Source: an uncultured Candidatus Saccharibacteria bacterium (GTDB lineage: Bacteria > Patescibacteriota > Saccharimonadia > Saccharimonadales > JAGQNK01). Taken from it: a DNA stretch of 64,000 nucleotides. Location of the stretch: assembly GCA_964636355.1 (NCBI GenBank), contig CAZWRG010000002.1, positions 32,746-96,745 of the forward strand, read 5' to 3'. Positions 1 to 64,000 of this stretch are shown one piece after another. Under the pieces are notes generated by a model. That model saw only the letters and a program-made list of their open reading frames with translations, had not been told where the DNA came from and did no database searches. How positions within the stretch are numbered: the first letter of the stretch is position 1; each line of letters opens with the position of its first letter. Made by a program: the position numbers and the translations under genes.

Positions 1-55
1 AAAAGTCGTCGCCGGCGAAACCACCCTCGAAGAAGTCTATCGGGTGATCGGCTAG
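1..55 (+). CDS. 3' end of a CDS entering from upstream; tail resembles GspE/PilB-type secretion/pilus ATPase C-terminus
   Basis: Frame 2 reads ...KVVAGETTLEEVYRVIG-stop (stop 53-55). The G-x-T-[TS]-LEEV-x-RV tail is typical of GspE/PilB ATPases. Only 18 codons are visible. Confidence 0.3.
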   Translation, partial: KVVAGETTLEEVYRVIG

Positions 56-103
56 TAATTTTAATTACAGATTACATTTATTAAAATATGTTAAGGTTTG
101 AAT

Positions 104-369
104 ATGAGCCGGGAATGGATGATTCAAGCTTATTGTCGAGACGATACAAAGCAGTCAAATATGCTTGATCTATTCTTTCCGGAATCTTTTGAGAGAGAAG
201 AAGACAGGCTTCAGCGTGAGTCTTTGGCTAAAGCGATATGCGCGCCCAATGTGTGGTAAGAACTGAATGCTTGAACTACGCTCTTACTTATGAACAGCAG
301 AGTGATGGGGTGTGGGGCGGTCTAAACAAAGAAGAAAGAGGCCGGCTCATTGACTCCAAGGCTTCCTAA
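104..369 (+). pseudogene. WhiB-like (Wbl) Fe-S transcription factor interrupted by a frameshift at ~248-249
   Basis: Frame 2 (104-259) reads MSREWMIQAYCRDD..MLDLFFPES..AKAICAPNVW-stop. Frame 1 (250-369) reads CVVRTECLNYALTYEQQSDGVWGGLNKEERGRL... Joined, they give C-x34-C-x2-C-x5-C plus the GVWGG turn and a basic tail. Two extra nt (aa, 248-249) split the CxxC. Confidence 0.7.
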
Positions 370-371
370 TC

Positions 372-1505
372 TTAATTTATAACTTTTGCGATTTCGGGGA
401 CTAACCGATGGTCTAGGTTGTTGGGGATTATCATGTCTGGAGTTGGATTTTCAACGAGTTCGGCAATCACTTCGGCGGCGGCAATTTTATGATCATCAGT
501 GATTTTTGAGACCTGATTATCAAGTGCTCCCCGGAAAATTCCAGGAAAAGCCAGGGAGTTATTGACTTGGTTAGGAAAATCGCTGCGGCCGGTGGCCATA
601 ACTGCAACGCCGGCAGCTTTGGCGTCTTCGGGCATAATTTCGGGAACGGGATTGGCCATGGCGAAGATAATCGGATCCGGCGCCATCGACTTAACCATAT
701 CAGCCGACAGTAAGCCAGCCTTTGAGACTCCAATGAAAATATCGGCATCTCTAAGTGCGTCCTCCAAGCTGCCGCTAACATTATCGTGATTTGTAAACTC
801 TAAAAGTCTTCTCTTTTCACTATTTAGGTCTTCTCGATTAGCGCTGATGATTCCTTTGCTATCGACGGCCAAAATCTCAGGCTCAGCATAGAGATTTAGA
901 AGTTTCATAATTGCTGTTCCGGCAGCTCCAGCTCCAACACAAACAATTCGACAGTCTTTGAGGTTGCGCCCAGTTACTTTCATGGCATTTATCAAACCAG
1001 CCAATACAACCACAGCTGTGCCGTGTTGGTCATCGTGAAACACCGGAATATTTAGTTCAGACTTAAGCCGTTCTTCTACTTCAAAACAAATTGGCGCGGC
1101 AATATCCTCTAAATTAATTCCGCCAAAGCTTGGAGCTATGGCCTTAACGGCAGCAACGATTTCATCGGCTGAATGAACATCTAAAATGATCGGAACTGCA
1201 TCAATTCCAGCAAAATGCTTAAACAGCATGGCCTTGCCCTCCATGACCGGCAGCGCGCCATAAGGTCCAATATTTCCCAGTCCCAGAACTGCTGAACCGT
1301 CCGAAACAACTGCTACAGAGTTGTTGAGCCAAGTATAGTCACGGGCTTGGTCTGGGTTTTCGGCCACAAAGCTAGAAACCGCGCCCACTCCAGGCGTGTA
1401 ATAAATGCTGAGCTTTTCCTGAGTATCAAGTTTATCTTTTAGCTCAATACTTAACTTTCCACCGAGTTGTTTGTGTTTGTCTAGAGCGATTTTCGTATAA
1501 TCCAT
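372..1505 (-). CDS. NAD(P)-dependent malic enzyme (short ~377 aa form)
   Basis: Motifs YTPGVG, GLGNIGPYGALPVMEGKA, FGGINLEDI, FHDDQHGTA and VGAGAAGTA are present. The ORF-track start (1550) was trimmed to the ATG at 1505 (MDYTKIALDKH...). Confidence 0.9.
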   Translation of the reverse strand: MDYTKIALDKHKQLGGKLSIELKDKLDTQEKLSIYYTPGVGAVSSFVAENPDQARDYTWLNNSVAVVSDGSAVLGLGNIGPYGALPVMEGKAMLFKHFAGIDAVPIILDVHSADEIVAAVKAIAPSFGGINLEDIAAPICFEVEERLKSELNIPVFHDDQHGTAVVVLAGLINAMKVTGRNLKDCRIVCVGAGAAGTAIMKLLNLYAEPEILAVDSKGIISANREDLNSEKRRLLEFTNHDNVSGSLEDALRDADIFIGVSKAGLLSADMVKSMAPDPIIFAMANPVPEIMPEDAKAAGVAVMATGRSDFPNQVNNSLAFPGIFRGALDNQVSKITDDHKIAAAEVIAELVENPTPDMIIPNNLDHRLVPEIAKVIN

Positions 1506-1606
1506 AAAAACTATTGTATGGCTTTGTTTATAGAAAACAAAAACATTCATGAATTTTGATTAGACTGTTGACCCCAGGTGGTAAATGGTGTAGAGTTGTA
1601 TGGTCT

Positions 1607-2053
1607 ATGCAATCAGTAATTCAAAAAATCAATCAGAAATTCATGAAACCAGAAGTCGTCGATGTGCGCTCTGGCGATACGGTTAAAGTTCATCAGAAAA
1701 TTCGCGAAGGCAGCAAAGAGCGAGTTCAGATTTTTCAAGGTCTAGTAATTAGAGTTGATCGCAAGGGCAGCCACACCAGTCGTATTGTGGTGCGTAAGAT
1801 TGCCAGCGGTGTTGGCGTAGAGAAAAGTTTTCTGCTTCACAGCCCTCTGGTTGTAAAAGTTGAAGTGACTAAGCGAAGCAAAGTTCGCCGTAATTATCTT
1901 ACTTACATGCGTGACCGAACCGGCAAATCTGCGCGTTTGGCTAGTGTTGATTTTGATAAAACCGCAGTTAATACTGTCAAGGACGTCGAGTCCGAGCAGC
2001 CAGCTCCTGAAGCCGAGGCATCAGCAGAAGCTTCTGAAGAAAAAGAAGCCTAA
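1607..2053 (+). CDS. rplS: 50S ribosomal protein L19 with acidic C-terminal tail
   Basis: Reads MQSVIQKINQKFMKPEVVDVRSGDTVKVHQKIREGSKERVQIFQGLVI. Start trimmed from 1556 to the ATG at 1607. The tail reads DVESEQPAPEAEASAEASEEKEA. Confidence 0.9.
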   Translation: MQSVIQKINQKFMKPEVVDVRSGDTVKVHQKIREGSKERVQIFQGLVIRVDRKGSHTSRIVVRKIASGVGVEKSFLLHSPLVVKVEVTKRSKVRRNYLTYMRDRTGKSARLASVDFDKTAVNTVKDVESEQPAPEAEASAEASEEKEA

Positions 2054-2078
2054 ATTATTTTATAAATCGTTGAATTTT

Positions 2079-2106
2079 AAAAGAGCCAGACGGCTCTTTT
2101 TCTTTT
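2079..2106 (+). terminator. intrinsic terminator after rplS
   Basis: Stem agagcc (2082-2087) pairs with ggctct (2092-2097), loop agac, followed by ttttctttttg. Confidence 0.7.
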
Positions 2107-2145
2107 TGCTCCAAATTCCACCATCAATACTCTATAATCTAATAT

Positions 2146-2712
2146 ATGATTGGGATTGATGAGGTCGGTCGGGGTTGCTGGGCAGGTCCGCTTTTGGTAG
2201 TGGCTGCCAGGCTAACCGGCGACTTGCCGGCTGGTCTTACAGACTCTAAGTTGTTATCAAAAGTCAGACGAGAAGAATTATTTTCATCGTTAATAACTAG
2301 CTTCCAGTTTGGGGAAGGCTGGGTTCAGCCCGAGGAAATTGATAAACATGGTTTAGCGGCGGCAATGCGTATTGGGGTTTGCCGAGCATTACTAGCTCTA
2401 AAAGCAGAGCCTGACGAAGAAATTATTATGGACGGCACGGTAAATTACTGTCCGGCAGAGTTTGATAATGTTAAAACTATCGCCAAAGCCGATCAATTAG
2501 AGTCAGTAGTTAGCGCCGCCAGTATTTACGCCAAAGTCACCAGGGATCAGCATATGGAACGGGCGGCAAAATTTCATCCGTATTATGGTTTTGAAAAGCA
2601 TGTTGGCTACGGAACGGCGCTGCACATGAGCGCATTAAAAGTTCACGGTGTCAGCGCCATCCATAGACGCAGCTTCAAGCCAATTAGCGGTATGATGAAG
2701 GTTGAAATATAG
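2146..2712 (+). CDS. rnhB: ribonuclease HII
   Basis: N-terminus reads MIGIDEVGRGCWAGPLLVVAA, followed by the DSK motif. TATAAT at 2133-2138 lies 7 nt before the ATG and there is no SD. Confidence 0.9.
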   Translation: MIGIDEVGRGCWAGPLLVVAARLTGDLPAGLTDSKLLSKVRREELFSSLITSFQFGEGWVQPEEIDKHGLAAAMRIGVCRALLALKAEPDEEIIMDGTVNYCPAEFDNVKTIAKADQLESVVSAASIYAKVTRDQHMERAAKFHPYYGFEKHVGYGTALHMSALKVHGVSAIHRRSFKPISGMMKVEI

Positions 2713-2715
2713 TTA

Positions 2716-3279
2716 ATGAGTTTCTATATTTTGATCTCGTTGCTTCCACCTTTATTTCTTAATATTTGGCATATAATTTTAGTGACAAGGCCGCGAACGA
2801 GTCCTAGGCCATTGACCATCAGTGAACATGCTTCAGAGAGTCAAGCCACATTATTGGCTCATCGCATATTGCATTCGCTGCCAATCATTATGTTAACGCC
2901 CTTTATTGTATGGTTTTTAATCCCAAAAGGGCATATCTATGCTGCAGTGCTGCTTTTTAGTGGTTCATTTTTCGACTCAATAGAGGTTTTAACGCTGAAT
3001 AAGCATTCGGCAGAACTTGATGGCCCTATAAATCTACATAAAGTAACTGCATGGATAATGGCTCTAAGCTACATGGGCTACATGCTTGCAATTAGCAGGG
3101 TAGCGGAAATTAATCCATATATTTATGGTCTTTTCTTTTTGGCATGTGTGCTGCTCATGGTTTTTGCGATTAAGGGTATGTTCAAAGCCTATTTTCTCTT
3201 TATGCAGACTATATTTTTTGTTTTAATGTCCCTTGTAATATTGATGGCCCACATTGCTTTATTGGTAAAAAGTGCATGA
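2716..3279 (+). CDS. hypothetical polytopic membrane protein
   Basis: 187 aa with several long hydrophobic segments and no recognised motif. Tightly packed between rnhB and the yraN-like gene. Confidence 0.5.
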   Translation: MSFYILISLLPPLFLNIWHIILVTRPRTSPRPLTISEHASESQATLLAHRILHSLPIIMLTPFIVWFLIPKGHIYAAVLLFSGSFFDSIEVLTLNKHSAELDGPINLHKVTAWIMALSYMGYMLAISRVAEINPYIYGLFFLACVLLMVFAIKGMFKAYFLFMQTIFFVLMSLVILMAHIALLVKSA

Positions 3280-3611
3280 AGACAAACTATCAATCCGGGC
3301 ATGATGCTGAGAAGTCGGCTGCTGAATACTTGGTCAGCCAGGGATATGAAATTTTAGATATAAATTGGAAGACTCGCTACTGTGAAATCGATATAGTAGC
3401 TAAAAAGGACGGCATCGTATATTTCGTGGAAGTAAAATCCCGTAAAAATACTGATTTTGGTAGCGGGTTAGAATATATTACACCGAAAAAACTCAAACAA
3501 ATGACTTTCGCGGCTGAAATGTGGGTCCAAAGCCAAGTCTGGTCCGGCGATTACCAGTTAGCAGCAATTGCGCTTGATGGACAGCAGGTGACGTTTGTCG
3601 ATGAGCTATAA
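3276..3611 (+). CDS. yraN: YraN/UPF0102 family endonuclease-like protein
   Basis: GHDAEKSAAEYLVSQGYEILDINWKTRYCEIDIVAKKDGIVYFVEVKSRKN matches the family pattern. 4-nt overlap with the upstream ORF. Confidence 0.8.
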   Translation: MKTNYQSGHDAEKSAAEYLVSQGYEILDINWKTRYCEIDIVAKKDGIVYFVEVKSRKNTDFGSGLEYITPKKLKQMTFAAEMWVQSQVWSGDYQLAAIALDGQQVTFVDEL

Positions 3612-3622
3612 GCCAAAAATAA

Positions 3623-3656
3623 CATCCTGAGGTCTGACCTCAGGATGGGTTATTTT
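3623..3656. terminator. bidirectional stem-loop between convergent yraN and pepN
   Basis: catcctgagg (3623-3632) pairs with cctcaggatg (3638-3647), a 10-bp perfect stem with loop tctga. The downstream flank is T-rich. Confidence 0.7.
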
Positions 3657-3731
3657 ATGTTATAATTTTTTGCTAACTCAAAAACATGAAGGGTATTGAA
3701 AGTGGATTATAGAAAAGGGCTTAGTAGCATT

Positions 3732-6284
3732 TTATTTTTGAAAAAAGTTTTTGATTTCTTGTAGGTCGCGTTCTTTCCAGGCAGACTGCCAGGTGAGCAC
3801 TTCAATTCCTTGGTTTATAGCCCGTTCAAAAGCTGGTGTCTTTTTGGGTAGGAAAAAATCTTTAAACTTAACCAGGAAGTCCCGGTTGCTGTAAGCGTTG
3901 GCGGCAAACATTGGGAATCTATAAAAGCTAAGGTCGTCGCCCAAGTTTTCTTCCAGCCAATCCCAATGTTTTTTAATCCATTCCCAGGTTGCGTCGCGTG
4001 CAAAACGGTTTGAGAAACTATACGCTACCCAATATGACACGTCTTGCAACCTAACAGAATCGGAATTGATGAGCTTAAGAGCTCTTTTGATGAGCTCCGG
4101 CTGCTTGAAGTTGGTTAATGCGGCGGCAATAGTGACCCGTTCTTCGCTGGAACTGCTGGCTTCATGAAGCTCAAAAAGTTTATCAAAAGTCGTTTTATCG
4201 CCATGACGAGCCACGCTGGTGTAAATAATGCTTTTAACGTCAGGAGAAATATCCTCAGGTTTGGTCATCGAATTAAATCTATGATGGCACTGCTTGATTG
4301 TTTCAGGGTGATCAGCGCCGGCTGCCAGCCCAAGAATTGTCGGCCTGAGTAGTCTCTGGAAATGGGTTTCATCGTCTTTCGGCTCCCAGCCTAAAATCTC
4401 TAATTGCTTGGCAACTAAGCGGTGGATGTAGGGCTTCATTGATTCTCTTAGCGATTCATCGTCCATCGCTGATCGAGTGGCGGTTATGCCGCTCGCCATG
4501 ACATCCCAAACAGCGTTATCGGATTCTTCTTTGAAGTATTCCAGGAACTTAAAAGCTTCTACAGTTTGGCTCTTGCCAGCTTTCGCTGTTTCAAAAACGT
4601 CACTTAAAATGCCTAGCCTATCTAGTGGCGAAAGTTCACCTTTATCAATTAGCTGACCTAGTCGCGCTAGATGCTCCCGGTCATAAGTCACCCTGTAAAA
4701 ACCGCTTTGTCCGCGGTTAAGTTTGAAATTAGAATTATCCTTAAGAGCGAAGGTTTTAGACTCAGTACTGAGCAGTTCTGGAATGTCTGAATTATTGGCT
4801 AGTAAAGCGATTGGCCAGGTGTCTGATGAGGTTTTTTGAGTTTCTGGATTAATGAAAAACCGTTGCTGTTTGAGTTCAACAGAGCCTGGGTTTAGCTTTG
4901 CTTCGACTATCGGGAAACCGGACTGAGAAGTCCATTTGTGCATGAAATCCTTAACTGGTTTGCCAGATACTTCCTCTAGAGCTTTCCAAAGATCAACCGT
5001 GTCGGTATTGCCGTATTCGTGTTTTTTCAGATAATGACGCAAACCATCACGGAAAGTTTCAGCGCCCAAATAATCATTTAACATATGAATCGCGCTGGCG
5101 CCTTTGCTGTAACTGATGGTGTCAAAAATTGACCTAATTTCATCGGGGTGATTAATTGGCACTTCAATCGGGTGAGTGTGCTCCAAAGCATCAAGTTTAA
5201 AGGCCCGATGCTGTTCGTCGACGGCAAATTGTGTCCACATTTGCCACTCCGGGAAAATATGATCAACCGCCAGGTATTCAATCCAGCTGGCAAAACCTTC
5301 ATTTAGCCAGAGATCGGTCCACCAGCGCATGGTCACTAAGTTTCCAAACCACTGATGAGCTAATTCATGAGCTACCACCATGGCTACATATTGCTTGGTT
5401 GAAACGCTGGTTTTTTTAGGATCAACCAGCATAGTGTGTTCGCGGTAGGTGACCAGACCCCAGTTTTCCATGGCGCCTGACGCAAAATCTGGCAGAGCCA
5501 CCATGTCCAGTTTAGGCAGCGGATATTTGATATCGAAATATTGATTGTAAAATTCCAGGCATTTAACGGCGACGTCCAGGGCAAAATCGGTGTAGTCAAC
5601 GTTGTCAGGCGTGGCGTAAGTGCGAACCGTCACGCCATCTTTGGTAACAGCTTCTTTATAAGACATATTGCCGTAAACAAAAGCCAGTAAATAAGTGCTC
5701 ATCTTTGGGGTGGTTTCAAAAGAGGTGGTCACGAAATCGCCTTCGACAGCTTCTTTTTTAACAGGTGTATTGGCAATTACTTTTTCGCCGTTTGGAGTTG
5801 TAAGCGTCAGGTCAAAAGTTGCCTTGGCCTGTGGCTCATCAATGCAAGGGAAAACTTCTCTGGCGTGATGACTTTCAAACTGGGTGGCGATCAATTGTTG
5901 TTTTTTGCCAGCGTGCTCGAAAAAACAGGGGTAAATGCCATTCATCGCTCGAGTAATTTTACCCTTAAATTTGAGCTTGATGGTGTATTTGCCGGGGTAT
6001 AAAACCTCCGAGGTGTGGAGTCTTACTTCATCAGAGCTTCTGTGGTGGTTTATGCGGCTGACTTTAATTGTAAGCTCGCCGGATTTATCGTGTTTTATTA
6101 TTTCGGCATCGGTAATTTTTAAATCTTTTTGGTGGAGGGTGATTCTTTGGCTGGGACGTGAGGTCTTTTTGCCGCTCAGCGTTAAGGAGCCGCTAAAATC
6201 CTTATGTTCGCGCCGTGGTTTTAGGTGCAGATCATAATGTTCTGGTTGATAGTCAGTGTATAAATGCTTTAAATTTTTCCCCAT
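3732..6284 (-). CDS. pepN: M1-family aminopeptidase N
   Basis: GAMENWGL exopeptidase motif and HELAHQWFGNLVT..x..WLNEGFA zinc site; 850 aa. Confidence 0.9.
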   Translation of the reverse strand: MGKNLKHLYTDYQPEHYDLHLKPRREHKDFSGSLTLSGKKTSRPSQRITLHQKDLKITDAEIIKHDKSGELTIKVSRINHHRSSDEVRLHTSEVLYPGKYTIKLKFKGKITRAMNGIYPCFFEHAGKKQQLIATQFESHHAREVFPCIDEPQAKATFDLTLTTPNGEKVIANTPVKKEAVEGDFVTTSFETTPKMSTYLLAFVYGNMSYKEAVTKDGVTVRTYATPDNVDYTDFALDVAVKCLEFYNQYFDIKYPLPKLDMVALPDFASGAMENWGLVTYREHTMLVDPKKTSVSTKQYVAMVVAHELAHQWFGNLVTMRWWTDLWLNEGFASWIEYLAVDHIFPEWQMWTQFAVDEQHRAFKLDALEHTHPIEVPINHPDEIRSIFDTISYSKGASAIHMLNDYLGAETFRDGLRHYLKKHEYGNTDTVDLWKALEEVSGKPVKDFMHKWTSQSGFPIVEAKLNPGSVELKQQRFFINPETQKTSSDTWPIALLANNSDIPELLSTESKTFALKDNSNFKLNRGQSGFYRVTYDREHLARLGQLIDKGELSPLDRLGILSDVFETAKAGKSQTVEAFKFLEYFKEESDNAVWDVMASGITATRSAMDDESLRESMKPYIHRLVAKQLEILGWEPKDDETHFQRLLRPTILGLAAGADHPETIKQCHHRFNSMTKPEDISPDVKSIIYTSVARHGDKTTFDKLFELHEASSSSEERVTIAAALTNFKQPELIKRALKLINSDSVRLQDVSYWVAYSFSNRFARDATWEWIKKHWDWLEENLGDDLSFYRFPMFAANAYSNRDFLVKFKDFFLPKKTPAFERAINQGIEVLTWQSAWKERDLQEIKNFFQK

Positions 6285-6312
6285 ATAGACCAGTGTACCT
6301 CGGAGCTAGCGA

Positions 6313-6342
6313 TTGACACAAGCCAGCAGGTTAATGTATGAT
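6313..6342 (+). promoter_or_regulatory. candidate sigma70-type promoter for nusA
   Basis: TTGACA (6313-6318), 18-nt spacer, TATGAT (6337-6342). A small hairpin with a T6 run (agtcg..cgactttttt, ~6358-6383) lies in the leader. Confidence 0.4.
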
Positions 6343-6457
6343 AGATTTGTTCTGATTAGTCGGCCAGCAGGTCGACTTTTTTCATGCCTTTCATGTAGAA
6401 ACCAACAAAGCTACCTGAAATTGACAAATAAATACAAGCTAGATAAGGAGAAAAATA

Positions 6458-7642
6458 ATGGATTTAGATGTAAAACAATTGGCCCTGGCTGTCAAAGCAA
6501 TCGCTGAGGAAAAGAATCTGCCAGCTGATACTGTGCAAGAAGTCGTTGAGCAGGCGCTGGCGGCTGCCTATAAGCGTGATTATGGCGACCGTGAACAGGA
6601 AGTGCGAATCAGCATGAATGTTCATAGCGGTGAGGTTGATGCTTATGTGACCAAAGAAGTCGTTGAGCGGGTTGGTGATGAACACTTTGAAATCAGCTTA
6701 AAAGACGCTCAGGTTATGAAAAAGAACGCCAAAGTTGGTGATGAAATTGAAGTTCACCAAAAAGTAGAAAACTTTGGACGTGTCGCTGCTCAAACTGCCA
6801 AGCAGGTTGTACTTCAAAGACTGCGAGAGGCGGAGCGTGAGATCATCGTTGATGAGTACGAGGACAAAATCGGCACGGTTATCAACGGTATTGTTGGTCG
6901 GGTAGAGGGCCGAATTGTACGAGTTGACCTCGGTAAAGCTCAGGGAATTATGCCGATGAGCGAACAGATTCAAGGTGAAAGATATTATCCTGGGCAGCGC
7001 CTAAAAGTCTACTTAAAAGATGTTGAACGAGGCATGCGAGGCCCGCAGTTGGTGGTGTCCAGGGGCAATACTGAATTCGTGGAGTGGCTATTTAGGGCCG
7101 AAGTTCCGGAGATGGAAACTGGCGCCGTAGAAATTAGTGGTATTTCGCGTGAAGCTGGCGTGCGCAGCAAGATTGCAGTTCGCAGCACAGTTCAAGGCGT
7201 GGATCCGGTTGGTACATTTGTGGGCGGTCACGGCACTCGCGTAAATGCGGTGATGAGTGAAATTGGCGAACAGGAAAAGATTGACATTGTAGTTTGGGAC
7301 GAAGATCCAAAAACTTACATCGTTAACGCCTTAAGTCCAACCAAAGTTGATAAGGTGGAGCTTGATGAGGCTAATAAAAAAGCTAAAGTTACTGTTCCCG
7401 AGGATCAGCTAAGTATTGCCATTGGTAAGGGCGGTCAAAATGTTCGACTGGCTAGCAAGCTGACCGGATATGAGATCGATATCAACTCGTCACAATCTGA
7501 TCAGCCGCTGGATGATAAAGCTCCAGCTGATGTTAAGCCAGCTAAACCAGCTGGTCCACAACCACTTGCCGGTCCAAAGCTTAAGAAAAAAGAACAACTC
7601 GAAAGCAGCCTACTGGAAGCTATCGAAGAACACGGCGAATAG
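6458..7642 (+). CDS. nusA: transcription termination/antitermination factor NusA
   Basis: N-terminal domain plus S1 and KH regions recognisable (GRVAAQTAKQVVLQRLREAERE, QLSIAIGKGGQNVRLASKLTGYEIDI). SD aaggag lies upstream. Confidence 0.9.
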   Translation: MDLDVKQLALAVKAIAEEKNLPADTVQEVVEQALAAAYKRDYGDREQEVRISMNVHSGEVDAYVTKEVVERVGDEHFEISLKDAQVMKKNAKVGDEIEVHQKVENFGRVAAQTAKQVVLQRLREAEREIIVDEYEDKIGTVINGIVGRVEGRIVRVDLGKAQGIMPMSEQIQGERYYPGQRLKVYLKDVERGMRGPQLVVSRGNTEFVEWLFRAEVPEMETGAVEISGISREAGVRSKIAVRSTVQGVDPVGTFVGGHGTRVNAVMSEIGEQEKIDIVVWDEDPKTYIVNALSPTKVDKVELDEANKKAKVTVPEDQLSIAIGKGGQNVRLASKLTGYEIDINSSQSDQPLDDKAPADVKPAKPAGPQPLAGPKLKKKEQLESSLLEAIEEHGE

Positions 7643-7647
7643 ATCAA

Positions 7648-7869
7648 GTGTCGGAACGTGACCCGGAGTTAGAATGGCGCTTGGCATATATGACTACCTA
7701 TCGTCCTGATATGTTGGCGGATGATATCGAATTTGTTGAAGAGGCTATACAAATGGATGTAGATTTCGAGCCATTCCGGCAGGTTGGCAACGTTGATAGG
7801 TTGTTGCTAGCTGCGGCAAATCTGGCGGCGGCTGTAAAAAATATGCGACAGCAAGGCTTGGATCCCTAA
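7648..7869 (+). CDS. hypothetical small acidic protein (GTG start)
   Basis: 73-aa ORF directly after nusA. No clear SD and no recognised motif. Confidence 0.3.
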   Translation: MSERDPELEWRLAYMTTYRPDMLADDIEFVEEAIQMDVDFEPFRQVGNVDRLLLAAANLAAAVKNMRQQGLDP

Positions 7870-7917
7870 AAGTATCTTTTATTTGAAATTATCACACTTG
7901 GCCAATATCCTCATGAT

Positions 7918-7956
7918 TTAGCACTCTTGACTTGGGAGTGCTAATTTTGTTACTAT
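7918..7956 (+). promoter_or_regulatory. perfect CIRCE inverted repeat overlapping the clpC promoter
   Basis: TTAGCACTC (7918-7926), N9, GAGTGCTAA (7936-7944). The N9 spacer contains TTGACT (7927-7932), and TACTAT (7951-7956) follows 18 nt later. Confidence 0.8.
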
Positions 7957-8028
7957 GTATTTGTGACAATTTACGCTGAATATGAGAATACGATTCTTTT
8001 ATAATAAACGGTGGAGGGATGAATAAAT

Positions 8029-10530
8029 ATGACACCAAACTCATCTGATTTCCAAGAATTTTTGAACCATTTAACTGATAATGCTCTGCAAAGTTTAAAG
8101 CACGCCGATGCGATTGCTAGAAGCTTTGGCAGTGCTTATGTGGGCACTGAGCACTTGTTGCTGGGAGTCTTGGCTCAAGACACCAGCATGGGCTCCAAGC
8201 TTTTAGAAGGTGCTGGAGTAACTTTGGACCGAGCGCAGATGGCGCTTAATCTAACACCTAAAACTTTGGTCATTAATATGGGAGCCAAAGGTCTGAGCGA
8301 GACAGCCAAGCTAACTCTTAGGATGGCCTATGATGTGGCTCAAGATTTTAATCAGGAATTTTGCGGCACAGAGCATATTTTATATAGTGTGCTGTCGCAG
8401 AAAAATGCCCGGGCGACGGTTCTGCTTAGGGATATGAAGGTTAATGTTGATGGGTTGATGACCGAACTTGAGCAATTTCTAAATCGCCAACAATATGAAA
8501 GTGGCGGTCAGGGAGCTTCGGACAGTCGGCGCAAGTCTAAAAAACAGAAAAAAACGGCACTAGATTTCTTTGGCACAGATCTAACTGCTCAAGCCAGAGA
8601 TGGCAAGCTGGATCCGGTGGTCGGGCGTGAGGCTCAAATTCGCCGGGTAGTTACTATTTTGAACCGTCGAACAAAAAATAATCCAGTTCTAATTGGAGAG
8701 CCAGGGGTTGGTAAAACCGCGATTGCCGAAGGTTTAGCACAACGAATTGTAGCCGAGGAAGTGCCTGATAGCTTGCTTGAAAAACGAATAATTATGCTTG
8801 ACCTGGCCGGAATGATTGCCGGGACCAAATATCGTGGTGAATTTGAAGAGCGGCTTAAAAAAGTTATGGCTGAGCTGGAGAGTGACAACAAAACAATTGT
8901 CTTTATTGATGAGCTTCACTTGATTGTGGGCGCCGGCGCAGCCGAGGGGGCCATGGATGCTGGAAATATCTTAAAACCAGCTCTAGCCCGCGGGAAAATT
9001 CAAATGATTGGCGCTACAACCACGGCTGAATATACTAAGCATATTGAAAAGGATTCAGCCTTAGAGCGCAGATTCCAGCCAATTCAAGTGCCCGAGGCTA
9101 CCAACGCTGAAACTCTGGCCATCCTTAAAGGCCTCCGCAAACACTACGAAGAATTCCACGGAGTTACAGTTAGCGATGAAGTTTTAGAAGACACTGTAAC
9201 TTTGGCCAAAAGATATATAAATGATCGATTCATGCCTGATAAAGCCATTGATCTGCTCGATGAAACGGCGGCTCATTTACGGGTTGATAAGGGCAAAACA
9301 CCGCCCGAAGCACGTAAATTGCAAAAGGAATTAAAGCTAGTCAATGTTCGGATTGAAGAGGCGGTTGATAACGAAGATTATGAAAAAGCTGCCAAGCACA
9401 AACAGCGAGCGTCGCAGATAAAAGAGCAGCTTGATCAGCTTGAGCAAGATGGCAAAACTGCTAATAGCCTGACAGTTACCAGTGAGGATATTGCCGAAGT
9501 TGTGGCTCGTATTACCGGAGTTCCGGTCACTAAGGTCATACGTTCGGAAGCAAAATATTTGTTAAACCTGGAAAAGAATCTCCGAAAATTCGTGATTGGC
9601 CAGGATGAGGCGGTCGAGGCGGTGTCTAAGGCTATTCGTCGAAACCGAGTTGGCATTGGCAGCAGTAAACGTCCAATTGGCTCGTTTATCTTCTTGGGTC
9701 CAACCGGTGTTGGTAAGACTGAGCTAGCGAGAATACTAGCCAGAGAATTCTTTGGCTCGGAAGATTCGCTGGTCAAGATTGATATGAGTGAATTCGGCGA
9801 GCATCATAACGTTTCACGTCTGGTTGGAGCACCGGCTGGTTACGTTGGTTATGACGAAGGCGGCCAGCTGACTGATAAAATTCGCCGACAACCATATAGC
9901 TTGGTGTTATTTGACGAGATCGAAAAAGCCCACCCGGAAGTCTTTAATATGCTGCTTCAGATTTTAGAAGACGGTGTGTTGACTGACGCTAAGGGCCGAA
10001 AGATCGATTTCACAAACACTGTCGTAATCATGACCAGTAACATCGGTGCCGAGAAGCTGCAAAAAGAAGCTGAGCTTGGTTTCCACGCCATAGACAGAAG
10101 CGACATGAACAACCTTGATAGCCTGCACAGTATCAATAAAAGCAAAGTTTTTGATGAGCTTAAAAAGATGATGCGGCCAGAGCTACTAAATCGAATTGAT
10201 AAAACAATTGTCTTCAGAGCGCTTACTAAAAAAGATGTGCTTAGGATTCTAGATCTACAGATTGATGAACTCCGTCAGCGTTTGATTAAGCACGGCATAG
10301 ATTTACAGCTGTCCAGATCTGCCAAAAATCATCTGCTGGAAGAAGGCTATGATTCGCATAATGGTGTGCGACCGCTAAGAAGGTTAATCGCCGATACTAT
10401 CGAGGATCATATTGCTCACGAATTGCTTGATAATAAATATCATAAAGGTCACATCATAAAAGTAAATGCTCGAGGTGGTAAGTTGGTTTATTCAGCCGAA
10501 TCTGAAGTCAAGCCTCAAGCAGTAGTGTAA
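8029..10530 (+). CDS. clpC: ClpC-type AAA+ chaperone ATPase
   Basis: Two Clp_N repeats, two Walker A sites ([16 protein letters not shown]) and a UVR-like linker ([20 protein letters not shown]); 833 aa. Confidence 0.9.
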
Positions 10531-10539
10531 ACTAAAACC

Positions 10540-11469
10540 ATGAACAAAATTGCCGGTTTAGCATTTTGGTTGATCGCTATCGGTCTGCTTGTAGTGTCGG
10601 TTTTGGGCTTTTTGAATCGCCAGGAAATATATGATTGGTGGCGGCTAAGAGATTATTCGCCGCCGCCAGAAATCGCTCAGCTGGCCACCGACACTACCAT
10701 GCAAGACAAGGCTCGGCGTTTGTTTTATGTGTATCGGCCAGAGCTTAATGATCGTCTGCAGTTTAATCAAAACTGTACTCATTTTGAAGAAACCATTGTG
10801 CTGGGCTGTTATGTTTCGAACCTGGGTATATATTTGTTTGATGTCGATGATCCGCGGCTGCACGGTGTTCAGCAAGTCACCGCCGCTCATGAGCTGCTAC
10901 ATGCGGCTTATGATCGGCTGGGCGCAGAAGAGAAAGCTCGGGTTGATAAACTAACGGCTGACACTTTTGCTTCGCTTAATAATCAGCGAATCATAAGAAC
11001 AATTGAAAATTATAAGTCACGCGATCCGTCGGTAGTCCCCAATGAGCTGCACTCTATATTGGCGACCGAAGTTCGAGAGTTGCCTGAAGAATTAGAAGAA
11101 TATTATAAAAAGTATTTTTCTAATCGCTTAAAAATTGTCGAATATTCTGAAAAATACGAGTCAATTCTCACTGAAAGAAAAACCAAAGCCGTTACTTTAG
11201 AGGCTCAAATTACGGGGCTAAAAAACGATATCGAATTGACCGAAGCAGAGCTTAATCAGCAACGAAACAGATTACAGCAAGACAGAGCCAATGTGACTAA
11301 CCAACAGCAAGCTCGGGCATATAATCAGCGAGTCGAAGCCTACAACGCCAGCATCAAAGAGCTGAACAGCATGATTGACCGTCACAATAAATTAATCGAA
11401 GAATACAAACGAAACGCCTTTGAAGCTCAGGAATTGTACGAGGCGATTGATAGTCGACCAACCATATAA
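10540..11469 (+). CDS. membrane-anchored protein with HExxH motif and C-terminal coiled coil
   Basis: N-terminal TM helix (LAFWLIAIGLLVVSVLGFL), AAHELLHAAY, and a Q/N/E-rich heptad-like tail. Confidence 0.5.
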   Translation: MNKIAGLAFWLIAIGLLVVSVLGFLNRQEIYDWWRLRDYSPPPEIAQLATDTTMQDKARRLFYVYRPELNDRLQFNQNCTHFEETIVLGCYVSNLGIYLFDVDDPRLHGVQQVTAAHELLHAAYDRLGAEEKARVDKLTADTFASLNNQRIIRTIENYKSRDPSVVPNELHSILATEVRELPEELEEYYKKYFSNRLKIVEYSEKYESILTERKTKAVTLEAQITGLKNDIELTEAELNQQRNRLQQDRANVTNQQQARAYNQRVEAYNASIKELNSMIDRHNKLIEEYKRNAFEAQELYEAIDSRPTI

Positions 11470-11505
11470 TTAGAAATTGCTGGTCGATGAACTATAATTA
11501 AAGGG

Positions 11506-12855
11506 ATGGCTAAAAAACCTTCGGTTAAATATGTCTGCAGTAACTGCGGCGCGGAAAGTAATTCCTGGAGCGGCCGTTGCTATAATTGCGGCGAATGGAA
11601 CACGCTTGAAGAGCAGCTTTCATCAGTAGTAATTAATAATGTAAAATCGGCGGGTCGAACCTTGCAGCCGCAATCGGTCAGCAAATCAATATCCAAAGAT
11701 CATCATCGTCTGCCAATTGGTATTAGCGAAGTCGATAACGTTTTAGGCGGCGGAATTGTCGCCGGCAGTGTCAATTTGATTGCTGGACAGCCGGGAATTG
11801 GTAAAAGTACTTTGTTGCTGCAAATGGCTTACGAGCTTAGTAAGTCACAACCAGTGCTGTATGTTAGTGCTGAAGAATCGGCTCACCAGATCGGCATTCG
11901 AGCAGAGCGACTTGGCACAAACAGTGATAAGCTTCAGTTAGTTACCAGCACCAGCGCTGATGATATTGCCTCAACGATTGCGGCTGGTGATTATAAATTA
12001 GTTGTAGTTGATTCAATCCAGACGATTTCTTGCGAATCAATTGCCTCAGCAGCCGGCAACGTTAGCCAAATAACTAACAGCACACAGCTATTGACGGCAG
12101 CCGCCAAGCAATCTGACACAGCAATTATAATTGTTGGCCACGTCACTAAAGAAGGCTCAATTGCTGGACCGAAGGTTTTAGAGCATGTGGTCGATGTGGT
12201 ACTTCAACTAGAAGGCGATCGCTACGGCGGCTTCAAAATTTTAAGAGCCGTGAAAAACCGCTATGGATCAACCAACGAAGCCGGAATTTTTGAAATGGTC
12301 GACAATGGTCTAAAGCCGGTAGCCAATCCTTCAGCCGCGCTGCTGGCAGAGCGTAAAATCACTGACGGCTCGATAGTTTTAGCCACACTGGAGGGCACGC
12401 GGCCGCTGCTGGTTGAAGTTCAAGCCCTAGTTAACAAGACAAGCTACGGCTATCCAAAAAGAGCGGCCAGCGGAATTGATCTTAATCGAGTAAATCTTTT
12501 GGTGGCCATGCTGGAGCGTCGGACCAAGTTAAACCTAGCCGATAAAGACGTTTACATAAACATCGTTGGTGGAATTAAACTTACCGAACCGGCAGCCGAT
12601 TTAGCGGTGGCCATGGCGATTGCTTCAGCTACCAAAGGCCTGCAGCTCAAACAAAACGCGGTGGTGTTTGGTGAGCTTGGTTTGGCTGGCGAGGTTCGTC
12701 ATGTGCCGTTTTTGGATAAACGGGTTGCTGAGGCCAAGAAGCTGGGCTTTGAGCTGGCAATTGGACCGGAGATTCGCTCTGGTAAAAAACCAGCCAAATA
12801 TCACGGCGTAAGTGATGTTAGATCAGCTCTAAATACATTTTTAGAGAAAAGTTAA
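11506..12855 (+). CDS. radA: DNA repair protein RadA/Sms
   Basis: Zinc finger CSNCGAESNSWSGRCYNCGEWNT, Walker A GQPGIGKST, KNRYG motif and a Lon-like C-terminal domain. Confidence 0.9.
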   Translation: MAKKPSVKYVCSNCGAESNSWSGRCYNCGEWNTLEEQLSSVVINNVKSAGRTLQPQSVSKSISKDHHRLPIGISEVDNVLGGGIVAGSVNLIAGQPGIGKSTLLLQMAYELSKSQPVLYVSAEESAHQIGIRAERLGTNSDKLQLVTSTSADDIASTIAAGDYKLVVVDSIQTISCESIASAAGNVSQITNSTQLLTAAAKQSDTAIIIVGHVTKEGSIAGPKVLEHVVDVVLQLEGDRYGGFKILRAVKNRYGSTNEAGIFEMVDNGLKPVANPSAALLAERKITDGSIVLATLEGTRPLLVEVQALVNKTSYGYPKRAASGIDLNRVNLLVAMLERRTKLNLADKDVYINIVGGIKLTEPAADLAVAMAIASATKGLQLKQNAVVFGELGLAGEVRHVPFLDKRVAEAKKLGFELAIGPEIRSGKKPAKYHGVSDVRSALNTFLEKS

Positions 12856-12888
12856 TATAATTTCTAGGTAATTACGAGTTAAGACTGA

Positions 12889-15867
12889 TTAGTTAACAGT
12901 AAAGGTTGATTCGTTGCCTCTAGAATCTTCGGCTCGAATTGTGTCGCCAGAGGCTATTGGTGGATTTGGACTACATGAACCTTTGGACGCCGCCTCGGAG
13001 CATATTTGATTGCCGCCGTTAAAGATACGGACTATTCCATTTCCGCCGCTCCAGGATATATCACCGCCCGATGAGGCGCCGGTAATTTCTAGGCCTGAGT
13101 CATTAGAAGCTTTGAATGGGAAAGTGCCGCTGTTGGTGTTGTCATATAGCACGCTGTCGACAATTGTAGCGCTAATTCGTTTAGTGCCTGATGACGTGGC
13201 TTTATAGTTGAATCTAACATTGCCGCTGCCACTGACTTTCGATGAGTGGACTTCTTTGCCGTCGATTTTGACCGTTAAAGTGCCAGGGAAGCGGTCACTG
13301 GAAAGCGGGTGGGTTCCTTGAGTCACATCAATGGTGATTTGGTAGTTACCGTTGCCCAGATCCCGCGCACTAGCCGGTCTGGCGGATGGTTTAACATCGT
13401 CACACTTATGAACGTCATCTTTTTCTTCGGTATTAATCGCCCCACGATTTCCTTCTACGAATTGGTCGGCCGAAAAGCTGTTGGCGTCTCCGCCGGTGAC
13501 TTCTTTTTTAGCCCGCGGCGGGGTACAGTCGGTAGCTAGCTTGTTAGAGACAATATCAATAGTTTGCTTTTTATTACGGATATTATTTTTCTTAAACCAA
13601 GACGGGAAAAGATCGGTTGATGGGCTTGGCTCCACTGATCCAACTCCAACATGGGAGCGCACAACAAAGGCCGGCAAGGTTTGAATTCCTTTTGGTTTTG
13701 GCCAGTCTTCGGCTTTTTGATTGGTGTGGGCCTCTTGCATCCAGCCCTGCCAGATTGGCTGAGTCATGTTTTCCATGAAGCCGGACATTTCTACTCGCCG
13801 GTTGTGGTAGCCAACCCAAACACCAGCGGCGTACTTGCTGGAGTATCCCATCATCCAACCGTCTTTTGAATCGTTGGTGGTACCGGTTTTAACTGCGAAT
13901 TTCCACTCGCCTTGACCGCCGTTAAAGCGGTGTGGTTTGCGGGACAGGTAGCTGGCCCGCGGATCACTCAACATATCAGAAATAATGTAGGCGGTATCTT
14001 CTCTAATGGCTTGTTCGCCTTTTTGTTCTTCCCATTCGGTAACTGTTTTGCCGCCGGCATCAACAATTTTTAGAATGTAAGTCTGAGGGATTAATTTGCC
14101 ATTACGAGCAAATGTACCAAAAGCGTGGACATGTTCATCCATCTTTAGATAAGCACCGTCACCAATCGCTGAAGAAGCATAACACTGGCCCTCATTGGTT
14201 AATTCTTCATCTTCGTAACAGCGGTAGCCGCTCTTGAGGCCCATGCTGTCAGCTACGGCGATGGTTTCATCCACGCCAACTGTGAGCATAGCCTTAACCG
14301 CTGGGATGTTCCTGGATCCGCCTAAGGCATATCGGAGTGTTAAGGGGCCGGGATATCGGAAGTCATAGTTCCAAAGACAGTTGCCAGCTGGTGGTCGGGC
14401 CTTGTTGGTGCAGGGGTAGCCTGGAATTGGGCCCTGAGTATCATAAAGAACCGAACCAGCGCCAATGTTTTCTGATTTTTCTATCAAAGCGGCGTAGTCA
14501 TAGGGCTTGAAACTGGAGCCCGGCGGTAATCGGTAGCGGGCGTAGTTGTTTTGGCCATATTCTTCGTTGGTGAAGTCGGTTCCGCCCACCAAAGATACAA
14601 TTTGACCGGTTTTGACATCTTCAGCTACAAAAGCCGCCACATTACCGCCTTGGGCGCGAATCTGAGCGGCGCCTTCGTTAACTTTGCGTTCAGCAACTCT
14701 TTGAAGATCCAAATCCAAAGTTGTAGTAACTTTCCAGCCACCACGTTGTACTGTTTCGCCACCAAACCTTTCCTCTAATGATTCCTTGGCAGTTAGCACA
14801 AACCAAGGGGCGGTAATACCGGTGTATTTAGGCTTCGGTTCCTTTACTTTAGCCAAGATCTTTACCTGCTTGGCTTCATCGCGGTCTTCGGCAGAAATCA
14901 TGCCCTGGCGTTCCATTTCATCAAGAATATAGTGCATTCGCCCAATTAAGGCCTCAGGATTATAGCTAGAGCCGTAAGGTGAATAATAAGATGGCGATTG
15001 CGGCATGGCTGCCAAGAACGCCGCTTCATCCAGGGTGATATTCTTGGCGGACTTTTGGAAGTAATCACGAGCAGCCGTTTCGACACCGTATTGGACGTTG
15101 CCATATGGAGCGGTGTTTAAATAGCCAGTCAGGATTTCTTCTTTTGAATAGCTTCTTTCCAGCTCAACAGACAAAATTAATTCTTTTAATTTACGGGTGT
15201 AGGTTTGTTCTTTTCCAACGCCGCTTTGAGTTAAGCGCACTAATTGCTGGGTGATGGTTGAACCACCTTGAGTGCTGCCGCCTGTGACGTTATTAAGGGC
15301 CGCTCTGGTGATGCCCCTAACGTCAAAGCCGCCGTGATTGAAAAAGTCTTTGTCTTCGATGGCAATTGTTGCCTGTCGCAGATAATCGGCCATTTCTGTG
15401 CTTTCTACCGGAACTCGTTTAACAGCGTCGAAATCCTCCCAAAGCAGGTGTTTACCAGTGCGATCATAATATCTAATGCTGCCGCCAATGTTATTTCCGG
15501 AAATATCTTTAAGGTTAGGCAGGTCTTTTCGGAAATATGCAAATAGGCCAACTAACAGTAAAAATCCGGCGATAATACCAATTCCGGTAATTTTAAGCGC
15601 CATGATTCCGCCCTCGCGGCTAAACCAATAGGCGTACATTCGCTTAGGATGCAGCCGGTAAAAAAATCTTTTGACGCGACTTTTTGGCATTCCAGCCAAT
15701 CGCTTAGCCCGAGCTTTAGCAAAAGCGTCTCGGCGAGCCCTGATTTTATCTGTCAGGCTGCGATTAATCTTGATGGTTTGTCCGCTTTTGGTCACAAAAG
15801 TGTTTTTGCTTTTACGACCCACACCACGAGCACTGCGGCTAACTTTCCGTTTATTCTTGCTACTCAT
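12889..15867 (-). CDS. class A penicillin-binding protein (glycosyltransferase + transpeptidase) with long C-terminal extension
   Basis: GT51 motifs (AIEDKDFFNHGG, GGSTITQQL), SxxK-type PGSSFKP, KTGTT, an N-terminal TM helix and a ~250 aa Ser/Gly/Thr-rich beta-type tail. Confidence 0.9.
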   Translation of the reverse strand: MSSKNKRKVSRSARGVGRKSKNTFVTKSGQTIKINRSLTDKIRARRDAFAKARAKRLAGMPKSRVKRFFYRLHPKRMYAYWFSREGGIMALKITGIGIIAGFLLLVGLFAYFRKDLPNLKDISGNNIGGSIRYYDRTGKHLLWEDFDAVKRVPVESTEMADYLRQATIAIEDKDFFNHGGFDVRGITRAALNNVTGGSTQGGSTITQQLVRLTQSGVGKEQTYTRKLKELILSVELERSYSKEEILTGYLNTAPYGNVQYGVETAARDYFQKSAKNITLDEAAFLAAMPQSPSYYSPYGSSYNPEALIGRMHYILDEMERQGMISAEDRDEAKQVKILAKVKEPKPKYTGITAPWFVLTAKESLEERFGGETVQRGGWKVTTTLDLDLQRVAERKVNEGAAQIRAQGGNVAAFVAEDVKTGQIVSLVGGTDFTNEEYGQNNYARYRLPPGSSFKPYDYAALIEKSENIGAGSVLYDTQGPIPGYPCTNKARPPAGNCLWNYDFRYPGPLTLRYALGGSRNIPAVKAMLTVGVDETIAVADSMGLKSGYRCYEDEELTNEGQCYASSAIGDGAYLKMDEHVHAFGTFARNGKLIPQTYILKIVDAGGKTVTEWEEQKGEQAIREDTAYIISDMLSDPRASYLSRKPHRFNGGQGEWKFAVKTGTTNDSKDGWMMGYSSKYAAGVWVGYHNRRVEMSGFMENMTQPIWQGWMQEAHTNQKAEDWPKPKGIQTLPAFVVRSHVGVGSVEPSPSTDLFPSWFKKNNIRNKKQTIDIVSNKLATDCTPPRAKKEVTGGDANSFSADQFVEGNRGAINTEEKDDVHKCDDVKPSARPASARDLGNGNYQITIDVTQGTHPLSSDRFPGTLTVKIDGKEVHSSKVSGSGNVRFNYKATSSGTKRISATIVDSVLYDNTNSGTFPFKASNDSGLEITGASSGGDISWSGGNGIVRIFNGGNQICSEAASKGSCSPNPPIASGDTIRAEDSRGNESTFTVN

Positions 15868-15988
15868 ATTATTAGTTTATCGATAACTCCACTTATCTAA
15901 GCTTTAGCTTCAATCTAGTATACCAAATTTAGCCGGCAAACAATTACATTTTGTGCACAATTTATCAGGGTAATATATACTTACTTAA

Positions 15989-17242
15989 ATGAAGATGAAG
16001 TTATCAGAAGAACTCAGCTGGCGTGGTTTTGTTAATCAGACCACTTTTAAAGACATTTCGGTATTAGACGGTCGTCCCATTAATTTCTATTTTGGGGTTG
16101 ATCCAAGTGCTGACTCAATGCAAATCGGCAATCTTGCGACGGCAATGATGGTCAGACATTTTATAGATCATGGCCACAAAGCTACTTTGTTGGTTGGCGG
16201 CGCAACCGGCTTAATTGGCGATCCGGATGGCAAGAAACAAGAGCGTGAACTACAGTCTATCGAACAGATAGAACTCAACAAAAAAGCAATTGCTAAACAA
16301 TATCATACGGTTTTTGCTGGCCAGGATTTTGAGGTGGTTGATAACTACGACTGGTTCAAGAACATGAATTTTATTGGTTTTTTGCGTGATGTCGGCAAGC
16401 ATGTACCGCTTAGTCAGATGTTGGGCCGCGAGTTCGTTCAAAATCGATTAGGTGAAGATGGCGCCGGTATTAGCTACGCTGAATTTAGCTATTCACTAAT
16501 TCAGGGTTATGATTTTCTGCATCTCAATCAAACGAGAGGTGTTACGCTGCAGGTTTGTGGAGCTGATCAGTGGGGAAATAGTATCGCCGGCGTTGATTTA
16601 ATAAGAAGAATTAATTCGGCTGAAGCCCATGTTTGGTCGGCGCCACTGATTGTTAATAAATCTACCGGAATAAAGTTTGGCAAATCAGAGGGCGGAGCAA
16701 TTTGGCTGGATGCTAAAAAAACCAGTCCTTATAAGTTCTACCAATTCTGGCTGAATACTGACGATGAAGGGGTCATCGATTACCTAAAAATTTACACCAT
16801 GCTGAGTAAAAGCCAGATCGAAGAAATTGAACAAAAATTCCAGGCTGATCGGGCTAACCGTTTGGCTCAGAAAACACTGGCCTATGAAGTCACCAAGCTA
16901 ATTCACGGTCAAGGTGCAGCCGATTCTCAGGTACGGATTGCCGAGGCTTTGTTTAGTGGTGATGAAATCAAACTATCAGATACGGAGCTAAAAAGTCTGG
17001 CGAGTGACTTTCCGGTGGCTAAAGTTCCAAAGCGAATTACATCTGATAACCTGTTAAATGCTATGGTTGAAACCGGCTTGGCTTCCTCAAAATCGGAAGC
17101 CCGACGGTTTCTGCAATCCGGAGCGGTATATCTAAACAATATACAGATAAAATCGCATGATAATTTCGAATATGACAGCTCTTCAAGTTATACTGTCCTT
17201 CGTCGCGGTAAAAATACCGTCGCTTTATTAAACGTTAAATAA
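15989..17242 (+). CDS. tyrS: tyrosyl-tRNA synthetase
   Basis: Class I aaRS with KFGKS (KMSKS-type) loop and a C-terminal S4-like domain (EARRFLQSGAVYLN). Confidence 0.9.
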   Translation: MKMKLSEELSWRGFVNQTTFKDISVLDGRPINFYFGVDPSADSMQIGNLATAMMVRHFIDHGHKATLLVGGATGLIGDPDGKKQERELQSIEQIELNKKAIAKQYHTVFAGQDFEVVDNYDWFKNMNFIGFLRDVGKHVPLSQMLGREFVQNRLGEDGAGISYAEFSYSLIQGYDFLHLNQTRGVTLQVCGADQWGNSIAGVDLIRRINSAEAHVWSAPLIVNKSTGIKFGKSEGGAIWLDAKKTSPYKFYQFWLNTDDEGVIDYLKIYTMLSKSQIEEIEQKFQADRANRLAQKTLAYEVTKLIHGQGAADSQVRIAEALFSGDEIKLSDTELKSLASDFPVAKVPKRITSDNLLNAMVETGLASSKSEARRFLQSGAVYLNNIQIKSHDNFEYDSSSSYTVLRRGKNTVALLNVK

Positions 17243-17257
17243 GAGATATTTTTTAAG

Positions 17258-18055
17258 ATGCCAAAAACTTCAACCAAATCTAAAACCGCCAAGACTAAAT
17301 CGTCAAAAAAGGCCGTTAAAAAGGCTGATCAATATAATGATCCAAGCCACAATTACCTGCGCTATTGGGATGGACGGGATTATGAAAATGCTGCCGAAAG
17401 AGTCGCTATTAAACGGCTTTTAAGGGGTAAAACTTTTAAACACGCGGCTGATATTGGCGGCGGCTATGGCCGGTTGTGTATTTTTCTTAAAAAATATGCC
17501 GATAAGGTAACTCTGGCCGAACCATCTCAGCAGCAGCTCGATATTGCTAAGGATTTTTTGAAAGATCACCCTGATATTGAACGCAAGCTTACTCAGGCTG
17601 ATGATCTTAAATTTAAAGATAAATCACTAGATCTGATCACCATGATTAGAGTTATGCATCATTTGCCTGATCCCAGTCAGGAGTTCAGCGAGCTGGCGCG
17701 AGTTTTGAGTGATGATGGCTACCTGGTGCTGGAAGTGGCAAATTATGCTCACGGCCGTAATCGTCTCAAACACCTTCTAAAAGGTTCTAAATTGCCAACC
17801 GAGCCAGTTGATATTAGAACCAAGGAAAGTGACATTGCTTTTGTGAACCACAACCCCAAAACCGTCATCAGGCAGCTGGCTCATGCCGGGCTTAAGGTCG
17901 AGAAAGTTTTATCTGTCTCTAATCTCAGGAGCCCGGGCCTTAAGAAAATTGTACCCAAATCTGTAATGCTATCGATTGAAAAAATTATGCAGCCCGTCTT
18001 AGCTCGTACATATTTTGGCCCCAGCGTCTTTTTCTTGATCAAAAAAGCCAAATAA
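17258..18055 (+). CDS. class I SAM-dependent methyltransferase with Lys-rich N-terminal tail
   Basis: Motif I DIGGGYGR, then the LDLITMIRVMHHL region. Substrate unknown. Confidence 0.7.
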   Translation: MPKTSTKSKTAKTKSSKKAVKKADQYNDPSHNYLRYWDGRDYENAAERVAIKRLLRGKTFKHAADIGGGYGRLCIFLKKYADKVTLAEPSQQQLDIAKDFLKDHPDIERKLTQADDLKFKDKSLDLITMIRVMHHLPDPSQEFSELARVLSDDGYLVLEVANYAHGRNRLKHLLKGSKLPTEPVDIRTKESDIAFVNHNPKTVIRQLAHAGLKVEKVLSVSNLRSPGLKKIVPKSVMLSIEKIMQPVLARTYFGPSVFFLIKKAK

Positions 18056-18101
18056 ACGCTACTGCTTGCAAATACATATACTTGAGATTTAAACTCATCT
18101 T

Positions 18102-19655
18102 ATGAGACAATTTAGCGAAGCGGGTGAAGCAAAGTTGCCAATTGATATGATTGGTGATGTGACAGCTCATTGGACGCATGCTGGCATACATAACGATCGG
18201 GAGTTTGAGGCGTGGGTTACCTTTGTTGCCGAGCGTGGAAAAAATATTAGTTCTATCGTTGCAAGCGAAAAAGTTCTACCGAGCCAAGTTGATGATCTAG
18301 CATTCATTAGTGATGCCTTGCGAATAATGCGCCCTGTAGCTATCCAGCAGATGCCACAATATGTTAAGCGAGACGATGAGTTTGGTTGGGCTCATGAGTA
18401 CGAAAAAATTGAAAACGAAGTTGTTCCACATATAAAGCGCGGTTCTGCAATCAAATCAGTTGTTGAAGGTGATAATTTTAGTGATGTAGAGCTTATAGAG
18501 ATTGTCGAAGCAGCCTATGCAAGCCGGGCACGCTATTTGGCAACAGGAGATAAGCAATCTTTTTGGGAGAATGAACGGCATTATGCTCATGAAAGGATTG
18601 GGCACTGGGACGAAGCTCAGCTACTTGAGCATATGATAACTGTTGGTCAGTACATAGATGAGACCCAAGGCATGAATGAGTATGAGAAGCGTATAAATGT
18701 AGTAATTTCTAATATGGCTCAATTATACGCTGATCATGGTTTAGTAGGTCGTTCTATCGCTATGTTTTCAATCTTGACCGACTTAGAAGAAGCGCGTTCA
18801 ACACTGACTGTCTTGTCCGACAGGATGCGAGAAAATCGTCAACAATATGGTGATGAGTATTATCAGCAGGATTATGCATATGCGATTGACTGCTTACGTG
18901 GTGATGACGAGCTCACAAATCTGTTTGTTTCAACGTTGCAAAATGCTACGATTCCGTTAATTGAGGGCGCGATGCGACGTTCTATTAGATCTTACGGACA
19001 ACACGAAGCCATTATTGAGTACTACGAAAATGCGAGAGATATAAAAGGTTTTGTAGAAGGTGGAGAGCCAGTACCTATGCCGTACAGAGACTTCAAGGAA
19101 AGGGTTATCCAACGTCTTGGCGAATACGACGAAGATGTAAGTTATGGCCTGCAGGCGGAGGTAGAGTTTGACGATTTAACATCCGAGGCACAGCTAGCTA
19201 TAGAGCGCCATCATAACGGGCGAAAAGAAATAGATGAAACTGACAAACTTAAAGAAATTGGACGCCTTATCTTTGGCCTGGGATACAGCTTGTTTGTTAA
19301 TCCCATAAACGATAAAGAACACTACATTCATCCAATTAGTAGTGATGTCGAGGAGCCAAGGGCAGCCTCTTCGGATGTCAAGGCTTTAGATGTAGAGCTG
19401 TTAGAAGAAACTTGGCTTGTCACTGAATATGACGGCGGATATACGCGCGCTCAGGGCTACTTACTTCGAGACATTATGCGGATAGCTCCCGAGGACGCAA
19501 ATGCATTTTGGTTTGCTGGTAACCAGAGACAGGTATTGGCACCGAACGATCAGCACATTACAGCGAAACCCAGCAATCACGATTCTGATGGATATACGTC
19601 AAGGTATGTGATAACTCCAATTTGTTTTTACAAAGCAAAAACAGGCGCTCTATAA
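18102..19655 (+). CDS. hypothetical protein, 517 aa, no recognisable domain
   Basis: Long uninterrupted ORF between the methyltransferase and recG. Acidic and helix-rich by eye, with no SD upstream. Confidence 0.55.
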   Translation: MRQFSEAGEAKLPIDMIGDVTAHWTHAGIHNDREFEAWVTFVAERGKNISSIVASEKVLPSQVDDLAFISDALRIMRPVAIQQMPQYVKRDDEFGWAHEYEKIENEVVPHIKRGSAIKSVVEGDNFSDVELIEIVEAAYASRARYLATGDKQSFWENERHYAHERIGHWDEAQLLEHMITVGQYIDETQGMNEYEKRINVVISNMAQLYADHGLVGRSIAMFSILTDLEEARSTLTVLSDRMRENRQQYGDEYYQQDYAYAIDCLRGDDELTNLFVSTLQNATIPLIEGAMRRSIRSYGQHEAIIEYYENARDIKGFVEGGEPVPMPYRDFKERVIQRLGEYDEDVSYGLQAEVEFDDLTSEAQLAIERHHNGRKEIDETDKLKEIGRLIFGLGYSLFVNPINDKEHYIHPISSDVEEPRAASSDVKALDVELLEETWLVTEYDGGYTRAQGYLLRDIMRIAPEDANAFWFAGNQRQVLAPNDQHITAKPSNHDSDGYTSRYVITPICFYKAKTGAL

Positions 19656-19673
19656 ATAGCCTATACTAACAAT

Positions 19674-21710
19674 GTGATAGTTGATGAATCGTTAAGCAGT
19701 ATAAGGGGTGTGGGGCCGGCTTTGGCTGCCAAATTCAAGACTTTGGGTCTTAGTTCGGTTGGGGATTTAATTAATTATTATCCGCGGCGATATGATGATT
19801 ATTCTGAAGTTCAGCCGATTAAAAGCATCAAACCCGGGCCAGTTACCATAAAAGTGACAATTAAGCAGGCGAAGGGTCGTTATGTACGGCGTGGCATGCA
19901 CATTACCGAGGCGGTGGCTAGTGACTCCACGGGCAGTGTTAAGCTGGTTTGGTTTAACCAACCGTATCGGGCGGCGGCGCTTAAAAGTGAGGCTGAATAT
20001 TACGTATCTGGTGATTTTGCACTTAAAGCTAATCAGTTTAGCATTCAAAATCCGTCAGTCGAGCTGGTCAGTGAGTTTCCAGTAAGTACCGCCCGGATCG
20101 TGCCAATTTATAAAGAAACCAAAGGCTTGAAATCAGCCCAAATTCGTAAAACATTAAAAAATTGCATGCCAGCAATTCGTCAGCTGCCCGAAACATTGCC
20201 GGACTGGGTTATCGAAGATAATTCGCTGGTAGGCTTTAGTGAGGCGCTAAAGACAATCCACTTTCCACCCAGTTCTGAGGTCTTAAAATCTGCCAAAAAA
20301 CGGATTGGTTTTGAAGAAGTTTTTTCACTGGCTTTGTCGTCGCTGATAAATAAAAATGAATTGCTGCATGAACCAGCCCTTAAGATTGAATTTGATCAAC
20401 AGCTAGCTAAGGATTTTGTTAAAAAACTGCCATTTAAATTAACTGATTCGCAGCGCAAAGCTATCTGGCAAATCTATCTTGATATGGAAAAAGCTACGCC
20501 GATGAACCGATTATTAGAAGGCGACGTTGGCTCTGGTAAAACGGTGGTGGCTGTGATGGCGGCACTGATGGCTATGAACCGTGGTTTTCAGGTGGCTTTT
20601 ATGGCGCCTACTGAGATTTTGGCTCGTCAGCACGCTGAGACAATTTATAAATTACTGGAGCCGCTTGGCAGAGAAAAAGAAGTCACCCTGCTTGTCGGTG
20701 GCCTTAAGCCAAAAGCTAAAAGCCGTGCTCAGGATAATATTGCCAGCGGCAAAGCATTATTCATTGTTGGCACCCATGCTCTTTTGCAGGAAAAAGTGAG
20801 TTTTAAAAATCTCAATTTAGTGATTATTGACGAGCAGCACCGGTTTGGTGTCGAGCAACGCAAGCAGCTTCAAAAAATTACCGGACACATTCCGCACATG
20901 TTAAATATGACCGCCACGCCGATCCCCAGAAGTCTGGCGCTGACTTTATATGGAGAAATGGACATTACAATTATAGATGCCAAACCAGTTGGCCGAAAGC
21001 CGATAAAAACCAAAATTGTTTCACCAAATTCGCGGGCCCAGCTTTATAAAAAAATTGACCAGCAGCTGGCGATGGGTCGTCAAATGTTCGTGGTCACATC
21101 GCTGATTTCCACCTCTGATGTAGTGCCAGCTAAATCGGCCGATGAGGTTTATCAGGAACTTAGTTTAAAGTATTTCAAGCACCGCCGAGTGGGGCTTTTG
21201 CACGGCAAGTTAAAACCCGAGCAAAAAGACCATGTAATGCAACAATTTATGAATCATCAGCTTGATATTTTGGTTTCTACAACCGTAATCGAGGTTGGCG
21301 TTGACGTCCCAAATGCCACCGTCATGATTATTGAAAACGCTGAACGATTTGGCTTGGCACAGGTTCATCAACTTCGCGGCCGGGTTGGGCGCAGCGATCA
21401 TCAGGGTTATTGTTATTTAATGTTGAGCAATTCTAAGCCGCCAAGCCGCCGGCTTCGAGCGCTGGAACAATCTAACGATGGATTTTCTTTAGCGGAGTTG
21501 GATTTGGAAATTCGCGGCCCGGGAGCTATTTATGGAGTGTCTCAACATGGCCAGCTGGATCTCAGGATGGCTAAATTAACCGATGTTAAACTCATCCAGC
21601 AAGCCAAGAACGCCGCCGAGAAGTTTATTAGTAGCCAGGAAAAACTGGTAAAATATAAGCAATTACGGTCCAGAGTTAAAAAGCTTCGGGCAATTACAGT
21701 GTTAAATTAA
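19674..21710 (+). CDS. recG: ATP-dependent DNA helicase RecG
   Basis: Wedge-domain region plus helicase motifs GDVGSGKT, DEQHRFG and QLRGRVGR. Confidence 0.9.
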   Translation: MIVDESLSSIRGVGPALAAKFKTLGLSSVGDLINYYPRRYDDYSEVQPIKSIKPGPVTIKVTIKQAKGRYVRRGMHITEAVASDSTGSVKLVWFNQPYRAAALKSEAEYYVSGDFALKANQFSIQNPSVELVSEFPVSTARIVPIYKETKGLKSAQIRKTLKNCMPAIRQLPETLPDWVIEDNSLVGFSEALKTIHFPPSSEVLKSAKKRIGFEEVFSLALSSLINKNELLHEPALKIEFDQQLAKDFVKKLPFKLTDSQRKAIWQIYLDMEKATPMNRLLEGDVGSGKTVVAVMAALMAMNRGFQVAFMAPTEILARQHAETIYKLLEPLGREKEVTLLVGGLKPKAKSRAQDNIASGKALFIVGTHALLQEKVSFKNLNLVIIDEQHRFGVEQRKQLQKITGHIPHMLNMTATPIPRSLALTLYGEMDITIIDAKPVGRKPIKTKIVSPNSRAQLYKKIDQQLAMGRQMFVVTSLISTSDVVPAKSADEVYQELSLKYFKHRRVGLLHGKLKPEQKDHVMQQFMNHQLDILVSTTVIEVGVDVPNATVMIIENAERFGLAQVHQLRGRVGRSDHQGYCYLMLSNSKPPSRRLRALEQSNDGFSLAELDLEIRGPGAIYGVSQHGQLDLRMAKLTDVKLIQQAKNAAEKFISSQEKLVKYKQLRSRVKKLRAITVLN

Positions 21711-21767
21711 ATCGCAGAGGAACCCCCAAAGACATGGACTACATCAGATCAAGTCAGAAAATTTATT

Positions 21768-22649
21768 ATGTATAGCGGCACAACTCTTACTAGATATTCC
21801 GGACGGGTTATTGGCGGTCACCAAAAAATCGATCGCATTGCCCGGAGGCACCTTGGAAAACTTATTCCAAGGGACGTTGCTTTTCCAACTAGTCGTCAGA
21901 TTTTATATTTTGAAGGCAAAAACGGCCCCGATGCAATTAAGCGAAAAAGCCCCGCCAAGGATGAGCTGTGGCATTATTACGACCCGTTTGATGAAAACGA
22001 CACGCGTATTTTTGAAATAATTGATGATCATTTCGAGCAGCTGGTTAAGGAAATTAAAGCCGGCAACACCGAGCGTGTAGCGTTTGAAGCGGCGTGGCTG
22101 TCGCATGCCATTGTTGATGGTTTAACTCCAGCTCATCATTATCCCTACGAAGAGGAATTAACTCAGCTCCGCGGCGGTGAGGGTATCGAAACCCGAACTT
22201 CTCTCAAGCAAAAAATCATTATGCCTGGCATAAACAAGCGTCAAATCATGTCTAATAACTGGAAAATGTGGGGGCCCAAAGGCCTGATGTCAACTCACGC
22301 GCTGTTTGAAATGGGCGTCGCTGGCATAATCGCGCCGCTGACTTTTAGTGACACCGTTCCAAGACGTTCAGAAATCAAAACCATACAAGAAATTGGTGTA
22401 GTTGAATATTTTAAGCGAACGGCTCGTGAAATAGCAGTACTTGATATCTATCATCGTTATCATAAAAAGGGCTGGACGCCCAAGTTGGTTTACGAAGTCC
22501 GCCATCGGCTCGGTCCGTTAATTATAAGTTGTGTCACATTAGCTTGGTACCTGGCGCTAGTTGAAGCAAAAGTAATCGATAAAAATTATTATGAGAATCA
22601 TATCCGGAAGCCTCGGCGGAAGAACCTTCCAAAGTCCCAAAACATATAA
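21768..22649 (+). CDS. hypothetical His-rich protein (weak resemblance to zinc-dependent phospholipase C / S1-P1 nuclease-like folds)
   Basis: GGHQKIDRIARRHL and WLSHAIVDGLTPAHH motifs. The 3' end overlaps rsmD by 59 nt, so the true stop or start is uncertain. Confidence 0.45.
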   Translation: MYSGTTLTRYSGRVIGGHQKIDRIARRHLGKLIPRDVAFPTSRQILYFEGKNGPDAIKRKSPAKDELWHYYDPFDENDTRIFEIIDDHFEQLVKEIKAGNTERVAFEAAWLSHAIVDGLTPAHHYPYEEELTQLRGGEGIETRTSLKQKIIMPGINKRQIMSNNWKMWGPKGLMSTHALFEMGVAGIIAPLTFSDTVPRRSEIKTIQEIGVVEYFKRTAREIAVLDIYHRYHKKGWTPKLVYEVRHRLGPLIISCVTLAWYLALVEAKVIDKNYYENHIRKPRRKNLPKSQNI

Positions 22650-23124
22650 CACCCACCCGATGAGCGATAAAATTCGCGGCGCGATTTTTAATATGCTGGG
22701 TGATATTAGTGGGTTGAGTGTTTTGGACAGTTTTTCGGGTAGCGGGGCGATTGGGTTTGAGGCAATTAGTCGCGGCGCAAGCTCGGCACTGTTAGTCGAG
22801 ATTGATAAAACCGCTTTTCAAACCATCAAACAAAACATCAAGGCACTTGATCTTGAAGATCAAGTTCAGACGATACGCGGAAACATTAAGGGTTGGTCAA
22901 ATAATAATCCAGATAAAAAATTTGATATCGTAGTTTGCGATCCGCCGTATGACGCCGTTTTAGAGCAGTTGATTCATAAAATTTCACGGCATGTGAGCAG
23001 TGAGGGACTGTTGGTTTTATCATGGCCCAGCAAAGAGCCTACCCCTGTTATTCCACTGATGGAGCTGTTGCGCCACAAAACTTATGGCAATGCCACTCTG
23101 TTCATTTACAAAAAAACAGGGTAA
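22591..23124 (+). CDS. rsmD: 16S rRNA (guanine966-N2)-methyltransferase RsmD
   Basis: MRIISGSLGGRTF..P.....HPMSDKIRGAIFN, LDSFSGSGAIGFEAISRGA and the DPPY motif. Confidence 0.85.
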   Translation: MRIISGSLGGRTFQSPKTYNTHPMSDKIRGAIFNMLGDISGLSVLDSFSGSGAIGFEAISRGASSALLVEIDKTAFQTIKQNIKALDLEDQVQTIRGNIKGWSNNNPDKKFDIVVCDPPYDAVLEQLIHKISRHVSSEGLLVLSWPSKEPTPVIPLMELLRHKTYGNATLFIYKKTG

Positions 23125-23171
23125 AATAGTTTTTGTTTCAATAACCTGAAGCAACTGTTTAACAATCATAT

Positions 23172-23205
23172 GCGCGAGTGGTGAAATTGGTAGACACGCA
23201 TGCTT
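23172..23205 (+). pseudogene. tRNA-Leu-like 5' half fragment (acceptor + D arm + 5' anticodon stem only)
   Basis: gcgcgagtggtgaaattggtagacacgcatgctt closely parallels 23314-23347 of the intact tRNA-Leu (tggtgRaattggtagacacgcatgc). No matching anticodon stem, T arm or acceptor 3' strand follows. Confidence 0.45.
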
Positions 23206-23313
23206 ATAGTAGAATTCGAGCACGTGCCGCCGGCACATCGTACATTTTTAAGTTATATTACTGTATGGGGATGTAATGAATTGGTAGAGTCCCTCACAGT
23301 TTAAATCCTGGAT

Positions 23314-23398
23314 GCCGGAATGGTGGAATTGGTAGACACGCATGCCTTAGGAGCATGTGCCGCAAGGCGTGGAGGTTCAAGTCCTCTTTCCGGCACCA
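23314..23398 (+). tRNA. tRNA-Leu (anticodon UAG), CCA encoded
   Basis: Acceptor gccggaa/ttccggc, D loop aattggtaga, anticodon stem catgc/gcatg with loop cttagga, long variable arm, T arm ggagg-ttcaagt-cctct, then A-CCA. Confidence 0.9.
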
Positions 23399-23440
23399 AT
23401 TAGACCCAAATGATTTTCTAACAGTATAGTTTCAAACATT

Positions 23441-23797
23441 ATGAAGGATTTGGCACCACAGCTTACTCGCCAACGTCTACTTATTGAAGCTAAGTATGAC
23501 CGTGAGCTGAATCAAGCAGACATTAAGTCTTTTCTATTAGGCGTGGCTGAAAAACTAAATCTACGAATCTATGGTGACCCAATCATTCATTCGCCAAGCG
23601 GTGAAGGAAAAGATGAAAATCAAGGCTTTGATGCATTCGTACCTTTGATTGACTCAGGTATTTCATTATACGTTTGGACTAACGCAAAATTTCTGTCAGC
23701 TGTACTTTATACTTGTAAAGAGTTTTCTGTTGCTGATGCAGTTGAGTTTACAAAAAAATTCTTCAATACCTCAGAATTGGAACAACTAGAATTTTAG
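23441..23797 (+). CDS. small S-adenosylmethionine decarboxylase (SpeH/SpeD class 1)-like protein, divergent
   Basis: GFDAFVPLIDSGISLYVWTNAKFLSAVLYTCKE aligns by eye to the [33 protein letters not shown] core. The ES-H processing site reads DS-G, and the downstream His is Tyr. Confidence 0.5.
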   Translation: MKDLAPQLTRQRLLIEAKYDRELNQADIKSFLLGVAEKLNLRIYGDPIIHSPSGEGKDENQGFDAFVPLIDSGISLYVWTNAKFLSAVLYTCKEFSVADAVEFTKKFFNTSELEQLEF

Positions 23798-23963
23798 TCA
23801 AGTAGATTACCAGTGAGGTTAAATTTATTGACTAGCTGCTGTAGTTTATAATCGTTCACAGCATCGATAGCTGATGTTTGAAATGCGTCAACTATGTTGC
23901 ACCAAGATTTATACTGCGGGGCCCGCATATTCTCGTAGCAAGGTCCGCCTGCTACAGGACAGG

Positions 23964-24003
23964 CTTAGGAGCATGTGCCGCAAGGCGTGGAGGTTCAAGT
24001 CCT
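23964..24003 (+). repeat. 40-nt exact direct repeat of the 3' part of tRNA-Leu (anticodon loop to T arm)
   Basis: cttaggagcatgtgccgcaaggcgtggaggttcaagtcct is identical to 23346-23385. No complementary 5' half lies upstream, so it is not a tRNA gene. Confidence 0.9.
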
Positions 24004-24022
24004 TACACCCCACCAAACAATG

Positions 24023-24047
24023 AGCCCAGTGAATGCTGGGCTTTTTG
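24023..24047 (+). terminator. intrinsic terminator
   Basis: agcccag (24023-24029) pairs with ctgggct (24036-24042), followed by ttttt. Confidence 0.7.
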
Positions 24048-24163
24048 TATGGTTTGAAATCAAAATCATCTTTAGTATGGTGTGGGCTTGTTGTTTGAGG
24101 GGTTTGTAAAGTAGTTCACAAAATATATTTGTAGTATATACAAAAGGTGATAAAATAATTTTC

Positions 24164-24928
24164 ATGAACGAGAAACTTACACCTACTCAAATTGTTGATT
24201 TTGTAGAACATGATCCTATAGATTTACCAATATCAGATGCTGCGCTTCAAGTTGAAGTAGCTGAAAGGCGTGACATGATATTAAGTGCCATGGCTGATAG
24301 AGCACTAGATATTGCTACCGATCCTGCCAGTACACAGCGGGACGCCGGCCAGGCGACAGCAATATATAGCCAAATAGCAGAATTTCATCAGCCAAACAAT
24401 GAAAGTATGCCAACCTTTGAATCCCGCGTAGCCACCGCCAAACAAGCCCTCGCCGAGCGTTATAGTAAATCAGAAGAAGACTTTGAATTGATTTCGTGGC
24501 AAAACGAAGACGGTGAAACCGAGCATTCAGTTGTGTATGCAGCTTTGTCGGGAATTGATCTGGGTGACCCAGAGAAAGATTATGACGAAAAGCGTAGCTT
24601 CGATAGCCTAATGGCTGACGACACCCACTTCATAGAAATAAACGGCGAGCGGGTTGATACTCGTACTCTTACCGAGGCAGGCTATCGAGCCTTTATTAAA
24701 GCAGCTCAAGAAAAAGGCATTAGCCCATTACCAGATAGTGAGGCCCTGCGAGACGAAGAGAACGAAGGTGTTTGGACAGCCACCTGGCTACCAGGCGAAG
24801 AGGCGGACGGTTCGGACGCTCGGTGTGGTGACGTCAACGTCGGTCGGGCGCGCGTGATCTGGGTTTATCGTGACGGCGGCGGCCGTGCTATGCGGTTGCG
24901 CCCCGCAGTGATGATCAAAAAAGATTAA
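24164..24928 (+). CDS. hypothetical acidic protein, 254 aa
   Basis: Uninterrupted ORF with no recognised motif. C-terminus is Arg/Gly-rich (VGRARVIWVYRDGGGRAMRLRP). Confidence 0.5.
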   Translation: MNEKLTPTQIVDFVEHDPIDLPISDAALQVEVAERRDMILSAMADRALDIATDPASTQRDAGQATAIYSQIAEFHQPNNESMPTFESRVATAKQALAERYSKSEEDFELISWQNEDGETEHSVVYAALSGIDLGDPEKDYDEKRSFDSLMADDTHFIEINGERVDTRTLTEAGYRAFIKAAQEKGISPLPDSEALRDEENEGVWTATWLPGEEADGSDARCGDVNVGRARVIWVYRDGGGRAMRLRPAVMIKKD

Positions 24929-25042
24929 TCTTTTAAAACTTTTCCTTTTTCCCTCTTTTACATTTTTTATATTTAACATCTCGCATAATTTCAACCAGCG
25001 CAGTACAAACCCAAACCCAAGTAAGTTATAATGGTTTAAATC

Positions 25043-26347
25043 ATGGCCTTATCAACACAACCTTATAAAGGCGCGCGGGATTTTTATCCGGAGGATAAGC
25101 GCATTCAAAAATACATGTTTGGCGTTATGCGTGACGTGGTTGAGGCGTTTGGCTACGAAGAATACGATGCTCCAATCTTAGAGCCCACCGAACTCTATGC
25201 CGGCAAAACCAGCGAAGAAATCGTTAACGAACAAACCTATACTTTTAATGACCGCGGCGACAGAAGCGTTACTATCCGGACCGAAATGACTCCAAGCGTC
25301 AGCCGGATGGTGGCCGCCAAAAGGCAAGAACTGGCTTATCCGCTGCGCTGGTATTCGATTCCAAATTTGTGGCGTTATGAGAGGCCGCAGCGTGGGCGTC
25401 TGCGTGAGTTTTGGCAGCTGAATGTTGACCTTTTTGGGGTGGCTGGCGTTGAGGCTGATCACGAAGCTATATTAGTGGCCGATAGAATCATGCAGGCTTT
25501 TGGCGCCAAGCGCAGTATGTATACAGTCAAACTCAACAGCCGCAAGCTCATGGACAGTCTGTTTAGCGACGTCTTAAAGTTGGACGCCACTCAAAGCAAA
25601 ACCATGGCTCAGCTGATTGATAAAATGCAAAAACTGGAATACGCCGAATTTGCTGCTAAGCTTGACGCTATTTTTCGGCCAGATCAAAGAGAGGCTGGTG
25701 AACCGGAGCTGCTGCTTGAGTTTTTAAAGTGCAGGGATTTTAAAGATCTGCCGGCTCAGATAAGTTCCCATCCTTCGGCTTTGGAGTTGCAAAAACTGAT
25801 GTCGATGTTTGATCAGGCTGGAATTTCCAATGTTGAGTTTGATGTTTCGTTGATGCGCGGATTTGATTATTATACCGATATCGTTTTTGAGGTTTTTGAT
25901 ACTCATCCGGAGAACAATCGGTCACTGTTTGGCGGCGGCCGTTATGACGGACTGGTTGGCTTGTTCGGAGTTGAGCCGGTGCCGACAGTTGGTTTTGGGA
26001 TGGGTGATGTGCCGCTTAAAAACTTCTTAGAAACGCACGAGCTTATGCCAAAACTGGAGCCAGAGACCGATGTTTACGTGATTTTAATTGGCGACGTTTA
26101 TGAGCGGGCGCAACCAGTGCTTAGCGATCTTCGAAATATGGGCGTCAAGCTGGCGGTAGACATTAGCGGCCGAAAGCCTGATAAACAAATTAAAACAGCT
26201 GTTAAAAAGGGCATTCATTACGCCCTGTTCATCGGCGAAAATGAGCTGACTGACGAACAGTTTGTGCTTAAAAATTTACTGACTTCTGAAGAGGAAAAAC
26301 ACGGCCTGGAGCGACTTGTCAGTATCATTAAAGATTATCGGAAGTAA
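25043..26347 (+). CDS. hisS: histidyl-tRNA synthetase
   Basis: Class II motifs (RWYSIPNLWRYERPQRGRLREFWQ, GGGRYDGL) and an anticodon-binding C-terminal domain. Confidence 0.9.
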   Translation: MALSTQPYKGARDFYPEDKRIQKYMFGVMRDVVEAFGYEEYDAPILEPTELYAGKTSEEIVNEQTYTFNDRGDRSVTIRTEMTPSVSRMVAAKRQELAYPLRWYSIPNLWRYERPQRGRLREFWQLNVDLFGVAGVEADHEAILVADRIMQAFGAKRSMYTVKLNSRKLMDSLFSDVLKLDATQSKTMAQLIDKMQKLEYAEFAAKLDAIFRPDQREAGEPELLLEFLKCRDFKDLPAQISSHPSALELQKLMSMFDQAGISNVEFDVSLMRGFDYYTDIVFEVFDTHPENNRSLFGGGRYDGLVGLFGVEPVPTVGFGMGDVPLKNFLETHELMPKLEPETDVYVILIGDVYERAQPVLSDLRNMGVKLAVDISGRKPDKQIKTAVKKGIHYALFIGENELTDEQFVLKNLLTSEEEKHGLERLVSIIKDYRK

Positions 26348-26350
26348 TTT

Positions 26351-26791
26351 GTGCGAGCTGTAAATCACACCGTTACCGGGGCAGTTATTGGCGCGGCAGT
26401 GGCTAACCCAATTTTAGCCGTTACTGCGGCGCTGTTGTCTCATTTGGTGCTTGATATAATTCCTCACTCTAGTGGTCCTGATAAAAAATCAAAAGCTTTT
26501 TTGTATCATCTAGTAATTGATGCAGCCATGGCGGCGGCGTTTTTGATGTTTTTGGTACTTTCGGGAATTCCCAATTGGCAGCTATTGACAGTCTGCGGAA
26601 TTATAGCGGCCAGTCCAGACTTACTATGGTTTCGGCATTGGTTATCGGAACTTAAAAATAAACCTGTCAAATACAATAAGTTGGAAGAATTCTTAGCCCG
26701 AATCCAGTGGTGTGAAAGGCCCTGGGGAATTTATATTGAGGCGGTGTGGTTGGTGCTGTCGCTGGCAGTGTTTTTTGCAATTACATCTTAA
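26351..26791 (+). CDS. small membrane protein, YdjM/DUF457-like (GTG start)
   Basis: N-terminal HTVTGAVIGAAV...SHLVLDIIPH pattern and 4 hydrophobic segments. Confidence 0.45.
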   Translation: MRAVNHTVTGAVIGAAVANPILAVTAALLSHLVLDIIPHSSGPDKKSKAFLYHLVIDAAMAAAFLMFLVLSGIPNWQLLTVCGIIAASPDLLWFRHWLSELKNKPVKYNKLEEFLARIQWCERPWGIYIEAVWLVLSLAVFFAITS

Positions 26792-26834
26792 AAACTGTGG
26801 AAAATTATAGTCTAATCTGTTAGCATGGATAACC

Positions 26835-28124
26835 ATGCAAGTAAAAATAACTCACCCAACCAAGACTCAGGCTGTTTTGACAGTCATCGCCGGCGACAAA
26901 GAGCTGGCTCCGATTAAAGCTCATGTATTGACTCATTTTAAAGATAGAGTCAAAGTTCCGGGCTTTCGAGCCGGTAAAATTCCAGCTGAAATATTAGAGA
27001 AAAACATTGATCCAAATGTTCTTCAGACCGAGTTTTTAGAAGACGCCATTGAGCAGCTTTATGTAGCCGCCGCCCAGGGCGAGAAGATCAGACCAGTTGA
27101 TCGCCCGAAGATAGATATTAAAAAATTTGTGCCTTATAGCACTTTAGAATTTGAAGCTACCGTAGACGTAATCGGCGAAATTAAACTGCCAGATTATAAG
27201 AAAATTAAAAAATCAAAACCGGAAGTTAAAGTTACTGCCGAGGACGTAAATGATGTTTTAAAGTCACTTCAGTCCCGTCTGGCTGATAAAAAGGACGTCA
27301 CCAGGGCCGCCAAAGATGGCGATCAGGTGTTTATTGATTTTTCTGGAGTTGACGCTAAGACCAAAGAGAAAATCAATGGTGCTGATGGCCAAAACTATCC
27401 GCTGGTGATTGGCAGCGGTACTTTTATCCCGGGGTTTGAGCCGGAGCTGATTGGGCTTAAAGCCGATGAGACTAAGACATTCACGGTGACTTTTCCAAAA
27501 GACTACGGCGTGGCAGCTCTAAAATCTCGCAAAGTCGAATTTACGGTGACCGTAATTAAGGTTCAGGAAGTTATTGAGCCAAAACTTGATGATCAGTTTG
27601 CGGCTAAAGCCGGGCCGTTTAAGACCTTAAAAGATCTAAAAGATGATATTAAAAAGCAGTTTGCTAACGAAAAGCAAACTAAAGCAAACCAGGATTTTGA
27701 GTCCGAGCTTGTTAAGCAAATCAGCGACAAAAGCAAAGTAGAGGTTCCTGAGGTTCTGGTTAATGATCAAGTAGAGCGGCTGCTAAATGAAATCAGACAA
27801 AACGTGGCTTACCGCGGTCAGACAATTAAGGAATTTTTTGAGCTGGAAGGCAAAACCGAGAAGCAATACAGGGATGAAATCCTAAAGCCCCAGGCATATG
27901 ACCGTGTAAAGGCCAGTCTGGTGTTGGCTGAAATTGCCGAGCAGGAAAAGCTTGACGTGACCGCAGAGGAGTTGGAAGCAAGAATGCAAAGTCTGAAGAA
28001 TCAATATCAAGACCCGCAGATGCAAGAAGAGCTTAACAAGCCCGAAGCCCGGCGCGATATAGCAGCTCGACTGCTGACTGAAAAAACAGTTAAAAAATTA
28101 ACAGATTACGCTACCACTAAATAA
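26835..28124 (+). CDS. tig: trigger factor
   Basis: N-terminal ribosome-binding GFRAGKIP motif, central FKBP-like domain (GDQVFIDFSG...FIPGFE) and the canonical position upstream of clpP. Confidence 0.9.
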   Translation: MQVKITHPTKTQAVLTVIAGDKELAPIKAHVLTHFKDRVKVPGFRAGKIPAEILEKNIDPNVLQTEFLEDAIEQLYVAAAQGEKIRPVDRPKIDIKKFVPYSTLEFEATVDVIGEIKLPDYKKIKKSKPEVKVTAEDVNDVLKSLQSRLADKKDVTRAAKDGDQVFIDFSGVDAKTKEKINGADGQNYPLVIGSGTFIPGFEPELIGLKADETKTFTVTFPKDYGVAALKSRKVEFTVTVIKVQEVIEPKLDDQFAAKAGPFKTLKDLKDDIKKQFANEKQTKANQDFESELVKQISDKSKVEVPEVLVNDQVERLLNEIRQNVAYRGQTIKEFFELEGKTEKQYRDEILKPQAYDRVKASLVLAEIAEQEKLDVTAEELEARMQSLKNQYQDPQMQEELNKPEARRDIAARLLTEKTVKKLTDYATTK

Positions 28125-28142
28125 TAGGATAATTTTCATGCT

Positions 28143-28700
28143 ATGAGTATAGAGTTCGATTCACAACCAGTCGTATCATTGAGAGCCGCATCGCCAGAGC
28201 AACAGCCCCAGCCGCGATTTGGCAGTCGCCTGACGCGTCCTGCTTTCTGGGCTCTGGCAACTAATCAAATTAATAAAATCTATGAGGTATTTGAGCAGAC
28301 TGGCCACGACGAAGTAATGTTAACAAACCCCACGATTAGCCCCTTTGTGCCAGCTGTTTCTGTTACTCGCGACCAAGACGGAGGCGGAAGTATATTAATA
28401 ACCTTTAAATCTATGGTTCGTCCATCCCGAAGAGAAAAAGAACTCCAGGTTCATTTTGCCAGAGATAATCATGAGTTAGATGACAACCACACCGTAAACG
28501 AAATATCCCAAATAAATTGTCATCGACGCGAATTTAGTGTTGGCTTTGGTAGGCCGATTTCTCATCAAGAGTTACACATTGACAATCAAGGTAAATTCAC
28601 CGGCAAATTGAGCCCAATTTCCGTTTTAATTGGGCTGGAAAGAGCCGTAATGTCCAGAAAACAGCTAAACCCACCAGCCGCACGGCAAGTTGAGCTATAA
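28143..28700 (+). CDS. hypothetical protein, 185 aa, inserted between tig and clpP
   Basis: Uninterrupted ORF with no recognised motif. Confidence 0.45.
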   Translation: MSIEFDSQPVVSLRAASPEQQPQPRFGSRLTRPAFWALATNQINKIYEVFEQTGHDEVMLTNPTISPFVPAVSVTRDQDGGGSILITFKSMVRPSRREKELQVHFARDNHELDDNHTVNEISQINCHRREFSVGFGRPISHQELHIDNQGKFTGKLSPISVLIGLERAVMSRKQLNPPAARQVEL

Positions 28701-28716
28701 CAAATTAGCGCCAAAA

Positions 28717-28754
28717 TTAGCACTCTTGACACGAGACTGCTAATTTCTTACAAT
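28717..28754 (+). promoter_or_regulatory. CIRCE-like inverted repeat (1 mismatch) overlapping a consensus clpP promoter
   Basis: TTAGCACTC (28717-28725), N9, GACTGCTAA (28735-28743). TTGACA (28726-28731), N17, TACAAT (28749-28754). The clpP ATG is at 28764. Confidence 0.75.
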
Positions 28755-28763
28755 TAAAGTACT

Positions 28764-29369
28764 ATGAACAAACCAACCAACGCTACATTGATTCCAACAG
28801 TTATTGAACAAGACGGCCGCGTGGAGCGAGCCTATGATATTTACTCCCGCCTATTAAAAGATAGGATTATCTTTTTGGGTGATGGCGTTAATGAGCACAC
28901 CGCTAATTTAATTGTTGCTCAGCTGCTGTTTTTGGACAACGAAGATACTAACAAAGATATATTCTTATACATCAATAGCCCTGGCGGCAGCGTATATGAC
29001 GCTTTGGCGATTTACGACACCATGAAGTATGTCAAATCAGACATCCAAACCGTGGGGATTGGTGTTCAGGCCAGCGCCGCGGCTTTTCTGCTAAGCTCAG
29101 GAACCAAAGGTAAGAGGTTCTTATTGCCTCACTCGACGGTTATGATTCATCAGCCAAGTTCAGGCACGCGCGGTAAGGTCACCGATCAGGAAATTGACCT
29201 TAGAGAATCGCTACGGGTAAAGAAACTACTGGAAGAAATTATGGCCAAAAACACTGGTCAAAAAGTATCCCGGATTCACGATGACATGGAACGTGACAAA
29301 TGGCTGACCGCTGAAGAAGCCAAAGATTACGGCATTGTCGACAAGGTTATCAAAACACCACCAAAGTAG
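28764..29369 (+). CDS. clpP: ATP-dependent Clp protease proteolytic subunit
   Basis: [24 protein letters not shown] and the MIHQP catalytic region. Confidence 0.95.
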
Positions 29370-29407
29370 TCTAGGGGCTACAGCTTATAGATGTGTTTTT
29401 GTCTTGC

Positions 29408-29437
29408 TGGGCTGGCCGCAGTTTTGAGGCCAGCCCA
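29408..29437 (+). terminator. 10-bp GC-rich stem-loop after clpP (no T-run)
   Basis: tgggctggcc (29408-29417) pairs with ggccagccca (29428-29437). It is followed by aaaacc, so its function as a terminator is uncertain. Confidence 0.35.
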
Positions 29438-29459
29438 AAACCAACTTTCAATTCAAATA

Positions 29460-29497
29460 GTACCATTAAAGTGTCCGATCGGACACATTAATGGTAC
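29460..29497. repeat. 38-nt near-perfect palindrome upstream of rpoB
   Basis: gtaccattaaagtgtccga|tcggacacattaatggtac: 19-nt arms, one mismatch, no loop. Confidence 0.85.
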
Positions 29498-29717
29498 AGG
29501 GTTGGCAACTTCTAGGTTAACCCTTGACTCAATATCCATAACTCTGTACTCTATACAGTAAGAAGTAGTGTACGTATGGGATGTGTTCAGCTGTAAGCAA
29601 TAAATTGAATACCAAAAACCCATTTTACGTAGTTAACTTTGCGCGCAAATATCAAAGTCAACATTAACCCCTAAACGACAGGGGATATAACAATATTAAG
29701 TGGGAGTTTTATAGCTT

Positions 29718-33283
<3,566 letters not shown>

Positions 33284-33284
<1 letters not shown>

Positions 33285-36200
33285 TGAGACGCTACAATTA
33301 CGGGACCGATATTGCTGATTTTGATGCTGTTAGGTTGGCGGTTGCCAATCCTGAAGACATCATGGATTGGAGTCATGGCGAAGTAACCAAGCCAGAGACT
33401 ATTAACTATCGAACCCAAAAACCAGAACGTGATGGACTGTTTTGTGAGCGGATTTTTGGTCCGGTCAAGGACATCAACCCTCACGATGCTAAATATAAAG
33501 GTGTTAGATCACGTGAAGCAGCCGTTGATAAGAATGGCGAAATCGTCACCAAAAGCATTGTTCGTCGTGAACGAATGGGTCACATTCAGCTGGCTTCACC
33601 AGTGGCGCACATTTGGTTCTTGCGCGGCACGCCATCAGCCGTTGGCTTGCTGCTTGGCATGACTGTTAAAAACCTGGAAAGAATCGTTTACTTTGCAAGT
33701 TATGTCATTAAATCTGTTGATACTGAAAAGCGCGACCAATATCTAGCTGATAAAGAAGCTGAGTTCGCAGCGGCTCAGGAAGCTATCAAAGCTCGCTTTG
33801 AAAAAGAAGCCGAAGCCGAGGACGCCAATGTTAAAGCTCTGGCTGAAATGCAAACCAAGGAGCTTGAGGAAGTTACTGCGCAATTTGAGCAGCTTAAGGA
33901 TCAGTTAACTGGACTTGAGAAGCTGGCTCTGATCAGCGAGAGTGATTACCGTGATCTGCCGGATGAGCTAAAAGACATGATTACTGTTGGAATGGGCGGC
34001 GCGGCAATCAAGGAGCTTCTAGCCGATATTGATCTTGACGCCCTAATTCAGTCGCTGACCGAGGAGGCTGAGGAGGCCAAAGGCCAACGCAAGAAGAAGC
34101 TAATGAAGCGACTTCGATTGCTGGAGAGCATGCAGCGGGCTAACATTCGCCCAAGCAGTCTTTGTGTTAGCGTTTTGCCGGTAATCCCACCGGATCTTCG
34201 CCCAATGGTTCAGTTGACTGGTGGACGTTTTGCGACCTCTGATCTTAATGATCTTTACCGACGAGTCATCAACCGTAACAATCGTCTTAAGAAACTGATT
34301 GAACTCAATGCTCCAGAAGTTATTCGCCGCAACGAACAGCGAATGCTTCAAGAAGCAGTTGACGCCTTAATTGACAACAACAATGCTCGTTCAGGACGTG
34401 CAGTAGCCGCTACTGGTCAACGCCGCCGCCTGAAGAGTTTGAGCGATCTGCTAAAAGGTAAGCAAGGTCGATTTAGGCAGAACCTGCTTGGAAAACGCGT
34501 TGATTACTCTGGTCGTTCAGTGATTGTGGCTGGTCCAGAGCTAAAAATTTACGAATGCGGTCTGCCAAAGATGATGGCCCTCGAGCTGTTTAAGCCATTC
34601 GTAATTGGTCATTTGATCGCTAACGAGCACGCTCATAATATTCGTTCGGCCACTCGAATGATTGAAACAGGTGAAACCGAAGTTTGGGACGCCTTAGACG
34701 AGGTAATTAAAGGCAAATACGTGCTGCTTAACCGCGCGCCTTCACTTCACCGTTTGTCAATTCAGGCCTTTCAGCCTCGGCTAATTGAAGGTAAAGCTAT
34801 CCAGCTTCATCCGTTAGTTTGTAAGGGCTTTAACGCTGACTTTGACGGTGACCAGATGGCTGTTCACCTGCCACTATCGGATGGCGCTCAAGAAGAAGCC
34901 AGAGAAATTATGGCTGCCAACCGAAACCTGCTAAAACCAGCCGACGGTTCACCAATTCTTCACATTGAACAAGATATTGTACTTGGCTGTTACTACTTGA
35001 CATATGATCGACCGGGCATTAGCAAACAGGCAAAAGCCTACAGCAGCCTGAACGAAGCATTAATGGCCTTTGACAGCGGTGCAATTACCCTGCAGAGTCT
35101 AATTAAGCTGCCTTTCCGCGGCGAAAATCGCGAGACAACGCTTGGCCGAGTTCTGTTTAACGAAATTTTCCCAGAAGATTTCCCATATCAAGATGAAGCG
35201 ATGACCAAGAAACGCCTCAACAGCGTGCTGGCGCTTTCTTACCAAAAATATGGTCAGGCTAAGACTGCTGAAATTGCTGACAATCTTAAAGACTTGGGCT
35301 TTGAATACGCCACACTTTCAGGACTCAGCCTTGGGATGACAGACTTCAGCGACCTTGAAGATCTGGACAAAATGTTGGAAGTGGCCGAAGAGCGAGCTAC
35401 TGAAATTAGTGATCAGTACGAGCAGGGCTTCATTACCGATGACGAAAGATATCGTTTGACGGTTGAGACCTGGATGGATGCTGATAAGACAGTTCAAGAC
35501 GCACTTTCCGAGCAATTTGCCGACGAAGACAGTTCAATGTCCATCGCGGTTGTGTCTGGTGCTCGTGGTAACATCGGTCAGGTTAAAACTGCCGTTGGTA
35601 TGCTGGGTGTCACAATGGACACCACCGGTAAAGCAATTGAGCTGCCAATTAAGAGCAACTATAAAGACGGTCTAACGGCGCTGGAATACTTTACGGCGAC
35701 CCGTGGTGCTCGTAAAACCATGATCGACACAGCGCTTAAGACAGCTGACTCGGGTTACTTGACTCGTCGTTTGGTTGATGTTTCACAAGATGTCTTTACT
35801 ATCGATGAAGATTCAGAGGCTGATGATCCAGGCTTTGCAATGAAACGAGCCGACGCCGAAGAAATTGGTGTTAGCTATGCTTCAAGATTGCGCGGACGAT
35901 TCGCCGCTGAAAATATCGATAAGCTGGTCAAGCGTGGTGAGCTGATCACTGATGAGATTGCTGAGAAAATCGAAGCTGATAAATCATTGGATGATGTAAA
36001 AATCATGAGTGTGCTGTCGGCTACATCTGTTAAGGGCGTGCCTCAAAAATCATATGGTCTTGACCCGGCAACCGGCGAGCTAGTGGCTAATCACCACCCA
36101 GTTGGTGTGATTGCTGCTCAGTCAATCGGTGAGCCAGGAACTCAGCTAACACTGCGTTCCTATCACGGTGGTGGTTCGGCGGCAGCTGAAGACATCACTC

Positions 36201-37111
36201 AAGGTCTGCCGCGTGTTGAAGAGTTATTCGAGACTCGGACACCAAAAGGTCAGGCTTATATTTCTGAAATCGAAGGAACAGCGGCGGTTTGGGAAGACGG
36301 TGATAACTACATCGTTCAGGTCACTGCTCCCGATGATCAATCGGTTACTCTGGATATTGGTGATCGAAAGGTTCAAGTGGCTGATGAGTCCGAGGTTGCA
36401 GTTGGTGATGTATTGGCCTCTAGCAAAGATGGCTCAAATCCGCTGATTGCTTCAATTGCCGGCAAAGCTCACGTAACCAAAAAACAGATCACAATTTCTG
36501 GCCTTAACGGACGAGTAGAGCGCTACGAGATCCCAGGCTTTAAGCAGCTGCAAGTAAAAGACGGCGACACAGTTACCGTTGGTCAACGGCTAACTAATGG
36601 TTCAATTAACCTGCACGATCTGATGCGAGTTTGCGGTGTGGAGGCTACCCAGCGCTACATCATGAATGACATCTTGCGTATCTTTGCTTCTCAAGGGCAA
36701 AATATTGCCGATAAACACCTGGAAATCATTGTTCGTCAAATGTTTAGTCGGGTTCAAATTGAAGACGCTGGCGATTCAGAGTTTGTAACAGGTGACATTG
36801 TTTCCAAGCTGGCGGTTGTAGAAGCTAACAAGAAATTAGCCCAAGCCAATAAGCAGCCAGTAGTCTTTAGTCAGCTGCTGCTAGGAATCACCAAAGCCAG
36901 CCTATCGACTGATTCATTCCTCAGCGCGGCCTCATTCCAAGACACAACCAGAGTTCTGATATCAGCCGCCACCAGCGGTAAGGTTGACAGACTTTACGGA
37001 CTCAAGGAAAACGTCATCTTGGGCCGCAAGATTCCAGTTGGTACCGGCTGGACACCTGAAGATTCAGAAGCTGACGTCGAAGAGCTGCTTGCAGAAGAAG
37101 TCGAACTGTAG
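33284..37111 (+). CDS. rpoC: DNA-directed RNA polymerase subunit beta'
   Basis: NADFDGDQMAVH catalytic motif plus trigger loop and bridge helix regions. The start overlaps the rpoB stop (TAATG). Confidence 0.97.
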
Positions 37112-37117
37112 CCCGCG

Positions 37118-37138
37118 AGAGGGAGTGACCCTCCCTCT
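37118..37138 (+). other. stem-loop just after rpoC stop (agagggag/ctccctct)
   Basis: 8-bp stem and 5-nt loop with no T-run. A GAGAGGG/CCCTCTC hairpin theme recurs at 47238-47262. Confidence 0.5.
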
Positions 37139-37383
37139 AGGGCGTTGCAACTGATGACAATTTCTGCTAAAATAACCAAGTTAATAATTTCAATCCGAGC
37201 CGGACGAAAAAAGCTCATAGGCATTAATGAGTTCGGATGTTACGGGTGAGTGCAGTTTGTGCAAATGTCACCGGATCGCATGGAGCGGTACATAAATTCC
37301 GCGAAAGAGCACCGCAAGAGATTTGCGCAAAATATGCTATCTGTATCAGCCGCGTCTGCCGCAGTAAGATTAAAGGAGAATAA

Positions 37384-37797
37384 ATGCCAACAATCAATCA
37401 ATTAGTGCGTAAACCACGCAAGAGCAAAGCCGAGAAGTCAAAATCTCCGCACTTGCACCGAGTGGTTAATACGCTCAAAACTACCAACTACGAAAAACCA
37501 GCGCCTTTTAAACGTGGCGTTTGTGTAAAGGTAACTACCAAAACCCCAAAGAAGCCAAACTCGGCGCTTAGAAAAGTCGCTCGTGTTCGGTTGAACAACG
37601 GTCACGAAGTGTGGGCCTATATTGGCGGTGAAGGTCACAACCTGCAAGAACACGCTGTGGTGATGATTCGTGGCGGTCGCGTAAAGGACCTTCCCGGTGT
37701 GCGTTACCACATTGTTCGTGGCGCACTCGACCTTCAGGGCGTACAAAACCGTAAAAATGGCCGTTCCAAGTACGGCGCCAAGAAGGAGGGTAAGTAA
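37384..37797 (+). CDS. rpsL: 30S ribosomal protein S12
   Basis: [13 protein letters not shown]..., [15 protein letters not shown] and GVRYHIVRG. Confidence 0.97.
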
Positions 37798-37799
37798 TC

Positions 37800-38057
37800 A
37801 TGGGTGATTTCTTATTTGAAGCAAAGCGTTGCCCAGCAACCGGGGAGCCTTGTCAGATATTAGAGGATGAAATTACTGGCTCATCTTTTGAAGTCAATCT
37901 TCGCTTTACTCTCGGTACAGCATGCAGGGAAGGAATGCGTGTAGCAAAAATGACTCAAACAGAACAGATTGAGTGTGGGCTGGAGTATGGTGCGCAGCTA
38001 GAAGCGGAACGCGCATCACGTGCAGCTGCAAAAGAAGCAGGAGTCTACTATGCCTAG
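37800..38057 (+). CDS. 85-aa 4-Cys small protein inserted between rpsL and rpsG
   Basis: ATG lies 2 nt after the rpsL stop, with SD aaggaggg upstream. The stop overlaps the rpsG start by 8 nt. Cys residues at 11, 18, 42 and 59 (CPATGEPC...). Confidence 0.55.
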   Translation: MGDFLFEAKRCPATGEPCQILEDEITGSSFEVNLRFTLGTACREGMRVAKMTQTEQIECGLEYGAQLEAERASRAAAKEAGVYYA

Positions 38058-38526
38058 GAAAGTTACTAAATCACTAGTTCGACCTATTCCCGCTGATCGT
38101 TTGTACAATAGCGTACAGGTTCAGCGCTTGATTAACCGCGTTATGTTAAACGGCAAAAAACAGCTTGCTGAACGATTAGTTTACGGTGGTATGCAAAAAG
38201 CTGCTGAGACTCTCAAGGTGGATAATCCGCTAGACGTGTTTGAGCAGGCGATGGCCAACATCAAGCCATCTGTTGAAACTCGTTCACGCCGTGTTGGTGG
38301 CGCTAACTATCAGATTCCTTTTGAAGTTAAGGGTCAGCGCCAGAATCACTTGACGATGATGTGGTTTGTGGCCGCCGCTCGAGCTCGTAAAGGCATGAGC
38401 ATGGAAGACCGCATTAAGCTAGAGCTGATCGATGCCTACAATGGTACAGGTGCGGCAGTTAAAAAGCGTGAAGACAACCACAAGATGGCCGAAGCTAACC
38501 GAGCATTCGCTCATTTTGCAAGGTAA
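38050..38526 (+). CDS. rpsG: 30S ribosomal protein S7
   Basis: MPRKVTKSLVRPIPADRLYNS...; start trimmed from 38020 to the ATG at 38050, which is preceded by aggag. Confidence 0.95.
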   Translation: MPRKVTKSLVRPIPADRLYNSVQVQRLINRVMLNGKKQLAERLVYGGMQKAAETLKVDNPLDVFEQAMANIKPSVETRSRRVGGANYQIPFEVKGQRQNHLTMMWFVAAARARKGMSMEDRIKLELIDAYNGTGAAVKKREDNHKMAEANRAFAHFAR

Positions 38527-38529
38527 ATT

Positions 38530-38802
38530 ATGTCTCCTGTATCAGGTGTGCCAGCTAGCTGCCAAGATAGATGTCCTCTGGAAGCCCTTCCCGAGAATCT
38601 GATCGTCGATTACCCATTTACAAAAAGATGTAATGGTCCGGTAATGGTAACGGATACGCCTGTTGATAATGAATTTGACATTGAAAATAGCGGCTACGTA
38701 GAAAGGGTTACACAGGATTCTAGAAAAATAGGAGCCAGAGCGTGTACGAACAATGGAGTTGCAATTTATTTAGATAAAATAGCGTCTGGAGAAGGAAAGT
38801 AA
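38530..38802 (+). CDS. 90-aa 4-Cys small protein inserted between rpsG and fusA
   Basis: ATG lies 3 nt after the rpsG stop. The stop overlaps the fusA start (TAATG). Cys residues at 11, 15, 34 and 72 (CQDRC...). Confidence 0.55.
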
Positions 38803-40889
38803 TGGCAGCAAAGAAAACTGAGATGAAGAACATCCGCAACTTGGGCATCATTGCCCATATTGACGCGGGTAAAACAACCACAACCGAAGGTATTTTGTAC
38901 CGAACCGGCATCAAGCATAAAATTGGTGCAACTCACGAAGGTGAATCAACCACTGACTGGATGGATCAGGAGCGTGAGCGCGGTATTACTATCGTAGCGG
39001 CTAGCGTGACCTGTTTTTGGAAGGGTAATCAGATTAACATCATTGATACCCCTGGTCACATTGACTTTACAGTTGAAGTAGAGCGATCACTTCGTGTGCT
39101 TGACGGCGCTTGCGTGGTCTTTGACGGTAAGATGGGTGTTGAATCACAGTCTGAAACCGTCTGGCGTCAGGCCGACAAATATCACGTGCCGCGTATCTGT
39201 TTTGTCAATAAAATTAACCAAACCGGCGGTGATTTCTATAAATCACTCGATTCAATTCATAACCGCCTCAGCAAGCGAGCTTTCCCAGTTATGCTGCCGA
39301 TTGGTTTTGAGCAAAGCATCAATGGCGTAGTTGATTTGGTAGAGATGAAAGCCTTTACCTACACTGATTTCCACGATCATGAGTTGGTTGAGAGCGAAAT
39401 CCCAGCCGACATGATGGATCAGGTGAAAAAATATCGAAGTCTGCTAATTGAAAACGCAGTTGCCGAAGACGAAGCCATGCTTGAAAAATATTTTGAAGTT
39501 GGCGAAGAAGGTTTGTCAGTTGAAGAGATCAAACAAGCCATTAGAAGTGCTACTTTAACTGGACAGTTCTTCCCAGTCACCGGTGGTGATGGTCGGGGTG
39601 TGATTGTAGAAAAAGTTTTGGATATGGTAAATGATTACCTGCCAAGCCCACTCGATAACCCGTCTATTTGGGGCACTCACCCAAAGACTGGTGATGAGAT
39701 TGAGCGCAAAAGCTCTGAAAGCGAGCCTTTCGCAAGCTTAGCATTTAAAATTACCTCTGATCCGTTTGTTGGTAAGTTGGCATATTTCCGAGTTTATTCC
39801 GGAAAAGTAACCTCTGGATCGTACGTATTTAACAGCTCAACCGGCGAGAAAGAACGGGTTGGCCGTATTGTGCGCCTGCACGCTGACAAACGCGAAGAAG
39901 TCAGCGAAGTTGGCGCTGGTGACATTGCTGCCATTGTTGGACTTAAAGCCACTACCACTGGTAACACGCTGTGTGACCCCAATAATCCAATTGTGCTTGA
40001 AAGCATTGAGTTCCCAGAGCCGCCAGTTAGTATTGCGATTGAGCCAAAGACCAAGTCTGACCAAGAAAAGATGAGCTTGGCGCTGCAACGACTAGCCGAA
40101 GAAGACCCAACTTTCCGGGTTAGTGTTGATGATGAAACCGGCCAAACAGTTATTTCAGGTATGGGTGAGCTTCATCTAGAGATTTTGGTTGAACGTATGA
40201 AACGCGAATTCTCAGTAGAGGCTAACATTGGTGCGCCACAGGTTGCCTACCGTGAAACAATCCGTAAAGACGCAGTTGAAGCCGAAGGTAAATTTGTTCG
40301 CCAATCTGGTGGACGCGGTCAGTACGGTCATGTTTGGCTAAGACTTAGCCAAAACGAGGCCGGCAAAGGCTTTGAATTCATAAACTCCATTAAAGGTGGC
40401 GTCGTTCCATCGGAATACATCAAACCAGTTCAGCAAGGTATCGAAGAAGCTATGAGCAACGGTGTTTTGGCTGGCTATCCAGTGGTTGATGTTAAAGTGG
40501 AGCTTTACGACGGTAGCTATCACGATGTTGACTCCAGTGAAATGGCCTTTAAGATTGCCGGAAGTATGGGCTTTCAAGAAGGAGCTAAAAAGGCTAAACC
40601 AGTTCTTCTGGAGCCAGTTATGAAAGTTGTCGTGGTTACCCCAGAAGAATTCATGGGTGACGTCATTGGCGACCTCAACTCCAAGCGTGGTCGGATTGAA
40701 ACCATGGAAGATCTAACCGCTGGCATTAAAGAAATCACCGCTTTTGTGCCACTTGGCGAGATGTTTGGCTACACCACCAGCCTGCGTTCTATGACTCAGG
40801 GTCGAGCCAGTTCAAGCATGGAACTGGATCATTACGCCGACGTACCACCAAACGTCGCCGAAGCTATCATCGCCAAAAACAGTAAGTAG
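38802..40889 (+). CDS. fusA: elongation factor G
   Basis: [27 protein letters not shown] and NKINQ G-domain motifs; 695 aa. Confidence 0.97.
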
Positions 40890-41055
40890 CCATAGAGAAA
40901 AAGCCGGAAGAATAATACTTGAAACTTTCGGCTTTCTAACATATACTTTCAGGGTAACTCGCGTGAGGGCTTTTGCTGTTATGCAGTAAATATGGATCGC
41001 GAAAATACATAAAATAATTCATTAAACCCTTATAAATAACAAGGAGTCCATACAT

Positions 41056-42240
41056 ATGGCAGATACATTTGACAGAAGCAAGCCGCACGTTAATGTCGGA
41101 ACCATGGGTCACGTTGACCACGGTAAGACTACTTTGACTGCTGCTATCACGACTGTACTTGCAAAGAAACTTCCAAGTGCAGTAAACAAAAAAGTTGACT
41201 ACGATCAGATCGACAACGCTCCAGAAGAGAAAGCTCGTGGTATCACGATTGCTACTTCTCACAACGAATACGAATCAGAAAAGCGCCATTATGCGCACGT
41301 TGACATGCCAGGTCACGCTGACTACGTTAAGAACATGATTACCGGTGCCGCTCAGGTTGACGGTGCAATCTTGGTTGTTAGCGCAGCTGACGGTCCTATG
41401 CCGCAGACACGTGAGCACGTTTTGCTTGCTAAGCAGGTTGGTGTGCCAAAAATTCTAGTATTTATGAACAAAATGGATCTTGCTGATCCAGAGCTTGTTG
41501 AGCTGGTTGAGATGGACATTCGTGAACTACTCGCAAAGAATGGTTTTGACGAAGACGCTCCAATCATCAAGGGCTCAGCTGTTAAGGCTCTTGAAGGCGA
41601 CGCAGCCAACGAAGACGCTATCATGGAGCTGGTTAAAGCTATGGACGATTACGTTCCAGAGCCAGTTCGTGACCTAGACAAGCCATTCTTGATGCCAATC
41701 GAAGACGTTTTCTCAATTAAAGGCCGTGGTACTGTGGCCACTGGTCGTATCGAGCAAGGTGTTGTTAACCTTAACGATGAAGTAGAAATCGTTGGTATCC
41801 GTGACACTAAGAAAACTGTTGTAACTGGTGTTGAAATGTTCAAGAAAATGCTTGATCGTGGCCAGGCTGGTGACAACGTAGGTATCTTGCTGCGTGGTAT
41901 CGAGCGCGACGACATCGAACGTGGTCAAGTGCTTTGTAAGCCAGGTTCTGTTACCCCGCACACCGAATTTGACGCTGAAGTTTATATTCTTACCAAAGAA
42001 GAGGGTGGACGACACACTCCATTCTTTAAGGGCTACAAGCCACAGTTCTACATCCGTACAACTGATGTAACTGGTGAAGTCGAACTTCCAGCCGACAAAG
42101 AAATGGTTATGCCAGGCGACACCGTAACCTTTAAGGTTAAGCTGTTGGCTCCAATTGCTATGGAACAAGGTCTAAACTTCGCTATTCGTGAAGGTGGCCG
42201 AACCGTTGGTGCTGGTGTTGTAACCAAAATCAACAAATAA
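41056..42240 (+). CDS. tuf: elongation factor Tu
   Basis: [32 protein letters not shown] and NKMD. Confidence 0.98.
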
Positions 42241-42262
42241 TCGAAGACGATTATTGATTGCC

Positions 42263-42292
42263 GAAGAGCTGCTCCTTTAGGGGCGGCTCTTC
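42263..42292 (+). terminator. stem-loop after tuf
   Basis: gaagagctgc pairs with gcggctcttc, a 10-bp stem with one G-U pair. No clear T-run. Confidence 0.45.
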
Positions 42293-42324
42293 ACTATTCA
42301 TACCTACAGGTATAGAATGTAATT

Positions 42325-42567
42325 ATGCATCCCGGTGTTGTTTTCGAGCTTGAGCGGACAAAACAGCCAATCAAGGCAATTATTAGTCAAGCTCCGGAAG
42401 TTGTGGCAAATCAACACATTATGGTGCTAGTTGGGTTGATCCGGCTTAAACAGCTCAGGGCTGACAATTTTGTAGGCGCCGTAAGAATAAAATACGTCGA
42501 AAATCTTACGCATGATGAAATGAAGTATATCAATGACATGTCGCCACTTAATGACTCCGTTGAATAA
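42325..42567 (+). CDS. hypothetical 80-aa protein between tuf and rpsJ
   Basis: TAGAAT (42313-42318) lies 6 nt before the ATG, with no SD (leaderless geometry). No recognised motif. Confidence 0.4.
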   Translation: MHPGVVFELERTKQPIKAIISQAPEVVANQHIMVLVGLIRLKQLRADNFVGAVRIKYVENLTHDEMKYINDMSPLNDSVE

Positions 42568-42602
42568 CTAACCTAGCGTAACTCTAAAAATTAATTGAAT
42601 GC

Positions 42603-42631
42603 TTGGATAATCTTATTTATTGTTGTATAAT
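42603..42631 (+). promoter_or_regulatory. candidate promoter for rpsJ
   Basis: TTGGAT (42603-42608), N17, TATAAT (42626-42631). A ~160-nt structured leader follows. Confidence 0.55.
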
Positions 42632-42732
42632 CACTCCTGTAAATTAATCGTGGTGACTAAAAGTCGTCTGAATCGTTCTCTATAACGACCAGGAGATGTT
42701 ACACCACAAATTAGAAGATAGGAATTGGCAAA

Positions 42733-42756
42733 TGGAATTTAGAATTCTAAATTCCA
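42733..42756. repeat. 24-nt perfect palindrome in the rpsJ leader
   Basis: tggaatttagaattctaaattcca is its own reverse complement. Imperfect complementarity extends to ~42712-42780. Confidence 0.9.
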
Positions 42757-42798
42757 CAATCCATATTCCAAATTCTAGGACGACTGAAAGGAGTCAAG

Positions 42799-43152
42799 AT
42801 GGCAGAAGCAAAATCAACTAAGAAAGCTGAAGCTCCAGCAGCTAGCGGCAAGCAACGGATTAGAATCCGTCTAAAAGCTTATGATCACAAGGTCATTGAC
42901 CAATCCGCCAAGCAAATTATTGACACGGCGCTTAGAACCGGCGCTACGGTTGCCGGGCCAATTCCGCTGCCCACCAAGAAAACACTTTACACTGTCGTAA
43001 AAAGCCCTCACGTTTATAAAAAGGGTCGCGAACAGTTTGAAATGCGAGTTCACAAGCGCCTAATAGATGTTTTGGAGCCAACTCACAAGACAATCGATAG
43101 CTTGATGAATCTTAGCTTGCCAGCCGGATGCGATGCTGAAATCAAGATGTAG
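42799..43152 (+). CDS. rpsJ: 30S ribosomal protein S10 (N-terminally extended)
   Basis: [26 protein letters not shown]...GPIPLPT...[23 protein letters not shown]. Confidence 0.95.
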
Positions 43153-43172
43153 CCTACGATAAGCTCAAACTT

Positions 43173-43208
43173 AAAATCATCCATCCTTAACTGAATGGAT
43201 GATTTTTG
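43173..43208 (+). terminator. strong intrinsic terminator directly after rpsJ
   Basis: aaaatcatccat (43173-43184) pairs with atggatgatttt (43195-43206), 10-nt loop, T-run 43203-43207. Confidence 0.85.
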
Positions 43209-43225
43209 TTTAACATGTTATATTA

Positions 43226-43552
43226 ATGCTAATGGCTAAAAAACAAACATCTAAGCAAAAGAAAAAATCACCAGCTCGGCTGCGGCTAAGAAGCAGGGTT
43301 CGTAAAGAGCCACAAACTCCTGATGGGATTTATTTCTTAAAGCTGGTCATGTATCTAATTTTAGGCAGTTTATGGGTAAAAATTACTGATGGCAATACAG
43401 TTCAACTGCCAATACCAGTTGGGTTGTTGCTTGGTCTGGTATTTGCGGCTCATGATAAAGTTCAGCTCGATAAAAAAATCGGTTTTGCAATTCTACTGGT
43501 TGCCATGCTGGTCGGTTTTTGGGCCCCTTTTGGAATCTACATTGCTATTTAA
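43226..43552 (+). CDS. small membrane protein with Lys/Arg-rich N-terminus, inserted between rpsJ and rplC
   Basis: Three hydrophobic segments. An extended -10 TGtTATATT (43216-43224) lies 7 nt before the second ATG (43232), which may be the real, leaderless start. Confidence 0.55.
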   Translation: MLMAKKQTSKQKKKSPARLRLRSRVRKEPQTPDGIYFLKLVMYLILGSLWVKITDGNTVQLPIPVGLLLGLVFAAHDKVQLDKKIGFAILLVAMLVGFWAPFGIYIAI

Positions 43553-43575
43553 TCGAATGTAAAATAAACATCATA

Positions 43576-43605
43576 TTGACAGATGAGCTGGTTACATGCT
43601 AATCT
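43576..43605 (+). promoter_or_regulatory. candidate promoter for rplC and downstream S10-operon genes
   Basis: TTGACA (43576-43581), N18, TAATCT (43600-43605). Confidence 0.45.
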
Positions 43606-43630
43606 GTAACGGTCTATTAAATTTTCCAGA

Positions 43631-43705
43631 CTTGGTGAATGAGGTAGGTCTACAATTGTTCCACTATAGAACAGGGGTAGAAACCATCCATCACCAAGAA
43701 TTTTT
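43631..43705 (+). terminator. attenuator-like long-range stem plus T5 in the rplC leader
   Basis: cttggtga (43631-43638) pairs with tcaccaag (43691-43698), enclosing ~50 nt, followed by aattttt (T-run 43701-43705). Confidence 0.35.
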
Positions 43706-43749
43706 GTGTCATGGGACCAAAATTCTGGAGTAAAAAAGTAAAGGTTGCT

Positions 43750-44364
43750 ATGAAAGCATTAATTACAAGAAAGGTTGGCATGACCAGTACCATTGGTGAA
43801 GATGGTGTGGTGGCTGCTGTTACCTTGCTTTCCGCTAGTCCTTGCGTCATTACGCAAGTTAAGACCGATGAGATTGACGGCTACACAGCTGTCCAGATCG
43901 GCACCGAAGAGGCTAAAAACATGGGCAAGACTCAGGCTGGTCACTTCAAAAAATCAAAAGTTCAACCGAAGGTTGTTCGCGAAGTCCGAGTTGCTGAGAT
44001 TGACGAATCTTTGAAGGTCGGCGAATCAATCAATGTTGACACATTTGCTACTGGCGATGTTGTGTCAGTAACTGCCAACAGTAAAGGTAAGGGTTGGGCC
44101 GGCACAATTAAACGGCATAATTTTCACCGTCAGCGCAAAACTCATGGTGGAAAAGGAAATACTCGAAAACCAGGTTCAATTGGTTCAATGTATCCGCAGC
44201 ATATCTTAAAAGGTAAAAAGATGGCCGGCCAAATGGGCGCCGAACAAGTTACCGTCCGAAACCTAAAAGTTGCCTTTGTTGATCCCGAGTTAGGCATTAT
44301 TGGAGTTACCGGTGCTGTGCCTGGGCCTCGAAAAGGTATTGTTTTGATCAAGGAGGCCAAATAA
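43750..44364 (+). CDS. rplC: 50S ribosomal protein L3
   Basis: MKALITRKVGMTS...; start trimmed from 43711. GKGWAGTIKRHNF motif present. Confidence 0.95.
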   Translation: MKALITRKVGMTSTIGEDGVVAAVTLLSASPCVITQVKTDEIDGYTAVQIGTEEAKNMGKTQAGHFKKSKVQPKVVREVRVAEIDESLKVGESINVDTFATGDVVSVTANSKGKGWAGTIKRHNFHRQRKTHGGKGNTRKPGSIGSMYPQHILKGKKMAGQMGAEQVTVRNLKVAFVDPELGIIGVTGAVPGPRKGIVLIKEAK

Positions 44365-44468
44365 TGTTTCGTTTCACTCAACATCAGTCTCCAGTCTCCA
44401 GTCTCCAGTCTCTTGCGACTAGTGACAGGCGACTAGCGACTAAAACCGACCAAGGGGAGGTTTTGTAA
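44364..44468 (+). other. rplC-rplD spacer module: heptamer tandem repeats, also a 34-codon ORF bounded by TAATG at both ends
   Basis: 4x CAGTCTC (44385-44412), then CGACTAG-type heptamers (44416-44443). The ATG at 44364 shares A with the rplC TAA. The TAA at 44466-44468 shares A with the rplD ATG. Translation: MFRFTQHQSPVSSLQSLATSDRRLATKTDQGEVL. Confidence 0.6.
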
Positions 44469-45136
44469 TGGCAATAGCTACTTATACTAAAAGCGGTACC
44501 AAAGCCACAACCGCTGCGAAGCTTGATAAAAGCGTCTTTGGGGTTGCTGCTCAGAATCATCAATTATTAAAAAATGCATATCAGGCTTATTTGAATAACG
44601 GTCGCGGTAACTTTGCTCAAACCAAAAAGCGCGGCGAAGTTCGTGGTGGTGGCCGCAAGCCCTGGAAACAAAAAGGCACCGGCCGAGCTCGATTTGGTTC
44701 GATTCGTACTCCAATCTGGCGAGGTGGTGGTATAACTTTTGGCCCAACTGGCAATGAAAACTACAGCCACAAACTGAATGTTTCAGCTAAGCGCCAAGCA
44801 GTTCGACAAGCTCTAAGTCTGGCAGCTGATAAAGGCAAGATCATTGTTATTGAAGATCTAAAGATCAAAGATAACAAAACCGCTGAAGCATCTAAGTTGT
44901 TTAATAAGATTGGCATTAGTAGAAATGCTCTGGTGGTCGTCGCTGATAAGACAGAAGACTTGGTGAAATCAACCAGAAATCTTCAAAATATCAGCTTGGT
45001 CCAGGCTCGCTATCTGAATGTTTTTGACGTGTTAAATGCTGATCACATTGTTTTAACTAACGAGGCTCTAAAAGCTATCAGTGATTGGCTAGGCGCTAAA
45101 ACTGCCGCTGCTAAGAGTAAAGAGGGAGAAAAATAA
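44468..45136 (+). CDS. rplD: 50S ribosomal protein L4
   Basis: [36 protein letters not shown]. Confidence 0.95.
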
Positions 45137-45471
45137 TGGATAAGACTCTTGTACTTAAGCCGCGGGTCAGCGAGAAGGCTTATGGAATGAGCCAAGGAGA
45201 CGTCTATGTTTTTATGGTTCCAAAATCAGCCAGCAAACCGGCAATTGCCAGCGCTGTTAAGGCTCAGTTTGATGTAACTGTCACCGATGTAAATACAGTT
45301 GTAGTCAAGGGCAAAGCTAAGCGTACTATCAGAAAAGGCGGTCGACCAGTAATGGGCCGGCAGAGTGACTTTAAGAAAGCTTATGTGACCTTGAAAGAGG
45401 GTGATTCAATCACTGTTTTTGCGGCTGAAGATGATAACTCATCTAAGTCGACCAAAAAGGAGACTAAATAA
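45136..45471 (+). CDS. rplW: 50S ribosomal protein L23
   Basis: Operon position, L23-like sequence (LKPRVSEKAY...) and TAATG junctions on both sides. Confidence 0.9.
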   Translation: MDKTLVLKPRVSEKAYGMSQGDVYVFMVPKSASKPAIASAVKAQFDVTVTDVNTVVVKGKAKRTIRKGGRPVMGRQSDFKKAYVTLKEGDSITVFAAEDDNSSKSTKKETK

Positions 45472-46307
45472 TGGCCATTAAACAATACAAACCAACCACT
45501 CCAGGCCGACGTGGCATGACATCTCAGGATATGAGTGCTATCACTACAAAGAAGCCTCTGAAATCGCTGACTGTCATCAAGAAAAAGCACTCTGGTCGTA
45601 ACAATCAGGGGCGAATCACAACTCGTCATCGTGGCGGCGGCGTTCGTAAGTTTTACCGAATTATGAACTTTGGTCTACCTGCCGACACAACTGCAACCAT
45701 TGAACACATTGAATATGATCCAAACCGCAGCGCCCGAATTGCAAGAATTAAAGACCAGGCTGGCAAGTATCACTACATCCTTGCTTCAAAAGGTATGACT
45801 GTTGGTCAAAAAATCGTCAGCGGTGAAGAAGCACCTATCGAAAACGGCAATCGCCTGCCACTGAAGAACATTCCGGTTGGTAGCGTTATACATTCTATTG
45901 AGCTGCAGCCAGGTAAGGGCGGCCAAATTGTTCGCTCAGCTGGAGCCAGCGCTCAGCTTATGGCCAAAGAAGGTAACTACGCTCAGATCAAATTGCCGAG
46001 TGGTGAAGTTAGATTGGTAAACGTCAACTGTACAGCTAGTTTGGGATCAGTTGGTAATGAGCAGCATCAGAATATTAAAGTTGGTAAAGCCGGTCGTAAT
46101 CGTCGGAAAGGTATTCGTCCTGGTGTTCGTGGTGTAGTTATGAACGCAGCTGATCACCCGCACGGTGGTGGTGATGGTGGTCGTCACCGAATGGCCCGCG
46201 CGCCGGTCACCCCATGGGGTCAAAAGACTCTTGGCTTTAAGACCCGCCGACGCAAGAGCACATCTAATATGATTGTCCGAACCAGACATCAGGCGAAGAG
46301 GAAATAA
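45471..46307 (+). CDS. rplB: 50S ribosomal protein L2
   Basis: GRNNQGRITTRHRGGG and MNAADHPHGGG. Confidence 0.97.
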   Translation: MAIKQYKPTTPGRRGMTSQDMSAITTKKPLKSLTVIKKKHSGRNNQGRITTRHRGGGVRKFYRIMNFGLPADTTATIEHIEYDPNRSARIARIKDQAGKYHYILASKGMTVGQKIVSGEEAPIENGNRLPLKNIPVGSVIHSIELQPGKGGQIVRSAGASAQLMAKEGNYAQIKLPSGEVRLVNVNCTASLGSVGNEQHQNIKVGKAGRNRRKGIRPGVRGVVMNAADHPHGGGDGGRHRMARAPVTPWGQKTLGFKTRRRKSTSNMIVRTRHQAKRK

Positions 46308-46319
46308 GGAGCATATAAG

Positions 46320-46592
46320 ATGAGTAGATCACTGAAGAAAGGTCCATTTATTGATCCTAAGCTGGCTAAAAAAGTAGCCGCTTTAGGAGCTGAGGACCGC
46401 ACAATTATTAAGACCTGGGCCCGCGGGTCTACAATTCCGCCGGAATTTGTGGGTCGCACAATAGCTGTTCATAACGGTAAGGTTCATGTGCCAGTATTTA
46501 TCACAGAAAACATGGTTGGTCACAAACTCGGTGAGTTTAGCCCAACCCGTAAATTCCGCAAGCATGGCGGTAAGTTAGCGAAAGGTAAATAA
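46320..46592 (+). CDS. rpsS: 30S ribosomal protein S19
   Basis: [15 protein letters not shown]...[26 protein letters not shown]. Confidence 0.97.
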
Positions 46593-46594
46593 TA

Positions 46595-46699
46595 ATGGAA
46601 TTTAGAATATCGAATATGGAATTTAGAATGGGCTTCAATGAAGCTATTCCAACTTCTAACTTCCAGCATCTAACTTCTGCGACTGGAAGGAGCATCTAA
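46595..46699 (+). other. rpsS-rplV spacer module: GGAATTTAGAAT repeats and pyrimidine-rich arm, also a 34-codon ORF ending in TAATG
   Basis: ATGGAATTTAGAAT occurs at 46595-46608 and 46616-46629. Central hairpin gcttc-aat-gaagc lies at 46632-46644. The stop TAA (46697-46699) overlaps the rplV ATG. Translation: MEFRISNMEFRMGFNEAIPTSNFQHLTSATGRSI. Confidence 0.6.
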
Positions 46700-47091
46700 T
46701 GGCAGTTAAAGCAATTGCAAAAGGTGTTCGCATGAGCCCACGCAAAGTTGGTGTGGTTGCTGCATTGGTGCGCGGTAAATCAGTGGCTGACGCATTGACA
46801 ATTTTAGAGCACACTCCGCGACGGGCAGCTGAACCAGTTAAAAAGGTCATTGAGAGTGCTCGGGCTAACGCTGATCACAATCATAACTATAAGGCAGATT
46901 CCTTGGTGATCACCTCAATTAGCGTCACTCCGGGCGCTAGAATCAAGCGATATCGTCCAGCGGCTCATGGCCGAGCATTGCCTTTCATGCGCCGAACATC
47001 GCATATTTTTGTAGCGGTTGATGGCGAACAGCGTGCACCAAAGAAGCCAGCTTCTAAGAAGACCGAAGCCAAGAAAGAGGAGGCCAAGTAA
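46699..47091 (+). CDS. rplV: 50S ribosomal protein L22
   Basis: RMSPRKVGVVAALVRGKSVADALTILEHTP. Confidence 0.95.
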   Translation: MAVKAIAKGVRMSPRKVGVVAALVRGKSVADALTILEHTPRRAAEPVKKVIESARANADHNHNYKADSLVITSISVTPGARIKRYRPAAHGRALPFMRRTSHIFVAVDGEQRAPKKPASKKTEAKKEEAK

Positions 47092-47285
47092 TGGGTTTGT
47101 ATGGAAAAGAATTCTGGTCTGCTGAAATGGATGCAGCTTTGGTAAATGAAAAAGTTAACAGCGCATTTAGTCAGACTTTCAATAAGGATGACAGGGGAGA
47201 GCAGCCCGACAGTCTGGCTCTGCCAGCTGACGGCGCGCTGAGAGGGGATGTTCCCCTCTCAGGAACCGAACGGAGTGAGGTGTAG
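47091..47285 (+). CDS. 64-codon ORF inserted between rplV and rpsC (coding status uncertain; contains an 11-bp hairpin)
   Basis: The ATG overlaps the rplV stop (TAATG), and the stop lies 2 nt before the rpsC ATG. Perfect hairpin ctgagagggga-tgt-tcccctctcag at 47238-47262. Confidence 0.4.
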   Translation: MGLYGKEFWSAEMDAALVNEKVNSAFSQTFNKDDRGEQPDSLALPADGALRGDVPLSGTERSEV

Positions 47286-47287
47286 TT

Positions 47288-47920
47288 ATGGGACAAAAAG
47301 TTAATCCAATTTCAATGCGTCTCCAGGTCAATAAGAACTGGCGAAGCAAGTGGTTCGCAAACAAGCGTGAATACGCTAAGTTTTTGACCCAAGATCTAAA
47401 GGTTAGAAAATTGCTGCAGGATAAAATCGGTAGTCGCGGCGCAATCAACAAGATTGACATTGAGCGTTCACCAAATCTTGTTTCTGTAACCGTAACTACT
47501 GCTAAGGCCGGTGTTGTGATTGGCCGAGGCGGCGCCGGAGTTCAAGAGCTTAAAACAGCCATTGAAAAGATTTACGGTATTCCAGTGCGTGTCAACATCG
47601 AGGAAATTAAAAAACCTGAACTATACGCTAAGTTGGTTGCTGAAAACATTGCTCATCAGCTGGAACGCCGAATTGCTTTCAGACGAGCTACCAAACAAGC
47701 GGCTGCCGCAACCATGCGAGCTGGTGCGAAAGGTATTCGTATTGAAGTAGCTGGTCGTTTGGGTGGAGCAGAAATGTCGCGCCGCGAAAAAATCGTTGAA
47801 GGCTCCGTGCCACTTCACACCCTGCGAGCAGACATTGATTACCACGCCGCCAGAGCTCGTTATCCTGGCTCCGGTATCATCGGCGTTAAAGTATGGATCT
47901 ATAAAGGGGAGGTAGAATAA
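47288..47920 (+). CDS. rpsC: 30S ribosomal protein S3
   Basis: [12 protein letters not shown]..., KH domain and [10 protein letters not shown]. Confidence 0.97.
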
Positions 47921-47921
47921 G

Positions 47922-48335
47922 ATGTTAATGCCGAACCGAACTAAACACCGCAAGGTCTTTAAAGGCCGAGTCCGCGGACCAGCCACCTCTGGTAATACAA
48001 TCGCTTTTGGTCAATACGCTTTGCAAGCCCAGGGTCACGAGAGAATCACTTCTCGTCAGATTGAATCAGCTCGTCAAGCAATGACTCGCTACGTTAAGCG
48101 TGGCGGTAAAATTTGGATTAGAATTTTCCCTCACACGCCTGTTAGCCGAAAGGCTCTCGGTACAAAAATGGGTAGTGGTAAGGGAAATCCGGAATTCTTT
48201 GTAGCCAAAGTTAGACCTGGAACCATTATGTTTGAAATGCAAGGAGTTCCAGAAGAAGTAGCCCGCGAGGCAATGCGCCTGGCAGCGCACAAGCTACCTA
48301 TCAAGACAAAATTCTTGGTTAAGGAGGACGCATAA
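47922..48335 (+). CDS. rplP: 50S ribosomal protein L16
   Basis: [16 protein letters not shown]...RMGSGKG-type motif ([10 protein letters not shown]). Confidence 0.97.
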
Positions 48336-48535
48336 TGAAAATTGTTGACATTCGTAAATTATCAACCGCTGAGCTAACTGTTGAAAGCACAAAGCTCCGC
48401 GAGGAAATTGCTGAACTGAAGCGTCGTCTGCACATGGGTGAAGTAAGTAACGTCAGAGTAATTCGTGAAAAGCGCAAAGATCTTGCCCGCATTTTGACAG
48501 TCCTAAGTGAACAATTAATTAAGGAGACCGTGTAA
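48335..48535 (+). CDS. rpmC: 50S ribosomal protein L29
   Basis: Operon position, 66 aa, LREEIAELKRRL pattern. Confidence 0.9.
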   Translation: MKIVDIRKLSTAELTVESTKLREEIAELKRRLHMGEVSNVRVIREKRKDLARILTVLSEQLIKETV

Positions 48536-48855
48536 TGGCAAGAACAATTACTGGCGTGGTTTCCTCTGACAAGGCCGACAAGACAATTGTTGTCGCCGTG
48601 ACCACCAGAAAAACCCACCCGCTTTACAAAAAGCAATACACTTCAACCAAGAAGTTCATGGCTCATGATGAAAACAACGAAGCCCACACTGGTGACCGAG
48701 TTTTAATCAGTGAGACTAGACCACTCAGTGCCCGCAAGCGCTTCAAACTGGAAAAAGTTTTAGAAAAAGCAGCGATTACACACGTTGAAGAAATTGATCC
48801 AGAAGTCGCTGAAGTTGTAGGCGCGAATAAAGAAGAAGCCGAGGAGGACAAATAG
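48535..48855 (+). CDS. rpsQ: 30S ribosomal protein S17 with acidic tail
   Basis: [29 protein letters not shown]. Confidence 0.95.
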
Positions 48856-48856
48856 T

Positions 48857-49225
48857 ATGATTCAAAAAGAATCCCGACTGATTGTCTGTGATAACTCAGG
48901 CGCCAAAGAAATTCTTTGCATTCAGGTGCTTGGTGGAACCCGCAAACGATACGCCCGTGTTGGTGACGTTATCGTGGCGACCGTTAAGCAAGCCAGCCCA
49001 ACCGGAACAGTCAAGAAAAAGACTGTTGTGCGTGCTGTTGTGGTCCGAACTCGCGATGCAATTCGCCGAAAAGATGGTTCTACGATTAGCTTTGACGATA
49101 ACGCAGCCGTCATAATTGGCGATGATAAAAATCCTAAAGCCACTCGTATTTTTGGGCCAGTTCCCAGAGAGCTTCGAGATCTGGGCTACAGCAAGATTAT
49201 TAGCCTTGCGCCGGAGGTACTGTAA
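48857..49225 (+). CDS. rplN: 50S ribosomal protein L14
   Basis: [18 protein letters not shown]...[10 protein letters not shown]. Confidence 0.97.
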
Positions 49226-49557
49226 TGAGTGATCAAGTATATAAAATTCGATTAAAGAAGGGCGATAAAGTTATTGTCCGAACTGGCAAATATAAAGGCC
49301 AGACCGGTACTGTGCTGCAGACTCATCCACGACTCAACAAAGTCACGGTTGAGGGCATAAATATTGTCAAAAAGCATCAAAAACCAAATCGTGCTCATCC
49401 GCAAGGTGGAATCATTGAAGTGACTAAACCAATCGATGTCAGTAAAGTTGGATTTTATGATGCGACTTCCAAGAAAGCCTCTAGAATTGGCTTCAAGGTG
49501 GACAAGGATGGTAAAAAGACTCGAGTTCTTAAAACCACCGGCAAGGAGATTAAATAA
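49225..49557 (+). CDS. rplX: 50S ribosomal protein L24
   Basis: KKGDKVIVRTGKYKGQTGTVL KOW motif. Confidence 0.95.
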   Translation: MSDQVYKIRLKKGDKVIVRTGKYKGQTGTVLQTHPRLNKVTVEGINIVKKHQKPNRAHPQGGIIEVTKPIDVSKVGFYDATSKKASRIGFKVDKDGKKTRVLKTTGKEIK

Positions 49558-50132
49558 TGGCAGAATCTAAAACCGCTACTTACACCGTAAGGTTAAAGCA
49601 GGAGTACAACCAAAAGTTTGCTGCTGAGCTGCAAAAAGAGTTAGGTCTTAAGAACTCATCCGAAGTCCCAAAGCTGGAAAAGATCGTGATTAATGTTGGT
49701 CTTGGCAAAGCTAAGGACGATAAGAAGGTTTTTGAAGTAGCCACCAACACACTGCGAAAAATCACCGGTCAGCAGCCAGTTGAAACAATCGCCAAGCAAT
49801 CAATTGCTGGGTTTAAGCTGCGTGAAGGTAACCGCATTGGCCTAAAAGTCACATTGCGCGACGCCAGAATGTACGAGTTCATGGATCGTTTGATTAATAT
49901 TGTGATTCCTCGGCTTCGTGACTTTCATGGTGTCAGTGAAAAATCATTTGATAAGTCTGGAAACTACAGTCTTGGTTTAGTTGATCAATCTGTTTTTCCT
50001 GAGCTGACCTTTGAAGAAACAACCACCCCGCACGGACTACAAGTGGTATTTGTAATTAAATGTCAGGAACGTGAGCATGCTAAAGCACTACTGAAGCAGT
50101 TTGGCATGCCATTCCAGAAAGGAGCAAAATAA
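49557..50132 (+). CDS. rplE: 50S ribosomal protein L5
   Basis: [13 protein letters not shown]...RDFHG...NYSLGL. Confidence 0.95.
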
Positions 50133-50401
50133 TGGCTAAAAAGTCTATTGTTGCTCGTGATCTAAAACGACAGAAAATGATCCAAAAGTATGCCGCCAAA
50201 CGGGCTGAACTCAAGGCTATGGGTGATGCTGAAGGGTTACACAAATTGCCTCGCAATAGCTCGCCGACACGCTGGAAAAACCGTTGTGCTGAAACCGGAC
50301 GTCCTAGGGCTTACATGCGGCAATTTGGACTCAGTCGTATTAGCTTCCGAGAACATGCAAGCAAGGGTGAAATTCCCGGCGTAACGAAATCAAGTTGGTA
50401 G
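50132..50401 (+). CDS. rpsN: 30S ribosomal protein S14 (long, zinc-independent type)
   Basis: 89 aa reading [15 protein letters not shown]...[19 protein letters not shown]...PGVTKSSW. It has one Cys only, so no CxxC pairs. Confidence 0.93.
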
Positions 50402-50417
50402 AAAGGAGATAACAAAT

Positions 50418-50819
50418 ATGAGCACTACAACAACCGACCCAATAGCTGACATGTTATCTCGAATTCGAAACGCGATAGCAGTTAACAAAACCGAGGTTAG
50501 CTTGCCTCATTCTAATGTAAAAGAAGCAGTTGCTAAGCTTTTAGAGCAATCAAAATTCATTGACAAGGTGAATGTTGAAAAAGCTGAAGTTGGCAAAACA
50601 TTAAAGATTACAATCAACCAGCCGCAAACCAACGCCCGAATAACCGAGATTAAAAGGCTGAGTAAGCCTGGTCGACGCTACTACAGCAGCGCCGATAAAA
50701 TCCCAACAGTTATGCGCGGCCGCGGAATCGTCATCGTTAGTACCAGCAAAGGTATGATGACTGGCGCCCAAGCCAAGAAAAATGGTGTTGGCGGCGAATT
50801 AATTTGTAAAGTTTACTAA
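50418..50819 (+). CDS. rpsH: 30S ribosomal protein S8
   Basis: DPIADMLSRIRNA...GIVIVSTSKGMMT. Confidence 0.96.
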   Translation: MSTTTTDPIADMLSRIRNAIAVNKTEVSLPHSNVKEAVAKLLEQSKFIDKVNVEKAEVGKTLKITINQPQTNARITEIKRLSKPGRRYYSSADKIPTVMRGRGIVIVSTSKGMMTGAQAKKNGVGGELICKVY

Positions 50820-50911
50820 AGGAGTAGAAAGTAAAAAGTAGAAAGTTCATAAAGTAATAACTTTGAAACTTTTAACTTGATAACTTTATACTTTCGACTA
50901 AAGGAGAAAAG
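50820..50911 (+). repeat. rpsH-rplF spacer module: AAAGT-repeat arm / ACTTT-repeat arm imperfect hairpin, non-coding
   Basis: gtagaaagtaaaaagtagaaagttcataaagt ... aactttgaaacttttaacttgataactttatactttc. It ends cgactaaaggag before the ATG at 50912. No start codon and no open frame. Confidence 0.7.
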
Positions 50912-51451
50912 ATGAGTCGTATAGGAAAACTGCCAATCGATATCCCGAGCGGCGTGACAATCACTGTAGACCCTGAATGGATTACAGTTTCTGGGAGCAA
51001 GGGCACCCTCAAACAATTCACCATGCCAGGCGTAACAGTCAAGCAGCAAGACAACCAAATTGTGGTAACTCGTGACAATGACGAGCCAGTTAATCGATCC
51101 AAGCATGGGCTGATGCGGACTTTAATCAACAATATGGTTGTTGGTGTTAGCCAAGGCTTTGAAAAGAAACTTGAAATCAATGGTGTTGGTTTTAGGGTTG
51201 CAATGGCCGGCAATGGCTTGAAGCTAAACCTTGGTTTTTCTCATGATGTAAATTATGCTTTACCAACTGGCATAAGTGCCGCCGTGGAGCAGAATGTAAT
51301 CACCATTTCCGGTATTGATAAGCAGCAAGTTGGTCAAGTTGCTGCTGAAATTCGAGCCCTTAAGAAGCCTGAGCCATATAAAGGTAAAGGAATTAAATAC
51401 GTTGGCGAGCGAATTATTCGCAAGTCTGGTAAGTCAGGAAAGGACAAGTAA
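50912..51451 (+). CDS. rplF: 50S ribosomal protein L6
   Basis: [16 protein letters not shown]...PEPYKGKGI. Confidence 0.96.
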
Positions 51452-51452
51452 A

Positions 51453-51809
51453 ATGGCTAAAATATCGAAAAAATTGCAAAATCTTGTCCGGAGAAAAAAT
51501 CGGGTTCGGGCTACATTGTCCGGCACAGCAGTTCGTCCGCGGCTGAGTGTGTTCGTCAGCAATAAGCACGTTAGCGCGCAACTAATTGACGATGAAAATC
51601 ACCAGACATTAGTTCAGGTTAGTACGGTTGGTCAAAAATCCGCAACTGGAACAATGACCGAAAGAGCGACTTGGGTTGGCGCTGAAATCGCCAAGCAGGC
51701 TAAAACCAAGAAGATTAAGACAGTTATATTTGACCGCGGCGGTAGACTTTACCACGGCCGTGTAAAGGCACTGGCTGATGCAGCTCGTGACGGGGGATTG
51801 GAGTTTTAA
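51453..51809 (+). CDS. rplR: 50S ribosomal protein L18
   Basis: Start trimmed from 51315 to the ATG at 51453 ([20 protein letters not shown]...). [19 protein letters not shown] and [26 protein letters not shown]. Confidence 0.95.
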
Positions 51810-51811
51810 TT

Positions 51812-52363
51812 ATGGCTGAACAAAGAAGAAACAGGCAGCAAGCACCGACAGAAGAAAAACAGTTCGACGAACGAGTGGTTCATATTGACCGCGTCGCCCG
51901 TGTTGTTAAGGGTGGTCGACGATTTAGGTTCCGCGCCCTAGTGGTACTTGGTGATCACAAAGGCAAGGTTGGAATTGGTATTTCAAAGGGTGCTGACGTA
52001 ACAGCAGCCGTCGCCAAGGCAGTTGATGTTGCCAAGAAAAACATGGTATCGATTCATCTTTATAACGGCACAATTCCACATGAAGCCGAAGCTAAAGTAA
52101 GCGGTGCTCGAATCTTAATCAAGCCAGCAGCGCCAGGTACCGGTTTGATTGCTGGTGGTGTGGTACGAACAGTTCTTGAAGTAGCTGGCGTCAACAATGC
52201 GCTTTCAAAATCACTCGGCTCAACTAATAAAATTAATATTGCTTACGCCACTTTAGAGGCCTTGCAATCAGTCGTGCCGGCTGCCGAATGGCTGACAGTT
52301 AAAAGTAAAAAGTCTCAAGAATCAGCCACCAAAGCTAAGAAAGCAGCTGAAGGAGCAAAATAA
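51812..52363 (+). CDS. rpsE: 30S ribosomal protein S5
   Basis: VVHIDRVARVVKGGRRFRFRALVVLGD and PAAPGTGLIAGG. Confidence 0.96.
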   Translation: MAEQRRNRQQAPTEEKQFDERVVHIDRVARVVKGGRRFRFRALVVLGDHKGKVGIGISKGADVTAAVAKAVDVAKKNMVSIHLYNGTIPHEAEAKVSGARILIKPAAPGTGLIAGGVVRTVLEVAGVNNALSKSLGSTNKINIAYATLEALQSVVPAAEWLTVKSKKSQESATKAKKAAEGAK

Positions 52364-52833
52364 TGAAATTTAATGATTTAAATCTGACTAAAAATCGTTC
52401 CCCAAAGCGAGTTGGCCGCGGTACGGCTTCTGGTCACGGTAAAACTGCTGGCCGAGGCACCAAAGGTCAAAGCTCGCGCTCTGGCGGCAAGGTTCGTCCA
52501 GGTTTTGAGGGCGGTCAAAACCCACTTTATAAGCGGCTTCCAAAGCTGCCGGGTTTTACTTCTCACCGGCCAAAAGCTGAGAATATTTACACTGGCCAAT
52601 TAGATGCTTTTGCGGGCAAAACAGTTGATAATTTTACACTGGCAAATGCTGGCTTAGTCTCCAGCCCATACACCAAAGTAAAGTTAATCTCAAAGGGCGA
52701 AGTGACTAAAAAAGTCACTGTCAAACTGCAAGCAGCCAGTGAAACGGCTATTGAAGCTGTTCAAAAAGCTGGTGGCAGTTTCAGCGTGGTTGATCAGGTC
52801 AAAAGATTGCCCAAAGAAAAATCTGACAAATAA
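52363..52833 (+). CDS. rplO: 50S ribosomal protein L15 (follows S5 directly; no L30 gene)
   Basis: KRVGRGTASGHGKTAGRGTKGQ. TAATG junction with rpsE. Confidence 0.95.
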   Translation: MKFNDLNLTKNRSPKRVGRGTASGHGKTAGRGTKGQSSRSGGKVRPGFEGGQNPLYKRLPKLPGFTSHRPKAENIYTGQLDAFAGKTVDNFTLANAGLVSSPYTKVKLISKGEVTKKVTVKLQAASETAIEAVQKAGGSFSVVDQVKRLPKEKSDK

Positions 52834-52856
52834 ACCGCAATTTTAAAATCACTGAT

Positions 52857-52896
52857 AAAAACTGCTCTTTTATGTAGTATACTAGGAGCAGTTTTT
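52857..52896 (+). terminator. stem-loop with T-run between rplO and secY
   Basis: aaaaactgctc (52857-52867) pairs with gagcagttttt (52886-52896), 18-nt loop. Confidence 0.5.
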
Positions 52897-52927
52897 ATGT
52901 TGAACTTGAGGGGAAAATACTGATTTT

Positions 52928-54433
52928 ATGAACTGGAAGATTATTTGGAAATCATTTAGCAATAGCGACATGCGCGGCCGTATTTTGGCTGTCCTGGGGA
53001 TGTTGCTGGTATTCAGAATTTTAGCTCATGTGCCTATTCCGCTAAGTGATCCGCAAACCCTAAGACAAGTTCTGGAAAACCTTTTTTCCTCGGCTGATAC
53101 GCCGCAGCTTCTGAGTTTTATTGATGTTTTATCTGGTGGAGCATTGGCTAATTTTTCAATTATGCTGGTTGGACTTGGTCCATACATTAATGCCAGTATT
53201 ATTATGCAACTGCTGACCAAAGCTATTCCGCAGCTTGAAAATCTTAATAAAGAGGGTGAATTTGGTCGGCGCAAAATCAATCAATACACTAGAATTCTAA
53301 CCTTGCCGCTAGCGATTATACAATCAGTCGGTGCCATTTACCTGGTGCGCCAATCGGCACTTCAGATCGGCGGAATTGGTGACATTACCGCTAATACATC
53401 AATTGCCCAGTGGGTGTTGATGGTCGCTTCGCTAACTGGTGGCGCCATGCTGCTGATGTGGCTGGGAGAACTAATAACCGAACAAAGCATCGGTAATGGA
53501 ATATCGCTGCTAATCACAGTTGGAATTGTCAGTACTCTGCCGGCGACAATCTCCAGTCTTTATTCGGCGGTTTTCAGTGGCGGCGAAACAAGTATCTTAG
53601 GATTCAAGTTCGGTTTTGACCGTGCTCAAGCGATTTATGCTGGGATAATTGTGGCGGTTACAGTTTTGATTACTGTATTGGTGGTTAAAATTAACGAGGC
53701 TTCGCGGCGATTGACCATTAACTACGCCAAACGAGTTCAGGGCAACCGAGCTTACGGCGGCGTGACAACTGTTCTGCCAATCAAATTAATAACCGCCGGT
53801 GTGATTCCGATAATTTTTGCGGTCGCCTTTTTGAGTGTGCCGGCTTTCGTCGGTCAAATATTGTCCGGCGCCGGTAGCGCCAGACTTCAGGAAATCGGCG
53901 CTAAGCTTACTATTTGGTTCCAAAATCCCAGCCCGCAGACCTTCATGCAAGAAGGATTCACGCCATATATTTACCCGCTGGTCTATTTCTTGTTAGTTTT
54001 TCTATTTACTTTCTTCTACACCAGCATCACTTTCAACAGCAAAGAAATAGCAGAGAACTTACAAAAACAAGGTGGATTTATTGAAAATGTTCGCTCCGGC
54101 GCGCAAACAGAGAAATACTTAAGCCGAATTGTGAACCGTTTAACACTATTCGGAGCTGTGGCTCTCGGACTACTAGCACTAGTGCCGATTATCGGCCAGG
54201 CTTTTCTTCAGACCAACATTGCGCTTGGTGGAACCAGTATTTTGATCTTGGTATCAGTAGCGCTTGAAACCTTACGAGCCGTTGAATCTCGAGCCTTAAT
54301 GGTAACTTATGATCAGTACGAACAGCCTGATTTCTTTTATGATACCTCTGTTCCAGCCGAAGCTGCCACTGGCGGACGACGACTAAAATTCCTGCCCAAA
54401 CGAAACAAAAAATCGACCACCGATAAAAAATAA
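52928..54433 (+). CDS. secY: preprotein translocase subunit SecY (C-terminally extended)
   Basis: 10-TM profile with GLGPYINASIIMQLL and LMWLGELITE. ~60 aa basic tail. Confidence 0.95.
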   Translation: MNWKIIWKSFSNSDMRGRILAVLGMLLVFRILAHVPIPLSDPQTLRQVLENLFSSADTPQLLSFIDVLSGGALANFSIMLVGLGPYINASIIMQLLTKAIPQLENLNKEGEFGRRKINQYTRILTLPLAIIQSVGAIYLVRQSALQIGGIGDITANTSIAQWVLMVASLTGGAMLLMWLGELITEQSIGNGISLLITVGIVSTLPATISSLYSAVFSGGETSILGFKFGFDRAQAIYAGIIVAVTVLITVLVVKINEASRRLTINYAKRVQGNRAYGGVTTVLPIKLITAGVIPIIFAVAFLSVPAFVGQILSGAGSARLQEIGAKLTIWFQNPSPQTFMQEGFTPYIYPLVYFLLVFLFTFFYTSITFNSKEIAENLQKQGGFIENVRSGAQTEKYLSRIVNRLTLFGAVALGLLALVPIIGQAFLQTNIALGGTSILILVSVALETLRAVESRALMVTYDQYEQPDFFYDTSVPAEAATGGRRLKFLPKRNKKSTTDKK

Positions 54434-54490
54434 TAAAACTCTTTACAAACTGTAGTCATATTTGCTATACTTCATTGACGTTATATCTGT

Positions 54491-54712
54491 ATGGCAAAAA
54501 ATAAGGAAGTAATCGAGTTAATGGGAGTAGTAAAAGAGGCCCTTCCAGGGACTCAGTTCCGTGTAGAGCTCGAAAACGGTCATCAGATTATAGCTCATGT
54601 TGCCGGTAAAATGCGAAAACACTACATTCGTTTGGTACCGGGCGACAGCGTTACGGTAGAATTGACACCTTACGATCTTACGAAGGGTCGGATAACGTAC
54701 CGCAAGTCCTAG
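54491..54712 (+). CDS. infA: translation initiation factor IF-1
   Basis: [52 protein letters not shown]. Confidence 0.97.
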
Positions 54713-54777
54713 TACTTTCTTACTAGTTTTATAAATTATAAGGGCAGTGAGTTATTGCGAAAGGAGCAATGATCCGC

Positions 54778-54894
54778 ATGAAAGTGCGTGCAAGTGTGAA
54801 AAAGATTAGCCCCGACGACAAAATTGTACGTCGTAAGGGTCGTCTTTACGTTATAAACAAATTTAAGCCCAAGCATAAGCAAAGGCAAGGATAA
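54778..54894 (+). CDS. rpmJ: 50S ribosomal protein L36, Cys-less (zinc-independent, YkgO-like) form
   Basis: Not in the ORF track (38 aa): [40 protein letters not shown] aaggag lies 11 nt upstream. The usual CxxC...CxxxH positions read S, D, N. Confidence 0.9.
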
Positions 54895-54898
54895 AATT

Positions 54899-55006
54899 AT
54901 GAATAATTTTATCAAGTTAAAAGTTAAAAGTGTAAAGGTAAAAGTAGCTCAACTTTCTACTTTCAACTTTCTACTTTCAACTCAAGTTACCGGAGGTAAC
55001 AAATAA
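54899..55006 (+). other. rpmJ-rpsM spacer module: purine-rich / pyrimidine-rich arms, also a 35-codon ORF ending in TAATG
   Basis: Arm aagttaaaagttaaaagtgtaaaggtaaaagtag faces arm aactttctactttcaactttctactttcaactcaagtt. ATG at 54899; the TAA at 55004-55006 overlaps the rpsM ATG. Translation: MNNFIKLKVKSVKVKVAQLSTFNFLLSTQVTGGNK. Confidence 0.6.
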
Positions 55007-55392
55007 TGGCGCGAATATCTGGAGTAACCATTCCGGACAATAAGCAAGTGCAAGTGGCGCTTACTTATGTTTATGGAATCGGCCCCAAGACCGCTGGTGA
55101 TATTTTGACACAAGCCAAAGTTGAGCCAACCGTAAGGACCAAAGAATTAACCGATGCCGAAATTTCACGCATCCAAGATGTTATCAACGAGACGCTAACT
55201 GTAGAAGGTGAACTTCAAAGAATTGTTAGTACTAACATCAAGCGTCTGAAAGACATTGGCAGCTACCGTGGTATGCGCCACAAAGCCAACTTGCCAAGTC
55301 GCGGACAGCGCACCCGAACTAACGGACGATCCCGCCGGGGTCGTAAGGTCGCCGTTGGTGGAGCACAACCTAAATCAGCATCTAAGACATAG
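55006..55392 (+). CDS. rpsM: 30S ribosomal protein S13
   Basis: MARISGVTIPDNKQVQVALTYVYGIG...GSYRGMRH. Confidence 0.97.
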   Translation: MARISGVTIPDNKQVQVALTYVYGIGPKTAGDILTQAKVEPTVRTKELTDAEISRIQDVINETLTVEGELQRIVSTNIKRLKDIGSYRGMRHKANLPSRGQRTRTNGRSRRGRKVAVGGAQPKSASKT

Positions 55393-55401
55393 GACTCAAA
55401 C

Positions 55402-55797
55402 ATGGCAGAAATATCTACAGCAACCAAGAAGAAAAAAGCCAAGCGCTCGGTTCCTTATGGACAGATGCACATTCAGGCTACATTTAATAACACGATTATC
55501 ACCTTTACCGACCCAGCTGGCGGCAAGCTAACTGCTTCAAGTGCCGGCGCATGCGGTTTTCGAGGTAGCAAAAAGGGTACTGCCTACGCAGCCCAAGTTG
55601 CTACTGAAAAAGCCGGTCAGGCTGCCAAGCAGCTTCACGGTTTAACCAAAGTTGACGTTTTTATAAAAGGTATTGGACTGGGCCGCGAGGCAGCTGTTCG
55701 AAGCCTCAGCGGTCTTGACATCAAAGTCGAGTCAATCAAAGACGTTACCGGCGTGCCCCATGGCGGTGTAAGACCTCGTAAGGCACGAAGGGTATAG
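55402..55797 (+). CDS. rpsK: 30S ribosomal protein S11
   Basis: HIQATFNNTIITFTD..G...SAGACGFRGSKKGT. Confidence 0.97.
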   Translation: MAEISTATKKKKAKRSVPYGQMHIQATFNNTIITFTDPAGGKLTASSAGACGFRGSKKGTAYAAQVATEKAGQAAKQLHGLTKVDVFIKGIGLGREAAVRSLSGLDIKVESIKDVTGVPHGGVRPRKARRV

Positions 55798-55811
55798 GCA
55801 GGAGATTTATT

Positions 55812-56429
55812 ATGGCAAGAGATACTCAATCGATAGTAAAAATGTCCCGCCGCGAAGGTTATGCGCTTCACCCTAAGGCTCATAAGGCTTTAGCAAAACG
55901 CAGTGGCCCGCCGGGACAACAGGGTGGACGTTATCAACGAAACAAGGCTAGTCAGTATTCGCTGCAGCTTCGAGAAAAGCAAAAGGTCAAGCGGCTTTAT
56001 GGTCTGCTTGAAAAACAGTTCAGCAACCTGATGAAAGAAGCCACTCGCCGCCAAGGTCAATCTGGCGAAAACCTGTTGCAGCTACTAGAACAACGAGCTG
56101 ACAATGCGGTTTATCGGGCTGGATTTGCTCCTTCACGTCGAGCTGCTCGACAGCTGGTGACTCACGGTCACTTTATGCTGAATGGTCGTCGTGTCGATAT
56201 TCCATCAATCCGCATGAAAGCTGGCGATGTTTTGACAGTGCGTGAACACAGCGCAAAGACCGAATATTTCAAGAGAATTGATGAAGTTAGCCCAGTCCCG
56301 TCAGAAATTCCTGGCTGGATGAATGTTAACCGCAAAAAACTAGAAGTGAAAATTACCGGTTCACCTGTTCGTGAAGACGCTGAACCAGACATAAATGAAC
56401 AATTAATCGTGGAATATTACTCACGCTAA
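55812..56429 (+). CDS. rpsD: 30S ribosomal protein S4
   Basis: S4 domain (RADNAVYRAGFAPSRRAARQLVTHGHFMLNGRRV). Confidence 0.96.
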   Translation: MARDTQSIVKMSRREGYALHPKAHKALAKRSGPPGQQGGRYQRNKASQYSLQLREKQKVKRLYGLLEKQFSNLMKEATRRQGQSGENLLQLLEQRADNAVYRAGFAPSRRAARQLVTHGHFMLNGRRVDIPSIRMKAGDVLTVREHSAKTEYFKRIDEVSPVPSEIPGWMNVNRKKLEVKITGSPVREDAEPDINEQLIVEYYSR

Positions 56430-56448
56430 GGGACTACAGGAGAAAATA

Positions 56449-57390
56449 ATGTCTAAAACAATCCACACCCCAGGAGTTGTCAACGTACAAGATCACGCCT
56501 CAAACAGTGCAACTTTTACTGTTGAGCCGCTGCATACCGGTTACGGAATGACTCTGGGAAACAGCTTACGCCGAGTTTTGCTTTCTAGCATTGCAGGCGC
56601 AGCCGTAACTGCCTTTAAGGTTGAAGGTGCAACTCATGAGTTCACTACTATCCCTGGCGTGAAAGAAGATGTCGTTGACATCATGCTTAATCTAAAGGGT
56701 ATTCGGTTCCGCGTTTTTGGTGATGAAATCCAGAACCTTCGAATCACTAAAAAAGGTCGCGGCACAGTAACCGCTAAAGACATCCAGCTGAACGCTGATG
56801 TTGAGATCGCTAACCCGGATCACGTGATTGCCACTATCGACGACGATAAAGCTAATTTCGTGATGGATCTAGTGGTCGAGACTGGTCGCGGTTATCGCAC
56901 AATCGAAGAAGGCACAATCCGAAAAGCCAGCGACATGATTGCTGTCGATGCTATTTTTAGCCCAGTTTTGAGAGTTCGCTATAAGGTCGAGAACACTCGT
57001 GTTGGACAAATCACCGACCTTGATAAGCTAATTATCACTATCGACACTGACGAGACCATTAGTCCACGAGATGCTTTTGAAGAAGCAGCCGCGATTTTGG
57101 TTAATCAATACACCGCGCTGGCTGGTCAAACCCGAGTTGAACTGTCTGCTCCGGCAACGGCTGGAGATGATGACCTTGATGGTGCCGATGGCGACGATGC
57201 GCCTGAGCTTATGACTCCAATCGAAGACATGAACCTCAGCGCTCGTACAACCAACGCTTTGATCAATAACGACATCCACACCCTTAAAGATCTATTCTCG
57301 TTGAGTGATCCGGAGCTTCGAGAGCTGAAAGGCTTTGGTAGCAAGGCACTTGATGAAGTTAAAGAGAAATTAGCGGAGTTGGAGCTCTAA
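56449..57390 (+). CDS. rpoA: DNA-directed RNA polymerase subunit alpha
   Basis: EPLHTGYGMTLGNSLRRVLLSSI and C-terminal domain LSARTTNALINNDIHTLKDL. Confidence 0.96.
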   Translation: MSKTIHTPGVVNVQDHASNSATFTVEPLHTGYGMTLGNSLRRVLLSSIAGAAVTAFKVEGATHEFTTIPGVKEDVVDIMLNLKGIRFRVFGDEIQNLRITKKGRGTVTAKDIQLNADVEIANPDHVIATIDDDKANFVMDLVVETGRGYRTIEEGTIRKASDMIAVDAIFSPVLRVRYKVENTRVGQITDLDKLIITIDTDETISPRDAFEEAAAILVNQYTALAGQTRVELSAPATAGDDDLDGADGDDAPELMTPIEDMNLSARTTNALINNDIHTLKDLFSLSDPELRELKGFGSKALDEVKEKLAELEL

Positions 57391-57391
57391 T

Positions 57392-57898
57392 ATGCATCGT
57401 CACGGATATAAAGGTCGGAAATTCCACCGCGAGCGTGATCAGCGCCGAGCTCTGATTAAGAGCTTAGCCGAAAGCCTGATCAAATATGAATCAATTGAAA
57501 CAACTTTGCCAAAGGCTAAAGAAGTTCTGCCGTATGTTGAAAAGCTGATAACCAAGGCCAAAAAAGGTGATCTGCATAATCGTCGCCAAGTGATTAGCTC
57601 ACTTCAGACGATTGAAACTGCCCACAAATTGGTTGATGAAATCGCTCCCAAATTAAAAGGCCGCGTCAGTGGTCACCTAAGGATTGAACGAACTGATTTT
57701 CGTCGCGGCGATCATGCTCAGATGGCAAGAATCAGCTTTGTAGATGATCTTAAGCAACCGCCGGTTGCAGCAGCAAGCAAACCAGCTGAGAAGAAGGCTT
57801 CACCTACACCTAAGACGCCAGCTAAAGCAAAGCAAGCTACCGCTAAGACTAAGCCAGCCGCTAAAAAGCCGGCTCCGTCCAAGAAAGAGGCTAAATAA
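57392..57898 (+). CDS. rplQ: 50S ribosomal protein L17 with Ala/Lys/Pro-rich tail
   Basis: MHRHGYKGRKFHRERDQRRAL...; tail reads AAASKPAEKKASPTPKTPAKAKQATAKTKPAAKKPA. Confidence 0.95.
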   Translation: MHRHGYKGRKFHRERDQRRALIKSLAESLIKYESIETTLPKAKEVLPYVEKLITKAKKGDLHNRRQVISSLQTIETAHKLVDEIAPKLKGRVSGHLRIERTDFRRGDHAQMARISFVDDLKQPPVAAASKPAEKKASPTPKTPAKAKQATAKTKPAAKKPAPSKKEAK

Positions 57899-58338
57899 TG
57901 AAGACATATAGCGCAAAACCAAATGAAGTAACCAGAAAATGGTACGTGCTTGACGCTGCTGAAGTTCCAGTTGGCAGATTGGCAACTTTTGCCGCTAATT
58001 TACTGACTGGCAAAGGCAAGCCAATGTTTACCAAGCACATTGACTGCGGCGATTACGTAATTGTCATCAATGCCGATCAGCTAATCATGACCGGCAACAA
58101 AGCCGAGCAAAAAACTTACTACAAGTACAGCAAATACCCCGGCGGACTTAAAGAGACCAAGCTTAAGGAGCAAATGGCCAAAGATTCAACACGTGTTATC
58201 GAGCACGCCATCCGCGGCATGTTGCCAGTTAACAAGCTGCGAGCCGACCGCTTAGCTAGGTTGAAAGTCTATGCCGGCGCAGAGCACAATCACGAAGCTC
58301 AGAAACCAGAAGTAATTAAATTAGGAGAGGTTAAGTAA
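57898..58338 (+). CDS. rplM: 50S ribosomal protein L13
   Basis: RKWYVLDAAEVPVGRLAT...GDYVIVINA. Confidence 0.96.
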   Translation: MKTYSAKPNEVTRKWYVLDAAEVPVGRLATFAANLLTGKGKPMFTKHIDCGDYVIVINADQLIMTGNKAEQKTYYKYSKYPGGLKETKLKEQMAKDSTRVIEHAIRGMLPVNKLRADRLARLKVYAGAEHNHEAQKPEVIKLGEVK

Positions 58339-58339
58339 T

Positions 58340-58747
58340 ATGGCCGAGAAATCAACTCATTACCATTATGCGCTTGGCCGCCGAAAAAGCTCCACAGCCC
58401 GGGTTCGATTGATGAACGGCAAGGGTAAAATCACCATCAACGACAAAGATGTGGTTGAATATTTTGATGGCAGCAAGTCAATTCTTCATGAACTGCAAAA
58501 ACCATTTGCAGCGCTGGAGCTTGAAGCCAAAAAATTCGACATCAGCGTGGTTGTTAGTGGTGGTGGTCATGCCGGTCAGGCTGATGCAATTCGACTTGGC
58601 ATCGCTAAAGCATTGGCCATCATGAACGAAGACCTTAAGGGAACTCTTCGGCGAGCTGATCTGTTGGGCCGCGATCCAAGAGAAAAAGAACGCAAGAAGT
58701 TCGGCCTCAAGGGCGCCCGCAAACAACGTCAGTTCACCAAGCGTTAG
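58340..58747 (+). CDS. rpsI: 30S ribosomal protein S9
   Basis: GRRKSSTARVRL...GGGHAGQADAIRLGIAKAL...KARKQRQFTKR. Confidence 0.96.
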   Translation: MAEKSTHYHYALGRRKSSTARVRLMNGKGKITINDKDVVEYFDGSKSILHELQKPFAALELEAKKFDISVVVSGGGHAGQADAIRLGIAKALAIMNEDLKGTLRRADLLGRDPREKERKKFGLKGARKQRQFTKR

Positions 58748-58749
58748 TA

Positions 58750-58777
58750 ATGAGGGAACCGATATAGGTTCCCTCAT
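58750..58777 (+). other. 11-bp perfect stem-loop right after rpsI
   Basis: atgagggaacc-gatata-ggttccctcat. Confidence 0.7.
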
Positions 58778-58790
58778 CGCACCAAGAAAA

Positions 58791-58821
58791 GAAACCCCAG
58801 TAAATGGGGATTTCTTTATTT
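58791..58821 (+). terminator. intrinsic terminator closing the ribosomal supercluster
   Basis: cccca-gtaaa-tgggg core with A/T extension, followed by tttctttattt. Confidence 0.6.
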
Positions 58822-58900
58822 GGGACACTCCTTACTGAAAGTTGCGAGTAATTTTACCAATAAAATTTATAAAATTTCTAGGTTATAATATTCAAAATAC

Positions 58901-58929
58901 TTGACAAAGGGTGTATATAGCGGTATTGT
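58901..58929 (+). promoter_or_regulatory. consensus-like promoter (with TTGACAA/TTGTCAA inverted repeat)
   Basis: TTGACA (58901-58906), N17, TATTGT (58924-58929). ttgacaa and ttgtcaa are reverse complements. Confidence 0.55.
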
Positions 58930-58938
58930 CAAATAGTT

Positions 58939-59022
58939 ATGAATAAAGTAATAAATTTCTTTGCATATTGGTTTACCTCCAGCAAGCTGGCGGCTACTAC
59001 TGTGCGCATTCGTAACAAATAA
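58939..59022 (+). CDS. 27-codon leader-like ORF (or part of a ~130-nt small RNA)
   Basis: MNKVINFFAYWFTSSKLAATTVRIRNK. The ATG lies 9 nt after the -10 box with no SD, and a terminator follows at 59044-59066. Confidence 0.3.
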   Translation: MNKVINFFAYWFTSSKLAATTVRIRNK

Positions 59023-59043
59023 GAATTAAACGAAGCAATCAAG

Positions 59044-59066
59044 ACCGCCAGAAATGGCGGTTTTTT
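59044..59066 (+). terminator. intrinsic terminator with possible upstream anti-terminator partner
   Basis: accgcca-gaaa-tggcggt followed by tttttt. The upstream ctggcgg (58987-58993) can pair with ccgccag (59045-59051). Confidence 0.7.
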
Positions 59067-59087
59067 AATTTTCATTAAGGAGATCAA

Positions 59088-59276
59088 ATGGAAAACTTAC
59101 AAACATCAAATGACGCAGACCCATCAGGATCAGAACCAGAAATATCAGCTGTATCTACATGTCCAGATATAAAAGGTCGAGATGTATTACCTATAGACGA
59201 GCCTGTAGCTAGCGTTTCAGCTAATCCTGAAATGGTTGTGATGGGCGTCCGCAGGCGTTTTCGTGTAGACCTCTAA
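59088..59276 (+). CDS. hypothetical acidic 62-aa protein
   Basis: Strong SD aaggag lies 8 nt upstream. No recognised motif. Confidence 0.4.
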   Translation: MENLQTSNDADPSGSEPEISAVSTCPDIKGRDVLPIDEPVASVSANPEMVVMGVRRRFRVDL

Positions 59277-59292
59277 TCTGCAGAGTTACATC

Positions 59293-59508
59293 ATGGAAAT
59301 ATCTCCAGAAGAACTAAATAGACAAAATGACCAGCTTGTTGACAAGTGGGCTTCAGATATAAAAGAAAAACGGCTTTATGAATATGAGTCAGACCAAATG
59401 ATGCGCACGGCAATAATCGCAATAGCCCGCGCCAGAGAGGCTGGCTACTTAGCAAAAGTTGCCCGCCAGGAAAACCAAGCTATCCAAGCTCAACGCCACG
59501 GCACATAA
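59293..59508 (+). CDS. hypothetical 71-aa helical protein
   Basis: ORF only, with no SD and no recognised motif. Confidence 0.35.
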   Translation: MEISPEELNRQNDQLVDKWASDIKEKRLYEYESDQMMRTAIIAIARAREAGYLAKVARQENQAIQAQRHGT

Positions 59509-59546
59509 TGAAGCTAGTAAACCTTAGGAATGGGTTATAATAAATC

Positions 59547-60572
59547 ATGACAATGAGTAAACAAGTTATTTTAACTGGGTTGAGGGCCAATAATGACCTG
59601 CATATTGGTCATTATTTTGGCGCTATGCTGCCGATGATTGATGTAGCCAAGCAAAAAGCTGGTAAGTATCAGGTCAATATGTTTATTCCGGACTTGCATA
59701 GTTTTACGACACCGATTGATCATAGTCAGTTGCAGGATCAAATCATGAACAATCTTCGGATATTTGTGGCGGCTGGTTTGCCACTCGATAATCCCGATGT
59801 TCATATTTATCGCCAAAGCTATATTCCGGCACATTCAGAATTGACGGTCATCATGAACAATTTTGCTGGCATGGGCGAAATGGAGCGCATGACGCAGTTC
59901 AAAGACAAATCTGCCAAGCTAGGGAATGACCGAGTAACAGTGGGTCTTTTTGATTATCCGGTGCTGATGGCTTGTGATATTTTGCTGTACGGCGCTTCTT
60001 ACGTGCCAGTTGGCGATGACCAATCGCAGCATATTGAGATCACCCGTGATCTTGGGCAAAGGCTTAATACAAAATTCAACAAAGAGTTATTTGTTATACC
60101 TAAAACCGTCAAAGAACAGCACCAGTTCTTCGGCAAAGATCAAGGGCTTAGAATAAAAGACTTGGTCGACCCCACCAAAAAGATGAGCAAATCAGATGAA
60201 ACTGGCAAGGGCGTAATCTTTTTGTCTGATTCTTCCGATGTTGTCCGAAAAAAGATCATGTCAGCCACTACTGACTCATTTGGCGACGTGCAGTTTGATC
60301 ACAAAACACGACCTGGAGTTAGTAATTTGCTCGATTTATACGCCTTGTTAGGCGGAAATCCAAATGAGTTTATCGGCCAGGAACAATACGGGCCGCTCAA
60401 ACAAGCCGTTGCTGATAAGGCTGCAGGATTTATAGAAGACTTTCAGACTAAGCTGGCAGCGGTTAATGACACGGCGATCTTAAGCAAACTTGAAGCTTCA
60501 GAAAAGTTAATGAATGAACAAGCTAACCAAACACTACTTAGGGTTCAAAAAGCCGTCGGCCTAAGAGTTTAG
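59547..60572 (+). CDS. trpS: tryptophanyl-tRNA synthetase
   Basis: HIGH-type LHIGHYFG and KMSKS (KKMSKSD). Confidence 0.93.
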   Translation: MTMSKQVILTGLRANNDLHIGHYFGAMLPMIDVAKQKAGKYQVNMFIPDLHSFTTPIDHSQLQDQIMNNLRIFVAAGLPLDNPDVHIYRQSYIPAHSELTVIMNNFAGMGEMERMTQFKDKSAKLGNDRVTVGLFDYPVLMACDILLYGASYVPVGDDQSQHIEITRDLGQRLNTKFNKELFVIPKTVKEQHQFFGKDQGLRIKDLVDPTKKMSKSDETGKGVIFLSDSSDVVRKKIMSATTDSFGDVQFDHKTRPGVSNLLDLYALLGGNPNEFIGQEQYGPLKQAVADKAAGFIEDFQTKLAAVNDTAILSKLEASEKLMNEQANQTLLRVQKAVGLRV

Positions 60573-60574
60573 AA

Positions 60575-61255
60575 GTGAGTATAGAGTTGAGAAAATCGTT
60601 GGAAATTGAAGCAATATTATTTGACTGGGACGGGACGCTGGCACAGACTCTTGAAGTTTGGTTAAAGACTTTTAAACAAGCTTTCGCGGCTTTAAATATA
60701 TACCCTACGGATGCCGAGATTGGTTCTAGATTTGGCAATCTAAATATTCATTCTGAGCTTGGTGTTACGCCGGAAAGCGAGAAGATATTCTATCAACACA
60801 TAGAAGTAGTATACGATCGTCTTAAAAATGTACCTCTTTATGATGGTGCTCTTAGTGTTTTGCAGGAACTTAAAGACAATGACCTTAAGCTAGGGTTAGT
60901 TTCAACGTCAAATCGAAAAATGCTTGAGGCCGCATTTAAAAACAATAAGATTAATCATTTATTTGACGTAACGGTTACTGAGGAAGATTCTGTTAAGCAC
61001 AAGCCAAACCCAGAGCCATTGTTTATAGCCCTCGATAAATTAGGTGTTGAGCCTAAAAATGCTTTGTTTGTGGGAGATTCCATTAAAGATACCGGAGCTG
61101 CTAAAAACGCAGGTATGGATCTTTTGCTTTTCGCTCCTAAATCTCATGAAATTTATTATGATCTTAATCGACTAAGAAATGAACCTAGCGTAATAGAAGT
61201 TTTTGAAGTTTGGCAAAACTTTCCTTTTAATAGTGTTGGCTTGTACAATAAATAG
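60575..61255 (+). CDS. HAD-superfamily hydrolase (phosphoglycolate phosphatase/beta-PGM-like), GTG start
   Basis: Motif I FDWDGTL, motif II VSTS and motif III-IV K....GDSIKD. Confidence 0.8.
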   Translation: MSIELRKSLEIEAILFDWDGTLAQTLEVWLKTFKQAFAALNIYPTDAEIGSRFGNLNIHSELGVTPESEKIFYQHIEVVYDRLKNVPLYDGALSVLQELKDNDLKLGLVSTSNRKMLEAAFKNNKINHLFDVTVTEEDSVKHKPNPEPLFIALDKLGVEPKNALFVGDSIKDTGAAKNAGMDLLLFAPKSHEIYYDLNRLRNEPSVIEVFEVWQNFPFNSVGLYNK

Positions 61256-62113
61256 GTGAGTAAAGATACAAAAATCGATTTTGAGCCTGGACTAAGGCTT
61301 GATAAAGCGCTAGCTTTGGCCTTTCCGGAATATTCCAGAGCATATTTAGCGCGGCTGATAGATGGTGGCGCCGTGAAAGTCAACGAAAAACAAGCTAAAG
61401 CCGGCCACAAGCTCCGAGTTAGTGACCAAGTAAATGTGACTGTTGATTTATCCAAAGAGCAAGTGATAGAAGACATTGATTTGCCAATATTATATGAAGA
61501 CGAAAACGTTTTAGTTATTGATAAACCAGCCGGAGTTATCAGTCATAGCCGCGGTCGATATTGGTATGAGCCATCGGTGGCGTCTTTTGTGCGGCAAAAA
61601 ACTGGCCAGGAGGGTGATCGCAGCGGAATTGTTCATCGGCTTGATAGAGCAACTTCTGGTGTGATGATTTGCGCCAAAAATTCTGAAACTTTGTCCTATC
61701 TTCAAAAACAGTTTTCAAGTCGTAAGGTCAAGAAGTCTTACATGGCTGCAATTGAAGGCAAAATATCACCTGAGCAAGCAATTATTGACATGCCAATTGA
61801 GCGCAACCCTAAAGCTCCGGCAACTTTTAGAGTTGGGGCTAACGGCAAGCCTTCTCAGACAAAGTATTCTGTCTTAAAAGATTTTGAGAATTACCAACTA
61901 CTGAAACTAGAGCCGATAACCGGGCGAACTCATCAGCTAAGAGTTCATTTGGCTTATCAAAAACATCCTATAATTGGCGATAGTTTGTACGACGGCAAGC
62001 CCGCCGAGAGATTATTTTTGCATGCTGAATCGCTTGAGATCACCATACCTGATGGTCAGCGGAAAATTTTTCATTCGCCGCTACCTGAGAGTTTTAATAA
62101 ATTAGAGTTTTAA
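61256..62113 (+). CDS. RluA/RluD-family pseudouridine synthase with S4 domain, GTG start
   Basis: HRLDRATSGVMICAKN catalytic motif plus TGRTHQLRVHLA. Confidence 0.85.
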   Translation: MSKDTKIDFEPGLRLDKALALAFPEYSRAYLARLIDGGAVKVNEKQAKAGHKLRVSDQVNVTVDLSKEQVIEDIDLPILYEDENVLVIDKPAGVISHSRGRYWYEPSVASFVRQKTGQEGDRSGIVHRLDRATSGVMICAKNSETLSYLQKQFSSRKVKKSYMAAIEGKISPEQAIIDMPIERNPKAPATFRVGANGKPSQTKYSVLKDFENYQLLKLEPITGRTHQLRVHLAYQKHPIIGDSLYDGKPAERLFLHAESLEITIPDGQRKIFHSPLPESFNKLEF

Positions 62114-62116
62114 ATT

Positions 62117-62971
62117 ATGTTAATTCATCCTAAAACCAAACTAGCTGCCCAGGATTTTATTGATAAACCATCGCATGGTCTTCTGATTAGTGGCTTGCCG
62201 GGCAGTGGTAAGACTATGCTGGCGATGTATTTATTCCGGCAGCTACTCGGCCTAAATACCGATGAGCAACTTAGAAATTACGCTTATTTTTTGCATATTC
62301 AGCCGGAAGCTAATTCAATCGGTATTGATCAAATCCGGGGTTTACAAAAGTTTTTACAGTTAAAAGTACCCGGGAATAGCTATTTAAGGCGAGCCGCAAT
62401 TATCAGTGATGCTCAGCAGATGACCCTCGAGGCTCAAAATGCGCTTTTAAAAGCCCTCGAAGAGCCCCCGGAAGACACTGTAATAATCCTGACTGCCCCC
62501 AAAAGCCTTAACCTTAAAGAAACTATTTATTCAAGGGTTCAGCAAATTTCGGTTTTGAGTGTTGGCCAGCAACAATCAGCTGAATATTTCGCCAACTCCT
62601 TCACGCCAGACCAAATAAAAAAAGCTTTTCTAATTAGCGGCGGACGAGCTGGACTAATGAATTCTGTTCTGAACGATTTGGAGCATCCACTGCTTAAGCA
62701 AATTGATTTTGCTAAGGAGCTTATGGGTAAAAGCCCGTATGAACGCTTAATTAATGTTGATGATTTGTCCAAAGATCGTCAAAAAGCGGCCAACTTGATC
62801 GAAGCTTTAAAGCTAATATGCCTAACTGCCATCGGCGTTGCAGGAAATAGCAAACCGCAGCAGCTGGAGGCCTGGCAGCGTCGGCTGAAAATAATCTATG
62901 ATGCCGAGGCATCCTTAAGACACACGCCCAACCAAAAACTTCTAATGAGCGATTTATTGCTCGGGCTATAA
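62117..62971 (+). CDS. holB: DNA polymerase III delta' subunit
   Basis: GLPGSGKT and NALLKALEEPPEDTVIILTA. Confidence 0.8.
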   Translation: MLIHPKTKLAAQDFIDKPSHGLLISGLPGSGKTMLAMYLFRQLLGLNTDEQLRNYAYFLHIQPEANSIGIDQIRGLQKFLQLKVPGNSYLRRAAIISDAQQMTLEAQNALLKALEEPPEDTVIILTAPKSLNLKETIYSRVQQISVLSVGQQQSAEYFANSFTPDQIKKAFLISGGRAGLMNSVLNDLEHPLLKQIDFAKELMGKSPYERLINVDDLSKDRQKAANLIEALKLICLTAIGVAGNSKPQQLEAWQRRLKIIYDAEASLRHTPNQKLLMSDLLLGL

Positions 62972-62991
62972 CTGTAGTATAATGAGTAATT

Positions 62992-63645
62992 ATGTATGAA
63001 TTAATCCTGTTGGTGGGATTTGGGGCGTTGGCATTTAGAAGTGCTCGGGTTTTTGATGAAGACCCGCTGGCGATACCTCGAAAAATCAGCGATAAAATGG
63101 GTCAGCTTTGGGACATTGCTCACCAGGGCATGAGAGAAAAACGCTTCTTACGAGCTGAAAAGGCCCTGCTGACCATCCTGAAAATTGATCAGAAAAACGC
63201 CGCTGCCTATAACCGCTTGGGCATTTTATACGCCAAACAAAAAGAGTATAAAGACGCGATTGACTGTTTTGAAATTGCCTCAAGCATCGAACCGACTGCC
63301 TCGAGTCTTCACAACCTTGGCTTAATTTATTATGAAACTGAAAACTATCAAAAGGCAGCTACCGCTTTTGAACAGGCTCTAAAACTAGAGAACGACATGG
63401 CCGCAAGGCACATCGCCTACGCTAAAGTTCAGGAAAAACTCGGCAACACCAAATTAATGATAAGTGAGCTTGAAAAGGCGGTTGAACTTGAACCCAACAA
63501 AGAAAGCTACACACTTTTAATCAAGGCCTATCAAGATAATGACATGCAGCCGCAGGCTGATATTTTGACTGATAAACTCCAAAAATTGATTGTTCCGGCC
63601 GGAAAACCTAAAAGAGTTAAGCGTCCTAAAAGAGTTGTAATTTAA
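62992..63645 (+). CDS. TPR-repeat protein with N-terminal TM segment
   Basis: Repeated A..YN.LG..Y....Y..A...FE.A..L.P pattern. Confidence 0.75.
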   Translation: MYELILLVGFGALAFRSARVFDEDPLAIPRKISDKMGQLWDIAHQGMREKRFLRAEKALLTILKIDQKNAAAYNRLGILYAKQKEYKDAIDCFEIASSIEPTASSLHNLGLIYYETENYQKAATAFEQALKLENDMAARHIAYAKVQEKLGNTKLMISELEKAVELEPNKESYTLLIKAYQDNDMQPQADILTDKLQKLIVPAGKPKRVKRPKRVVI

Positions 63646-63689
63646 CCCCTGTTTTGATACACTTGCTCGGTATTAATAAACGTAACTAG

Positions 63690-63766
63690 GCCACCTTAGC
63701 TCAGCTGGTTAGAGCATCGGTTTTGTAAACCGAGGGTCGTCGGTTCGAATCCGACAGGTGGCTCCA
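63690..63766 (+). tRNA. tRNA-Thr (anticodon UGU), CCA encoded
   Basis: Acceptor gccacct/aggtggc, D arm gctc-agctggtta-gagc, anticodon loop tttgtaa, T arm gtcgg-ttcgaat-ccgac. Confidence 0.9.
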
Positions 63767-63769
63767 CAT

Positions 63770-63854
63770 GCTGGGATACTCAAGCGGTCAACGAGGTCTG
63801 ACTGTAAATCAGATGGCTACGCCTTCGGGGGTTCGAATCCCTCTCCCAGCACCA
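63770..63854 (+). tRNA. tRNA-Tyr (anticodon GUA), long variable arm, CCA encoded
   Basis: Acceptor gctggga/tcccagc, anticodon stem tctga/tcaga with loop ctgtaaa, T loop ttcgaat. Confidence 0.9.
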
Positions 63855-64000
63855 TGGAATTTAAGAGTATGCAAATTCACATCGAAAATTATGTCGAAGT
63901 GTTAGGCCCCTGTACAGAAGATATTAGGGATTGTGAGATTATGCGGGCAGTGATCGTCCTGCAGCAAAAGGTACCTGATGACGACAGACCTAAAACTATC
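63854..64000 (+). CDS. 5' end of an unidentified ORF running off the window
   Basis: The ATG shares its A with the tRNA-Tyr CCA. 49 open codons (MEFKSMQIHIENYVEVLGPCTEDIRDCE...). It starts with the same ATGGAATTTA decamer seen at 42732, 46595 and 46616. Confidence 0.3.
   Translation, partial: MEFKSMQIHIENYVEVLGPCTEDIRDCEIMRAVIVLQQKVPDDDRPKTI

Follow-up and report, generated by a model that had tools for sequence, protein, structure and literature searches.

We examined a 64,000-nucleotide stretch of DNA (the window) from an uncultured Saccharibacteria bacterium, in which two small open reading frames (ORFs) lie inside the str operon. The rpsL-rpsG-fusA order is treated as an invariant string, and phylogenomics and quality control of metagenome-assembled genomes make use of it in that sense. 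In the window, ORF1 stands between rpsL and rpsG (slot 1) and ORF2 between rpsG and fusA (slot 2); we refer to the occupants of such slots as cassettes. The locus contains the following features:

37145..37173, plus strand: candidate sigma-70-like promoter upstream of rpsL (consensus scan, 9/12 matches plus a TG extension)
37384..37797, plus strand: rpsL (S12), bordering slot 1 on its upstream side, identified from its ORF and translation
37783..37789, plus strand: AAGGAGG Shine-Dalgarno sequence within the final rpsL codons, 10 nt upstream of the ORF1 ATG
37800..38057, plus strand: ORF1, the slot-1 cassette, 85 amino acids, pI 4.7
38039..38043, plus strand: AGGAG Shine-Dalgarno sequence for rpsG, in the C-terminal ORF1 codons, 6 nt ahead of the rpsG ATG
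38050..38526, plus strand: rpsG (S7), the conserved gene separating slots 1 and 2
38530..38802, plus strand: ORF2, the slot-2 cassette, 90 amino acids, pI 4.6
38788..38796, plus strand: GGAGAAGGA, Shine-Dalgarno sequence for fusA, in the final ORF2 codons
38800..38804, plus strand: TAATG stop/start overlap of ORF2 and fusA, directly after the fusA Shine-Dalgarno sequence
38802..40889, plus strand: fusA (EF-G), bordering slot 2 on its downstream side, with Pfam families on the called gene

Each intra-operon junction is filled by a plus-strand ORF with stop/start coupling on both sides. ORF1 begins 2 nt past the S12 stop and terminates 8 nt within rpsG, while ORF2 begins 3 nt past the S7 stop and ends in a TAA that runs into the fusA ATG (TAATG). 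The flanking rpsL assignment is in agreement with the PF00164 match (Pfam) of the rpsL called on near-identical contigs. A first-pass annotation of this DNA had described two coupled ORFs with these positions, stop/start distances, a strong Shine-Dalgarno sequence, and TAATG on fusA, all of which we confirmed in the sequence; ORF1 and ORF2 are real, translationally coupled genes within the str operon. Rfam and promoter/terminator scans from rpsL to fusA found no Rfam element, internal promoter, or plus-strand terminator. The candidate at 37145..37173 is possibly the str-operon promoter, a weak assignment based on its consensus matches. Judged from gene anatomy, co-expression of ORF1 and ORF2 with S12, S7, and EF-G is plausible.

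The species to which the window belongs has three slot haplotypes. On one contig (L083), a 252-nt segment corresponding to 37798-38049 is precisely missing, so that ORF1 is absent; alignment showed that the AAGGAGG that serves ORF1 in the window there serves rpsG directly. Two other contigs (L081 and L170) carry an unrelated 106-amino-acid ORF, also with four Cys, in the place of ORF2, and the L081 cassette likewise ends TAATG on fusA. ORF1 and ORF2 are therefore not constitutively present across strains and related species. Exchange was also visible in another pair of loci (L052 and L066), where the slot-2 cassettes are 93-96% identical (dS 0.095) while the flanks are 81-88% identical (dS >1) and the slot-1 cassettes are unrelated.

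To place these cassettes in a broader context, we fetched 163 related Saccharibacteria loci with rpsG as anchor. The rpsL|rpsG gap was at least 100 nt in 57/157 loci (36%), leaving slot 1 empty in 100/157 (64%), and the rpsG|fusA gap was at least 100 nt in 121/148 loci (82%) and short in 18%. The rpoC-to-rpsL spacer, used as a control, is stable at about 110 nt. Slot occupants are plus-strand ORFs of 60-165 amino acids, and the 189 unique slot ORFs fell into 145 BLASTP clusters. Most cassettes lie -11 to +7 nt from their neighbors, with overlaps of -8 and -11 nt common, and tandem arrays of 2-4 cassettes were sometimes seen. Slot-1 cassettes of other genomes have similar G-rich terminal codons and an out-of-frame stop inside rpsG. 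Cassette families stay in their own slot: all 11/11 members of one slot-2 family (fam9) are in rpsG|fusA, as is the homologue of ORF2, and we found no cross-slot homology. Cassettes of the same class also occur at other translation-operon junctions, namely, rplB|rpsS in L173 and fusA|tuf in L164. We found no prior description of these slot mini-genes in the limited literature collection that was searched.

The coding status of the inserts was assessed from reading frames, substitution patterns, and composition. For 22/22 inserts in slot 1 and 39/46 in slot 2, a stop-free plus-strand frame spans at least 90% of the length; the minus strand offers such a frame in 8 and 3 cases, respectively. The dN/dS check proposed in the first-pass annotation gave about 0.09-0.53 in the measurable cassette pairs of the class (those with unsaturated dS), with no nonsynonymous excess (dN/dS <= 0.53). 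Cassette products are acidic (pI about 4.4-4.9) and have no transmembrane segment or signal peptide. The genes are AT-rich at third codon positions (GC3 15 points below rpsG), and their codon adaptation index is 0.57-0.60, versus 0.72-0.81 for translation genes, and is also lower than that of ordinary genes.

Cysteine content divides the cassettes into two groups. In slot 2, the numbers of cassettes with 0, 1, 2, 3, 4, and 5 Cys are 48, 27, 9, 1, 33, and 22; across cassettes, counts are bimodal at 0-2 or 4-5, compared with a Cys background of about 0.4%. This bimodality led us to reject random composition as the source of the Cys. Roughly half of the cassettes lack Cys altogether, and about 40% have the four-Cys (Cys4) signature. 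In 17 homologous pairs, Cys retention was 88% versus 32% overall identity. Pro follows Cys in 22% of cases versus a background of 4.9%, and the class median position of the first Cys is 11. The bimodal counts and the retention identify the four Cys, which the first-pass annotation had singled out in two ORFs, as a selected feature of a recurrent class. Beyond this, Cys-rich cassettes share only short knuckle motifs and no full-length profile match, and sequence homology between cassettes is lost at a distance where S7 is still 85-90% identical from genome to genome. Cys-rich cassettes in slot 1 were paired with Cys-rich cassettes in slot 2 in 10/13 versus 45/122 cases, by statistics that ignore phylogeny.

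ORF1 and ORF2 share the traits of this class: a length of 60-135 amino acids, 4-5 Cys, an N-terminal close pair near residue 11, Cys-adjacent Pro, and acidic pI. Both translations contain four Cys, with the first at residue 11 in a close pair, just as originally described. The ORF1 Cys are residues 11, 18, 42, and 59 (C-x6-C-x23-C-x16-C; RCPATGEPC), with CP at the start of the first pair, and those of ORF2 are residues 11, 15, 34, and 72 (C-x3-C-x18-C-x37-C), in the contexts SCQDRCP, RCNGP, and RACTNNG, with Pro following the first pair. Against a Cys background of 0.35% for long ORFs of the window and 0.46% for related loci, the probability of at least four Cys in 90 amino acids is about 8e-4 for each ORF. 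The N-terminal ORF1 knuckle, CPATGEPC, matches the fam9 consensus tCpltGepCp, a match equaled by 10/2000 Cys-fixed shuffles. We rejected ORF1 as a full-length homologue of fam9, since the link is the 10-residue knuckle alone. The first-pass annotation had also noted a G-x-AC element in both ORFs as a hint of distant paralogy; the likeness exists, but it has no weight because BLASTP finds no local alignment between ORF1 and ORF2, leaving paralogy without sequence support. AlphaFold2 single-sequence models had pLDDT values of 43 (ORF1) and 38 (ORF2), too poor for a fold search or for reading off a Cys geometry.

We then considered homologues beyond the locus set. An exhaustive search with ORF2 as the sole query, among 1.84 billion representatives, gave one distant homologue (P0012), which is 38% identical, retains all four Cys, and occupies the same slot in another genome; the shared motifs are CQxRCPLE, C-[ND]-x-P, and ACTNxG. 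ORF2 therefore withstands the refuting check set in the first-pass annotation, namely a lack of orthologues with conserved Cys positions. The pN/pS of this pair is uninformative because pS is saturated. Two weaker ORF2 matches, P0013 (a 7602-amino-acid repeat protein) and P0014, were put down to chance similarity that repeats had inflated. A k-mer-indexed search of 5.8 billion proteins returned only near-identical copies of ORF2 and, for ORF1, only near-identical strain copies. Since ORF1 has no orthologue beyond these strains in that search or among the slot ORFs, constraint on it is inferred solely from class membership. No Pfam or NCBIfam family, including those of ribosomal proteins, matched ORF1 or ORF2 (ORF2 had a sub-threshold SNAP-25 match alone), neither had a significant PDB sequence match, and jackhmmer searches from both against the 189 slot ORFs recovered no relatives. 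The wider class gave a similar picture: 128 scanned cassettes (66 Cys-rich and 62 Cys-poor profiles) contained no Pfam domain, and the 66 Cys-rich profiles had no PDB, PADLOC, or PHROGs match. No relatives of the ORFs were found in IMG/VR or GenBank phages, and a phage or viral origin of the cassettes was set aside, as there were no matches on viral contigs or phage genomes.

Taken as a whole, we consider it moderately likely that ORF1 and ORF2 are genuine coding passenger mini-genes in two hypervariable str-operon slots of Saccharibacteria. In this reading, they are fast-evolving accessory Cys4 mini-proteins and not constitutive ribosomal proteins. The passengers lack a promoter, a terminator, and RNA structure; they start a few nucleotides past the upstream stop codon and use a Shine-Dalgarno sequence lent by the upstream gene, and their final codons supply the next essential gene with its Shine-Dalgarno sequence and a stop/start overlap. 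With each cassette carrying these elements for the next gene, translation of S7 and EF-G therefore remains coupled whatever the slot contains. Because the cassettes ride on the str transcript, their products would be abundant. By sequence, these products are small, acidic, and soluble, with the four Cys as their sole conserved feature, arranged as a close N-terminal pair near residue 11, often adjacent to Pro, plus two distal Cys.

The Cys4 sites of ORF1 and ORF2 are probably metal binding. A metal site with a structural role (Zn(Cys)4 being the most probable form, with Fe-S or disulfides as alternatives) would hold the mini-domain together and leave its surface free to vary. Turnover follows two routes: whole cassettes are gained, lost, and exchanged independently of their flanks, likely by homologous recombination via the highly conserved flanking genes, and families diverge very fast in situ while keeping their own slot. 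We envision the products as accessory, strain-specific binding modules. A more specific version, in which the Cys4 cassettes are polymorphic metal-stabilized mini-domains that dock on S12, S7, EF-G, EF-Tu, or neighboring ribosomal proteins for strain-specific tuning or target protection, is speculative, and we regard it as unlikely. If true, it would constitute a hypervariable ribosome shield, encoded beside its target genes and exchanged by recombination through those same genes, that counters antibiotics or toxins aimed at translation, whether they come from actinobacterial hosts, competitors, or phages.

The first-pass annotation instead saw candidates for lineage-specific ribosome- or EF-associated proteins, co-expressed stoichiometrically with S12, S7, and EF-G; these would be new zinc-binding ribosomal or factor subunits, held at a fixed ratio by translational coupling. 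The tight coupling inside the str operon is consistent with this idea, as are the Cys4 arrangement typical of small ribosomal proteins, the presence of the class at rplB|rpsS and fusA|tuf, and the confinement of families to their own slots; the co-occurrence of Cys-rich cassettes in both slots could mean that the tie to the ribosome exceeds that of a passenger. The annotation had further argued that L36 and S14 of this organism are Cys-less forms, which holds for L36, but S14 is a long form with one Cys. However, ORF1 is missing and ORF2 replaced within one species, slot 1 is empty in 64% and slot 2 short in 18% of related genomes, about half of cassettes lack Cys, and homology is lost where S7 is still 85-90% identical. 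Proteins that bind rRNA are basic, whereas ORF1 and ORF2 are acidic (pI 4.6-4.7). Codon adaptation falls below the level of ordinary genes, and neither the ribosomal-protein families of Pfam and NCBIfam nor any PDB chain gave a match. A constitutive ribosome or EF component thus fits poorly, and we regard it as improbable. Doubtful as well is a role for the cassettes as conflict-related binders, i.e., immunity-like or target-protecting factors against toxins, antibiotics, or competitor or phage weapons. Such factors would be placed in translation operons for strong constitutive expression. Arms-race genes are typically marked by extreme diversity, by presence or absence from strain to strain, and by exchange, as seen for the cassettes, and the products are small acidic proteins, sometimes in tandem arrays of 2-4. 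There is also a precedent in FusB, whose Cys4 zinc domain binds EF-G and confers antibiotic protection (PMC3352095). Yet the Cys spacing is unlike that of FusB, no toxin gene adjoins the slots, the measurable pairs show no nonsynonymous excess, and PADLOC, PHROGs, Pfam, viral contigs, and phage genomes gave no matches.

Two further explanations would deny the peptides a function. The frames might be open merely to carry ribosomes on to rpsG and fusA, as could be expected from the very fast divergence, AT-rich composition, poor codon usage, lack of a recognizable domain in 128 cassettes, and conservation of the downstream Shine-Dalgarno sequence and stop/start overlap in every cassette. The viable empty junction of L083 can be read in favor of such translated spacers, but coupling is fully intact across an empty junction, which makes a spacer unnecessary. 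Random sequence predicts about 3% Cys in a unimodal distribution near 3 per 100 amino acids, in contrast to the observed modes at 0-1 and 4-5. The 88% Cys retention in homologues, dN/dS values down to 0.09-0.2, and uniformly acidic composition likewise argue against functionless peptides, which we consider very unlikely. The inserts might instead be structured regulatory RNA, such as an S7-binding autoregulatory leader. In E. coli, the rpsL-rpsG intercistronic spacer is the S7 operator and is autoregulatory. However, the inserts fold no better than shuffled controls (z = +0.44 and +0.54), have no Rfam match, are filled by strand-specific open frames, and are unrelated in sequence between genomes. 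These results effectively refute the RNA explanation, to which we give almost no credence.

If the passenger mini-gene reading is correct, the str operon of an ultra-small, genome-reduced episymbiont phylum holds recombining hotspots of orphan mini-genes. This exposes a sizeable pool of uncharacterized small proteins, probably highly expressed given their position. The slots would offer a natural system for studying gene birth, fixation, and exchange under the constraint of translational coupling, as well as strain-level markers within otherwise conserved loci. They also raise the possibility that each strain of Saccharibacteria customizes, or protects, its own translation apparatus, and they warn annotators that real genes can hide behind synteny expectations.

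Several known systems resemble the cassettes in part. The zinc-binding (C+) forms of bL36, uS14, bL31, and bL33 are, like ORF1 and ORF2, small Cys4 (or Cys3His) proteins encoded in translation operons with translational coupling. These ribosomal proteins are basic, universal, codon optimized, and represented in Pfam, whereas ORF1 and ORF2 are acidic, strain dispensable, poorly adapted, and without a family. FusB and FusC (PMC3352095, PMC4725979) have a Cys4 zinc site, formed by an N-terminal knuckle and distal ligands, that stabilizes a small EF-G-binding domain; a protein whose gene adjoins fusA might be functionally analogous to them. FusB, however, is a two-domain protein of about 213 amino acids, compared with 85 for ORF1 and 90 for ORF2, and its treble-clef zinc site is CXXC-X23-CX5C (PMC3352095), matched by neither the 6/23/16 Cys spacers of ORF1 nor the 3/18/37 spacers of ORF2. 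No FusB or FusC chain was found in the PDB with the single ORF1 and ORF2 sequences or with a 66-member profile.

The C(P)XCG micro-proteins of Haloferax volcanii (PMC11241148) are similarly a large, heterogeneous set of tiny stand-alone Cys4 proteins, most without an assigned function. For these, AlphaFold2 is reported to be unable to predict correctly whether the four Cys are placed for metal binding (PMC11241148). They are archaeal, shorter than 70 amino acids, scattered across the genome, and have two C(P)XCG knuckles (PMC11241148). The slot Cys4 cassettes differ in having a single close pair, of the form CxxC(P) or C-x3-6-C, and two further Cys at a distance, in being 70-135 amino acids long, and in occurring only at operon junctions; neither ORF1 (85 amino acids) nor ORF2 (90 amino acids) contains a C(P)XCG motif.

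In their genomic behavior, the cassettes resemble integron cassettes and recombination hotspots flanked by core genes, which are likewise promoterless, uncharacterized small ORFs, sometimes in arrays, that depend on an upstream promoter, differ from strain to strain, and can be exchanged while their flanks stay in place. ORF1 and ORF2 are promoterless, strain-variable ORFs of this kind. Integron cassettes, however, have a 3' attC site, and no integrase lies near the slots. The slots have no room for attC because ORF1 stops within rpsG, ORF2 stops on the fusA ATG, and cassettes lie -11 to +7 nt from their neighbors. Classical hotspots are located between operons, whereas the slots are inside an essential coupled operon, with families fixed to one slot. 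Recognizable selfish genes (GIY-YIG) occur instead in the inter-operon spacer between rpoC and rpsL.

The arrangement of the str operon in the window matches the first-pass annotation exactly, with a small open reading frame at the rpsL|rpsG junction (ORF1, slot 1) and another at the rpsG|fusA junction (ORF2, slot 2):

37384-37797, rpsL (S12)
37800-38057, ORF1, 85 aa
38050-38526, rpsG (S7)
38530-38802, ORF2, 90 aa
38802-40889, fusA (EF-G)
41056, start of tuf

AAGGAGG (37783-37789) precedes ORF1, 2 nt separate the S12 stop from the ORF1 start, and ORF1 ends 8 nt within rpsG. Between the S7 stop and the ORF2 start lie 3 nt, and the ORF2 stop codon (TAA) and the fusA ATG overlap in TAATG. ORF1 carries AGGAG (38039-38043) 6 nt ahead of the rpsG ATG, and ORF2 carries GGAGAAGGA (38788-38796) ahead of the fusA ATG. 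Thus, in each case the insert contains the ribosome-binding site for the essential gene that follows. On sequence evidence, ORF1 and ORF2 are real coding sequences, coupled on both sides. We found no Rfam family, internal promoter, or plus-strand terminator in the rpsL-to-fusA interval, and RNA folding of the two inserts was not above that of shuffled controls (z = +0.44 and +0.54).

The two junctions are hypervariable slots across Saccharibacteria. Using the S7 of the window as the anchor, we fetched related loci from 80 genomes that represent species and from 80 metagenome contigs; every named record belonged to Saccharibacteria or Patescibacteria, with S7 81 to 92% identical to that of the window. 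The rpsL-rpsG gap was at most 10 nt in 100 of 157 loci and at least 100 nt (median, 225) in 57, with nothing between. The rpsG-fusA gap was at least 100 nt in 121 of 148 loci, with a maximum of 1501 nt, and slot 2 held one ORF in 97 loci, two in 14, three in 7, and four in 1. The rpoC-to-rpsL spacer, our control, had a median of 110 nt and was enlarged in 7 of 128 loci. For single-cassette-sized inserts (a cassette being a small ORF that occupies a slot), a stop-free plus-strand frame took up at least 90% of the gap in all 22 slot-1 cases and in 39 of 46 slot-2 cases; a minus-strand frame did so in 8 and 3 cases, respectively. Most cassettes start at -1 to +7 nt relative to the stop of the preceding gene, and overlaps of 1, 8, or 11 nt with the next gene are common at their 3' ends. 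The 189 unique slot ORFs fell into 145 BLASTP clusters, 118 of which were singletons.

Three slot haplotypes occur on contigs that share about 98% identity with the window: ORF1 with ORF2 (the window and L082), ORF1 with an unrelated 106-aa four-Cys ORF that ends TAATG on fusA (L081 and L170), and ORF2 without ORF1 (L083, the same contig as L169), where the S12 stop is followed after 2 nt by the S7 ATG. Among these same-species contigs, ORF1 shows 1 mismatch in 250 sites and ORF2, where found, 0 in 272. rpsG differs from that of the window at 12 to 14 of 477 sites in L081, L082, and L083 alike, and rpsL at 0/414 sites in L081 and L082 and 4/206 in L083. The mismatch pattern is that of a sub-kilobase recombination mosaic centered at rpsG (38050-38526). 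Between loci L052 and L066, the slot-1 cassettes are unrelated, the slot-2 cassettes are 93 to 96% identical (dS, 0.095), and the flanks are 81 to 88% identical (dS > 1). These comparisons indicate that whole cassettes are exchanged between genomes, which would occur by homologous recombination through the conserved flanks.

As first annotated, ORF1 and ORF2 each have exactly four cysteines, beginning at residue 11 (residues 11, 18, 42, and 59 in ORF1; 11, 15, 34, and 72 in ORF2). The Cys background is 0.35% in the long ORFs of the window and 0.46% in those of related loci, so the probability of at least four Cys in 90 aa is about 8e-4. L36 is indeed the Cys-less form, and S14 in the window is the long form. 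Cys counts in slot ORFs are bimodal: 48, 27, 9, 1, 33, and 22 slot-2 ORFs have zero to five Cys, in that order, and 2 have six or more, while slot 1 has 22, 7, 5, 1, 11, and 1 with zero to five. By our own calculation, translation of random sequence at the same base composition gives about 3% Cys and one mode near 3 per 100 aa; composition therefore cannot account for the pattern.

Proteins of the Cys-rich class have their first Cys at a median position of residue 11. Their first pair is C-x3-6-C in all 12 from slot 1, and in those from slot 2 it is CxxC in 27/57 (CxxCP in 17/57). Proline follows Cys in 22% of cases versus a 4.9% background, and His is rare. ORF1 (spacers 6/23/16) is consistent with the slot-1 architecture, and ORF2 (spacers 3/18/37, CQDRCP, CNGP) with the slot-2 class. 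Across 17 homologous pairs of at most 60% identity, 88% of Cys were kept versus 32% identity overall. The four-Cys signature is under selection, with Cys4 as the constrained feature, and the four-Cys proteins would possess a Zn(Cys)4-type structural site. Where slot 1 had a Cys-rich cassette, slot 2 had one as well in 10/13 loci; in the other loci, slot 2 had one in 45/122 (odds ratio, 5.7; p = 0.007; loci treated without regard to phylogeny).

The cassette proteins are not related to any described family. Pfam matched 0/66 Cys-rich and 0/62 Cys-poor cassettes, and PDB, PADLOC, and PHROGs matched 0/66 of the Cys-rich ones. Sequence searches of Pfam, NCBIfam, and PDB found nothing for ORF1 and ORF2, and a word-indexed search of 5.8 billion proteins returned only near-identical copies. 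Distant paralogy between the two had been suggested, but BLASTP gave no alignment between them. We drew no fold inference because single-sequence AlphaFold2 models were unusable (pLDDT, 43 and 38).

Among 1.84 billion representatives searched exhaustively with HMMER, ORF2 had one true relative, P0012 (88 aa; E = 2e-11; 38 to 39% identity over residues 4 to 82). In this orthologue, the motifs CQxRCPLE, C-[ND]-x-P, and ACTNxG are kept along with every one of the four Cys. It occupies the same rpsG|fusA slot on seven contigs, five of them listed. Its genome has no gene in slot 1, and identity to the window is 85% for S12, 87% for S7, 84.5% for EF-G, and 91% for EF-Tu. Between the two genomes pS is saturated, and pN is 0.46 for ORF2 versus 0.07 to 0.11 for its neighbors. 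ORF2 residues 16 to 55 also matched marginally (E = 3e-4) eight repeats of P0013, a 7602-aa protein (…NPSAVQCTNDGPVRVVPGTPVNLEYDISNAG…) whose repeat may be Ig- or filamin-like; although this match overlaps the C-N-G-P motif of ORF2, we judged it to be chance amplified by repeats.

Cassette families are faithful to their slot but short-lived. All 11 members of the largest family, fam9 (nine from fetched loci, two from the big database), are in slot 2, and fam9 comprises only nine clusters of 1 to 2 sequences each among 5.8 billion proteins. A recognizable slot-2 cassette is still common to only 5/46 genome pairs with rpsG 84 to 90% identical in nucleotides. No significant homology linked the cassettes of slot 1, slot 2, and other junctions, and recurrence across slots is limited to short knuckle motifs. 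ORF1 RCPATGEPCQ matches the fam9 consensus tCpltGepCp (equal score in only 10/2000 Cys-fixed shuffles), and the cassettes at L066 slot 1 (2772-3011) and L103 slot 2 (2282-2563) match over 13 residues only (FPEGCPLN by eye). Knuckles shared in this way, including CPxTGEPC, may have converged on a metal-binding form or may be a last remnant of shared ancestry.

Where dS was unsaturated, dN/dS was 0.09 (L029/L057), 0.12 and 0.21 (L008/L086), 0.23 (L085/L144), and 0.53 (L052/L066), indicating that cassettes are genes under weak purifying selection; in L008/L086, cassette dN was 24 to 45 times that of S7. Third positions are AT-rich, with GC3 15 points under rpsG (183 cassettes; p ~5e-30); GC3 is 0.34 in ORF1 and 0.31 in ORF2 versus 0.42 to 0.51 in neighbors. 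CAI is 0.60 and 0.57, respectively, versus 0.72 to 0.81 for translation genes and 0.62 to 0.70 for ordinary genes. Cassettes thus look like young or weakly optimized genes rather than long-standing core components. All classes are acidic (median pI, 4.4 to 4.9; ORF1, 4.7; ORF2, 4.6), and we found no TM-like segments in the Cys-rich proteins.

The Cys statistics, together with dN/dS and the folding controls, led us to reject translated spacers and structured RNA as readings of the inserts. The cassettes are accessory, strain-variable, and exchanged genes, probably highly expressed as operon passengers and encoding putative binding modules. The proposal that ORF1 and ORF2 are stoichiometric ribosomal or elongation factor subunits is weakened by the dispensability and turnover of cassettes, the acidity of the proteins, and their poor codon adaptation; a sub-stoichiometric or strain-specific association may still apply. 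A putative role in conflict or target protection is an attractive analogy, with a precedent in FusB, which binds EF-G via a Cys4 treble-clef domain (PMC3352095).

In the searchable literature, we found neither slots nor proteins of this kind described. The closest known cases are generic, namely small Cys4 micro-proteins (PMC11241148) and recombination hotspots or cassette arrays. What is new is hotspots within a universally conserved, translationally coupled operon, with contents that are exclusively unknown mini-proteins including a recurrent Cys4 class.

Small ORFs at gene junctions are not confined to the str operon. In the window, unannotated plus-strand ORFs without a Pfam match lie at tuf|rpsJ (42325-42567, 80 aa), at rpsJ|rplC (43226-43552, 108 aa, with a basic N terminus and a hydrophobic stretch), and at rplV|rpsC (47091-47285, 64 aa, acidic, without Cys). 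The last overlaps the rplV stop with its start, ends 3 nt ahead of rpsC, and is found in 3/3 same-species contigs. Further small plus-strand ORFs without a Pfam match lie at 59088-59276 and 59293-59508, 3' of rpsI, and at 7648-7869, directly 3' of a 394-aa ORF (6458-7642) that may be NusA. L173, from the same-species strain without ORF1 (sample SRR33878428), has an 89-aa, four-Cys ORF of pI 4.4 at rplB|rpsS (853-1122), where a mere 12-nt spacer separates the two genes in the window (46307-46320); thus, the Cys4 class and strain variability reach the S10 operon. In L164, from the genome that encodes P0012, fusA|tuf forms a third str-operon slot, with a spacer of 433 nt (6378-6807) versus 117 to 166 nt in most loci that encodes a 98-aa six-Cys ORF (…ECDHSCERTC…SCAGP…) and a 64-aa ORF; fusA-tuf spacers with ORFs are enlarged in L010 and L019 too. 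The rpoC-to-rpsL spacer, normally about 110 nt, is 650 to 694 nt in L085, L136, and L154 and encodes GIY-YIG-like proteins. These make up 3/7 of the enlarged inserts there, and the two proteins scanned (L085 and L154) matched Pfam GIY-YIG (E ~1e-18 to 1e-19). Thus, recognizable selfish genes lie in the inter-operon spacer and unknown mini-genes in the intra-operon junctions.

Follow-up and report, generated by a model that had tools for sequence, protein, structure and literature searches.

Intervening sequences (IVSs) are considered selfish inserts and have hitherto not been known outside rRNA. In the 23S IVS of Coxiella, an AG-rich SD is followed by tandem GACAGAT heptamers, whose number varies between strains, and then by an S23p open reading frame; the 28-bp terminal stem is cut by RNase III (PMC4990558). 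Hairpins also enter mRNAs: Correia elements carried in mRNAs are cut by RNase III (PMC10969869), and some MITEs and REPINs carried within operons are targets of RNase III or RNase E in mRNA (PMC10969869, PMC3116915). Heptanucleotide repeats form a further class of intergenic sequence. Heptamers of this length, the STRR repeats, were reportedly found in cyanobacteria by Mazel and colleagues in 1990. Intergenic TAACTGA repeats occur in Beggiatoaceae, Cyanobacteria and Bacteroidetes, and a protein reading single strands in a 7-nt register was proposed for those of Beggiatoaceae (PMC4679880).

Our search of the literature found no paper that connects heptamer repeats or intergenic hairpin repeats to Saccharibacteria or Patescibacteria. 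Here we analyzed a 64-kb stretch of Saccharibacteria DNA (hereafter the window), in which a perfect palindrome lies upstream of rpsJ. The original prediction offered 2 interpretations of this palindrome, a DNA operator for a dimeric regulator and an RNA hairpin. Our analysis places it in a little-known family of elements with heptad-repeat arms that colonizes the ribosomal-protein operons of Saccharibacteria and is similar to rRNA IVSs.

The palindrome and its hairpin in the rpsJ leader

The palindrome TGGAATTTAGAATTCTAAATTCCA (42733–42756, no strand assigned) is perfectly self-complementary over its 24 nt, as predicted. It is the longest perfect palindrome within the window, where the runner-up has 16 nt, and its length was reached in only 1 of 200 block shuffles of the window. 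The weaker complementary flanks that had been noticed around it are part of a longer fold, which extends to 42711–42778 on the + strand. This 68-nt inverted-repeat element is an insertion, with the palindrome at its apex. It is predicted to form 24 bp in four helices (6 + 5 + 3 + 10 bp); both of its arms are runs of degenerate 7-nt units, RGAATNT, and a segment of lag-7 self-identity covers 42743–42777. The 126-nt leader region folds at -28.4 kcal/mol (z = -3.6), a value equalled by none of 200 shuffles, and the folding potential anticipated for the palindrome is real. The predicted fold of the complete rpsJ 5′UTR consists of three separate modules. From the end of the palindrome there are 42 nt to the rpsJ ATG (42799) and 30 nt to the SD, AAAGGAG (42787–42793), the latter distance having been given earlier as about 25 nt. 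The sequence CGACTGAAAGGAG does come after the palindrome, as described. An intrinsic terminator or attenuator was considered here and rejected: the AT-rich stem leads into GGACGACUGAAAGG with no U run, and the terminator scan lists nothing at this place.

The leader upstream of the element has its own recognizable parts. A consensus scan gave a promoter-like site for the rpsJ transcript at 42604–42631 on the + strand (TGGATA, 16-nt spacer, TATAAT; 10 of 12 matches), and relatives have similar -10 boxes ~20 nt upstream of the leader motif. This motif is a conserved structured leader RNA (42650–42707, + strand) with a P1 stem GUGGUG/CACCAC, the invariant sequences ACUAAAAGUC and GAUGUUAC, and an internal hairpin. 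It is the context for the heptad element and lies outside the element itself. Conservation of structure backed by covariation was present in this upstream motif and not in the palindrome hairpin, which is species-specific.

The comparison of orthologous leaders defines the insertion. In ~90 related Saccharibacteria, the SD comes directly after the leader motif with no insert. The conserved motif was present in 111 rpsJ leaders. Its spacing to the ATG is 17–59 nt in ~91 of them and 85–112 nt in 12, one of which (L093) is a motif match without a hairpin; in the remaining 8, at ≥168 nt, the motif match fell elsewhere than in the leader, in most cases within tuf coding sequence. In the source species the spacing is 96 nt. 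Long hairpin-bearing leaders occur in the source species and eight others, with inserts that are unrelated in sequence and sit in the same place. Among 181 loci, GGAATTTRGAAT was found only in conspecific contigs. Three conspecific contigs with an overall identity of 97–98% show no difference across the palindrome and its flanks (100% identity), and no change in the number of heptads was seen in the leader copy among four strains. This invariance fits either a recent insertion or constraint. Absence of the palindrome from relatives that keep the conserved leader, which the original prediction regarded as telling against it, is thus true across species and not true among strains.

Sister elements, heptad period and open frames

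Four sister elements lie in the window on the + strand, at the rplC-rplD, rpsS-rplV, rpsH-rplF and rpmJ-rpsM junctions. The element at rpsS-rplV (46593–46698) belongs to the GGAATTTAGAAT family, as does the palindrome, and contains a 32-nt stretch that is 88% complementary to 42744–42775. The claim that the half-site of the palindrome recurs in this spacer holds: exact + strand copies of the 12-mer are at 46596 and 46617, and an inverted copy with one mismatch is at 46654. At ≤1 mismatch, the window has 6 matches to the 12-mer where 0.67 would be expected, a count reached in none of 100 shuffles; the family is real. The fold of the rpsS-rplV spacer is no better than that of shuffles (z = -0.9). 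The rplC-rplD element (44365–44467) has a left arm of AGTCTCC x4 and a right arm of GCGACT type. Both the rpsH-rplF element (50820–50911) and the rpmJ-rpsM element (54895–55005) are built of AAAGT / ACTTT heptads, the former with a direct repeat ACTAAAGGAG on both flanks. The five copies in 64 kb have at least 3 arm types.

The period is specific to 7 nt. Four segments of lag-7 self-identity were detected in the window and none at lags 5, 6 and 8–12; in 1.27 Mb of relatives there were 21 at lag 7 and none at lags 4–6 and 8–11. Of 32 segments, 31 lie outside mapped genes. For the survey of elements, an ungapped hairpin scan allowing G-U pairs was too permissive, and scoring of the whole spacer was adopted because the stricter local lag-7 detector missed known elements. 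The arms of an element are co-adapted: its own halves pair at -19.3 kcal/mol, compared with -10.8 kcal/mol for chimeras between genomes (p = 1.5e-13). The antisense fold was more stable than the sense fold in 23 of 36 elements (p = 0.03), and G-U pairs numbered 106 in sense and 125 in antisense, the opposite of the trend expected under sense-strand selection. Since the sense fold is not better, these data do not support selection for an mRNA hairpin, nor do they directly support a role of RNase III.

At junctions, nearly all elements have an open sense frame. Three of the sister elements contain a mini-ORF on the + strand. That of rplC-rplD (MFRFTQHQSPVSSLQSLATSDRRLATKTDQGEVL, 44364–44468) has a TAATG joint at each end, and those of rpsS-rplV (MEFRISNMEFRMGFNEAIPTSNFQHLTSATGRSI, 46595–46699) and rpmJ-rpsM (MNNFIKLKVKSVKVKVAQLSTFNFLLSTQVTGGNK, 54899–55006) have a TAATG end on the rplV and rpsM start, respectively; the rpsH-rplF element is the sole sister without an open frame. 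The sense strand is fully open in 34 of 35 junction elements, where shuffles predict 11.6, and the antisense strand in 8 of 35; the mini-ORF stops ≤3 nt from the next start in 30 of the 35. A rule for tolerance is visible here: genes coupled in translation accept an insert between them provided that it, too, is a short coupled reading frame. In the rpsJ leader, a 29-codon uORF (42732–42821, + strand) begins like the rpsS-rplV mini-ORF (ATGGAATTTAGAAT) and runs, in a different frame, to a point 22 nt inside rpsJ. It is probably a relic, since its start sits inside the hairpin; no consistent uORF was seen among the leader elements of other species.

Distribution and turnover among relatives

The family occurs sporadically in Saccharibacteria, at the leaders and cistron junctions of highly expressed operons: str, S10, spc, alpha and atp. 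Across 163 related loci, mainly the rpsJ neighborhood, elements are clumped in a few genomes. No element was found in 72 of 83 species (~87%), compared with 57.9 expected and a value of 72 reached in 0 of 5000 simulations, and six species have ≥3 elements, compared with 0.53 expected. Species with elements are scattered over the tree, and the nearest relatives are without them. Ordinary cistron junctions are -1 to +2 nt, as TAATG or ATGA overlaps; spacers of 60–160 nt occur in at most 9 loci per junction from rplC to rplO, that is, in 0 to 9.5% of the loci surveyed.

Elements are exchanged even between strains. In conspecific contigs (0–10 differences per 300 nt; strains ~1% apart), the rpsH-rplF element is replaced by a GGAATTT-type element, and in one conspecific strain the rpmJ-rpsM element is replaced by an AGTCNCN-type element. 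These swaps span exactly the interval from stop codon to start codon. Candidate target-site duplications (TAATG..TAATG, TAAAATG..TAAAATG and ACTAAAGGAG..ACTAAAGGAG) were rejected as generic SD/ATG similarity: the longest string common to both junctions of an element was 5.2 nt in true pairs and 5.1 nt in mismatched pairs (p = 0.35). Nor did we detect a transposase or any other gene for mobility, and mobility is therefore inferred from the distribution of the elements only. A CGAC..SD module at the 3′ end is found in 17 of 37 elements, compared with 83 of 1933 ordinary starts.

A scan of viral contigs with a double 12-mer gave a ~450-nt direct GGAATTT/AGAATTT array on a contig of a giant-virus MAG. 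It has no inverted arm; we rejected it as a member of the family and took it as an unrelated SSR.

Comparison with intervening sequences and other repeats

A gene of the PF05635 family (23S rRNA intervening-sequence protein; E about 1e-36) is present in full-length Saccharibacteria elements, as in IVSs. Inverted heptad arrays flank every one of the 8 distinct Saccharibacteria PF05635 genes examined, which are located at rpsG-fusA or atpG-atpD, and near them are short ORF-less hairpin mini-cistrons of the same heptad family. PF05635, not a known transposase, is the sole cargo seen between heptad arms. The 64-kb window contains no PF05635 gene, either elsewhere or in any of its five element copies, and its six-frame translation contains no RNase III signature motif. 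The GGAATTT-type copies in the window are tied to the PF05635 elements by architecture and the 3′ CGAC..SD module only, their arms being without sequence homology.

The likeness to the 23S rRNA IVSs of Coxiella burnetii and Leptospira (PMC4990558) extends to terminal inverted repeats with a stem of ~25–30 bp, an AG-rich SD ahead of the heptads, tandem heptamers in the arm that immediately precedes the ORF start (GACAGAT in Coxiella; GACAAGA, GACATGA or GAGTCAA in Saccharibacteria), and a sporadic distribution considered selfish. However, the Saccharibacteria copies are in mRNA, in a 5′UTR or at cistron junctions of ribosomal-protein and ATP-synthase genes, rather than in helices of 23S rRNA. 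Most of them, including all five in the window, lack the PF05635 ORF, the heptads in the window are unlike those flanking PF05635 genes, and the copies at junctions persist as mini-ORFs with translational coupling. The anatomy of an rRNA IVS, with heptad-repeat stems and PF05635 cargo, is thus also found inside protein-coding operons of a lineage of the candidate phyla radiation, and the heptad elements offer a tractable handle on 2 long-standing questions, how IVSs spread and what the PF05635 protein does. The 7-nt periodicity, the insertion-element behavior, the mini-ORF constraint and the link to IVSs were all absent from the original prediction.

Other repeats share fewer features. Bacterial MITEs (Correia, ERIC, Chunjie; PMC10969869) and REPINs (PMC3116915) are likewise ~70–150 nt long, with inverted arms that form a hairpin, occur in several copies per genome and inside transcription units, and form lineage-specific families. 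Unlike these, the heptad elements are few, show no target-site duplication and no cognate transposase or RAYT, and have 7-nt periodic arms of several unrelated sequences per genome. Rickettsia palindromic elements, according to the part of PMC10969869 that covers Ogata et al. 2000, are also selfish palindromes that survive by means of an open frame, but by the same account they sit in-frame within protein genes and are incorporated into the protein, whereas the heptad element is a separate mini-cistron with overlapping stop and start codons. The TAACTGA and STRR repeats resemble it as intergenic 7-nt tandem units that often lie a few nt before start codons, including those of ribosomal-protein operons. 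However, a genome with TAACTGA repeats has one fixed heptamer in direct arrays, and of 170 sets in BOGUAY only 1 is inverted (PMC4679880), whereas the Saccharibacteria heptads are degenerate, vary from element to element, and pair with an inverted array so that a hairpin forms.

Discussion

Based on these findings, we favor, with a probability of roughly 0.6, the view that the rpsJ-leader palindrome caps an IVS-like palindromic element that has no ORF, is selfish or neutral, and was inserted in a lineage-specific manner. At the DNA level, such an element would be gained, lost and exchanged rapidly and would be nearly neutral. Once transcribed, it would fold back on itself in the cell and disturb rpsJ control little: because of this self-folding, the leader motif and the SD hairpin would stay adjacent. 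Given the cleavage of IVS stems by RNase III, the hairpin could, by analogy, plausibly be a substrate of this enzyme. At cistron junctions, only copies that are mini-cistrons, beginning at the upstream stop and ending on the downstream start, would survive, and continuous translation and coupling would thereby be preserved. In a broader form of this idea, which we consider distinctly doubtful, IVS elements would belong to a wider class of mobile hairpins that targets highly expressed transcription units and that selection, in the mRNA operons of Saccharibacteria, has turned into mini-cistrons coupled in translation. The Avd-like PF05635 protein of the full-length copies would then belong to the machinery that propagates or maintains them, with short copies such as the palindrome as non-autonomous derivatives. 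If this were true, IVSs would have colonized mRNA operons as well as rRNA.

The hairpin could alternatively serve the host, through mRNA processing or stability (RNase III, protective 5′ or 3′ stems), tuning of translation of the next cistron, or, for the rpsJ copy, modulation of the control that the leader motif has over the SD. The elements are always sense-oriented and directly before an SD that is itself often in a small hairpin, complementarity of the arms is retained while their sequence changes, and the leader fold has z = -3.6; moreover, IVS stems are proven substrates of RNase III (PMC4990558), and Correia elements are likewise cut (PMC10969869). However, ~87% of species, including the nearest relatives, do without the elements, strains 1% apart have different elements at the same junction, the sense strand has no folding advantage, and the rpsS-rplV spacer folds no better than shuffles (z = -0.9). 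The junction copies are also open frames, and therefore ribosomes would keep their hairpins melted. We thus regard a host function as unlikely. The RNA-hairpin interpretation of the original prediction is plausible; any regulatory role of the hairpin would be hypothetical, and the sense strand folds no better than the antisense strand. It is less likely still, and in our judgment improbable, that nothing mobile is involved and that the elements arose in situ by simple-sequence expansion, with replication slippage producing the heptads, snap-back or template switching the inverted arm, and gene conversion the similarity between copies. A loop-less perfect palindrome of 24 nt is what a recent snap-back would give; the left arm at rplC-rplD has been homogenized to AGTCTCC x4 with pairing lost in return; target-site duplications are absent; and the unrelated giant-virus contig has its ~450-nt direct GGAATTT/AGAATTT array. 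Heptanucleotides are also the commonest long SSR class in prokaryotes according to a report cited in PMC4679880. Left unexplained by such expansion are the replacement of a whole spacer by another family between strains, the 5′ and 3′ modules common to genomes with different heptads, the clumping in a few genomes, and the consistent link between heptad arms and PF05635 genes.

Two readings invoke a binding protein. An array of sites for a reader of single-stranded RNA or DNA, such as a cold-shock or S1-type domain, would account for the strict 7-nt period and for the position just before start codons, ribosomal-protein operons included, which resembles that of the TAACTGA repeats (PMC4679880). 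However, the heptads differ between genomes and within one genome (GGAATTT, AGTCTCC, AAAGTNN), and the two arms are complementary, and therefore the binding sites would be double-stranded; we consider such an array very improbable. We give hardly any credence to the other interpretation originally offered, in which the GGAATTTAGAA dyad would be a DNA operator through which a dimeric regulator controls ribosomal genes. The dyad symmetry is perfect, and within the window the half-sites recur only beside ribosomal-protein genes. Nevertheless, the dyad centre (42744/5) follows the predicted transcription start by ~105 nt, the sibling copies are at cistron junctions deep in the operon with no promoter near, the sequence is confined to the source species among the 181 loci, and orthologous leaders have either no insert or, in eight species, unrelated hairpins. 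In addition, the frame constraint on junction copies is a matter of RNA and translation rather than of DNA binding. A regulator-binding palindrome before the first ribosomal-protein gene is thus probably the wrong reading, and therefore no operator or regulon should be annotated on it.

The leader RNA upstream of the element (42650–42707) is of separate interest. A search of the whole window at the Rfam gathering threshold returned three tRNAs only and no rRNA, and for the leader RNA there was no match even at E ≤ 5, the search of 42240–43720 giving chance matches only. An E-value search of the non-heptad spacer family in L098 likewise gave chance matches only. Compensatory changes were found in 8 of the 16 predicted pairs of the leader RNA (4 in P1 and 4 at the base of P2; 55 distinct sequences aligned). 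This covarying rpsJ leader RNA, without a match in Rfam 15, is a new candidate regulatory RNA. Downstream of the heptad element, a small GACU/AGUC hairpin is predicted on the + strand (42782–42795) around the rpsJ SD; SD hairpins also occur in relatives, where their stem sequences are different.

Results

The 24-nt sequence TGGAATTTAGAATTCTAAATTCCA upstream of rpsJ (42733-42756) is perfectly self-complementary, as the original prediction held, and no other perfect palindrome in the window is as long; the runner-up has 16 nt, and a length of 24 nt was attained in 1 of 200 block shuffles. Its 12-mer half-site does recur in the rpsS-rplV spacer, with exact copies at 46596 and 46617 and an inverted copy with one mismatch at 46654. 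Over the whole window the half-site has 6 matches at ≤1 mismatch (0.67 expected), and no shuffle had as many. The fold continues outward on both sides to 42711-42778, and the 126-nt region with the palindrome folds at -28.4 kcal/mol (z = -3.6 relative to shuffled sequence, the comparison proposed at the outset). The Shine-Dalgarno (SD) sequence of rpsJ (AAAGGAG, 42787-42793) lies inside a separate 4-bp hairpin (GACU/AGUC, 42782-42795) before the ATG at 42799; the palindrome lies 30 nt away from it, not about 25 nt as first given, which is the sole correction to the observation. The full rpsJ 5'UTR folds into three separate modules. A 29-codon uORF at 42732-42821, which starts with ATGGAATTTAGAAT as does the small reading frame (mini-ORF) of the rpsS-rplV element, is probably a relic.

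The gene order in the window is rpoB-rpoC-rpsL-rpsG-fusA-tuf-(small ORF)-rpsJ-(small membrane ORF)-rplC...rpsI, and a search with the S10 protein for relatives returned Saccharibacteria (TM7) genomes exclusively. Downstream of a promoter-like site (42604-42631), the 5' end of the rpsJ mRNA holds a conserved structured leader RNA (42650-42707), whose motif is common to 55 distinct related leaders. In this motif, P1 is GUGGUG/CACCAC, ACUAAAAGUC and GAUGUUAC are invariant with an internal hairpin between the two, and 8 of the 16 predicted pairs show compensatory changes in the alignment of the 55 leaders. A search of the rpsJ leader against Rfam 15 gave no match, even at E≤5. The leader RNA is a candidate ribosomal-protein autoregulatory leader. 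Other Saccharibacteria have a second variant of the motif, GAGAACUCG..GGUCACUCAUCACUCCG..GAGGUUAC.

The motif-to-ATG distance is 17-59 nt in about 91 motif-bearing leaders, often with the SD 2-4 nt past P1, and 85-112 nt in 12 leaders, one of which (locus L093) matches the motif but has no hairpin. Of the remaining 11 long leaders, three belong to conspecific contigs and the rest to eight other species, in which the extra sequence is a 25-30-bp imperfect hairpin unrelated in sequence to the window's. Since most motif leaders are short and the long ones carry unrelated hairpins, the palindrome does not belong to the conserved leader; it is part of an insertion that separates this leader RNA from the ribosome-binding site. 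Three steps separate rpsJ from rplC (43153-43710): a terminator-like hairpin (tccatcc..ggatgattttt), an ORF of 108 codons for a predicted membrane protein (43226-43552), which 42 of 80 related loci conserve, and a promoter-like site with a leader of about 150 nt. Therefore, rpsJ may be transcribed alone in this lineage.

The arms of the insertion consist of degenerate 7-nt units. Scanning the window for stretches with ≥75% self-identity at a given lag, we found four segments at lag 7 (42743-42777, 44375-44426, 46595-46630, and 54946-54986) and none at lags 5, 6, or 8-12; 1.27 Mb of related loci gave 21 segments at lag 7 and zero at lags 4-6 and 8-11. Lag-7 segments lie outside mapped genes in 31 of 32 cases. 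The window has four sister elements, in each of which left-arm heptads are complementary to right-arm heptads: rplC-rplD (44365-44467; AGTCTCC four times, versus GCGACT units), rpsS-rplV (46593-46698; GGAATTTAGAAT units, as in the palindrome), rpsH-rplF (50820-50911), and rpmJ-rpsM (54895-55005), the last two with AAAGT/ACTTT units. Averaged over the family, left and right halves taken from one element pair at -19.3 kcal/mol, whereas chimeric halves from different genomes pair at -10.8 kcal/mol (p = 1.5e-13), and same-genome chimeras of different elements are intermediate (-13.7 kcal/mol). An unrelated IMG/VR giant-virus MAG contig (6760-7230) holds a direct tandem array of about 450 nt, GGAATTT/AGAATTT/AGATTTC, with the palindrome's unit and no inverted arm, which shows that a GGAATTT-type heptad can arise as a plain microsatellite.

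Between cistrons, these elements are constrained to be coupled mini-cistrons. In 35 non-redundant heptad-type junction spacers, a stop-free frame is present on the sense strand in 34 and on the antisense strand in 8, against 11.6 expected from dinucleotide shuffles. An ATG-started ORF spans 33 of the spacers; its ATG overlaps or abuts the upstream stop in 22, and its own stop is ≤3 nt from the next gene's start, usually as TAATG, in 30. The mini-ORF is thus served by the ribosome-binding site that the downstream gene uses in element-free genomes, and the 3' end of the element itself provides a new SD. The only exception to the open sense frame is the window's rpsH-rplF copy, in which every frame contains stops and a duplicated ACTAAAGGAG flanks the element. 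Leader copies, with no upstream cistron, show no consistent ORF; the constraint is therefore set by context, and between coupled cistrons inserts seem to persist only where translation can pass through them.

We mapped ribosomal-protein genes, by tblastn and our own start-codon heuristics, in the window and 163 related loci, mainly rpsJ neighbourhoods. Genes of the S10/spc cluster normally meet at -1 to +2 nt, with stop and start codons in a TAATG or ATGA overlap; at no junction do more than a minority of loci have a spacer of 60-160 nt (at most 9; 0 to 9.5% of those surveyed, rplC to rplO). Heptad elements are absent from 72 of 83 species-level loci, versus 57.9 expected at a uniform rate (0 of 5000 simulations reached 72), and six of the 83 carry at least three (0.53 expected). 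On a tree of L3, L4, and L2, bearers are dispersed, mostly beside element-free neighbours. Exact-protein look-ups yielded conspecific contigs. The leader hairpin is identical in three of them, and the rpsS-rplV element shows a single base difference, in the loop. Two contigs have a GGAATTT-type element in place of the rpsH-rplF element, and in one contig the rpmJ-rpsM element is swapped for a copy with 79% identity to the rplC-rplD element of the window. The swapped tracts run exactly from stop codon to start codon, with merely 0-10 differences per 300 nt in the flanking genes. No target-site duplication was found at the elements above generic SD/ATG similarity. The palindrome thus belongs to a class of fast-turnover, lineage-sporadic, heptad-armed inverted-repeat insertions.

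Larger relatives of the element carry a PF05635 gene. Between rpsG and fusA, loci L034 (4954-5396) and L041 (5318-5760) have an ORF of 121-126 codons with heptad arms on both sides, which matches PF05635, "23S rRNA intervening-sequence protein" (E about 1e-36), and weakly, under the Pfam cut-off, a bAvd-like family. The number of homologues in a database search was 1126 at E≤1e-20; the source names given for about 20 of the best 120 are all "four helix bundle protein", several with Saccharibacteria. Six further PF05635 genes (L169-L181) each lie between rpsG and fusA or atpG and atpD, again with inverted heptad arrays on both sides (8 of 8 overall); arm duplex energies, computed for three of the six, are -43 to -57 kcal/mol. 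The ORF has its ATG within the left arm, and an SD and the next gene follow the right arm, with CGAC before the SD in 4 of 8. Within the same genomes or related ones, the heptad type of these arms (ATGAGTC/AAGAGAC) also makes short ORF-less hairpin mini-cistrons, one of them between atpA and atpG.

What connects the GGAATTT-type arms of the window to the PF05635-type elements is their architecture and the 3' CGAC..SD module, which is found in 17 of 37 elements versus 83 of 1933 ordinary starts and is present at native junctions too. The native rpoB-rpoC (33263) and rplW-rplB (45449) junctions of the window have the same form, CGAC..AAGGAG..TAATG; the module may therefore have been copied from, or have converged on, native junctions.

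Discussion

Based on our findings, we propose that the palindrome insertion would be a selfish or near-neutral element, whose RNA would fold on itself and thereby keep the leader motif and the SD hairpin adjacent. By analogy with intervening sequences (IVSs) and Correia elements, its stem may be cut by RNase III (PMC4990558; PMC10969869). Among known elements, the PF05635-type rRNA IVS comes closest. In Coxiella burnetii, the 23S rRNA IVS has an AG-rich SD, tandem heptameric repeats GACAGAT in strain-variable number, and then an S23p (PF05635-family) ORF (PMC4990558). The anatomy of the Saccharibacteria elements is alike, but they are located in mRNA; the window's copy has the inverted-repeat stem and the 7-nt period, but is outside 23S rRNA and has no ORF cargo. 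It also resembles MITEs and REPINs, except that target duplications and a known transposase are missing, and Rickettsia palindromic elements, which likewise keep a frame open. A further resemblance is to intergenic repeats of a fixed heptamer, for example TAACTGA (PMC4679880), but those are direct arrays of a single heptamer. We found no description of such elements in the literature on Saccharibacteria or Patescibacteria.

The original prediction left open a DNA operator and an RNA hairpin. An operator now has very little in its favour, given the position of the palindrome, its lack of conservation, and the translational constraint on its siblings. A protein that reads the 7-nt units is only slightly easier to credit and quite unlikely, because the heptads differ within one genome. 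A hairpin that serves the host in processing or stability is conceivable, if on the unlikely side. Three points count against a function at the RNA level: folding shows no advantage of the sense strand (in 23 of 36 cases the antisense fold is the more stable one, p = 0.03), the rpsS-rplV spacer folds no better than shuffles, and ribosomes would hold junction copies unfolded. A purely local origin by slippage and snap-back would account for the loop-less perfect palindrome and the missing target duplications, but leaves the whole-spacer swaps, the shared end modules, and the PF05635 association unexplained, and we consider it improbable.

A second family of junction inserts, without heptads (L098 4090-4206 and 5293-5394; spacers of L016, L014, L140, and L142) has a conserved, GC-richer core, GGGAAAAGAGCAGCCAGAGC..CCTGCGCGATGAGAAAAACCGTAGGTTTGTCTC, and no Rfam match; a coupled mini-ORF (..REKSSQS..LRDEKNR..) runs across it in L098, L016, L014, and L140, not L142. 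Small ORFs of 64-90 codons without a Pfam match lie between core translation genes (window 37800-38057, 38530-38802, 42325-42567, and 47091-47285; L164 2027-2296), at rpsL-rpsG, rpsG-fusA, tuf-rpsJ, and rplV-rpsC, several of them linked to their neighbours via stop/start codon overlap. The rplB-rpsS spacer, 12 nt long in the window, holds an additional ORF of 89 codons in a conspecific strain. The 5' half of the tRNA-Leu gene (23314-23398) is repeated 142 nt upstream (23170-23203), and 40 nt of its 3' half recur exactly 618 nt downstream (23964-24003), bracketing a 118-codon ORF (23441-23797). This arrangement resembles the trace left when DNA integrates into a tRNA gene. Finally, the rplO-secY spacer (52855-52898) contains a perfect stem of 15 bp, ATAAAAACTGCTCTT..AGGAGCAGTTTTTAT, together with a T run; it is conserved in a conspecific contig and is likely a terminator or attenuator within the cluster.

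Follow-up and report, generated by a model that had tools for sequence, protein, structure and literature searches.

REP/BIME, ERIC and the Neisseria Correia elements are multi-copy, hairpin-forming intergenic repeats of ~100-150 nt which are co-transcribed in operons and influence the processing or stability of mRNA, Correia hairpins serving as RNase III substrates. These families have conserved arms, terminal inverted repeats or GTAG signatures, and they are lineage-restricted. Integron attC sites are imperfect hairpins between co-oriented ORFs, variable in sequence and length; they are recognised through their structure and carry a short conserved core at the hairpin foot, and as mRNA hairpins they affect the translation of the next cassette. 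Start-associated sequences (SAS) and their extended form (ESAS) have been described in cluster K mycobacteriophages (Pope et al. 2011, PMC3203893). Heptamer direct repeats (TAACTGA) precede start codons in Beggiatoaceae, cyanobacteria and Bacteroidetes, where a translational role has been proposed (PMC4679880). Finally, the opening of structures that mask a Shine-Dalgarno (SD) sequence by upstream ribosomes is an accepted mechanism of translational coupling, and phage f1 genes VII/IX and E. coli rpmI-rplT exemplify this RNA-unfolding mode (PMC12548453).

The hairpin spacers studied here are insertions in ribosomal protein (r-protein) operons, absent from the orthologous junctions of most Saccharibacteria, as seen by direct comparison of filled and empty sites. 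In most of 80 Saccharibacteria loci, r-protein junctions measure -1 to +20 nt, and the junctions occupied by spacers of ~90-125 nt differ from genome to genome. The arms are 7-nt tandem repeats which form an imperfect hairpin of 25-37 bp. Among 792 intergenic spacers scanned for 7-nt-periodic hairpins of 20 bp or more, 22 qualified, and all 22 adjoin r-protein genes. Genomes carry several copies (nine near-identical ones in L007, six to seven each in L044 and L064), and the window, meaning the whole 64-kb stretch of DNA analysed, carries five. Arm families are common to the copies of one genome, and the equivalent site elsewhere has other arms. The window features are as follows.

42711-42778, + strand: rpsJ-leader element, long imperfect hairpin with 7-nt periodic arms (GGAAUUUAGAAU family), fold z = -3.5
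42732-42821, + strand: putative rpsJ upstream ORF of 29 codons (MEFRIL...)
42780-42794, + strand: rpsJ SD mini-hairpin ACGACUGAAAGGAGU, from sequence and covariation
42781-42793, + strand: CGACTN{3,4}GGAG before rpsJ (ATG 42799)
44364-44468, + strand: relay ORF of the rplC>rplD element, 34 codons; ATG overlaps the rplC stop, TAA overlaps the rplD ATG
44386-44441, + strand: rplD element, heptamer hairpin by fold, (CAGUCUC)x4 against (GCGACUA)-type units
44442-44464, + strand: rplD SD mini-hairpin CCGACCAAGGGGAGG (44446-44460) with an AAAA/UUUU stem extension, RNAfold MFE ((((((..((...))..))))))
46595-46699, + strand: relay ORF of the rpsS>rplV element, 34 codons; starts after a tandem stop, TAA overlaps the rplV ATG
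46597-46678, + strand: rplV element, heptamer hairpin by fold, arm family shared with the rpsJ element
46679-46693, + strand: rplV SD mini-hairpin GCGACUGGAAGGAGC, RNAfold MFE in the spacer ((..((...))..)) and covariation
46680-46692, + strand: CGACTN{3,4}GGAG before rplV (ATG 46699)
50821-50894, + strand: rplF element, heptamer hairpin of the AGUAGAA family, by fold and periodicity
50894-50907, + strand: rplF SD mini-hairpin variant UCGACUAAAGGAGA, from sequence
50895-50906, + strand: CGACTN{3,4}GGAG before rplF (ATG 50912)
54899-55006, + strand: relay ORF spanning the rpsM element, 35 codons; TAA overlaps the rpsM ATG
54915-54982, + strand: rpsM element, heptamer hairpin by fold, lag-7 identity 0.54
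54986-55000, + strand: second-class rpsM SD mini-hairpin GUUACC-GGA-GGUAAC, all Watson-Crick, without CGACU

The rpsJ-leader segment is missing from the orthologous leaders of L073, L010 and L031, and its insertion point lies between ...CACCACA and AGGAG. The junctions orthologous to the rplD element (L001, L004) and the rplV element (L002, L004) read TAATG, without a spacer at the former, and the spacers orthologous to the rplF element have only 12-19 nt. Direct repeats are found at the insertion edges, namely TAATG (rplD), TAATGG (rplV) and ACTAAAGGAG (rplF, 50815-50824 and 50897-50906). Lag-7 identity is 0.55 in the rpsJ-leader element, against at most 0.36 at other lags, and 0.62 in the rplD element. 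The arms are also related between elements, as 42744-42775 (rpsJ) and 46598-46629 (rplV) show 88% complementarity over 32 nt and the rplF arms are complementary to the rpsM arms.

A CGACU-N3-4-GGAG motif before rpsJ, rplV and rplF had been reported in the first-pass annotation, and this was confirmed: CGACTN{3,4}GGAG matches the window exactly three times, always on the + strand, against 0.31 expected, and 1 of 100 shuffles reached three. CGACT by itself is not enriched (73 vs 82 expected). Each copy lies at the 3′ foot of a long hairpin spacer and ends 5-6 nt before the ATG, and a matching motif occupies the matching position in hairpin spacers of other Saccharibacteria (L007, with eight to nine copies, L044 and L064) whose arm sequences are unrelated to those of the window. 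The CGACU pentamer is real and non-random, and its reading as a conserved functional boundary element rather than low-complexity noise is supported. The rplD spacer does contain an equivalent, but the CGACT quoted for it at 44437 belongs to the hairpin 3′ arm as its final 7-nt unit (further CGACT copies lie at 44416 and 44430), and the true equivalent is CGACC at 44447-44451, within the mini-hairpin. That short junctions lack the motif holds for CGACU only, since the normal junction rplW>rplB has the near-variant CGACC-AAAAAGGAG at 45449, inside coding sequence. That annotation did not include a fifth such spacer, which precedes rpsM (54915-55005); this one alone among the five window spacers uses the all-Watson-Crick SD mini-hairpin in place of CGACU, a design also present in L044 (ACAAACC-GGA-GGUUUGU) and L064 (UGAAACC-GGA-GGUUUCA).

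The pentamer itself proved too narrow a description, as the motif comprises 15 nt. CGACU is the 5′ strand of a mini-hairpin of 14-15 nt, N-C-G-A-C-Y-[loop]-R-G-G-A-G-N′, in which CGACU and the Shine-Dalgarno AGGAG, its 3′ strand, pair as C-G, G·A, A·G, C-G and U-A (or C-G) around a loop that is usually GAA. The outer closing pair of the four window copies is A-U, G-C, C-G or U-A. At rpsJ, CGACU (42781-42785) and GGAG (42790-42793) contribute to the pairs A-U, C-G, G·A, A·G, C-G and U-A, with loop GAA; the rplD copy has a C-G closing pair and a C6-G10 pair, both compensatory variants, and the rplF copy has U-A, C-G, G·A, A·G and C-G with the tetraloop UAAA. Among 57 hairpin-associated sites, found with a search pattern that imposed GAC...GGA only (positions 3-5 and 11-13), pair 6-10 is U-A in 38 and C-G in 13, C·A and U·G combinations do not occur, and the pair is missing in the other six, all one-off 15-mers. 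Pair 1-15 is G-C, A-U, C-G or G·U, and pair 2-14 is C-G or U-A. In 19 distinct variants, hand-collected and some with common ancestry, 97.4% of cells are paired (slid controls 34-72%), double changes occur at three of four Watson-Crick pairs, and the covariation score is 0.561 vs 0.240 (0/500 shuffles). In variants AUGACUGAAAGGAAU and AUGACCGGAGGGAAU, a weaker SD is the price of intact pairing.

Isolated 15-mers fold as ((..((...))..)) at -1.3 to -3.0 kcal/mol, which is also the RNAfold MFE inside the rplD and rplV spacers. On paper the mini-hairpin is weak (+1.0 to -3.0 kcal/mol), notably at rplF, whose nearest-neighbour energy is +1.0 kcal/mol, and RNAfold favours other partners at rpsJ (GACU/AGUC, 42782-42795) and rplF (CGACU with AGUCG past the AUG, 50915-50919). 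An ensemble calculation gave no clear signal, with mean unpaired probabilities of 0.44 for CGACU, 0.39 for GGAG and 0.36 for the big hairpin. Of the functions first proposed for CGACU, pairing with and sequestering the SD is backed by covariation. A cleavage site is not supported, and pairing with the anti-SD is impossible because CGACU lies outside, past the 3′ end of the 16S rRNA-complementary region; only GAAAGGAG matches CUCCUUUC.

Confining the motif to this operon was likewise too narrow, as unrelated bacteria and phages have it too, ahead of genes that are likewise unrelated. The consensus GCGACUGAAAGGAGC stands between heptamer hairpins and start codons in unrelated metagenome and phage contigs; the hosts span 41-71% GC, and the phage contigs have no common gene. 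In viral contigs, 23 of 143 GCGACTGAAAGGAGC sites are preceded by a 7-nt-periodic hairpin, compared with 0/108 for the mismatched variant GCGACCGAAAGGAGC taken together with two control 15-mers of the same SD (0/79 if the controls alone are counted), and the start codon lies 3-11 nt past the motif in nearly all hairpin-associated matches. The mini-hairpin also occurs in repeats with no start codon after them, for example in a giant-virus MAG (both orientations) and in tandem GAGCCGCGACUG...GGAGC arrays, so its primary role may not be SD masking. The module recurs in unrelated bacteria and phages and is previously undescribed as far as we found, with no family in Rfam and no prior paper found in the literature.

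All 25 r-protein junction elements, from other genomes and this one, are spanned by an ORF of 32-53 codons that begins at the old start codon and extends as far as the new one (relay ORF), for which the per-element shuffle probability is 0.02-0.43; the rpsM element is likewise spanned. The rpsJ leader has no clean relay ORF, its upstream ORF starting within the hairpin and ending 22 nt into rpsJ. Outside Saccharibacteria only two of 26 elements are spanned, so relay translation cannot be the general route of SD opening.

We put at about one in two the chance that the spacer is a portable intercistronic module which masks the SD and keeps downstream translation coupled to upstream ribosomes. 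Its architecture has four parts. The original start codon, overlapping the upstream stop, is kept at gene-gene junctions and opens the relay ORF; a long hairpin with 7-nt tandem repeats in both arms follows; next comes the mini-hairpin, with its sheared G·A/A·G tandem and one extra covarying closing pair, the 3′ strand of whose weak stem is the SD of the next gene; and at a new start codon 4-7 nt on, the relay ORF stops (TAATG or TGATG). The SD would be masked for free 30S subunits, and ribosomes on the relay ORF would melt the mini-hairpin and re-initiate. Without a relay ORF, ribosomes terminating at the 5′ foot of the hairpin could melt it because the 5′ and 3′ feet would adjoin in space. 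The r-protein genes would therefore stay coupled despite the ~100-nt insertion, in the RNA-unfolding mode. Candidate roles of the big heptamer hairpin are mRNA processing or stability, or the propagation of the element itself.

The 15-mer may instead be bound or processed by a trans-acting factor (RNA-binding protein or endoribonuclease) which recognises the tandem G·A fold, SD masking being incidental. The invariance of G3, A4, C5, G11 and A13 (in a set imposing them), near-invariance of A9 and G12, the usual GAA loop, retention across such different hosts and phage contigs and the occurrence off start codons in other repeat types fit this idea, and the SAS authors similarly suspected a host- or phage-encoded binding partner (PMC3203893). 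We consider it unlikely, however, since no candidate factor gene is common to 26 element-bearing contigs and none was seen in the window, and a factor spanning Saccharibacteria to high-GC bacteria and phages must be near-universal, leaving the ribosome as the only obvious candidate. It is doubtful, too, that the elements are selfish mobile DNA whose hairpins fold in ssDNA as recombinase or HUH-type enzyme sites, in the manner of attC, REP or IS200/IS605, with the SD and relay ORF merely what selection tolerates in an essential operon. The patchy, multi-copy distribution, the arm families, shared within a genome and replaced by others at the same site elsewhere, and the direct repeats at rplD, rplV and rplF would suit such an origin, and GAA loops and sheared G·A pairs also have high stability in mini-hairpins of DNA, e.g., d(GCGAAGC). 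Yet hairpin-associated matches are always co-oriented and 3-11 nt before the start codon, which argues for selection at the level of RNA or translation; the flanking repeats of 3-10 nt are unlike a fixed target-site duplication, and sequence-specific transposases do not tolerate arms that differ wholly between copies. No transposase or integrase was found nearby in the window or the 26 element-bearing contigs, and the attC core GTTRRRY and the REP GTAG signature were absent on direct reading of the sequences.

A reading at the peptide instead of the RNA level, in which the motif stems from a conserved C-terminus of the relay ORF (...Ala-Thr-x-Gly-Ser/Ala-x-stop), is close to refuted. Most relay ORFs do read the motif as GCG/GCA-ACU/ACC/ACG with changes at third codon positions, and their C-termini include SATGRSI*, TATGGSF*, EATRGSA*, EATGGSA* and VATEGAA*. 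But another frame is used in the L007 family, at L064 rpsC>rplP (SRLKGA) and in the window rplF spacer (FRLKEKR*), 24 of 26 elements outside Saccharibacteria have the motif without a spanning ORF, and the only uORF of the rpsJ leader overshoots the rpsJ ATG. The apparent wobble positions are those that covary with RNA partners (2/14 and 6/10), and the remaining peptide is unrelated low-complexity sequence. Chance likeness of A/G-rich sequence 5′ of strong Shine-Dalgarno sites could be suspected, as the pentamer was picked post hoc and CGACT alone is unenriched, but the excess of sites in the window and the equal structural position in other genomes speak against it, and the 0/79 controls against 23/143 targets and the covarying pairs refute it.

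Compared with known systems, the spacers resemble REP/BIME, ERIC and Correia elements as hairpin-forming intergenic insertions, but to our knowledge those families have neither a conserved SD module nor a spanning ORF. Unlike attC, the module lacks the core RYYYAAC/GTTRRRY, has 7-nt periodicity and has no integrase nearby, and the fixed order of the r-protein genes means that cassettes are not shuffled as in integrons. The TAACTGA repeats share tandem 7-nt units directly 5′ of start codons, a patchy distribution across phyla and indels in 7-nt steps (PMC4679880), and some module copies (L171, L215, L308, L314) have ACUGA-containing arm units; those repeats, however, are direct repeats of one fixed heptamer, usually without an SD, with no complementary arm and no accompanying conserved 15-mer (PMC4679880). 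SAS is similar in being a conserved asymmetric motif of 13-15 nt with AGGAG, 3-7 nt before start codons. It has a single orientation, genomes carry it many times, an imperfect inverted repeat often lies in front of it, and its conservation exceeds the needs of 16S pairing (PMC3203893). Its sequence differs (GGGATAGGAGCCC vs GCGACUGAAAGGAGC), it is limited to one phage cluster whereas the module occurs in Saccharibacteria, other bacteria and unrelated phage contigs, and internal pairing has not been described for it. ESAS repeats are a conserved 17-bp sequence with no RNA hairpin according to their authors, whereas the module arms are paired 7-nt repeats of free sequence. RNA-unfolding coupling shares with the module a structured downstream SD, opened by ribosomes in the upstream frame, and the stop/start overlap (PMC12548453). 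The known structures are gene-specific and formed with upstream coding sequence, whereas the mask of the module is a portable conserved 15-mer which arrives together with a large repeat hairpin and a relay ORF of its own.

The window carries the tuf-S10-spc-alpha ribosomal-protein (r-protein) array of a Saccharibacteria (TM7) genome and was compared with 80 GTDB species genomes, the closest L22 relatives being 70-87% identical and almost all labelled Saccharibacteria or Saccharimonadales. A CGACU pentamer ahead of the Shine-Dalgarno (SD) sequence, which a first-pass annotation had noticed before rpsJ, rplV and rplF, is present there exactly as described. CGACTN{3,4}GGAG has exactly three matches in the 64 kb, at 42781, 46680 and 50895, all three on the + strand and with their 3' ends 5-6 nt upstream of ATG, where 0.31 are expected (three were reached in 1 of 100 shuffles); CGACT by itself is not enriched in the window. 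A further copy had been placed in the rplD spacer at 44437, which is merely the last 7-nt unit of a hairpin arm (unit GCGACUA, present at 44416, 44430 and 44437); that spacer does hold a true counterpart, CGACC at 44447-44451. One more such spacer, the fifth, stands upstream of rpsM (54915-55005) and lacks CGACU. The short, normal junctions were said to be free of the pentamer, which is correct for CGACU itself, but a near-variant, CGACC-AAAAAGGAG, occurs in coding sequence at rplW>rplB.

The gene spacing was assessed at 26 consecutive junctions annotated in 80 related loci. Junction lengths are -4 to +20 nt in almost all, mostly as overlapping TAATG/ATGA, and spacers of ~90-125 nt are sporadic, with the occupied junction varying from genome to genome. 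The empty rplC>rplD site is TAATG in the Saccharibacteria relatives L001 and L004, the empty rpsS>rplV site is TAATG in L002 and L004, and rpsH>rplF without insertion measures 12-19 nt in L003, L006 and L010. In most relatives the rpsJ leader reads ...GAUGUUACAYCACA-AGGAG-N6-8-AUG, and an interruption of ~85-95 nt falls precisely between CACA and AGGAG in the window, L044 and L032. This direct comparison of filled and empty sites identifies the spacers as insertions.

A long imperfect hairpin is predicted in all five window spacers, both arms of which are tandem 7-nt repeats (lag-7 identity 0.44-0.62 vs <=0.38 at other lags, with the exception of rplF, 0.47 at lag 8). The rpsJ and rplV elements share an arm family, with 88% complementarity over 32 nt, and the rplF and rpsM elements share another, distinct from the former; such families exist within a genome and bear no relation to those of other genomes. 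When 792 intergenic spacers from the window and the 80 loci were scanned blindly for a hairpin of >=20 bp with 7-nt periodicity, 22 positives resulted, found in the window, L007, L009, L020, L032, L044 and L064, and every one of them lies next to an r-protein gene. L007 contains eight to nine copies that are nearly identical, and a short version occurs in L002.

When the 3' ends of hairpin-associated elements were aligned with only GAC...GGA imposed, a 15-nt unit emerged, N1-C2-G3-A4-C5-Y6-[N7-9]-R10-G11-G12-A13-G14-N15, the motif in the elements being GCGACUGAAAGGAGC and variants. At positions 6 and 10, U occurs with A at 38 sites and C with G at 13, C·A and U·G occur at none, and the remaining six sites, all one-off 15-mers, are without this pair; positions 1 and 15 hold G-C, A-U, C-G or G·U, and positions 2 and 14 hold C-G or U-A. 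These pairings make the unit a mini-hairpin, built of two closing Watson-Crick pairs, tandem sheared G3·A13/A4·G12, C5-G11, Y6-R10 and a triloop, in most cases GAA. Across 19 distinct variants, 97.4% of cells are paired, three of the four Watson-Crick pairs show double-sided changes, and pairing falls to 34-72% when the partner is slid by 1-3 columns; the covariation score is 0.561 vs 0.240 shuffled, and 0 of 500 shuffles scored as high. We give practically no weight to a chance resemblance as the source of the motif. The mini-hairpins of the window are as follows.

42780-42794, rpsJ mini-hairpin, closing pair A-U
44446-44460, rplD mini-hairpin, closing pair C-G, with C6-G10
46679-46693, rplV mini-hairpin, closing pair G-C
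50894-50907, rplF mini-hairpin, closing pair U-A, with a tetraloop

Thus, CGACU is the strand opposite AGGAG, the Shine-Dalgarno. Among the roles proposed for the pentamer in the first-pass annotation, SD pairing is the one borne out. A cleavage site found no support, and pairing with the anti-SD fails, as pairing with CUCCUUUC is possible for GAAAGGAG only and CGACU itself lies past the rRNA 3' end (inferred from the 16S consensus, the window having no 16S gene). The initial interpretation is partly supported, and the finding is larger than first noted: an undescribed cross-taxon intercistronic module, with CGACU as one strand of its SD mini-hairpin.

RNAfold returns ((..((...))..)) as the MFE structure of isolated 15-mers, at -1.3 to -3.0 kcal/mol. 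In context, the mini-hairpin is the MFE structure in two of four window spacers (rplD and rplV), other pairing partners are preferred in the rpsJ and rplF spacers, and partition-function accessibility of CGACU and the SD gave no consistent signal. No longer closing stem was found around the 15-mer at hairpin-associated sites, where enrichment is mild for the first flanking pair (0.49 vs 0.35) and absent for pairs 2-5. The variants AUGACUGAAAGGAAU and AUGACCGGAGGGAAU keep the pairing and weaken the SD, which suggests that the fold is under selection of its own. The rpsM spacer and several elements elsewhere instead carry an all-Watson-Crick SD mini-hairpin, NNNACC-GGA-GGUNNN. In every element of the inserted-spacer kind inspected, the SD lies within some small predicted stem; covariation of the mini-hairpin supports the view that the SD of the downstream gene is held in secondary structure.

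A short ORF of 32-53 codons, here called a relay ORF, spans all 25 gene-gene junction elements examined (window, L007, L009, L020, L032, L044 and L064). Its ATG is the former overlapping start codon, placed -3 to +6 nt relative to where the upstream stop codon ends, and its own stop falls 0 to +9 nt from the downstream start codon's first base, the typical result being TAATG or TGATG. The window holds the following ORFs, three of them spanning, and its rplF element has no credible ORF.

42732-42821, uORF of the rpsJ leader element
44364-44468, relay ORF spanning the rplD element
46595-46699, relay ORF spanning the rplV element
54899-55006, relay ORF spanning the rpsM element

With the interior shuffled, the probability of a spanning ORF is 0.02-0.43 per element, and these values, taken across roughly 15 independent arm families, cannot be reconciled with chance. 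A constraint on the relay peptide is a most improbable source of the motif and was rejected: relay peptides are low-complexity and mutually unrelated, the motif falls in two or more reading frames, which shows that the peptide is not the conserved entity, and the 15-mer covaries. Furthermore, among the matches listed outside Saccharibacteria, a spanning ORF is present in only 2 of 26 elements and absent from 24. On this evidence the relay ORF seems particular to insertions in tightly coupled r-protein junctions, either as a feature specific to them or as a filter for their survival.

Exact CGCGACTGAAAGGAGC has at least 120 matches in metagenome contigs, and exact GCGACTGAAAGGAGC at least 120 in IMG/VR viral contigs. 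Among the matches listed, the full architecture (upstream stop codon, hairpin with 7-nt-repeat arms, 15-mer, 3-8 nt, start codon) stands at about 15 metagenome and 23 viral sites. At hairpin-associated sites the module is always co-oriented with the start codon, and the heptamer unit is different in every metagenome or viral case, following local GC (41-71%). A periodic hairpin accompanies the target 15-mer at 23 of 143 sites among the matches listed, and the control 15-mers GACGCTGAAAGGAGC and GCAGTCGAAAGGAGC, with the same SD, at 0 of 62 and 0 of 17. The mismatched variant GCGACCGAAAGGAGC, with C6 opposite A10, has a heptamer hairpin at 0 of 29 sites, which fits the rule that C6 needs G10. 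Among the downstream genes are some with thiolase-like, RmlA-like and response-regulator-like N-termini (read by eye only) and one for a phage head-decoration protein; genes for portal and tape-measure proteins were also identified on the element-bearing contigs L209 and L232. No protein family common to 26 element-bearing contigs was found, and two element-rich viral contigs had no BLAST match in 50,697 isolated phage genomes.

The fold also occurs in other settings. A recurrent conserved sequence of ~150 nt with two mini-hairpin copies (...CGACGACCGAAGGGAGGAGAGCGCAGCGGGGCGCGACUGAAAGGAGCGAGUUCAAAAAAUAUUUUUC) was seen in the metagenome loci L093, L111, L113, L127, L150, L167, L172 and L198 and in about 12 others; no start codon follows, there is no Rfam match, and it may be a structured RNA or a mobile-element end. 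In other repeat families the fold is embedded in a longer Watson-Crick stem, CCGC-GACUGAAAGGA-GCGG and GAGC-GACUGAAAGGA-GCUC (L100, L124, L136, L137, L183 and L186). Among these families are tandem GAGCCGCGACUG-N5-GGAGC arrays, present in L110, L176, L189 and L217, and contigs of the giant-virus MAG GVMAG-S-1101165-105 (L221, L236, L251, L279 and L283) hold many copies of the fold in both orientations.

Saccharibacterial r-protein junctions harbor further inserted elements. A second type, GGGGAGAGCAGCCCGAC-[hairpin]-GGCGCGCUGAGAGGGGA...CCCCUCUCAGGAACCGAACGGAGUGAGGUGUAGUUAUG, lies between rplV and rpsC in the window (47091-47287, 'orf64'), where it has no Pfam or Rfam match, at rpmC>rpsQ in L032 (8467-8647) and at rpsQ>rplN in L055 (11931-12147), with a spanning ORF ending ...GEQPD..ALP..GALRGD.P.S.TERSEV*. 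A third, sequence-conserved type of ~100-124 nt, which looks akin to the second, reads aGGGAAAAGAGCAGCCAGAGC-[covarying hairpin]-CCUGCGCGAUGAGAAAAACCGUAGGUUUGUCUCAU...AAGGAG..UAAUG and is found in L005, L007 (11854-11977), L018, L022 (7541-7655 and 12652-12766), L026, L046, L048, L054, L058, L075 and L078 (three copies). The occupied junction varies among genomes, all being r-protein junctions, and a spanning ORF (..REKSSQS...LRDEKNR..) is present in 12 of 13 cases; the covarying hairpin suggests a structured RNA, which has no Rfam match.

Two conserved leaders were also observed. The rpsJ leader at 42636-42708, AAUCGUGRUGACUAAAAGUCGU-[hairpin]-GAUGUUACAYCACA, is common to most of the 80 Saccharibacteria loci, absent from Rfam and probably an r-protein autoregulatory leader. 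At 43600-43700, upstream of rplC (43750), CUUGGUGA..GGUCUAC..ACAGGGGUAGAAACC..CACCAAG followed by AUUUUU looks like a leader or attenuator; it is kept in most loci having the rplC upstream region and missing in a handful. Wherever both genes were found in a locus, other genes occupying 0.2-5.6 kb stand between rpsJ and rplC. Extra ORFs lie between tuf and rpsJ (42325-42567, 80 aa) and between rpsJ and rplC (43226-43552, 108 aa, membrane-like by eye), neither with a Pfam match. The rplB>rpsS gap, 12 nt in the window, is 230-440 nt in many Saccharibacteria (L005, L007, L009, L016-L018, L020, L022, L032, L037, L063, L064, L066, L068, L069, L072, L075 and L079). Elsewhere in the window, inverted repeats TTAGCACTC-N9-GAGTGCTAA, which we take to match the CIRCE/HrcA heat-shock operator consensus, occur at 7918-7949 and 28712-28746, upstream of genes at 8029 and 28764. 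A tRNA-Leu (23314-23398; region 23312-23398) has its 3' part copied exactly over 40 nt at 23964-24003 and its 5' part at 88% at 23170-23203, which suggests remnants of integration or duplication at the tRNA gene.

The mini-hairpin would weakly mask the SD of the downstream gene until it is melted by ribosomes on the relay ORF, which would then re-initiate. In elements lacking a relay ORF, the opening would fall to ribosomes terminating at the 5' foot of the hairpin, which starts ~0-20 nt from the upstream stop and lies beside the 3' foot in the folded RNA. This mode would be an RNA-unfolding form of translational coupling, a described mechanism class (PMC12548453). An upstream frame that traverses or abuts the structure with a stop/start overlap is present in all 25 Saccharibacteria junction elements and at rpsM in the window, and absent from 24 of 26 elements elsewhere. 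We put the probability that downstream translation is coupled through such a masked SD at about one half. Caution is warranted by the low predicted stability and uninformative ensemble calculations, by the other partners that RNAfold prefers for rpsJ and rplF, and by the same fold in other repeat types with no start codon after it. The 15-mer could instead be a recognition fold of a trans-factor, which we consider unlikely, and we are still more reluctant to see in the element the end of a DNA-level mobile element. The large heptamer hairpin could serve in processing or stability, or in propagation of the element.

We tentatively suggest that the heptamer hairpin and the GCGACUGAAAGGAGC mini-hairpin form an undescribed, horizontally spreading 'translation-coupling cassette'. 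It would move between phages, Saccharibacteria and unrelated bacteria, settling at stop/start junctions with its own masked ribosome-binding site, plus a relay ORF in tightly coupled operons, and the universal reader of its invariant tandem-G·A fold would be the ribosome or another factor. Few bacterial gene arrays are as conserved and as tightly coupled as the S10/spc/alpha operon, which here takes up structured insertions of ~100 nt at as many as nine junctions in a genome; the built-in relay ORF and masked SD apparently render them harmless, an unreported solution to insertion in coupled genes. The 15-nt SD mini-hairpin is conserved base for base across hosts of 41-71% GC and unrelated phages, which makes it a compact object for work on how translation is initiated and re-initiated and on RNA structure, given the tandem G·A beside the SD; it could also become a portable part for coupling in synthetic operons. 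For phylogenomics and annotation, unannotated mini-ORFs and repeats in r-protein junctions of the CPR, which includes Saccharibacteria, are a caveat.

At gathering score, Rfam finds only three tRNAs in the window and has no match in L007, L022, L078, L044, L064 or 14 other motif-bearing loci, and a literature search on the motif string, heptamer hairpins and Saccharibacteria intergenic repeats found no description of motif or architecture. REP, ERIC and Correia elements and attC sites are likewise intergenic hairpin repeats, and their defining sequence features were not seen in the element. Integron attC sites carry R''/R' cores (RYYYAAC ... GTTRRRY) at the feet of the hairpin and have an IntI integrase close by; attC membership was rejected, as no GTTRRRY was seen at the 3' foot of window elements in a direct reading of the sequence and no transposase or integrase was found among 10 window ORFs scanned. 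REP/RAYT or IS200/IS605-derived elements have a conserved hairpin, a GTAG-type tetranucleotide and a Y1 (HUH) transposase. Here, arm sequences vary between copies, and no transposase was found in the sampled ORFs and contigs (10 ORFs and 26 contigs of incomplete genomes). A 7-nt periodicity and a position before start codons are also traits of the TAACTGA heptamers in Beggiatoaceae and cyanobacteria (PMC4679880), which are repeated directly and lack the 15-mer.

Of the systems described so far, the SAS/ESAS of cluster K mycobacteriophages comes closest. SAS, a conserved 13-mer of unknown function, contains AGGAG and lies 3-7 bp ahead of start codons, in many cases after an inverted repeat (PMC3203893). 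The element motif also holds AGGAG, 3-7 bp upstream of start codons and in one orientation. However, the 13-bp SAS consensus is GGGATAGGAGCCC (PMC3203893), as opposed to GCGACUGAAAGGAGC and variants, and the taxonomic range is different. ESAS has conserved 17-bp imperfect inverted repeats that form no RNA pairs, whereas the arms of the element are pairing 7-nt repeats of unrelated sequence. These differences in sequence, range and RNA pairing place the element outside SAS/ESAS.
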